A stretch of DNA of 25,808 nucleotides from a virus (taxonomy: Duplodnaviria; Caudoviricetes): the IMG/VR virus record IMGVR_UViG_3300048861_000153, positions 1-25,808 of that record; one strand, written 5' to 3'. Within the stretch, counting starts at the first letter, position 1. Every line of letters starts with the position of its first letter. This document shows positions 1-25,808 of the stretch, piece after piece. A program made the translations under genes and the position numbers. The notes beneath the pieces are model-generated. The model was not told the DNA's origin. It worked only from the letters and a program-made list of their open reading frames with translations, and searched no databases.

Positions 1-155
1 TCGATGCTGGGTGGAACCCCTTCATTTCGCTTGAGAAGCCCCCGAAAGACGTTCAGCGCCTCCCCCTGACGAGGAGTGAGCGAAAGTCCCGAATGCTCGC
101 TTTGCTCTTTCTGCTCTTGCGTCTTGCCCAGACATGGCATATGTTTGTATGGCAT
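1..155 (-). CDS. LexA-type winged-helix DNA-binding protein, N-terminal part only (runs off the window); candidate phage repressor
   Basis: Hand translation, not in ORF track: MPYKHMPCLGKTQEQKEQSEHSGLSLTPRQGEALNVFRGLLKRNEGVPPSI. LTPRQ..L......GVPPS matches the LexA N-terminal signature (LTxRQ...GxPPT/S). In-frame ATGs at 155 and 140; divergent from xis-int. Confidence 0.75.
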   Translation of the reverse strand, partial: MPYKHMPCLGKTQEQKEQSEHSGLSLTPRQGEALNVFRGLLKRNEGVPPSI

Positions 156-157
156 GT
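132..157. promoter_or_regulatory. Palindromic operator-like site 1
   Basis: ACATGGCATA-TGTTTG-TATGGCATGT, 10-bp inverted arms with one mismatch; 138-157 is 18/20 identical to 2703-2722; 132-143 recurs exactly at 256-267. Confidence 0.7.
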
Positions 158-161
158 GGCG

Positions 162-190
162 ACAGTAGACGGGTGTAAAAAACTTGTCAA
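162..190 (-). promoter_or_regulatory. Sigma70-type promoter for the LexA-like gene
   Basis: Minus strand TTGACA (190-185), 17-bp spacer, TACTGT (167-162); predicted +1 falls at about 155, the A of an in-frame ATG. Confidence 0.7.
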
Positions 191-257
191 GCCCTACAGG
201 CTGTGGATATTGATTGATTATGTTCAGCGGATTGGGTAACGGAAGGAGATTACTTAC

Positions 258-503
258 ATGGCATATGCGGATAAGATACGGCAGGTTTTAGAGATGAGGA
301 TGCTGACCGAGCGGCAGGTCTCCCAGATCACGGCCATTCCCATGGGAACGCTGCGGCGCTGGCGGTGCGTCGGCGGAGGACCGCAGTTCATCAAGCTGGG
401 AACCGGGCCTAAGGCGAGGGTGAAGTATGATGCGATTGACATACATGCGTATGTCGAGGCAGGCCGACGCGACCCATCCGTGCGGGCAACACAGAAGGGG
501 TAG
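258..503 (+). CDS. Excisionase-like helix-turn-helix protein (HTH_17/AlpA-like)
   Basis: 81 aa, LTERQVSQITAIPMGTLRRWR..GGGPQFIKLG....RVKY pattern; SD AAGGAG upstream; ends 2 bp before the integrase start. Confidence 0.85.
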   Translation: MAYADKIRQVLEMRMLTERQVSQITAIPMGTLRRWRCVGGGPQFIKLGTGPKARVKYDAIDIHAYVEAGRRDPSVRATQKG

Positions 504-505
504 CA

Positions 506-1627
506 ATGGCTATAAAGCAACGCGGCAAGTACTGGCACTATGAATTCATGCTCGACGGTGTGAAGTATCGAGGCACCACCAAGGAAACGGTGAAGTCTCG
601 AGCCAAGCAAGTCGAGTCGCTGTTGATCGCAGACATCCGCAACAACGGCGCCAACGTGAATTTGAAACGGGCTCCATTTCTTCGCGAGTTCTCTAAAGAT
701 TTTCTCGACTTCGTCGACAAACAAGAGCTCTCGGGACAACTGGACCTAGATACGAAGAAGTACTATCACGGCGGCTGGAAGCTGCTGGAAGGGACACGGG
801 TAGCAAGCATGCGTATAGACCAGATCAGCACCAGCGACGCTTCCGTCCTCACCTTTCCAGGTAAAGCCTCCAATGCAAACCGCGCCTTCCGCACTCTCTC
901 CCGGATGCTTAATCTGGCAGTGGAGTGGAAGGTCATGCGATCAGCTCCACGGATCTCTCTCCTCAAAGAGATTGGCCGAACGGCGCTCATCGAATCTTCC
1001 ACCGAGGCTCTGCTGCTCAAGCACGCCTCTCAACCTCTTGCCGATATTTTGGTGATCATGATGGACTGCGGGATGCGTCCGGAAGAGGTCATGCGCATGC
1101 GCAGGGATCACATCTTCTGGGATCGTTCTGTCATCCTGGTGCCTTACGGCAAGACTCTACAGGCCAAGCGGTTTGTTCCATTGAGCGATCGCCTCGAGAC
1201 CATCCTCCGTGAGCGCAGCAGCAAGGGAAAGGGTCCATGGATCTTTCCTGCGAAGCGCGCTGAAGGTGGACATCGTACGACGGTGGCCAAGCAATGGAGA
1301 TCAACCGTGAAGGCAGCACGCGAGGAGTCAGCCAACGAGAACCTCGCCTCAGTTCCTGAGGACCTGGATCTCTATTGCGCTCGTCACACCTTCGCGACGG
1401 ACATGCTTGCAGAAGGGATGAACCTTGCAGAGGTGAAGCAGCTGCTCGGGCATGGTGATATCAAGACCACCATGCGCTACCTGCATCCCGATACCAGCGG
1501 CACTGCTGAGATCGTGAACCGCAGAAATAAGAGCAAGTCGATTCACCTGGTTTCACAGCAAGAAAATGTGGACTCCCACAAAAACTCCCACAGTGGCGCT
1601 GTGGGAGAGGAAGAGAAAGCGTCGTAA
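506..1627 (+). CDS. int: Tyrosine recombinase / phage integrase
   Basis: Catalytic motifs GMRPEE (R), GKT (K), YCARHTF (HxxR with Y for H), LLGH, TMRY (Y); N-terminal arm-binding-like beta segment; adjacent att core. Confidence 0.96.
   Translation: MAIKQRGKYWHYEFMLDGVKYRGTTKETVKSRAKQVESLLIADIRNNGANVNLKRAPFLREFSKDFLDFVDKQELSGQLDLDTKKYYHGGWKLLEGTRVASMRIDQISTSDASVLTFPGKASNANRAFRTLSRMLNLAVEWKVMRSAPRISLLKEIGRTALIESSTEALLLKHASQPLADILVIMMDCGMRPEEVMRMRRDHIFWDRSVILVPYGKTLQAKRFVPLSDRLETILRERSSKGKGPWIFPAKRAEGGHRTTVAKQWRSTVKAAREESANENLASVPEDLDLYCARHTFATDMLAEGMNLAEVKQLLGHGDIKTTMRYLHPDTSGTAEIVNRRNKSKSIHLVSQQENVDSHKNSHSGAVGEEEKAS
1574..1607. repeat. Left arm-type integrase binding repeats (inside int 3' end)
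   Basis: TCCCACA at 1574 and 1586 plus inverted CTGTGGGAG at 1599-1607; TCCCACAAAAACTCCCACAGTG is nearly identical to 1823-1843. Confidence 0.75.
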
Positions 1628-1642
1628 GTTGTTGCATTTGAA

Positions 1643-1691
1643 TGGAGCCGATGAGCGGATTTGAACCGCTGACCTACTGATTACGAATCAG
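1643..1691 (-). other. att core: 3' half of tRNA-Thr(CGT) including anticodon arm, T arm and CCA; not a complete tRNA
   Basis: Minus strand CTGA-TTCGTAA-TCAG-TAGGTC-AGCGG-TTCAAAT-CCGCT-CATCGGC-T-CCA; no D arm or 5' acceptor strand (GCCGATG) upstream. Confidence 0.92.
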
Positions 1692-1811
1692 ACAGTTCTC
1701 ATAACTGCTTTTGCTCTAAAACACTAATCTTTTCATTTACTTAGATGAGTTGCCCGCACGGATTATCACAGCTAGAATGATGCTCGTTTTGCTCGCTTTT
1801 TTGCATGATGT

Positions 1812-1843
1812 TGTGGCATGTTTCCCACAAAAACCCCACAGTG
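1812..1843. repeat. Right arm-type integrase binding repeats
   Basis: TCCCACAAAAACCCCACAGTG (1823-1843) preceded by degenerate inverted copy TGTGGCA (1812-1818). Confidence 0.75.
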
Positions 1844-1849
1844 CTCCGC

Positions 1850-2044
1850 TTAGTCGCCATCCTGCGGGTTGACGCTTCTTTGTTGTTTTGCAGCTTTGAG
1901 CTCTGCCGCCTTGCGAGCCTTTGCCTCTGCCACAAGGACCCGAAGCATGTTCGTCCGATCCAAGCCACCACTGTGCTTACCCAACCAGTCCAGATCTTTC
2001 AAGAATGATTCGCTGAATCTGAAGTGGGTGGACTTAAGCGCCAT
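1850..2044 (-). CDS. Ribbon-helix-helix (CopG/Arc-like) DNA-binding protein
   Basis: 64 aa; alternating beta strand STHFRFS, helix ESFLKDLDWL, turn GLDR, helix TNMLRVLVAE. Confidence 0.75.
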   Translation of the reverse strand: MALKSTHFRFSESFLKDLDWLGKHSGGLDRTNMLRVLVAEAKARKAAELKAAKQQRSVNPQDGD

Positions 2045-2068
2045 ATCGCTGAAGTTTATCGTTCTGGA

Positions 2069-2088
2069 TGTGGCTACGTTGTGGCTAC
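2069..2088. promoter_or_regulatory. Direct repeat upstream of RHH gene, candidate autoregulatory box
   Basis: TGTGGCTAC twice (2069-2077, 2080-2088), 11-bp period, 25 bp upstream of the RHH start. Confidence 0.5.
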
Positions 2089-2255
2089 AAACGACTTAGG
2101 TTGTCGATAGCACTTTTTACCTATCGAAGGAAACGCTCGATTTCTGGCAGCATCTTCCAGTCGCTTTCATTCAAGTGAACGCGATTGCTAACTCAATCTC
2201 CTTCAATAGTTCACCACCAAGCCAACAACCCTAGTACGGAAGAGGATTTATCAAA

Positions 2256-2696
2256 GTGAGAAATTTGCAGTTGCCGCACTCATCGCCTCGGTCGCATGCA
2301 CCAAACGATTACCCCTCCCTTCTGCTTTCGCTGAGACCGGTTCACGATGCTGTGCAGCTTTTTATGGAAAGAAACATCTGGCGTCGACGACCGCCTGTAC
2401 CGTGGAAGGTGCTGAGGGACATCTGGGGAAACAGTCGGACGCTTGAAGTTTCGGCAGAGCTCCTACCCGACCCAGATGAGGTGGAACTTGCGGACATACA
2501 TTCTCGCGGACGGGCAGTGCGAAAGTGGACCCTTTTGGCACTGGCTGAGCGGATAATCGTGAGCGTCTTTCCTCGGATTCCGGACCTGATTGCTGGGCAT
2601 CTGATCTGGGTTTACGGAGGCCTATGTGTGGTAAGTCGGACCTATTGCGAGGCAAAATCTCCGCAATTTATTGAATTATTTAGCAATCTCATTTAA
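2256..2696 (+). CDS. Hypothetical protein (uncertain)
   Basis: 146-aa ORF filling an otherwise empty gap, GTG start with a distant GAGG; no recognisable motif. Confidence 0.3.
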   Translation: MRNLQLPHSSPRSHAPNDYPSLLLSLRPVHDAVQLFMERNIWRRRPPVPWKVLRDIWGNSRTLEVSAELLPDPDEVELADIHSRGRAVRKWTLLALAERIIVSVFPRIPDLIAGHLIWVYGGLCVVSRTYCEAKSPQFIELFSNLI

Positions 2697-2699
2697 AGT
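2671..2699 (+). promoter_or_regulatory. Sigma70-type promoter for the 2746-3171 gene
   Basis: TTGAAT (2671-2676), 17-bp spacer, TAAAGT (2694-2699) in AT-rich sequence. Confidence 0.55.
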
Positions 2700-2702
2700 A
2701 AC

Positions 2703-2722
2703 CATACGTTTGTATGCCATGT
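2703..2722. promoter_or_regulatory. Operator-like site 2
   Basis: CATACGTTTGTATGCCATGT versus CATATGTTTGTATGGCATGT at 138-157; overlaps the predicted +1 of the upstream promoter. Confidence 0.65.
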
Positions 2723-2745
2723 TTTGTTAGAACGAATAAGGCGAT

Positions 2746-3171
2746 ATGACACAAGAAACAAAGACGAGACAGATCTTTGAAAGACAGGTCGAGCTGATTC
2801 GCGGAAGACTGCGACAGCTCGCGCCTGATTTAATGCGCGAATTGGAGTCTACCGAACTAGCGCTGAAGAACCTGTCGCCAGATCCTAACGCCAATATTTA
2901 TTCAGGATACAGATTAGCGATCGACGCAATTGACGCCTATTTCGAGAAGTATCCTCATTCAGCGAAGGGAATCATCGTGGCCACAGCCCTCGTCAATGGC
3001 GGCTGGCTTGCGAAGGATAAAAGAGCGAAGACCAACGTTCTAGATTCCATCCGGTACCACCTGAAACATCCCGAGACAAAACGTCTGAAACTCTATGTCG
3101 GCGAACCAGGCGATCCGGCAAATGCAGAGATAGGACGCGCAGATTGGGACGATTCGTACCGCAAAAGCTAG
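2746..3171 (+). CDS. Hypothetical protein, N-terminal coiled coil plus possible winged-helix domain
   Basis: 141 aa, charged amphipathic N-terminal helices, then AIDAYF...IVATALVNGG...NVLDSIRY helical pattern; TAAGG SD and own promoter. Confidence 0.65.
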   Translation: MTQETKTRQIFERQVELIRGRLRQLAPDLMRELESTELALKNLSPDPNANIYSGYRLAIDAIDAYFEKYPHSAKGIIVATALVNGGWLAKDKRAKTNVLDSIRYHLKHPETKRLKLYVGEPGDPANAEIGRADWDDSYRKS

Positions 3172-3250
3172 CCAGGCAAGACTCAATTGGCCGCAAGCTC
3201 CTAATAGCCTTTCCTGATTGACTGGGCGAGCCACCTGGGAATCAAAACAT

Positions 3251-3376
3251 CTACCAATCCCCAGGAATTCTCATCTGCTCCCTACAGAAAGAACAATTAT
3301 CATTGGTCGCAATTCGCTCACCGCAAATGTCGCAGAGAAAAAGGAACTCATACATCCGCTTCCATAAACGCTTCAT
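3251..3376 (-). CDS. 41-aa CxxC-x9-CxxC zinc-finger microprotein (below ORF-track cutoff)
   Basis: MKRLWKRMYEFLFLCDICGERIATNDNCSFCREQMRIPGDW; SD GGGAGG at 3386-3381, 4 nt before ATG. Confidence 0.65.
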   Translation of the reverse strand: MKRLWKRMYEFLFLCDICGERIATNDNCSFCREQMRIPGDW

Positions 3377-3460
3377 ACGGCCTCCCAATTTGATAGGTTA
3401 GCTCATCCTCGAGACCGGCTTCCATACAACTCAAGTCACACGAAACACCCACGCATCCTT

Positions 3461-3491
3461 AAACTTATAACGAGCCCCCTTTCGGGGGCTC
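3461..3491 (-). terminator. Intrinsic terminator closing the late operon
   Basis: Minus strand GAGCCCCC-GAAA-GGGGGCTC then GTTATAAGTTT, 35 bp after the 941-aa gene stop. Confidence 0.75.
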
Positions 3492-3526
3492 CTCTCTGCT
3501 CTGGCGATTATCCGCGACCTCCTCTC

Positions 3527-6352
3527 CTAGTTGATCGATTGCGCCTTGTCATCAAAGACAAAGTGCTGCGCTAAACACTTACCAGCGGCTAGCGCGTTCA
3601 CACCGGACGTATTGAAGTTGTTCCAAACCGGCTCTGTCGGGACTACGGATACAGTCCCGGTTCCAGAACATCCCGCACCAGCACGAACCTGAGTAATTGC
3701 AGTTATGACACCGGCAGTACTGATCGTCGGCAGATATGCGGGGTAGACCGTACATGTCAATCCAGAGACATAGAAGTTGGGTAGATAGTTGCTGTCATAC
3801 CCACTTCCCCCATTGGTGAGGGTTTCGACTCCGGCAGAAGTTACTGTTGCTGTGGCCCCCGAACCTACCGCTATCGCTGGAACAGTCCTACCTCCTGTTG
3901 TGTCTTGGCAAACGGTTAGATCAAGAGTGTCCCCTTGATTACCGTTGATGACCTTCATAGTTGTGACATTTCCGGTCAACGTCAGCGTCTGAGAGTGGCC
4001 CAAGGACATATCAATGTCCACATTGGCTCCGAACGCTGCTGTGTAGTTGGTTCCTCTACCAATTTCACCCAACTGGTTCATCATGTTCATGAACCGACCA
4101 GAGAGTGCTGCTCCACCTAACGCGCTTTCGTGAAGAGCTTCATCTTGATAGTAGGGACTGGAATCACCGAACCCTGGCTGACCAACCGTCCCGTTGATCT
4201 GGGGGTAGGCGGGGTTGGCCATACGCAGGTCATTAGCCCAGTCTACAAGACCGTCCAACTGACCGCCTGTGGTCATAGATGTATTGAAGGATAGTCTCTG
4301 AACATTGACCGCGCTTGTTGCGGCAGCGGATGGGGTGAGTGTAATTCCGATTGTCTTATAGCCGGCCGAGTATAGCGTCTTAGTCGCCTGCTTGAAATTG
4401 GTGTACAACGCTGTCGCTGTGCCTCCACCTTGAAGATCGTTGATCCCCATATACAGACCAGAGAAATGGGGTGGAGCAGGGTATCCCACCACGGTGTATT
4501 GATTGACCAGATTGGCCGACTGTGCGAGTACACCGTTGTTCACATAGTTGGAAAGTAGTTGCCCAGACGTTCCTGCATTCAGAACGACCACTCCTGGCAT
4601 ATTGAGCTTCGTTGGAAGCAAGTAGCAATATGTGTTCGGAAGAAGGTTGTTTCCCGACGTCTTTGAGTCCCCAACGCACTCAACGAAAGGGCTGCCTGAC
4701 TTATACCAACTTGGTACCGTAGCTACTGTCTGACTAGTCGCAGTAGCGATTCGCTCACTGAGAACCAGTGCATTATGCTGGATGACATCAGCAGGAAGCT
4801 CCGTGCCTATCGCAGCCACAAACTTATAGATCGTGGCGTCTGTTCCGTGAAAGAACCCACCGAGACCTAAACCAGCCGTGGCGGGAGACCAGGTTGGCAT
4901 AATGTTCTTCATGGACAATTTAGCAGTGCCAGCCCAAATCTGGTCTGCGCCGGCACCGTTGCTAACTACCGTGTAGCATTCAGTTTTACCTATATCTACA
5001 GGTTGAATTGCGGTGGATGTATTTTGAAAGCCTCCAGCTCCATTCACTTGCAGGGAACCGTAGAGGTCGGACATAATCCCTGGAATACCAGCACCACCGA
5101 CCTGCCCCAATAGAGAGATTGTTCCCGTCGAATTGGACGCGATGTTCGCACAGAAGGTGTAAGTAGAGTGTTGTGCCCAGAAACTTTGTGGGACGGCTAC
5201 ATACTGATTGTTTGTCGCGTTGAAGATGAGACCATTTGTCCCGTTCCATGCCGGCGCACCGCCTGCTCCTCCACCATTGACCGTTAGTGGCACACTGCCA
5301 ACAGCATCAGCCAGCGTTGTTGCTCCTGTGCCGTCATTCATCTCATAGTCGTTGGTCACACCAATGAGAGTTGCGGCTCCAGCATATGTAACCACGCCTG
5401 TGGTCTGATTGACCCAGACGTTACCAGTGCTAATCCATTGCTGAATTGAACCGTCAGGCTGCGCCTGGTAGTAATTTGCTCCAGCGGACCCAGTACGTCC
5501 TTTAGGCACCGCCGTACCGGTTGAGATCGCTCCTGCGGCTGCATCAACGTACTGCTTGGTCGCTGCTTGCAAATTCGAAGACGGGTCAGCTGCGAGAGTG
5601 AGCGCTCCAGTCATCACGCCTCCGGCTTTTGGCAAGGCTGCATTTGCCGTCGACTGAGCAGCAGCGGCCACGCTTGCCGCAGATGTGACCGAAGCTACGG
5701 TCGGATAGTCCGTACCTGGCGCGGCAGCAAGCGCGCCGCCCGCGTTGTCCCCCTTTAAAAGATTGGTTGTGCTGGGAAGAGTCGCACCGCCGCTCGATCC
5801 CGATTGCGGAACATAGATCCCGGCAACACAGTTATAGGTTTGCGAAGGCGAACCCTGCTTATAAAAGATCGAGGTATTCGAGCAATGCGCCGGCACTGTC
5901 ACACCGCTCAGAAGCCCCGTCGGTGCGACGATGGCGCTCTGCGTCGGGACATAGCTGTCTAGCGCCCAGCTCGCCCCGCAGACGCCAGCGACCTTGGTCA
6001 GCGTGAAGGCGCTCTTCGTCGCCGTGTTGTAGACCTGGATCTGGTAGGAGAGGACTGTGTTCGGCGTCGTCGGAGCTGCAGTGCATTCGTCCGGAACCTG
6101 GAATCCGCCGGCGATCGCTCCATTCGTAATCGCGGCTGTAAAACCTTGCGCGTCGAAGAGTGATCCTCCGGCAGTAATCGGAATCGGACTTCCCAGAGCA
6201 TTTGTCGGGATGAAGGTTACGGTTCCCGCAGCGACCGCAGTTCCCTTCATCTTGATTGAGGTGGCTGTGATCGTCGTCATCTGTGCTTGCGCGCAGACAG
6301 AGAGGCCAACGGCGCACACGAGCGCCGCGGCTGCCTTCAGCAGTCGGTTCAT
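3527..6352 (-). CDS. Tail-fibre/spike-like multidomain protein with signal peptide, LamG-like domain and SGNH hydrolase domain
   Basis: N-terminus MNRLLKAAAALVCAVGLSVCAQA|Q; fibre motif LPKAGGVMTGALTLAADP...AATKQYVD; LamG-like YEMNDGTG...W..NGLIF; SGNH blocks GDSKT, NAGTSG, GINDL, DEALH; C-terminal QDTTGGRT domain; SD AGGAG. Confidence 0.85.
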   Translation of the reverse strand: MNRLLKAAAALVCAVGLSVCAQAQMTTITATSIKMKGTAVAAGTVTFIPTNALGSPIPITAGGSLFDAQGFTAAITNGAIAGGFQVPDECTAAPTTPNTVLSYQIQVYNTATKSAFTLTKVAGVCGASWALDSYVPTQSAIVAPTGLLSGVTVPAHCSNTSIFYKQGSPSQTYNCVAGIYVPQSGSSGGATLPSTTNLLKGDNAGGALAAAPGTDYPTVASVTSAASVAAAAQSTANAALPKAGGVMTGALTLAADPSSNLQAATKQYVDAAAGAISTGTAVPKGRTGSAGANYYQAQPDGSIQQWISTGNVWVNQTTGVVTYAGAATLIGVTNDYEMNDGTGATTLADAVGSVPLTVNGGGAGGAPAWNGTNGLIFNATNNQYVAVPQSFWAQHSTYTFCANIASNSTGTISLLGQVGGAGIPGIMSDLYGSLQVNGAGGFQNTSTAIQPVDIGKTECYTVVSNGAGADQIWAGTAKLSMKNIMPTWSPATAGLGLGGFFHGTDATIYKFVAAIGTELPADVIQHNALVLSERIATATSQTVATVPSWYKSGSPFVECVGDSKTSGNNLLPNTYCYLLPTKLNMPGVVVLNAGTSGQLLSNYVNNGVLAQSANLVNQYTVVGYPAPPHFSGLYMGINDLQGGGTATALYTNFKQATKTLYSAGYKTIGITLTPSAAATSAVNVQRLSFNTSMTTGGQLDGLVDWANDLRMANPAYPQINGTVGQPGFGDSSPYYQDEALHESALGGAALSGRFMNMMNQLGEIGRGTNYTAAFGANVDIDMSLGHSQTLTLTGNVTTMKVINGNQGDTLDLTVCQDTTGGRTVPAIAVGSGATATVTSAGVETLTNGGSGYDSNYLPNFYVSGLTCTVYPAYLPTISTAGVITAITQVRAGAGCSGTGTVSVVPTEPVWNNFNTSGVNALAAGKCLAQHFVFDDKAQSIN

Positions 6353-6383
6353 TGTTTACTCCTGTAAGGGGTTTTGAAAGAGC

Positions 6384-6920
6384 TTAGAGCTTGATATGGG
6401 TTGTTTCGGTGGAGTGACGATACTGAACCTGGTGGAGAAGAACTGCCTCGGCTCGCGCGCGAATGCGATCGTTCAGTAGCTCATTGAAGGCCTCGGGATC
6501 GGTATCGATCAGAGACGTCTCCTCATGGGTGAAGTTCGCGACCACGTGCACATCAGGAACCCGCTTATAGTGCCCCATAAGCTCTTTCGGCGATAAGGTG
6601 GACTTCCAGTCCTCGAAGGTCTTGCGATCGATCTTGCCGGCACGATAGAGATCCGGATAGTGGATTGTGGGATCCGTACAAAGCTTCGCATGCACCTCAG
6701 CTAGGCGCTCTTCCCTCTTCAGAGTCGTCGAGCAGCCACAGGAGGGACAGCGCACTTTGCCATCCTCATCGACCATACCGGCTCTTTGGGCCACCTCAGG
6801 ACGCACTGCTGTCGGACACCTCTCCTCGTCGCAACAGTGCAACTCCGGATGCGTATGGCATTTGAGCACAGCGGAATGAAAGCAATAATGCTCATGCGAT
6901 TCGAGAATCTGGTTATCCAT
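6384..6920 (-). CDS. Cys/His-rich hypothetical protein, probable metal binder
   Basis: HEHYCFH...CHTHPELHCC...C...CPSCGC...H..C in the first 82 aa; overlaps the upstream gene by 8 bp. Confidence 0.75.
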   Translation of the reverse strand: MDNQILESHEHYCFHSAVLKCHTHPELHCCDEERCPTAVRPEVAQRAGMVDEDGKVRCPSCGCSTTLKREERLAEVHAKLCTDPTIHYPDLYRAGKIDRKTFEDWKSTLSPKELMGHYKRVPDVHVVANFTHEETSLIDTDPEAFNELLNDRIRARAEAVLLHQVQYRHSTETTHIKL

Positions 6921-7194
6921 TCTGAACCGCCTTCTTCACAACTGCATTTCCGGAATAAGTGAAGTTTTCACTACCCTCATCCTTCAGAGCATTGAATGTC
7001 TCCTCGTCGATACCAACGGGATCCAGAAGCTTCGATCCATAGGGAGAGAGAGCTTCTCCCTGGCCATCCTTAAGAGGATTTCCATTCGAATCGTTGAAGA
7101 CCACGCGATTGACCAACGGAACAATTGTTGCCTCCGGATCTCCACAGACGTGAACGATATTGCCCGCCTCATCGTGTTCGATAAAATAGATCAT
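6913..7194 (-). CDS. Small acidic tail-region protein, possible fibre assembly chaperone
   Basis: Start reassigned to ATG 7194 (MIYFIEHDEAGNIVHVC), 4 bp after the previous stop; position and the FTYSGNAVVKK ending resemble small fibre-associated proteins. Confidence 0.6.
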   Translation of the reverse strand: MIYFIEHDEAGNIVHVCGDPEATIVPLVNRVVFNDSNGNPLKDGQGEALSPYGSKLLDPVGIDEETFNALKDEGSENFTYSGNAVVKKAVQNG

Positions 7195-7198
7195 TTTT

Positions 7199-7660
7199 CT
7201 ACATCCACCTATAAGAGATCTCGTCTGGAATTCCGGTTGGACATTGCCCATCATCGCTTGGAGCAGTGGTGTTGAAGACGCGGAATTGCCCGGTTAGCGG
7301 TCGAGCTCTGTGGGAAGCGGAATTGTAAATGTTTGTAGTCACGCAGTGATTCAAAGGAACGAGGATATGTTGAGTTCGAATACTGGGCCAAAAGGCATCG
7401 ACTTGCACCGATGGAACCTCACCAGGCAACGTTGCGACGGCAGCCGAACCTCCGGGGAGAACAGTGACGGTTCCAGAAGTCGGAGACATGGAGGATCCAG
7501 GAGCCCTCAAATTCGTAATATTTCCCTGAGAATCGACAACACCGATCCCATTTATCGAAAGTTGAGTAACCGGAACTCCGCTCCCAAGACAAATCAGACC
7601 GGAGTCATCGATCGTCAATAGAACGACGCCGGCACTTACATCTGTGATCTTCAGACCCAT
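7199..7660 (-). CDS. Small beta-rich minor tail protein, paralog 3 of 3
   Basis: Shares D...VLLTIDDSGL..LGS...LSINGIGVV and SPTSGTV...VPSVQVD with 8026-8382. Confidence 0.75.
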   Translation of the reverse strand: MGLKITDVSAGVVLLTIDDSGLICLGSGVPVTQLSINGIGVVDSQGNITNLRAPGSSMSPTSGTVTVLPGGSAAVATLPGEVPSVQVDAFWPSIRTQHILVPLNHCVTTNIYNSASHRARPLTGQFRVFNTTAPSDDGQCPTGIPDEISYRWM

Positions 7661-7664
7661 GGAT

Positions 7665-8021
7665 TCAAATAATTGCGTATGCGCAGGCTTTAGTTACGTT
7701 CGCCGTACTTGTTAGCAACGCCGCCGTGAAGTTGGTTGAATCAAAGCGCACAAGGCAAGCTCCAGACACCGTTCCCATTCCGGCGCAAGGCCCGACGTTG
7801 ACGCTCACAGAAGATAGAGAGGTGATCGTCACACTTCCAACCACTCGCGCAACCCCTCCGGACGGAAGCGTCTTAGGAGCGAGCTGGCTTCCCTGCAGCA
7901 AATTCCTTCCCTGAATCGACAACGTATCGGCGGCGCTTCCCGAACCGATCTCGAATCCTCCGCCGTTCGAAGCGGACATGACCTTGCTTCCGGAGCCCGC
8001 ATCCTTGAACTCGACAGCCAT
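7665..8021 (-). CDS. Small beta-rich minor tail protein, paralog 2 of 3 (most diverged)
   Basis: FKD....VM...GG..IGSG...LSIQG and GSVTI, terminal Y-x-hydrophobic; same 118-aa length as paralog 1. Confidence 0.7.
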   Translation of the reverse strand: MAVEFKDAGSGSKVMSASNGGGFEIGSGSAADTLSIQGRNLLQGSQLAPKTLPSGGVARVVGSVTITSLSSVSVNVGPCAGMGTVSGACLVRFDSTNFTAALLTSTANVTKACAYAII

Positions 8022-8025
8022 AGCC

Positions 8026-8382
8026 TCACCAGATCTTATAGTTGTAAGTAACGCTCGAGGTCGTACTCGTATTCGTGAAAACTGTTTCCGTGGTGCTCAC
8101 GCTCGTCGGATCGGAATCCGCATTGACGGTTGGAATCTGCGGCAGCGAGTAAGTTACCGATCCGCTCGCATTCACCGGAATAACGATCGTTCCCGTTAAC
8201 GGACTGGGAGCTCCCGGCTTCGCGATCCCATTGGCCATGTATGCGCCACTGGTGATCACTCCCACGCCCGCAAAGGATAAGGCCTGATCAGGATTCGCAC
8301 TGCCCATAAGCCCAATCAGGCCGGCATTATCGATGTACAACACGAATACATTGGCGGTCTCATCCTTCAGCACGAAGGGCAC
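8026..8382 (-). CDS. Small beta-rich minor tail protein, paralog 1 of 3
   Basis: LKD....VLYIDNAGL..MGS...LSFAGVGVI, SPLTGTI, IPTVNAD, terminal YKIW; start overlaps the tail-tip stop. Confidence 0.75.
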   Translation of the reverse strand: MPFVLKDETANVFVLYIDNAGLIGLMGSANPDQALSFAGVGVITSGAYMANGIAKPGAPSPLTGTIVIPVNASGSVTYSLPQIPTVNADSDPTSVSTTETVFTNTSTTSSVTYNYKIW

Positions 8383-11300
8383 TAGATAGCCTCGATTGAA
8401 TAAGACTTGCTTCCGGAGTTGATGAACAACCGGTATCCGGTCGGAACCACCGTCGCAATTACTCCGGACGGAACGCCACTAACGAAGCTTGTATCGTTCG
8501 CAGTGTTCTGCCCTGTCACATCAGCTCCCCACTGACCGGCAGCAGCATAGTCCTGGGCAACGATGTGAGAATATCCAACGACCGCGGTTCCGAGCTGATA
8601 GACGTCTAGACCCGCGTAGTGAATACCGCCTGGACACGTCCAGTCATAGCTGTACGTCGTCACTCCATTGTTGATATTTCCGCCAGCAAGAAAATCGACA
8701 TATCCGACTACATTCGGGTCAAGGACAGGTTGATATGCTGAGCCAAATGCGAGGCGATGGTAAATCACCCTTGTTCCATCAGCGATGACCTGACCCGTAA
8801 ACGAAAATCGGTATTTATTTCCGGGCTGAACTGCAAAGGTCGGAGAAAATCCATATTGACCTCCCGTAATCTTGAGACCCGGGATACCTGGATCGAATAC
8901 CCCAATGGACAGCCAACCAGCAAGACTTCCAAGGAGAAAATCACCATTCGGCACGAGATTGCCACTCAGGCCCGAGTACATATTCGGCTGCAAGCCTTGC
9001 GCATTGTCTCCATTCGGAAACGTGACTGAGCCGGCGTCGCGATAGGTCGTGCTCAAGTCTATGAGACGAGGCGTTGACGCTCCAGGCGGGGTAAATAGAC
9101 CTTGAATTTCGCCAGGCCCGCTTCCATTTTGAAACTCGATCACGATCTGATAAGAACCTCCTGCGACGAGATTTATCGTCCCGGACGCTGAATAGGTGAG
9201 ATCGGGATCGCCGGAGTGTCCGTTCGACAAGAAATCGAATAACACCTGATTGTCCACTGTCATGCGTGCGCCATCATCACTGTTGACGCCGAAAGTGTAG
9301 GTTCCAGTCTGTTGAGCGATGAATGTGCACGTAAATCGCCCGTAGATCCATTGAGCGGTACCTCCGTCGGGAGGAGGTGGCAACTTTGTTCCTCGGGCGA
9401 ATTGATAACTATTACCCGGGTAATCCAGGATGAAATCGACGATACTTCCTGTCGTTTTGAAGAGAGTGTCCTGCGCAAGCTCGCCACCGCCCGCCGGCGG
9501 CGTTCCACCGTTTGGAAGCCTCCACCATTTTCCCAGCCAACCTGTGATCGCCGGTAGTTGGGACCCCAACGTTCCCAGAAATGTATCGAGCGATGGGACC
9601 GGAAAGTTATCTTGCTCCACCCAATCCGAGGTCGCTCCATTTGCACGCAACGTAGCAATCCGAACGTCGTAGTTCTGGCCAGCAATAATGGTCGAAATCA
9701 AACCGACATTCAAACTGATGTCCGCCGTAGGAGCTGAATACCAAGTCCCCGCGCCTGACGGCCGGAACTGAATCAAGATCCCCGTCGCCGCATTGTCCAG
9801 AGGCGTATCCCAGTTCACCTGAATGACTGGGGTGACGCTGCCATCCTGCCCCACAATAGCCGTCTGTGGCCCGCTGCTGAGCTGCAGATTGGTCGGAGGG
9901 TTTGGAGTCCAGGGAGTCTGCGTCGGAGCCGCCGGCGAAGAGTAAACCGTCAACTCCTCCAGCGTCGACCAGGAATAGACATCCGGTCCAGTCTCCTGCA
10001 GCGTCATGGAATAGCGGATCGCCGGCGCATCCTTGCCCGATCCATCGCTGTCAGCGCGCAGAGTGGTCCCGGCGATCTCCATCACCTGGTTGCTCCAACC
10101 CAGCTGGGCGAAGGTGAACTGAAGCGTATCGCAACTCTGAACCTTGTATGCACCAAGCTTCAGTTCGATCGTCCCGCCGCCCTGGTACTTTCTCTGGCGC
10201 ATCAGGTTGATCTTCATCACACGCTGGCACTGAGTGAGCGAAAGAACCGTCGGCAGGTTCATCTGCAGCGGCCGCTCGCGTCCCAGGTCCTGCGTCATCC
10301 ATTCATCGTTCGGATAACCATGCAGCTGATCCTGCGCATAGTAGGGAACCGACGAATTCGTGAACTTCAGATCGAACGTGTTCTCAACCTGCTGCGTATT
10401 TTGATAGAAATTGCCAGCCGTCGACCAGGGCCATTCCGGAGAGATATGCGTTGCCGTCACCCGATTGGGCAACTCACGGATCGAACGATACGGCTTCCAG
10501 TCAAAAGCTGCCGTGATGGCAGATAAATCCAGCGAGGATGAAGGTCCCACATAAGCCCCTGGATAGATGAAGTACTCACCCCCGGTATAAGACAGCCGCC
10601 CCGCCATTCCGGTCATCATGGTCTGTAGAACGTCGGCAATCGGCGTCGACGTGTCATAGATCCAATCGCAGCAATAACGGGATTCCGTGCTGCCATTGAG
10701 CGCAGCCACGGCAACCTGCTCATCACATATGTTCGCGGCGGCAACGAGCTGCTCCTGGTTGACGTTCGCATCTCCCAGGCCGAATACCGTATCGGTGATC
10801 ACATCAGCAGCAATCAGCGCTGCGTTATTGGTAAAGCCTCGCACGCCCGTGCGAGGATCCAGAATGTCACTCTTGCCATTGAGCAAAATCTTGACTTCCG
10901 GCCGCGAAGGAAACTGACTGGTGGACTGAGTCAGCTTTAGATAAATGTAGGTGCACCCCATCAACGATGGCGCATCGCCGGTAACCGGGTTATAGGCCCA
11001 CGAAGGATCATTCCCCGTCAATGAGCCCATCACATCTCCGCTGGGCTGATCACCGTAGCGCGCTTCGACGTAAACTTTCCCGCCGAAGTTATACTTGGTG
11101 ACACCATCGGGACCGATGTGATCATTGTTGTCCGCATCGCCTCCGAATCCGACTCCGTTTCGAACTGCCCAGCCGAAACCAGATCCCTTGAAAAAGACCT
11201 TGCGGCCATCCAGAAAGATCGCCTGGATCGAGTGGGACACATGACCATCCAGCAAGATCACCTGATTCCACTGATGGCCCGTGAAGGATTCATAAACCAG

Positions 11301-11555
11301 CACACCACCAACCATCTGCGTCCCATAGACGATCTGGCGAGGAGCCGCCGGCTGCCGCGTTGCGACCTGCATGGAGCGGTTGCTACTCAGTGTCTCCGCG
11401 ATCGCCCCGGCTTCATTTGCAATGCCGGATAGAACAAGGCCAGCAAGAGCCTTATCGAACCATGGAGAGGCGATCAGAGCCGGATCGAAAAACGCGGCCA
11501 CGCCAAGGCCTACGGCTCCAGCCAGCTCCACAGCTCCTAATATCGCTTTGCTCAT
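8382..11555 (-). CDS. Tail tip / central fibre (gpJ-like hub) with FN3-like, PA14 and CBM-like C-terminal domains
   Basis: PRQIVYG..MVGG, DPRTG...NNAAL..AD, AANICDE, YCCD, PNRVTA hub motifs; PNPPTNL..VNWD..YDVRI (FN3); GTYTFGVNSDDGARM..INLVAG..YQIVIEF (PA14); NLVPNGDF..GW (CBM-like). Confidence 0.9.
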   Translation of the reverse strand: MSKAILGAVELAGAVGLGVAAFFDPALIASPWFDKALAGLVLSGIANEAGAIAETLSSNRSMQVATRQPAAPRQIVYGTQMVGGVLVYESFTGHQWNQVILLDGHVSHSIQAIFLDGRKVFFKGSGFGWAVRNGVGFGGDADNNDHIGPDGVTKYNFGGKVYVEARYGDQPSGDVMGSLTGNDPSWAYNPVTGDAPSLMGCTYIYLKLTQSTSQFPSRPEVKILLNGKSDILDPRTGVRGFTNNAALIAADVITDTVFGLGDANVNQEQLVAAANICDEQVAVAALNGSTESRYCCDWIYDTSTPIADVLQTMMTGMAGRLSYTGGEYFIYPGAYVGPSSSLDLSAITAAFDWKPYRSIRELPNRVTATHISPEWPWSTAGNFYQNTQQVENTFDLKFTNSSVPYYAQDQLHGYPNDEWMTQDLGRERPLQMNLPTVLSLTQCQRVMKINLMRQRKYQGGGTIELKLGAYKVQSCDTLQFTFAQLGWSNQVMEIAGTTLRADSDGSGKDAPAIRYSMTLQETGPDVYSWSTLEELTVYSSPAAPTQTPWTPNPPTNLQLSSGPQTAIVGQDGSVTPVIQVNWDTPLDNAATGILIQFRPSGAGTWYSAPTADISLNVGLISTIIAGQNYDVRIATLRANGATSDWVEQDNFPVPSLDTFLGTLGSQLPAITGWLGKWWRLPNGGTPPAGGGELAQDTLFKTTGSIVDFILDYPGNSYQFARGTKLPPPPDGGTAQWIYGRFTCTFIAQQTGTYTFGVNSDDGARMTVDNQVLFDFLSNGHSGDPDLTYSASGTINLVAGGSYQIVIEFQNGSGPGEIQGLFTPPGASTPRLIDLSTTYRDAGSVTFPNGDNAQGLQPNMYSGLSGNLVPNGDFLLGSLAGWLSIGVFDPGIPGLKITGGQYGFSPTFAVQPGNKYRFSFTGQVIADGTRVIYHRLAFGSAYQPVLDPNVVGYVDFLAGGNINNGVTTYSYDWTCPGGIHYAGLDVYQLGTAVVGYSHIVAQDYAAAGQWGADVTGQNTANDTSFVSGVPSGVIATVVPTGYRLFINSGSKSYSIEAI

Positions 11556-11581
11556 CGTCCTCTAGACCACTTCAGAAAGGT

Positions 11582-12145
11582 TTACTTCGCATCCACACTT
11601 GCCGGCAGCAGCAAAACTCTTTTAGGAGCTCCGACCCCTGCCGCATCATCACGCTCAACTCTGCGATGCTTATGCCATCGCGGAGGCGTCCATTCGTGCT
11701 TCTCCCCCAGCGCCCAGGCCCGCGTCACATTCAAGATCGAGAATCGGACCAGACCATCCTCGCCCGGCGAAAGAACGTGACGGCCGTTCATCCCGACGAT
11801 GGCAGCTATCTCGTCTCCGTCACCGTTCTTCACCAACACCAGATCCCCGCGCTTCGCCTGCAGAGGAACAGAGCGCTCGGCCATCCCATACTTATTCGCG
11901 CAATAGGTCGCCGCATCGCCCAGGGTATTTCCGCCTGCGATCTTCTGGATGGTCCGCAGAGCTCCGGTCTCCGTGCTGTATTGCCCACGAAACTCCTGCG
12001 CAATATCAATGCCGGTCATCACCTCAATCGCGTCGGCCGCAAAAGTAGCACAATCGTTTGTGCCCCAGGCAAACGGAACTGCCTCACGCTGCTGCAGGAA
12101 GTCGTTCAGATGAACTTCGAGGTATTGCTCACGCTTCCTGATCAT
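11582..12145 (-). CDS. Tail assembly protein, NlpC/P60-like (gpK-like)
   Basis: FAWGTNDCATFAADAIEVMTG and KRGDLVL motifs; ATGA overlap with the upstream stop gives a start at 12145. Confidence 0.85.
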   Translation of the reverse strand: MIRKREQYLEVHLNDFLQQREAVPFAWGTNDCATFAADAIEVMTGIDIAQEFRGQYSTETGALRTIQKIAGGNTLGDAATYCANKYGMAERSVPLQAKRGDLVLVKNGDGDEIAAIVGMNGRHVLSPGEDGLVRFSILNVTRAWALGEKHEWTPPRWHKHRRVERDDAAGVGAPKRVLLLPASVDAK

Positions 12146-12693
12146 TGCCATTTACCTACAAAATCGTTCAGTTTCTCGACGAAATCGAATCCCGAATCAT
12201 GAGGGAACCGCGCGCGCTGATCCGCCGACGTATAGCGACGGTTACTCGCACGCTGGAAGTCCACCATGCGGCTCTCCAGATTCAGCGTGATCGTCATCGT
12301 GTCTTCGCCGACATGGATATTCGGCTCGTCGATGATCCCTCGAAATACCTGGTAAGGCGTGCCAATCACGATTCCGTTGCCATCCATCAGGCCTAGCCAC
12401 ATAAGCGCCTGCAAGCCTGGCTGAATGTCATTCATCGATTCGCCCAGCAACACGGGATCGATTCCCGAAAGCGTGACGCTTGTGCCATAAGCAGCGACAT
12501 CTGTACCTTCCGTGACTGCTCCGACGCTGGCCAGAGATCCGACACCTACAAACGTCTGGGAGTCGATCGTTAGTTCACCTGTCCCAGTCCAGACCCGCTG
12601 AATCGATGTCTTGAACTGCAACGTGGCCATAAAGAACGGGCGAATTGTTCCGCTACCCAGGGCTGCGGCGAGATTGGAATCTATATTGCGCAT
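12142..12693 (-). CDS. Minor tail / hub protein (gpL-position)
   Basis: RVWTGTG...FVGVG, FRGIID, RRYTSADQ..FPHDSGFDFV motifs; start reassigned to ATG 12693 (TGATG overlap). Confidence 0.85.
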   Translation of the reverse strand: MRNIDSNLAAALGSGTIRPFFMATLQFKTSIQRVWTGTGELTIDSQTFVGVGSLASVGAVTEGTDVAAYGTSVTLSGIDPVLLGESMNDIQPGLQALMWLGLMDGNGIVIGTPYQVFRGIIDEPNIHVGEDTMTITLNLESRMVDFQRASNRRYTSADQRARFPHDSGFDFVEKLNDFVGKWQ

Positions 12694-13340
12694 CAGCGAT
12701 ACTCGGTGATCTGAAAGCTCACGCTCGTCAGCTTCGTAAAATCGGCTGACCACGAGTTGTTATTGCTGGCCAGACGGAAGAGTCCCTTCGGTTGCTGCGT
12801 GACCAGCAGCTGCCCTGGAGGAGGAGCCTCGCGAAGCGATGGCCAGATGGCGATCGACGCCTTGCCATTCGCGTCCGAATTGACCGCATCGAGCACACGG
12901 TGCAACCGAAATCCCACTTGGATGTAATCGCCAGGCAGCAAGAGATTCGCCCGCGACGCAGCCCACCCGGATGTCGGAAGCAGATAAGCCGCGGCCGAGA
13001 TCACAGCAGAAGGATCCACTGCGGGCACACCCTGAACATTGCCGCGCGGAGTCTTCTTCAGCGGATCTCCGATTAGGAATGCATTCCTCATGCCCCGGCA
13101 CTGCATAAGCGCAGCCAACCACATATCCGCCTGAGCCTGCGCCAGAGATGGCAACGTTACGGTGCCAGCCCACGAATCCGCCCCCGGCCACTCCTGCGTC
13201 TGCCCCCCGCCGGTAAAGATTGACCTTACAATCGCTACCGTATTCGAGTGCGTAAACTCGACCGATCTTGCACCAGGCGAAGTCGGAAGAATGACGACGT
13301 CGACCGTCTGTCCGTTTAGAACAATGGAAGTTATCGGCAT
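12693..13340 (-). CDS. Distal tail protein
   Basis: Directly after tape measure; SIFTG..Q..W...W, CRG..N.F..GDP, LLPGDYIQV, IWPSLR motifs. Confidence 0.85.
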   Translation of the reverse strand: MPITSIVLNGQTVDVVILPTSPGARSVEFTHSNTVAIVRSIFTGGGQTQEWPGADSWAGTVTLPSLAQAQADMWLAALMQCRGMRNAFLIGDPLKKTPRGNVQGVPAVDPSAVISAAAYLLPTSGWAASRANLLLPGDYIQVGFRLHRVLDAVNSDANGKASIAIWPSLREAPPPGQLLVTQQPKGLFRLASNNNSWSADFTKLTSVSFQITEYR

Positions 13341-15856
13341 TACGACCTCACCGTGCTCGGCCGGCGTCTGTTGAATTCCATATTGGCAGCCACCGCGCTA
13401 GCGATAATGCCCGGGCGAGCCTTAGCGATCCCCCGTGCGACAGCGGCTTCCGTCGCGGCGGGATCATTCGATCCTCGAGCGTCGACGGTGTAATAATGAG
13501 ACTCACCACTTCCCAGCTGCGACACGGGAGTTATCCGGCCGGAACTGGAACCCATCGTCAACACCTCCGGTTCTCGTTCCCCGACAACATAACTTCCGTT
13601 CGCATCGACCCCGCCACCCAGAGCCCGCCCAGGCAGCCAGTTGAAGGCCTTCGACAGAAATCCGCCTACATTCGATCCTGCTTTGCCAAGCAAACTTCCG
13701 GCCGTAGAGAGTGCGCCCGAAGTTCCATCGACGACAACGTGGAATGGGTTGCCGGTCGATCCGTCCGCCTTGCCACCGAAACCAAACGCACCGAAGATTG
13801 ACCCTTCCGCCTTGGTCAGGGCTGTGCCGGCGATGTTGCTGAAGATCTGCGAACCCACATCGCCGAAGTTCACGTTCTTACCCGAGAGAGCGGCCACGAA
13901 AGCCTGATTCAAGGAAGTGATGGTGCCCTGAAAGAGATTACGCGTCTGAGCCGCAGAATCTCGCGACGCGAAAACAAATTCATTGATGGAATCTTTCAAG
14001 CCGACAGAGCCGGAGGTTCCCTGCCCATATAGCTGAGCGGCCTGCTGCTGACGCGTAAAATCCGCTCTTGCATTCTCTAAGGCAATCCTGGCCTGCGTTA
14101 CAGCCTTCTCGTTTTCGGGAGTCGGATTCGTTTTAGCCTTATCAATGAGGGCATTCAAATTACCCTCGAGAGACTGCTGCACGATGGAAAACTCTTTCGT
14201 CCGCGCCGTCGCGATCTGGAGCACCGAATCGTACTGGGTCAGAGATCGTCCCACACGAGACAAAATGTCAGCTTCCTCTTGTCTCTCGCTATTATTGGCA
14301 CCCGATATGGCGAAATTGTTGCTATCTACGTATCGCTGTGTTCGCTCATCACTAGCGCGAATCCCATTCTGGCGGACGAAGGAATCATACCGCGCAAAGA
14401 TCTCATTCCCCTCAGAGGCTCCTGGCCTCGTAGTGAGACTCTTCCTAAATGCAGAGATCCTGGAATCCGCTTCCTTTGCACCCTGCACAGCGAGCTCAGC
14501 CTGCTTAGAGACAATTGAGTTATACGCTTCAGAGCCCACAGAAAAGGCCTGGCGCATAGAGTTCCAGTAGTCATAAACCTGCTTGATCGAAAGATTCTCG
14601 ACGATCTTGCGCTGATTAAGCTCCGCCTCCATCGACTGCAGTTGTTGACGTTGCAGCTCCTGTGCCTGCCGAGCGCCGTCTTGACGTGCTTGGAGATCTT
14701 TCTGCTGCGCAGAAAGCCGAGCATTTCGGAGCAGCTCGCTTTCGTGATTCTGCTGCGCAACGATTGCAGTAGCCACTCCGGTGTCGATCGCGACATTGGC
14801 ATCGTTGTTGAGAGGACCGCTCGCCTGTCGACGCGATCGATCGTCGAGCACGTTCTTTAATTCGGATTGTTGCGACGCATGAAGATCTGCCAATGCCTTG
14901 TCGGCAGCCTTCTGATCCCCCACCTGGATCGCCTGCTGGTATTTTAGCCCCGCATCAGCTTGCTTCTGGGAGTAGTAGCTCACCGTGCCTTCACGCTCGG
15001 CCGTTCCCTGACGGCCGAACAAGAGAGCCCATCCCGAAAGATGATTTTTGCTCAGGAGCTGATCGAGCTTTTCGTTGTCGGCTTCGATCGACTGCGCGAA
15101 CCTGTCCGCCGCCAGCCTTGCCTCGTCAAGTGCAATCGCAATCTGATTCTGAGGCTTGTGTTCCAGCTTGTTGATACTGTTCTGGAGAGTGTCATTCGTT
15201 AACTTCAGCTCATCGTTGGTCGTCGCAAATCCAACGTTTAGGGCGCCGAAACCCGATCGGATATGCTCCGGGATTTCATCCACCTGCTTTTTGAACTCGA
15301 CGATCTGTTCGATCCCATGAGCGATCTCGGTTGCGAATACAGCAGCACCCACAATCGGGAAGACAGCGGTCGAGATCTTATTGAAGAGAGCGAACTGAGA
15401 GGTAAATTGCTCGCCAGCCCGAATGCTGAATGTTCCGCCGCCGGCACGTAGCAAAGCCGAAGCACGCTGCTGATCCGTGATTCCATGAGCACCTTCCGCG
15501 GAATGGTCGGTGGGTGAAACCACGGGGATTGCAAGGGATTCGCTAAGCTTTTTCCGCGCCTCGGCAACCCTCTTTGTAGAATCTTCGATTCGGCCAAGTG
15601 CTTTGACGACCTTATTGGCGTTGTCCTCCGTAACATTGGCCAGCATCGTAGCCGTACGACGAGTGATCGACTCCAGCTCTCGCTGTGACGCTCCGACGTC
15701 CTTAGCAGCCTTCACCTGCATCTGAAAGGAGTCGACGATCCGCTTGCGAGCATCTTCCGCAGACGTGGCGATGGAAGCGATGCTCTTCGCAGCTGCTCCC
15801 GATTCCCTCCGAAGCTGGCTGGAATCTGCGACGAATTGAACTGCACCCTTCGGCAT
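13340..15856 (-). CDS. Tape measure protein
   Basis: 838 aa Ala/Gln-rich helical protein with C-terminal GRALGGGV..YVVGEREPE motif; canonical position. Confidence 0.92.
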   Translation of the reverse strand: MPKGAVQFVADSSQLRRESGAAAKSIASIATSAEDARKRIVDSFQMQVKAAKDVGASQRELESITRRTATMLANVTEDNANKVVKALGRIEDSTKRVAEARKKLSESLAIPVVSPTDHSAEGAHGITDQQRASALLRAGGGTFSIRAGEQFTSQFALFNKISTAVFPIVGAAVFATEIAHGIEQIVEFKKQVDEIPEHIRSGFGALNVGFATTNDELKLTNDTLQNSINKLEHKPQNQIAIALDEARLAADRFAQSIEADNEKLDQLLSKNHLSGWALLFGRQGTAEREGTVSYYSQKQADAGLKYQQAIQVGDQKAADKALADLHASQQSELKNVLDDRSRRQASGPLNNDANVAIDTGVATAIVAQQNHESELLRNARLSAQQKDLQARQDGARQAQELQRQQLQSMEAELNQRKIVENLSIKQVYDYWNSMRQAFSVGSEAYNSIVSKQAELAVQGAKEADSRISAFRKSLTTRPGASEGNEIFARYDSFVRQNGIRASDERTQRYVDSNNFAISGANNSERQEEADILSRVGRSLTQYDSVLQIATARTKEFSIVQQSLEGNLNALIDKAKTNPTPENEKAVTQARIALENARADFTRQQQAAQLYGQGTSGSVGLKDSINEFVFASRDSAAQTRNLFQGTITSLNQAFVAALSGKNVNFGDVGSQIFSNIAGTALTKAEGSIFGAFGFGGKADGSTGNPFHVVVDGTSGALSTAGSLLGKAGSNVGGFLSKAFNWLPGRALGGGVDANGSYVVGEREPEVLTMGSSSGRITPVSQLGSGESHYYTVDARGSNDPAATEAAVARGIAKARPGIIASAVAANMEFNRRRPSTVRS

Positions 15857-16306
15857 CTATTTCTCCAGGACTTCGACTATGCCGGCTTCGAGCGTCTCAA
15901 GGTAGGCATCCGCGGCCGCCTCGTGAGTCGCATCTTCCACGCTGCGAATGAAAGGATGAGCCGGCGTGTGCTTGCGGCCCTTCTTTGCGTTCGCGTTCAC
16001 GTGGCCTACGTCGACAACGTGAGCAATGAAAGAGAGATTGCCGAAATCGACTATCTCCACCGAGGGCTCGCCATTCTTACCGAGGCGAGTTCTCGCTCTC
16101 ACAGATGTCTTCAGTGCGCCCTTAGGGAGCGGACCGTATACATTACCCCTAACGGGCGTCGCAGCCTCAAGAGCAGGCTTGATCACCGCGCCAACCGCCC
16201 TCAACGCCCGGCGCTCGATCGCATCCGCCTGCTCTCCGGACTCGAGCGAAAGCAGCTTCTGCTCCAGCTCTTTGAACCCGGTCAGCTTTACATCGAAGTC
16301 AGCCAT
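15857..16306 (-). CDS. HK97 gp10 family neck/tail protein
   Basis: GFKELEQKL, RRALRA, TPV, GALKTSV, PAHPFIR motifs; SD AAGGA supports ATG 16306. Confidence 0.85.
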   Translation of the reverse strand: MADFDVKLTGFKELEQKLLSLESGEQADAIERRALRAVGAVIKPALEAATPVRGNVYGPLPKGALKTSVRARTRLGKNGEPSVEIVDFGNLSFIAHVVDVGHVNANAKKGRKHTPAHPFIRSVEDATHEAAADAYLETLEAGIVEVLEK

Positions 16307-16688
16307 TCCAGGTTCCTTTCTCGATCGACTCGAGTAGCGGCCCATGCCCCTGCTTCATCTCGGCCGCTAGATTGGCAATCCTCGTCTGCCACATCAACGC
16401 CTCATCCTCGCTGACCTTTGGTTTCGGATCTTCGGCTATATCCATCTGTCTAAAGTTGGGCATGAAGTCAGTCACTTTCACCGGCTCTTCCGGTGGCGCA
16501 AAGCTGCGATTGATCACATTGGCAGTCGTATATGCATGAAGCATCTCGGAATGCACAAGGCGTTTTCGATGAGCTTCTCGCAGCAAATAGAACTGCCGCG
16601 GGGTCAGAGAATAGAACTGCTCCGGAGTCAGGCGAAGATCATAGACCGCCTCAGCCCACAGGCTTTCCATCGCCCGGCGAAAGCTCAA
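16299..16688 (-). CDS. Tail assembly chaperone, frameshifted C-terminal part (gpT-like)
   Basis: LRLTPEQFYSLTPRQF motif; -1 frame relative to the upstream chaperone and open back through GGGGGAA. Confidence 0.82.
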   Translation of the reverse strand: MSFRRAMESLWAEAVYDLRLTPEQFYSLTPRQFYLLREAHRKRLVHSEMLHAYTTANVINRSFAPPEEPVKVTDFMPNFRQMDIAEDPKPKVSEDEALMWQTRIANLAAEMKQGHGPLLESIEKGTWNG

Positions 16689-16696
16689 GGGCGCTG

Positions 16697-17050
16697 CTAG
16701 CTCCCCTGAGCCTCCGCTTCCCCCACAGCTTCATCCTTCACACTGCCAAACCATGCCGTGATGATTGCATTATGAATAACAGCCAGGTTGCTAGGAGTGA
16801 TCATCTCGCCCACTTCATCCATCGTGATCTTAGGCTTGGTCTTCAGAAGCGCAGCCCATAGCAGCCCACGAAGTGAGATAGCGTCGAGGTTGCCTGTGAC
16901 TGCGGCAAGCAGGTTTGCTCCGGTAATCTTCTCGGCCTGAACCACAGCATTGAAGTCATATACGAGCTGATAAGTATTCCCCTTCATAACCAGCTCAACA
17001 TTCGGCAGAGTCGGGTCTAGGCCCGGCTCATTCGCAACGGTATTTTGCAT
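16697..17050 (-). CDS. Tail assembly chaperone (gpG-like)
   Basis: YQLVYDFNAV..AE..TG, LRGLLWAAL, ITMDEVG motifs; between tail tube and tape measure; SD AGGTG supports ATG 17050. Confidence 0.85.
   Translation of the reverse strand: MQNTVANEPGLDPTLPNVELVMKGNTYQLVYDFNAVVQAEKITGANLLAAVTGNLDAISLRGLLWAALLKTKPKITMDEVGEMITPSNLAVIHNAIITAWFGSVKDEAVGEAEAQGS
16718..16724 (-). other. Programmed -1 ribosomal frameshift site GGGGGAA
   Basis: GTG GGG GAA near the end of the chaperone ORF; a -1 slip reads GGA AGC GGA GGC TCA GGG GAG CTA GCA GCG CCC TTG AGC TTT into 16299-16688 with no stop. Confidence 0.85.
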
Positions 17051-17073
17051 ATCGATCACCTAAACTCAAAACA

Positions 17074-17115
17074 CAAAAGAAAACGCCGGAAGCCCTGAGG
17101 ATTAGGACTTCCGGC
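17074..17115 (-). terminator. Intrinsic terminator after the tail tube gene
   Basis: Minus strand GCCGGAAGTCCT...AGGGCTTCCGGC followed by GTTTTCTTTT. Confidence 0.8.
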
Positions 17116-17232
17116 AATCACCATAAAGGTAGCTATTACGTCTGATGGAAATAATACTACCTGGACGGCTCCATGTCAGTGCTAGAGAGATGGAAACACG
17201 GAACCCCTCACATGCAAGGCACCATCAAAACT

Positions 17233-17679
17233 TTACGCTCCTGGAGTGTCCGTGACGGCCCCGGTGATCGTGAGTTCAGCATCGAAGGATGCGGCCTCGG
17301 TCACTGAAACACCTGGCATCGGCGCGCTCGAAACATATGCGCTGAAGGTCTTCAACAGCCCAGTTGTCTGGCCCGGAATTGGCGGATATTGCAGCTTGCA
17401 GGTCAGTCTCGTCTGAGCCTGAAACGCTGCCAACAGCATGGCCTGGCCAGCATCGTCCGTTCTAGCGACGACCGTGAAGGTGAGCGTACCGCTATCCAGC
17501 GTCGTCGGAATGCGTTCGATAAAAGCATTGGGACTGTCAAGGTTTGTGATGTCGGCGAAGTTTGCCTTCATCCCTCCCGAAGTCACCTTCTGGATCTGGG
17601 CGACCTTCGTGAAATCGGTCCCATTCAATGAGAGGCTCAGGCTGCCGCCTTTACCTGTAAAACCTACGGATTCCGGCAT
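17233..17679 (-). CDS. Major tail (tube) protein
   Basis: 148 aa; ADITNLDS...IP..LDSG.L.F, F.AYV, LTITG motifs of siphovirus tube proteins. Confidence 0.9.
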   Translation of the reverse strand: MPESVGFTGKGGSLSLSLNGTDFTKVAQIQKVTSGGMKANFADITNLDSPNAFIERIPTTLDSGTLTFTVVARTDDAGQAMLLAAFQAQTRLTCKLQYPPIPGQTTGLLKTFSAYVSSAPMPGVSVTEAASFDAELTITGAVTDTPGA

Positions 17680-17692
17680 GGTTATTCATCCT

Positions 17693-18094
17693 TTACGGGT
17701 TGGATTGGAGTTGCGAGAACTGAATGGCGTAGTCAACACTGACGCGCCTGATACGCGCTTCGGAATCGAACTGATCGTCGCAGCGAACGCGCTGAATGCC
17801 CCACACGCGTACCCCGCTCAGATCGCCGCTGTAACTATCCAGGACGGAATGGAGCGCACGCGCTAAATCCTTCGCCTCGAGATAGCGATTCGCCCAGACG
17901 TCGAACTGCAGTCGCACTCTCGTGAAATCGATGGCGCCGTCGATCGCATAAAGATCTGTTGTCGAGATCAGCTGATACGTCACCGCCGGCAGCGCTTCCT
18001 GCTCTGGCAGTTCGACCGGGAACAAACGATTGCCAGCCAGTTGGCGAAAGGAATCGTCAGCCTTGAGCAGATTGGAAATCGCTGTCTCGATCAC
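17693..18094 (-). CDS. Tail terminator/completion protein (DUF3168-like)
   Basis: RLFPV..P...PAVTYQ.IS, RLQFDVWA, RVSVDY motifs. Confidence 0.88.
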   Translation of the reverse strand: MIETAISNLLKADDSFRQLAGNRLFPVELPEQEALPAVTYQLISTTDLYAIDGAIDFTRVRLQFDVWANRYLEAKDLARALHSVLDSYSGDLSGVRVWGIQRVRCDDQFDSEARIRRVSVDYAIQFSQLQSNP

Positions 18095-18432
18095 CGCTGG
18101 ATCCCTTCCCCCAACTCAAGGCAATAGAGCTTGAGCTCCACCTGAGTCTCATCTTCGTCAACAACTGCCTGGACCTGGAAGATCCGGCCCCGATAGACCA
18201 CCCGATAGGAACTGCGCACCGCCATCGAGGGATGAAACAAGATCGTTATAAGATGGCTTACCTGCGACGTGAATCCGCTTGCCGCATAGACTTCTTTCGA
18301 GGTCACAGCGCGGATCTCGGCCCATGTCGATCGCAGGTCATTCCACTGCTCGAGCTTCTCACCCGCGTCATCCTGCTCATCAGTTTGCTGCTGGATCAGA
18401 ACGCAGTGTCTCCGTTTGCCGGCGGCAATCAT
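18091..18432 (-). CDS. Head closure protein (SPP1 gp16-like)
   Basis: AGKRRH.V.IQ, W....WAEI, RVVYRGRIF.V, L.LYC motifs. Confidence 0.92.
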   Translation of the reverse strand: MIAAGKRRHCVLIQQQTDEQDDAGEKLEQWNDLRSTWAEIRAVTSKEVYAASGFTSQVSHLITILFHPSMAVRSSYRVVYRGRIFQVQAVVDEDETQVELKLYCLELGEGIQR

Positions 18433-19104
18433 CTAGAGCTCCAGATTCCTGTAGGGCCACATCAGCAACTTCGCTGTCATGGGAACCTCTTCCGGCTTCA
18501 CACCGGAGACCATGATCACGGCCTCGCGGTTGGCATACCAATGAGCGATAAGCTGCTGCATGCCCAGGAGCACACCTTGCGGACAATCCTTACCCGCCAC
18601 AAAGCTAATCTCAATCGCGCCAGGCTCAGCCTGCGTTGCTGGCCATGACGTTCCATACTTCGGATAAAGCTTCGCTGGGCCATCATCGTCAGCGACAATA
18701 AAGTAGTTCGCCTGATCAAGGGTTTGCTGCGTACCGTCAGAGCCGAGGTAACTAATCGACGTGATGCTCTGCACCGGACCCATGGGAATCTCGATCGCAA
18801 AACGCTTCGGCAGAGTCATGCGGTACTCAAATTCGCTCGGCCAAAGCTCATACCCCAGATCGCAGCCGTATGTCCCGTTTGTGCACACAGCGGACGGAAA
18901 ATGATCCAGCGTCAGCTTCCAGGCTTCATTCGAACCGAAAGAGGCTCTGCAGAAGATCTCCGCCTGCTCGCGCGCGGCGCGAATCAGCAGGCCAACCAGG
19001 TCATCATCCTGGGTGATGTCCGCGTCGATTCGCAGGAAGTTCTTCGCCTGCTGCAACGTGATCGGCTCGACAGTAGCGTCCGCAATTTTTACCAGTGTGC
19101 CCAC
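18433..19104 (-). CDS. Head-tail connector (gp6-like, long form)
   Basis: EPITL..AK.FLRID...DD.L...I.AARE.AE and LIAHWYANRE...VP...L.PYR motifs; SD GAGGAG. Confidence 0.92.
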   Translation of the reverse strand: MGTLVKIADATVEPITLQQAKNFLRIDADITQDDDLVGLLIRAAREQAEIFCRASFGSNEAWKLTLDHFPSAVCTNGTYGCDLGYELWPSEFEYRMTLPKRFAIEIPMGPVQSITSISYLGSDGTQQTLDQANYFIVADDDGPAKLYPKYGTSWPATQAEPGAIEISFVAGKDCPQGVLLGMQQLIAHWYANREAVIMVSGVKPEEVPMTAKLLMWPYRNLEL

Positions 19105-19231
19105 ACTGTCTCCTCAAAGTACGGTAGGGAGGGATGGCCCCAATGAAGCTCCATCCCTGTCTCCCGTCCGTTCCCGGACGGCATTCGGTCCGATCCGGGT
19201 TCTAATGGGTGAATCCACCCACAGTGCGGTG

Positions 19232-19564
19232 CTACTTGTTTTCGCCGGCGGCCTGGTCGGCCTTGGCTTTCTCTGCAGCCTCGATATCGGCAGACGATAA
19301 ATCGACCTTTGCAGCCAGATCGATTCCAACAAGTGGCTTCACTTCGTTGTCGAGAGGACGCTGATTGACCACCAGATCTCCAGACTCGGGATCAACGGTG
19401 ATCTCTTCCGTGACAGCATCCGTGTCGCCGGCGCGTGGATCTCCCTGGCCAGGCCCATTCGGAGCAGCATGCGGATGAGGAACATGAACACCGCCGACGA
19501 CCAAAGTACTTCCCGCGGGAAGTCGAGAGGTATCGGGCTGATTTACGTCGTTTACTTTTTCCAT
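19232..19564 (-). CDS. Hypothetical acidic protein after the capsid gene
   Basis: 110 aa, SD AAGGAG, operon orientation. Confidence 0.7.
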   Translation of the reverse strand: MEKVNDVNQPDTSRLPAGSTLVVGGVHVPHPHAAPNGPGQGDPRAGDTDAVTEEITVDPESGDLVVNQRPLDNEVKPLVGIDLAAKVDLSSADIEAAEKAKADQAAGENK

Positions 19565-19644
19565 GACAGATCTCCTTATGAGCGTGGCCTGCAGGCAATA
19601 CAGGCCACGTCACGGGGTTATCGTGCAGTTGTGGTTGGGGAGGA

Positions 19645-20832
19645 CTAGGCGTGCATCGTCTGCTTGACGATGGCGTCCGTGTTCAACAGCTTGCCGTCAA
19701 CACGCTCATTGATCTTGAACCCGATCTGACCGGACTCGGCATACAACTCATTGAGCCGCTGCATCTCGAAGCCCGAACGGTCGACGATCTGGTAGTAGCT
19801 GAAATCGCCATACAGCGCCGCTACTACCGTCGCTGCCGGTGCGAGGATGAAGTTGCTGACGCGGTAGGGAACACCGTAGATGCGATCCGGAACGCCCAGC
19901 TGCAGACTCGGCTGCCAGAGGTACTGGCCCGTCGTATCCTTCAGCTTGCGTACCAGCTTCACCCATCCATCAGACGAAAGCAAAGTTGCGTTGACGCGAT
20001 ACTGCGTTGGCAACGCATAAATGAGATCAATCACCTCATCCGCCGTTGGAGCCGTCGGGGAGGCCGTAGTCGTTCCGCCAGTGACCGACGTGACGACGCC
20101 TGTGGGCTTCTTATTGCCATCACCCGATATGAAGGCTGCCTCTTCCGCCTGCGCGATCGACACCTTGGAACGGTCACCGATGTAGGCACCGATATCGGTG
20201 AATGAGTCCGCGAGCAGCTCCTCGGATGCCTTCAGAATTCCGCCCAGCTTGTAAGCGCTCAGCGTTGCGCGCCCGACGGTCAGATCCGTCTGCGGATAGG
20301 TTCCGAGCTCATCGATCCAGCCGAAGGTCGGAAGCGATCCTTCCATCGGGATGACACGGTCAGAGTCCAGCTGGACGACACTGGCAAGCAGCCGCATGAC
20401 ATTGAGGGGATAAACCTTCTTCCGGATCTCGGTCTCGTAGTCAGTAGGAACGAGGTAGCCAGCCTGAGTACCGGTGGCCTTCGTTAGAGAGTTAGTGACG
20501 TCGAGCGGCGTGCGAGCCCCGTACAGCATCCACTGACCATAGTTCTGCTTGTACTCTTTCGTGGCGCGCGGATTCTTCTTCCCATCCTCATTTTCGATAT
20601 TGGGACGAATCGCATCGTCACGATGGGCATTGTCCTTAGCGGCTGCCTCGATTGCTACATGGCGATCGACCTGAGCCTTGATGGCATCAGATTCCTTCTC
20701 CATCTTGTCGTACTTTTCTTTCTCCTCAGACGTGAAATCGCGCTTCTCCGTGATCACAAGATCGTTCATCTCGCGCATCTGCTTGATGAGGACGCCCCGC
20801 TGCTGGAGCTTTTCGTTTGCGTTGAAAGCCAT
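19645..20832 (-). CDS. Major capsid protein, HK97 fold with N-terminal delta (scaffold) domain
   Basis: Coiled-coil N-terminus, AGYLVP, SEELLAD, GDG.KKP.G, LKD..G.YLWQP, GDF..Y, RVDG motifs. Confidence 0.97.
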   Translation of the reverse strand: MAFNANEKLQQRGVLIKQMREMNDLVITEKRDFTSEEKEKYDKMEKESDAIKAQVDRHVAIEAAAKDNAHRDDAIRPNIENEDGKKNPRATKEYKQNYGQWMLYGARTPLDVTNSLTKATGTQAGYLVPTDYETEIRKKVYPLNVMRLLASVVQLDSDRVIPMEGSLPTFGWIDELGTYPQTDLTVGRATLSAYKLGGILKASEELLADSFTDIGAYIGDRSKVSIAQAEEAAFISGDGNKKPTGVVTSVTGGTTTASPTAPTADEVIDLIYALPTQYRVNATLLSSDGWVKLVRKLKDTTGQYLWQPSLQLGVPDRIYGVPYRVSNFILAPAATVVAALYGDFSYYQIVDRSGFEMQRLNELYAESGQIGFKINERVDGKLLNTDAIVKQTMHA

Positions 20833-20861
20833 GTGTCATCTCCTTCCGCCGACTGGCGGGC

Positions 20862-20887
20862 AAAACAAAACCCGCCTCGGCGGCGGG
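20862..20887 (-). terminator. Terminator-like hairpin between protease and capsid genes
   Basis: Minus strand CCCGCC-GCCGA-GGCGGG-TTTTGTTTT. Confidence 0.55.
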
Positions 20888-20912
20888 GTCGAAAGATGGT
20901 TGAAGGTTGGAT

Positions 20913-21770
20913 CTAGCGGACTTCTGCCAGACTTAGGTTTCGATTGCGAGCTTGTGCAGCAATCAGCGCTTTTTGCTGAAATTCTTCTTCATTTCGGCTG
21001 TTTTCAGGCGTTTTTATTGCATTTTCGGGCTGCTTTTTCATCCCCGAATAGGCCTCTTTTACCGAGTTTGGAACGTTCCTGAAGCCGCTGAGATCGAAGC
21101 GTTCTTCAGCGCCCGCCGGCGTCTTTGTTCCCGAATCAAGGATCTTGTCCGCAAAACCCGCATCCACCGCCTCCTGGGCAGTAAACCAGGTCTCCACATC
21201 CATGTATGCGATCAATTCATCGGGAGTTTTCCCCGTCCTGGCATACGCGCCCAGCAACTGGGCCCCGCGGATCTTACTCAACAGGTCCGCGATGTCCCGG
21301 AAGTCATTCTCATCACCATAAGCAAAGGTCGCAGGGTTATGGATCATGACCATAGCCGTATCGGAGATGCTGATTGCATCGCCCGCCATGGCGATCACCG
21401 AGGCGATACTCGCAGCCAGGGAATCTACCTGGACATTGATCGTTGCAGGATGGGTCTTCAGAGCGTTGTAGATCGCGATGCCCTCGAATACATTTCCGCC
21501 AGGCGAATTGATCCGGACGGTAATGTTGTCGACGTCCCCCAGCGCCGCGAGCTGCTCGACAAAATCCTTCGAGAGGATGCCACCGTCCCAGGTCGCGCCG
21601 ATCACGTCATAGATCAGAATCTCGGCCGACTTGCCGTCGGTCTCCATCTTCAAATCGCGAGGCTTACGATCTTCGGCAAGCTGGCGCGCAAACAGAGCGG
21701 CTTCTTTCTTGCTAAGGCCGGCGACGATCATCGCTGCCTGCAAGTGCTGTCTAAACATGGAAAGCTTCAT
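20913..21770 (-). CDS. ClpP-type prohead maturation protease
   Basis: INSPGGNV, AASIASVI (Ser), MIHNP (His), ETWFTAQEA..GFAD motifs. Confidence 0.95.
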   Translation of the reverse strand: MKLSMFRQHLQAAMIVAGLSKKEAALFARQLAEDRKPRDLKMETDGKSAEILIYDVIGATWDGGILSKDFVEQLAALGDVDNITVRINSPGGNVFEGIAIYNALKTHPATINVQVDSLAASIASVIAMAGDAISISDTAMVMIHNPATFAYGDENDFRDIADLLSKIRGAQLLGAYARTGKTPDELIAYMDVETWFTAQEAVDAGFADKILDSGTKTPAGAEERFDLSGFRNVPNSVKEAYSGMKKQPENAIKTPENSRNEEEFQQKALIAAQARNRNLSLAEVR

Positions 21771-23062
21771 TACGATTGCCCCTCCGATTGATTGTCAGAA
21801 CCCTTCTTCTTAATTGGCTCACCCGGCTTCATCGTTCCCGAGGTGGTATTCGGGTTCTGATAGACATCGCCACCCTCGCGAGGATTGAGGAACTCTTTCT
21901 TGCGAGCCTCGTTCGGGTTCAACCAGGTATTCGCGATGCCCGAAGCGTAGTAGTTGGCGCGAGCTTCCATATCGCCGCGCTGCAGCGAATCCACATCGAA
22001 TCGAATCACATACTTCTTTCGCTCGTTCGGCAGCAGTAAATCCCGATTAGCGGTCTGCTCATGACGGACAAGCCAGGGCATGAGACTGGAATTCACAAAG
22101 TCCATGCTCAGATGCTCGATATTGTTGAACGTTGCGCGAGCCAGATCCTGAATCTTATGAGGCGGCACGCGATAAAAGCGGCAGATCTCCTCGTTTTGAA
22201 ACTTGCGGGATTCAATGAACTGAGTATCGACGTTGCTGAGGCCGAGCTTCTCGACCTTCATGCCTTCTTCAAGCACGATCGCCTTGAAAGCATTACGGGA
22301 TCCACTGTACTTGTTAGCGATCGAAGCGAGAAAGCGTTTCTGAGCTCCTTCAGACATCTCGCCCGGGTGCGTGAAGGCAGTCGCGATCTGAGCACCGTTC
22401 GAGAAGAGCTTGGCACCATGCTCCTCAGTGGCCAACGCCAGACCCATCGCCTCACGCGCATACGTCAGCGGGCTCACGCCGTTGATGCCGTTCCATGTCA
22501 TGCCAATCGTGCGCCAAACCTGGCCCGCTCGCAGATCCAGCTCTCCGTCTTCCCCGTTATACTCATATCGCAACTCACCACCATTGGCGCTGCGGTACAT
22601 TCTCATGCGATCCGGATTGAGAGGATAGATGCCTTCTACTTCACCGCCAACGCGAACTACCTGCCGGTAAGCGTTCCCTCGCATCAACAGGTGATTCATG
22701 GAGATCTCATGCCCTTCCTGAGCCGTCATCTCCTCGTTCGGCATGTGCTGAAGCAAGCCATAAAGCGGATGATCGACAGCCGGCGTCATCGAGCCATCTG
22801 ACTTCACTCGATACAACACCATTGGGAGCTGGCCAACGGATTCACGCAGAACCGTGACGCAGGCATACGCTGCGCTGATCCGCATTGCCGTCGTCGGCGT
22901 GATGAGCTTGCCGGACGCTGACGATCCTCCGCCGAACATTTCGTTCACCCAGGGAGATGGCGAGGCAAGCGAGCTCGTCTGATTCGAGATCCCCAGTGAT
23001 ACAAACGGAGATTCTTCCTGCGAAACACGGAAGGCATCACGGATGTTTGACAGAAGGCTCAA
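21770..23062 (-). CDS. Portal protein, HK97 family
   Basis: AYACV...V..LP, PN..MT, RGNAY, G.SP, LEEG, EEICRFY.VPPH, F.NIE, PNEAR motifs; start reassigned to TTG 23062 overlapping the terminase stop, GAGGAG upstream. Confidence 0.95.
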   Translation of the reverse strand: MSLLSNIRDAFRVSQEESPFVSLGISNQTSSLASPSPWVNEMFGGGSSASGKLITPTTAMRISAAYACVTVLRESVGQLPMVLYRVKSDGSMTPAVDHPLYGLLQHMPNEEMTAQEGHEISMNHLLMRGNAYRQVVRVGGEVEGIYPLNPDRMRMYRSANGGELRYEYNGEDGELDLRAGQVWRTIGMTWNGINGVSPLTYAREAMGLALATEEHGAKLFSNGAQIATAFTHPGEMSEGAQKRFLASIANKYSGSRNAFKAIVLEEGMKVEKLGLSNVDTQFIESRKFQNEEICRFYRVPPHKIQDLARATFNNIEHLSMDFVNSSLMPWLVRHEQTANRDLLLPNERKKYVIRFDVDSLQRGDMEARANYYASGIANTWLNPNEARKKEFLNPREGGDVYQNPNTTSGTMKPGEPIKKKGSDNQSEGQS

Positions 23063-24834
23063 ATGACTATCGCTCCTCGTTCTTCGTAAACAGACTTCGC
23101 CTTGGACGCGCCCAGCATGGCCCGGTTCATTCCCGTCAGCAGCGCGCTGAAAGGATCGATCTTGTTCTTTCCATGCTTCTCTTTGCGCGGAAAGATGTTT
23201 TCGTTCGCATCTTCCTTCGCGATAACGTTCGACACCGCCCAGGTAGAAACGGGATCGCCGTCGTGATGGAACCGCTCTGAGAGAACAGCGGCCTCGATTT
23301 CTTTCATTGCATCGGAGAGGTTCTTTACCGTCTGGTCGACGGTGATGACGATGTCGCCTCGAAACTTTGCCTCGAGGTTCTGCTGCATCTGCAGAGCGCT
23401 CCAGGGATCGAAGGCGATGCATTGATCATCGAACTTTCCGAACTCCCGCTCGATGTCCTCCTGGACGCGCTGAAGCTTGATTTCAGCCCCGTCATGCGCG
23501 ATCATCCGCTCTTCGTGCACCCACTTCTCATAGTGGGAATGCTCGCCGTCGAAGGCCTTCCCTTTCGGGATGTAGTGCTTCCAGAAGACCGTGTAGTGGA
23601 TCTGGCCGCCGCGCTCCTCTCGGAAAATCCTGCACCGGGATGCCAAGTCGATCTTCGCTGCGAGATCGTTTCCACTCCAGCACTTCTGATGTGCGAAGTC
23701 CTCGAGCCTCAGCGTTGCATCCGCACACTTGCGCCAGGCGTCCATGTTCATCCAGGCCGTTGCAGCATTGACCCAGACGTTGAGGTGCTTTGTCTTGAAG
23801 ACATTCTGTTTGTGCGCGGACTGAATCGCGTCGCGCTGCTGCCTCTCCAGGAACTCCGCAAACACCGAAACCCCAAAGTTGGGGTTCGCCATGATCAACG
23901 CATCGCGGGATTTCCAATCCGTCTCCGGATCGATCCCGTACATCACGCAGAACAGATTGTCATTCTCGATCAGGCCTTCGAGAACCTTCTCGCAGTCCTG
24001 CTCGAGCAGATGGCAAGGCCCATCGATCAGGCTTCCGGCCGTCGTGATGTTGAGCATGAGAGGCTGCTCGCGCGCGCCCATGCCGGTCTGCATCGTGTCA
24101 TGCAAAACCGCGGTCTCATGCTCGTGATACTCATCGTTGACTGCGCATGAAGGCGAAGATCCGTCACCCGGCGTACCGACCACCGGCTCCATGCGGCTGC
24201 CGTCTTCATCGCGATAGATGCTCTTCGCGGCGGTATCAATGCCGAAGTACTCCTGCAGCTCCGGCGTCCTCTTCGCCATCTGCAAAGCCGGCCGAAATAC
24301 CTCCCAGGCCTGCTTCTCTTTCGTCGCTCCTGAATAAACCTCCGCACCATACTCGCCATCGGCGACGAGCATGTAAAGCGCGATCCCGGCGGCCAGAATC
24401 GACTTGCCGTTCTTGCGCGGAACCTTGATATAGGCTTCGCTGTATCGTCGAAGCTCAGTTAGCTTGTGGATCCAGCCAAAGATCGAGCAGACTATAAAGA
24501 TCTGCCAGGGCTGGAGGACGATGTTATTGCTGACGCCGGGACGTTTCCGCGCCCATTGCCCTTTGACATGCGGCAGCATCTCGATGAAGCTGCATGCATG
24601 TTCCGCGCGGTCCGTATCGAACTTGTAGGGATAATCCTTGTTGCGCGACTTGACCAGGTCATCGAGATGACGCTGGCAAGTCTTCTTCACCCATTTATTG
24701 GCGAGAATCTTGCCGGCGATGACATCTCGCGCATACTGTGTTGCTCGAGCTGCGAACGAAGAGGGAGTGCTAGGCTCCGCGGGCTCGCGTTTTCGCCGCG
24801 AGCTGGCCCCACTTGCTCTCTTCTTTACCGTCAT
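23059..24834 (-). CDS. terL: Terminase large subunit
   Basis: LQPWQ, Walker A PRKNGKS, Walker B AVNDEYH, ITTAG, nuclease DLA...D and KIDP motifs. Confidence 0.97.
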   Translation of the reverse strand: MTVKKRASGASSRRKREPAEPSTPSSFAARATQYARDVIAGKILANKWVKKTCQRHLDDLVKSRNKDYPYKFDTDRAEHACSFIEMLPHVKGQWARKRPGVSNNIVLQPWQIFIVCSIFGWIHKLTELRRYSEAYIKVPRKNGKSILAAGIALYMLVADGEYGAEVYSGATKEKQAWEVFRPALQMAKRTPELQEYFGIDTAAKSIYRDEDGSRMEPVVGTPGDGSSPSCAVNDEYHEHETAVLHDTMQTGMGAREQPLMLNITTAGSLIDGPCHLLEQDCEKVLEGLIENDNLFCVMYGIDPETDWKSRDALIMANPNFGVSVFAEFLERQQRDAIQSAHKQNVFKTKHLNVWVNAATAWMNMDAWRKCADATLRLEDFAHQKCWSGNDLAAKIDLASRCRIFREERGGQIHYTVFWKHYIPKGKAFDGEHSHYEKWVHEERMIAHDGAEIKLQRVQEDIEREFGKFDDQCIAFDPWSALQMQQNLEAKFRGDIVITVDQTVKNLSDAMKEIEAAVLSERFHHDGDPVSTWAVSNVIAKEDANENIFPRKEKHGKNKIDPFSALLTGMNRAMLGASKAKSVYEERGAIVI

Positions 24835-25204
24835 TACTCTTCACGCCGCGAACGGTCGACTGCGCCGCGGGATTCATTCCCATCTGAGTCAGGAACTTGT
24901 TGAGGTTTGAGAAATCGCCCGTCTTTGCCAGACCGTGGCGAACTTTGTACATCAGCCTGCAGGTCACTTCGAGATGCATCCGATGCGAACGATTGAGAAC
25001 GCCAGGAGCCGCATCCGCGATCAGCTCATCCCAGATCCCCCGGAGCTCCACGCGAACACTCATCTCACCCTGGAACGAATCCGGATAGTCTCCGATCGGA
25101 TCCGCCACAACAGGCTCATCCTCGCGCTCGGACGCCCTCTGCGGATTCTTCTTAAACGCTCCACGCGCCTCAAGTATCGATGTTGGAACCCTCGGTGCCG
25201 GCAT
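24770..25204 (-). CDS. terS: Terminase small subunit (P27-like)
   Basis: Start reassigned to ATG 25204 (MPAPRVPT.....G..KKNP.R), W..L, MGMNP motifs; immediately upstream of terL. Confidence 0.82.
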   Translation of the reverse strand: MPAPRVPTSILEARGAFKKNPQRASEREDEPVVADPIGDYPDSFQGEMSVRVELRGIWDELIADAAPGVLNRSHRMHLEVTCRLMYKVRHGLAKTGDFSNLNKFLTQMGMNPAAQSTVRGVKSNDGKEESKWGQLAAKTRARGA

Positions 25205-25547
25205 TATCCCTCTCGTAAACGCTCGGTGTACCTTGCGGACACACCTCGATCGACAGCTCTCCATCCTGGACAACCTTCATCGACATCGTGTCGAGCAGAT
25301 CCCCGAGAGGCGTCGATCCGTCCTCACGATCATCTAGCAGCTTGCCGGCAATATCTTTCGCGAAGGCAGCCGAATCCTCCACGCGAAAGGCCTGCACAAA
25401 CCTTCCATGCAGGTCGTCATAAGGATTCCAATCCGTCGAATGCTCGGCCGCAAAAACCAACGTCGCTATGCCCACCCTGATGACCAGCTGCTCGCCGATC
25501 ACCTCAGCGCTCAATGGAGCGTCAATCGCCTTCGCCTGATTCATCAC
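25170..25547 (-). CDS. Hypothetical phage protein
   Basis: 125-aa ORF with globular composition in operon orientation, overlapping the terS start. Confidence 0.65.
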   Translation of the reverse strand: MMNQAKAIDAPLSAEVIGEQLVIRVGIATLVFAAEHSTDWNPYDDLHGRFVQAFRVEDSAAFAKDIAGKLLDDREDGSTPLGDLLDTMSMKVVQDGELSIEVCPQGTPSVYERDNAGTEGSNIDT

Positions 25548-25808
25548 GCATCCCCGACAACAAAAAACATCTTCGTGGCTTCGTCCGGAGTTTCACCGTA
25601 CGCTGTAAGCGCCTTCCAGGGGCATTTCAACGCGCATTCATGCGTTGAACGAATGAGGCCTGCAATCTATCCCTCAAATCACTCAAAACATTGATCTGTG
25701 GAAGTAAAAATCAACCTTGCAAGCGGTCTGCGACCTGATTTGCTCCAGAGATCCACCCACCACCCGGTGATCTCCGATAAGATGCCTATAATGAGTTGTT
25801 TAATCAAA

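Follow-up and report, generated by a model that had tools for sequence, protein, structure and literature searches.

The assembly of tailed virions is generally regarded as an entirely cytoplasmic process, and the gene described here raises the question of where the product of a tail-fibre-type gene would be folded, and where it would act, if that gene opens with an export signal. The window, meaning the whole 25.8-kb stretch of DNA analysed, is a single virus record from a temperate siphovirus of soil. Excisionase and integrase genes lie at 258-1627, and the minus strand carries genes for terminase, portal, protease, capsid, connectors, tail tube, tape measure, Dit, hub, five small proteins and then the target. 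The integrase and a tRNA-like att core mark the phage as temperate, and the target gene is in the variable region adjoining att. A member of the Acidobacteriaceae is the likely host, because two genome loci are from Edaphobacter, named homologs are from Edaphobacter, Tunturiibacter and Granulicella, and the small genes resemble those of phage Tunturi 4. The reading preferred here, given a probability of about 0.55, is that the target, a tail-fibre-type gene of mosaic build with a conserved export-signal sequence, encodes what would be an exported, disulfide-folded accessory side fibre; at lysis or later this fibre would dock on virions, and it would bind and de-acylate surface polysaccharide.

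The target gene (3527..6352, minus strand) encodes 941 amino acids, read as a leader, an anchor-like module, a stalk, LamG and SGNH domains, and a C-terminal beta domain. An earlier note on this DNA had described it as the last gene of the late operon, and it is indeed the final co-oriented gene behind the tail module, 31 bp from its upstream neighbor. As also claimed there, a consensus scan of the minus strand found no promoter- or terminator-like site in this gap; for promoters, the scan looked for sigma-70-like sites and covers no other types. A G+C-rich, terminator-like hairpin with an 8-bp stem and a weak U tract (3472..3491, minus strand), absent from the consensus-scan list, lies 3' of the stop codon. 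Directly upstream of the target are the five small, leaderless, tail-associated genes (6384..8382, minus strand), common to Tunturi 4 gp17-21 (35-56% matches) and several prophages, and beyond these the genes of a predicted cytoplasmic tail tip, namely hub/central fibre with a PA14 domain, NlpC-like protein, tail protein and Dit (8382..13340, minus strand).

Translation probably begins at Met1, which is preceded at 6 nt by a Shine-Dalgarno-like AGGAG (6359..6363, minus strand), with purine-rich sites there in 7/7 related loci; no ribosome-binding site was found ahead of Met25, the start codon that would remove the leader. The leader is a predicted Sec/SPI signal peptide without a lipobox, spanning residues 1-23 (6284..6352, minus strand), with an alternative cut after residue 21. 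It was recognized by a crude rule (positive n-region, hydrophobic h-region, small-x-small cleavage site) and not by SignalP; the target passes, as the earlier note would predict, and so does a single one of the 25 other window genes, namely the hub, probably a false positive. Among relatives the rule is passed by 47 of 48, the single miss being a capsid-like fusion, and by 115 of a further 129 proteins, in which failure mostly goes with apparent truncation, though at least two seem to have no leader at all; the search profile itself contains the leader, so these shares are biased upward. Of the five relatives that share the head of the target, three also pass; the other two are a protein whose hydrophobic start is longer and one that seems truncated. 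Leader length (17-31 residues) and sequence vary among relatives while the charged, hydrophobic and cleavage plan is kept, and methionine occupies the Met25 position in only 20/47 and 22/115 relatives. A lipoprotein was considered and rejected, with a lipobox in 0/115 relatives, and the target has no membrane helix. Sec export of the target is likely on these sequence features.

The count of 12 cysteines in the mature chain was confirmed (residues 90, 125, 157, 175, 401, 459, 559, 576, 815, 867, 895 and 926, with two more in the leader at 13 and 20), and the predicted pairs are 90-125, 157-175, 401-459, 559-576, 815-926 and 867-895, of which 401-459 and 867-895 are invariant among the rows and were assigned by elimination. 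The pattern in relatives fits pairing, with pairs appearing and vanishing jointly and counts mostly even. In 48 rows, Cys90 and Cys125 occur both together in 15, neither in 33 and singly in none; an alternative pair, 73/84, has both in 23, neither in 25 and again no single cysteine, and both Cys815 and Cys926 are lost in the relative P0006. Even mature counts are found in 64/67 proteins and in 39/41 cluster representatives, versus 16/28 cytoplasmic controls (Fisher p 2e-4), although covariation and parity were scored in related rows, so that p-values overstate independence. Further proteins behave similarly (80/85 of those with at least 400 residues, 106/115 at any length), as do 8/9 unrelated leader-bearing proteins of Tunturi 1 and 4. 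Parity alone cannot separate the classes, because 6/7 leaderless relatives are even as well; cysteine density is 0.63 per 100 residues in the leaderless versus 1.61 in the leader-bearing forms. The accessible part of PMC13576161 reports that virion disulfides can arise without export. With the leader kept, Met25 not conserved and the cysteines pair-like, the suggestion that the product is exported and folded with disulfides in the periplasm can be called likely in both its parts.

Behind the leader, the structural model suggests six regions, all on the minus strand. A transthyretin-like beta-sandwich (residues 24-137; 5942..6283), the predicted virion anchor, or N module, holds the pair Cys90/Cys125, and a small beta domain (residues 145-185; 5798..5920) holds Cys157/Cys175. 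There follow an Ala-rich helix and fibre-shaft motif of low model confidence (residues 190-280; 5513..5785), the motif being common to the leaderless fibre proteins P0021 and P0024, and a LamG/ConA-like lectin fold with Cys401/Cys459 (residues ~330-535; 4748..5365). An SGNH hydrolase fold (residues ~553-765; 4058..4696) has candidate catalytic-block residues S563, G594, N638, D737 or E738, and H741, and a private pair Cys559/Cys576; the C-terminal beta domain (residues ~770-941; 3530..4045) contains an inserted beta domain, with pairs Cys815/Cys926 and Cys867/Cys895. Neither Pfam nor PHROG matches the target itself, and with a mean pLDDT of 62 for the target model, the LamG and SGNH calls come from Foldseek on that model together with Pfam matches in relatives (Lipase_GDSL_2 in 8/14, Laminin_G_3 in 3/14). 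The SGNH region matches 4rw0 (E 1.7e-7, TM by target 0.77) as well as TesA, and SGNH-type matches in BFVD include LIT1, KPP21 and crAss001; the LamG region matches a trans-sialidase lectin domain and viral ConA-like proteins. These folds agree with the LamG/SGNH architecture that had been proposed, and the quoted motifs are present at residues 240, 263 and 816; on the sequence itself the earlier note proved right throughout. The proposed esterase blocks are intact apart from one insertion: the fold is there and S563, G594, N638, D737 and H741 are identical in 6/6 aligned heads, while in the target a single additional residue, E738, separates Asp737 from His741.

The N module, modelled with a pLDDT of 87, has as its top fold match the N-terminus of the cyanophage A-1(L) tail fibre (8kec_a; Z 8.9, rmsd 2.6, 92 aligned residues), followed by 9e7m_Ta of lambda Stf (Z 6.8), the A-1(L) neck fibre (6.7), the Bxb1 tail tip (6.5) and the XM1 neck (6.1). 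Once the A-1(L) tail fibre is set aside, transthyretin-like domains of phage and non-phage origin score alike, at Z 6-7.6; the anchor fold is common, and its likeness to fibre anchors is by fold only. A sequence search of the PDB returned one weak SGNH match (E 0.14) and otherwise nothing for the target, with chance-level matches only for the N module, and PF08400 appeared in only 1 of 22 rows, at E 0.065. According to the available text of PMC12617516, residues 1-94 of Stf form a 12-mer collar that encircles the tail on its outer side, external to gpV/gpM; chain 9e7m_Ta, 94 residues long, is presumably this collar domain. Late attachment would be structurally plausible, because such a clamp sits on the outside of the tail, and the matches at Z 8.9 and 6.8, in a fold that is common, would fit the predicted role of the N module as a virion anchor.

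The target is no isolated case but one member of a family with more than 1000 clusters. The whole sequence retrieves 26 proteins, of which 5 share the LamG-SGNH-C-terminal part, 8 share only the first ~200 residues and most others share the short shaft motif, and a profile of residues 1-190 finds 48 longer proteins; when grouped at 50% identity, the N-module family comprises 1204 clusters, of which 801 reach E 1e-10. Behind the N module the heads are swapped, including collagen, SGNH, LamG, beta-helix, CBM5/12 and the K1-lyase C-terminal domain, and in the target itself GC3 is 0.68 for residues 1-190 versus 0.52 for residues 311-941. A conserved N module with swapped heads is, as read from these sequences, the pattern of receptor-binding proteins, and the collagen repeats in relatives imply that these would be trimers. 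Seven proteins carry the N module without a leader, and with no in-frame leader upstream; five of them match PHROG tail-fibre families, and the leader-bearing and leaderless forms alternate in the same slots. In a tree of 28 rows, 43 of 71 having been dropped (among them the long-branch leaderless L047a), leader status changed three times, with at least two changes forced by strong branches and three found in all bootstrap trees within the 5-95% range; a single origin of the leaderless forms was not rejected (p-AU 0.064). Docking on virions gains support from the leaderless fibres with this module and from the module fold, as far as sequence and model can suggest it.

Of 401 genomes from the Acidobacteriaceae family, 23 contain the N module (one, the unpublished G007, counted in this tally only), and it was not found in the other 378. 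Twenty regions were read from 18 of the 23 genomes, and in addition L007, a prophage of Edaphobacter modestus DSM 18101, which has a homolog of the N module; four genomes were left out. Virion genes lie within ~10 kb in 17/20 regions, two regions are by Mu-like transposase genes, and the last stands alone and is broken. The position of the gene differs between phages. Gaps of 21-50 bp follow three different upstream genes in relatives, and some copies (L049 and L062) lie beside terminase, portal or early genes, outside the tail block. A profile of the head matched 0/401 phylum genomes in a search without a positive control, scans of viral contigs, run with the whole protein or with the head alignment, gave no match, and tblastn against INPHARED gave one 50-residue match (E 4e-3); phage clusters in the ESM Atlas at 0.82-0.87 are leads only.

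Cultured phages offer a parallel. By eye, Tunturi 1 gp12-17 have six consecutive leader-like starts in a virion module, and Tunturi 4 gp113, gp114 and gp111 (the last from an upstream TTG) have leader-like starts as well. These fibre-like genes are not homologs of the N module, which was not found in the DNA examined from Tunturi 1, 3 and 4. Among 20 structural-region genes in the first 50 kb of Tunturi 3 no leader-like gene was found, and the suggestion that Tunturi 3 gp14/gp15 carry the N module was not supported (best E 0.98). The term "signal peptide" does not occur in the accessible text of PMC11924767.

In the preferred scheme, the target would be expressed late by read-through, exported by Sec and cleaved near Ala23, and would then be oxidized (six predicted disulfides) and oligomerized in the periplasm; with neither lipobox nor membrane helix nor barrel, it would wait there. 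At or after lysis the N-terminal sandwich would dock on the outside of the tail or neck of finished virions. LamG would bind, and SGNH de-O-acylate, host surface polysaccharide, leading to faster adsorption, with the cytoplasmic hub performing the essential step; the accessible part of PMC13123978 reports that SGNH tail fibres of Klebsiella prophages are active esterases. Through export, sugar-binding domains that depend on disulfides would become available to the phage. The broader proposal, that Acidobacteria phages build host-recognition fibres outside the cytoplasm by way of Sec, with disulfide folding in the periplasm, and dock them at lysis, the anchor having changed repeatedly from a cytoplasmic to an exported route or back, is given even odds.

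Much of this evidence would equally suit a protein that never joins the virion. An exported late protein derived from a fibre might leave the cell in soluble form when it lyses, serving as a de-acylase or a receptor decoy that frees progeny from host polysaccharide or blocks competitors, and the leader, disulfide pattern and SGNH residues suit that account just as well. It needs no new assembly step, the varying gene position counts in its favor, and XepA provides a precedent for an exported late prophage protein absent from particles (PMC6834076, in the part available). It is the main rival, though the less likely account, since there is no evident reason for a free enzyme to keep an anchor-like module and stalk over more than 1000 clusters, many heads lack a recognisable enzyme, being collagen shafts that end in small tips, and the alternation of leaderless and leader-bearing forms in the same slots counts against it. 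At the other extreme, the target could be an ordinary cytoplasmic tail fibre with an unused leader or a true start at Met25. Its fibre slot and fibre-like modules, the existence of leaderless relatives and the ability of non-exported virion proteins to hold disulfides all fit such a fibre, but the ribosome-binding site at Met1 alone, the poor conservation of Met25 and a leader that keeps its plan while its length and sequence change make this very improbable.

Lom and Bor are lysogenic-conversion proteins with an envelope anchor (lipobox, membrane helix); no such anchor was found in the target. A protein of this kind, made in the lysogen and acting as a periplasmic or surface adhesin or exclusion factor, would accord with a temperate phage and with the position of the target in the variable region adjoining att. 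Bdellovibrio MATs, another possible model for it, share the plan of a signal peptide, a beta domain of ~130 residues and a variable fibre (PMC10769870, accessible text). This account is improbable, given that the 31-bp gap has no sigma-70-like promoter site and relatives have similarly short gaps behind three upstream genes, that none of 115 relatives has a lipobox and the target is free of membrane helices, that Tunturi 1 has no integrase among its 106 annotated genes yet carries leader-bearing fibre-like genes, and that the N module was not found in 378 of the 401 host-family genomes searched.

Should the exported side fibre be correct, virion assembly would include an extracytoplasmic step and infectivity would be tied to host secretion and disulfide machinery; co-lysing phages could exchange fibres, and the recruitment of disulfide-dependent sugar-binding domains by phages would be explained. 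A soluble, non-virion product, too, would represent a large class of late proteins, secreted and derived from fibres, that is as yet undescribed. The leader-bearing fibre-like genes of the cultured phages Tunturi 1 and 4, and the homolog of the N module in the E. modestus prophage, make the question directly testable.

Compared with known systems, each domain of the target is already familiar; what did not turn up in the literature searched is a conserved export signal joined to a fibre-anchor-like module, in a literature with few subscription papers, and no exported virion fibre was described in the literature searched on phage and prophage fibres, spikes and structural proteins with signal peptides. 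XepA of PBSX, as presented in the accessible part of PMC6834076, is likewise a late prophage protein exported past the cytoplasmic membrane, but it is pentameric, absent from particles and encoded in the lysis cassette, has no fibre architecture and gave no match in the fold searches. Bdellovibrio MATs (PMC10769870, in its available text) resemble the target in signal peptide, a ~130-residue beta-rich domain that is conserved, variable fibre and tip, and disulfides; they are cellular surface adhesins, whereas the target family belongs to phage virion modules, with 17/20 regions beside virion genes rather than the cellular setting outside phage modules that is typical of MATs. The target also has no S74 chaperone, and no profile match to one MAT-like sequence (P0023) was detected (hhalign probability 2%). 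As in the de-acetylating SGNH receptor-binding proteins G7C gp63.1 and the Klebsiella prophage fibres of PMC13123978, a temperate phage here has an SGNH domain, catalytic residues included, within a tail-fibre-type protein; the available main text of that paper has 0 occurrences of "signal peptide", and the Asp-His spacing of the target is longer by one residue. Like a Stf-type side fibre, the target occupies a fibre slot and joins a conserved N-terminus to swapped heads, but it is not leaderless and would depart from such fibres in not being assembled in the cytoplasm. The closest structural counterparts, Ur-lambda Stf (PDB 9E7M), the A-1(L) fibres (8KEC, 8KEG), Bxb1 chain Ka (9D93) and the XM1 neck (7KJK), share with it a fibre-slot gene and an N-terminal beta-sandwich of the same fold (Z 6.1-8.9), behind which come a stalk and a head that varies. 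The likeness to these domains is one of fold only, and they start at residue 1-2 with no leader, whereas the domain of the target lies behind a conserved leader and carries paired cysteines.

Leader-bearing genes of the N-module family, named for the N-terminal beta-sandwich module and here starting with a predicted Sec/SPI signal-peptide-like sequence, are also found at other loci in related genomes. In genome region L047 (8668-13589), two adjacent N-module genes, one leaderless and one leader-bearing, follow the central fibre gene, and leader-bearing paralogs also lie between the tape measure and Dit genes in four regions (L004 4167-5165, L048, L055 and L056), with up to three of them in succession. 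In gp111 of the cultured phage Tunturi 4 (L014 35076-38171), which is not a homolog of this module, the start given in the annotation probably lies some 119 codons downstream of the true one; starting from an upstream TTG yields a leader.

The module also occurs in fusions. In the minus-strand gene at 8147-10585 of region L063, downstream of the endolysin gene, a holin-like hydrophobic N-terminus continues in frame into a leader and N module. The related protein P0063 carries part of the N module without a leader, fused to an N-terminus that we read as capsid-like. In P0060 (four members on five contigs), leader and N module are joined in frame to most of a hub protein, the central-fibre tail-tip protein; the fusion either arose by deletion or represents a hub that is genuinely exported. 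In the window, the hub itself (8382-11555) contains a PA14 domain, giving a tail tip taken as cytoplasmic its own predicted sugar-binding module.

Behind the hub is a block of five small leaderless genes (6384-8382), none of which gave a match in the family search. The same block occupies this position in L002, L005, L008 and Tunturi 4, and is at least partly present in L003 and L057. Its first three genes look paralogous, and the last is rich in Cys and His.

Of the 30 ORFs scanned in the window, which is a partial record, none could be recognised as a lysis gene. Directly after the integrase gene, a tRNA-like stretch on the minus strand (1646-1708; Rfam tRNA, 29.3 bits) retains an intact 3' half with a CGT anticodon, and is likely an att core within a tRNA-Thr gene.
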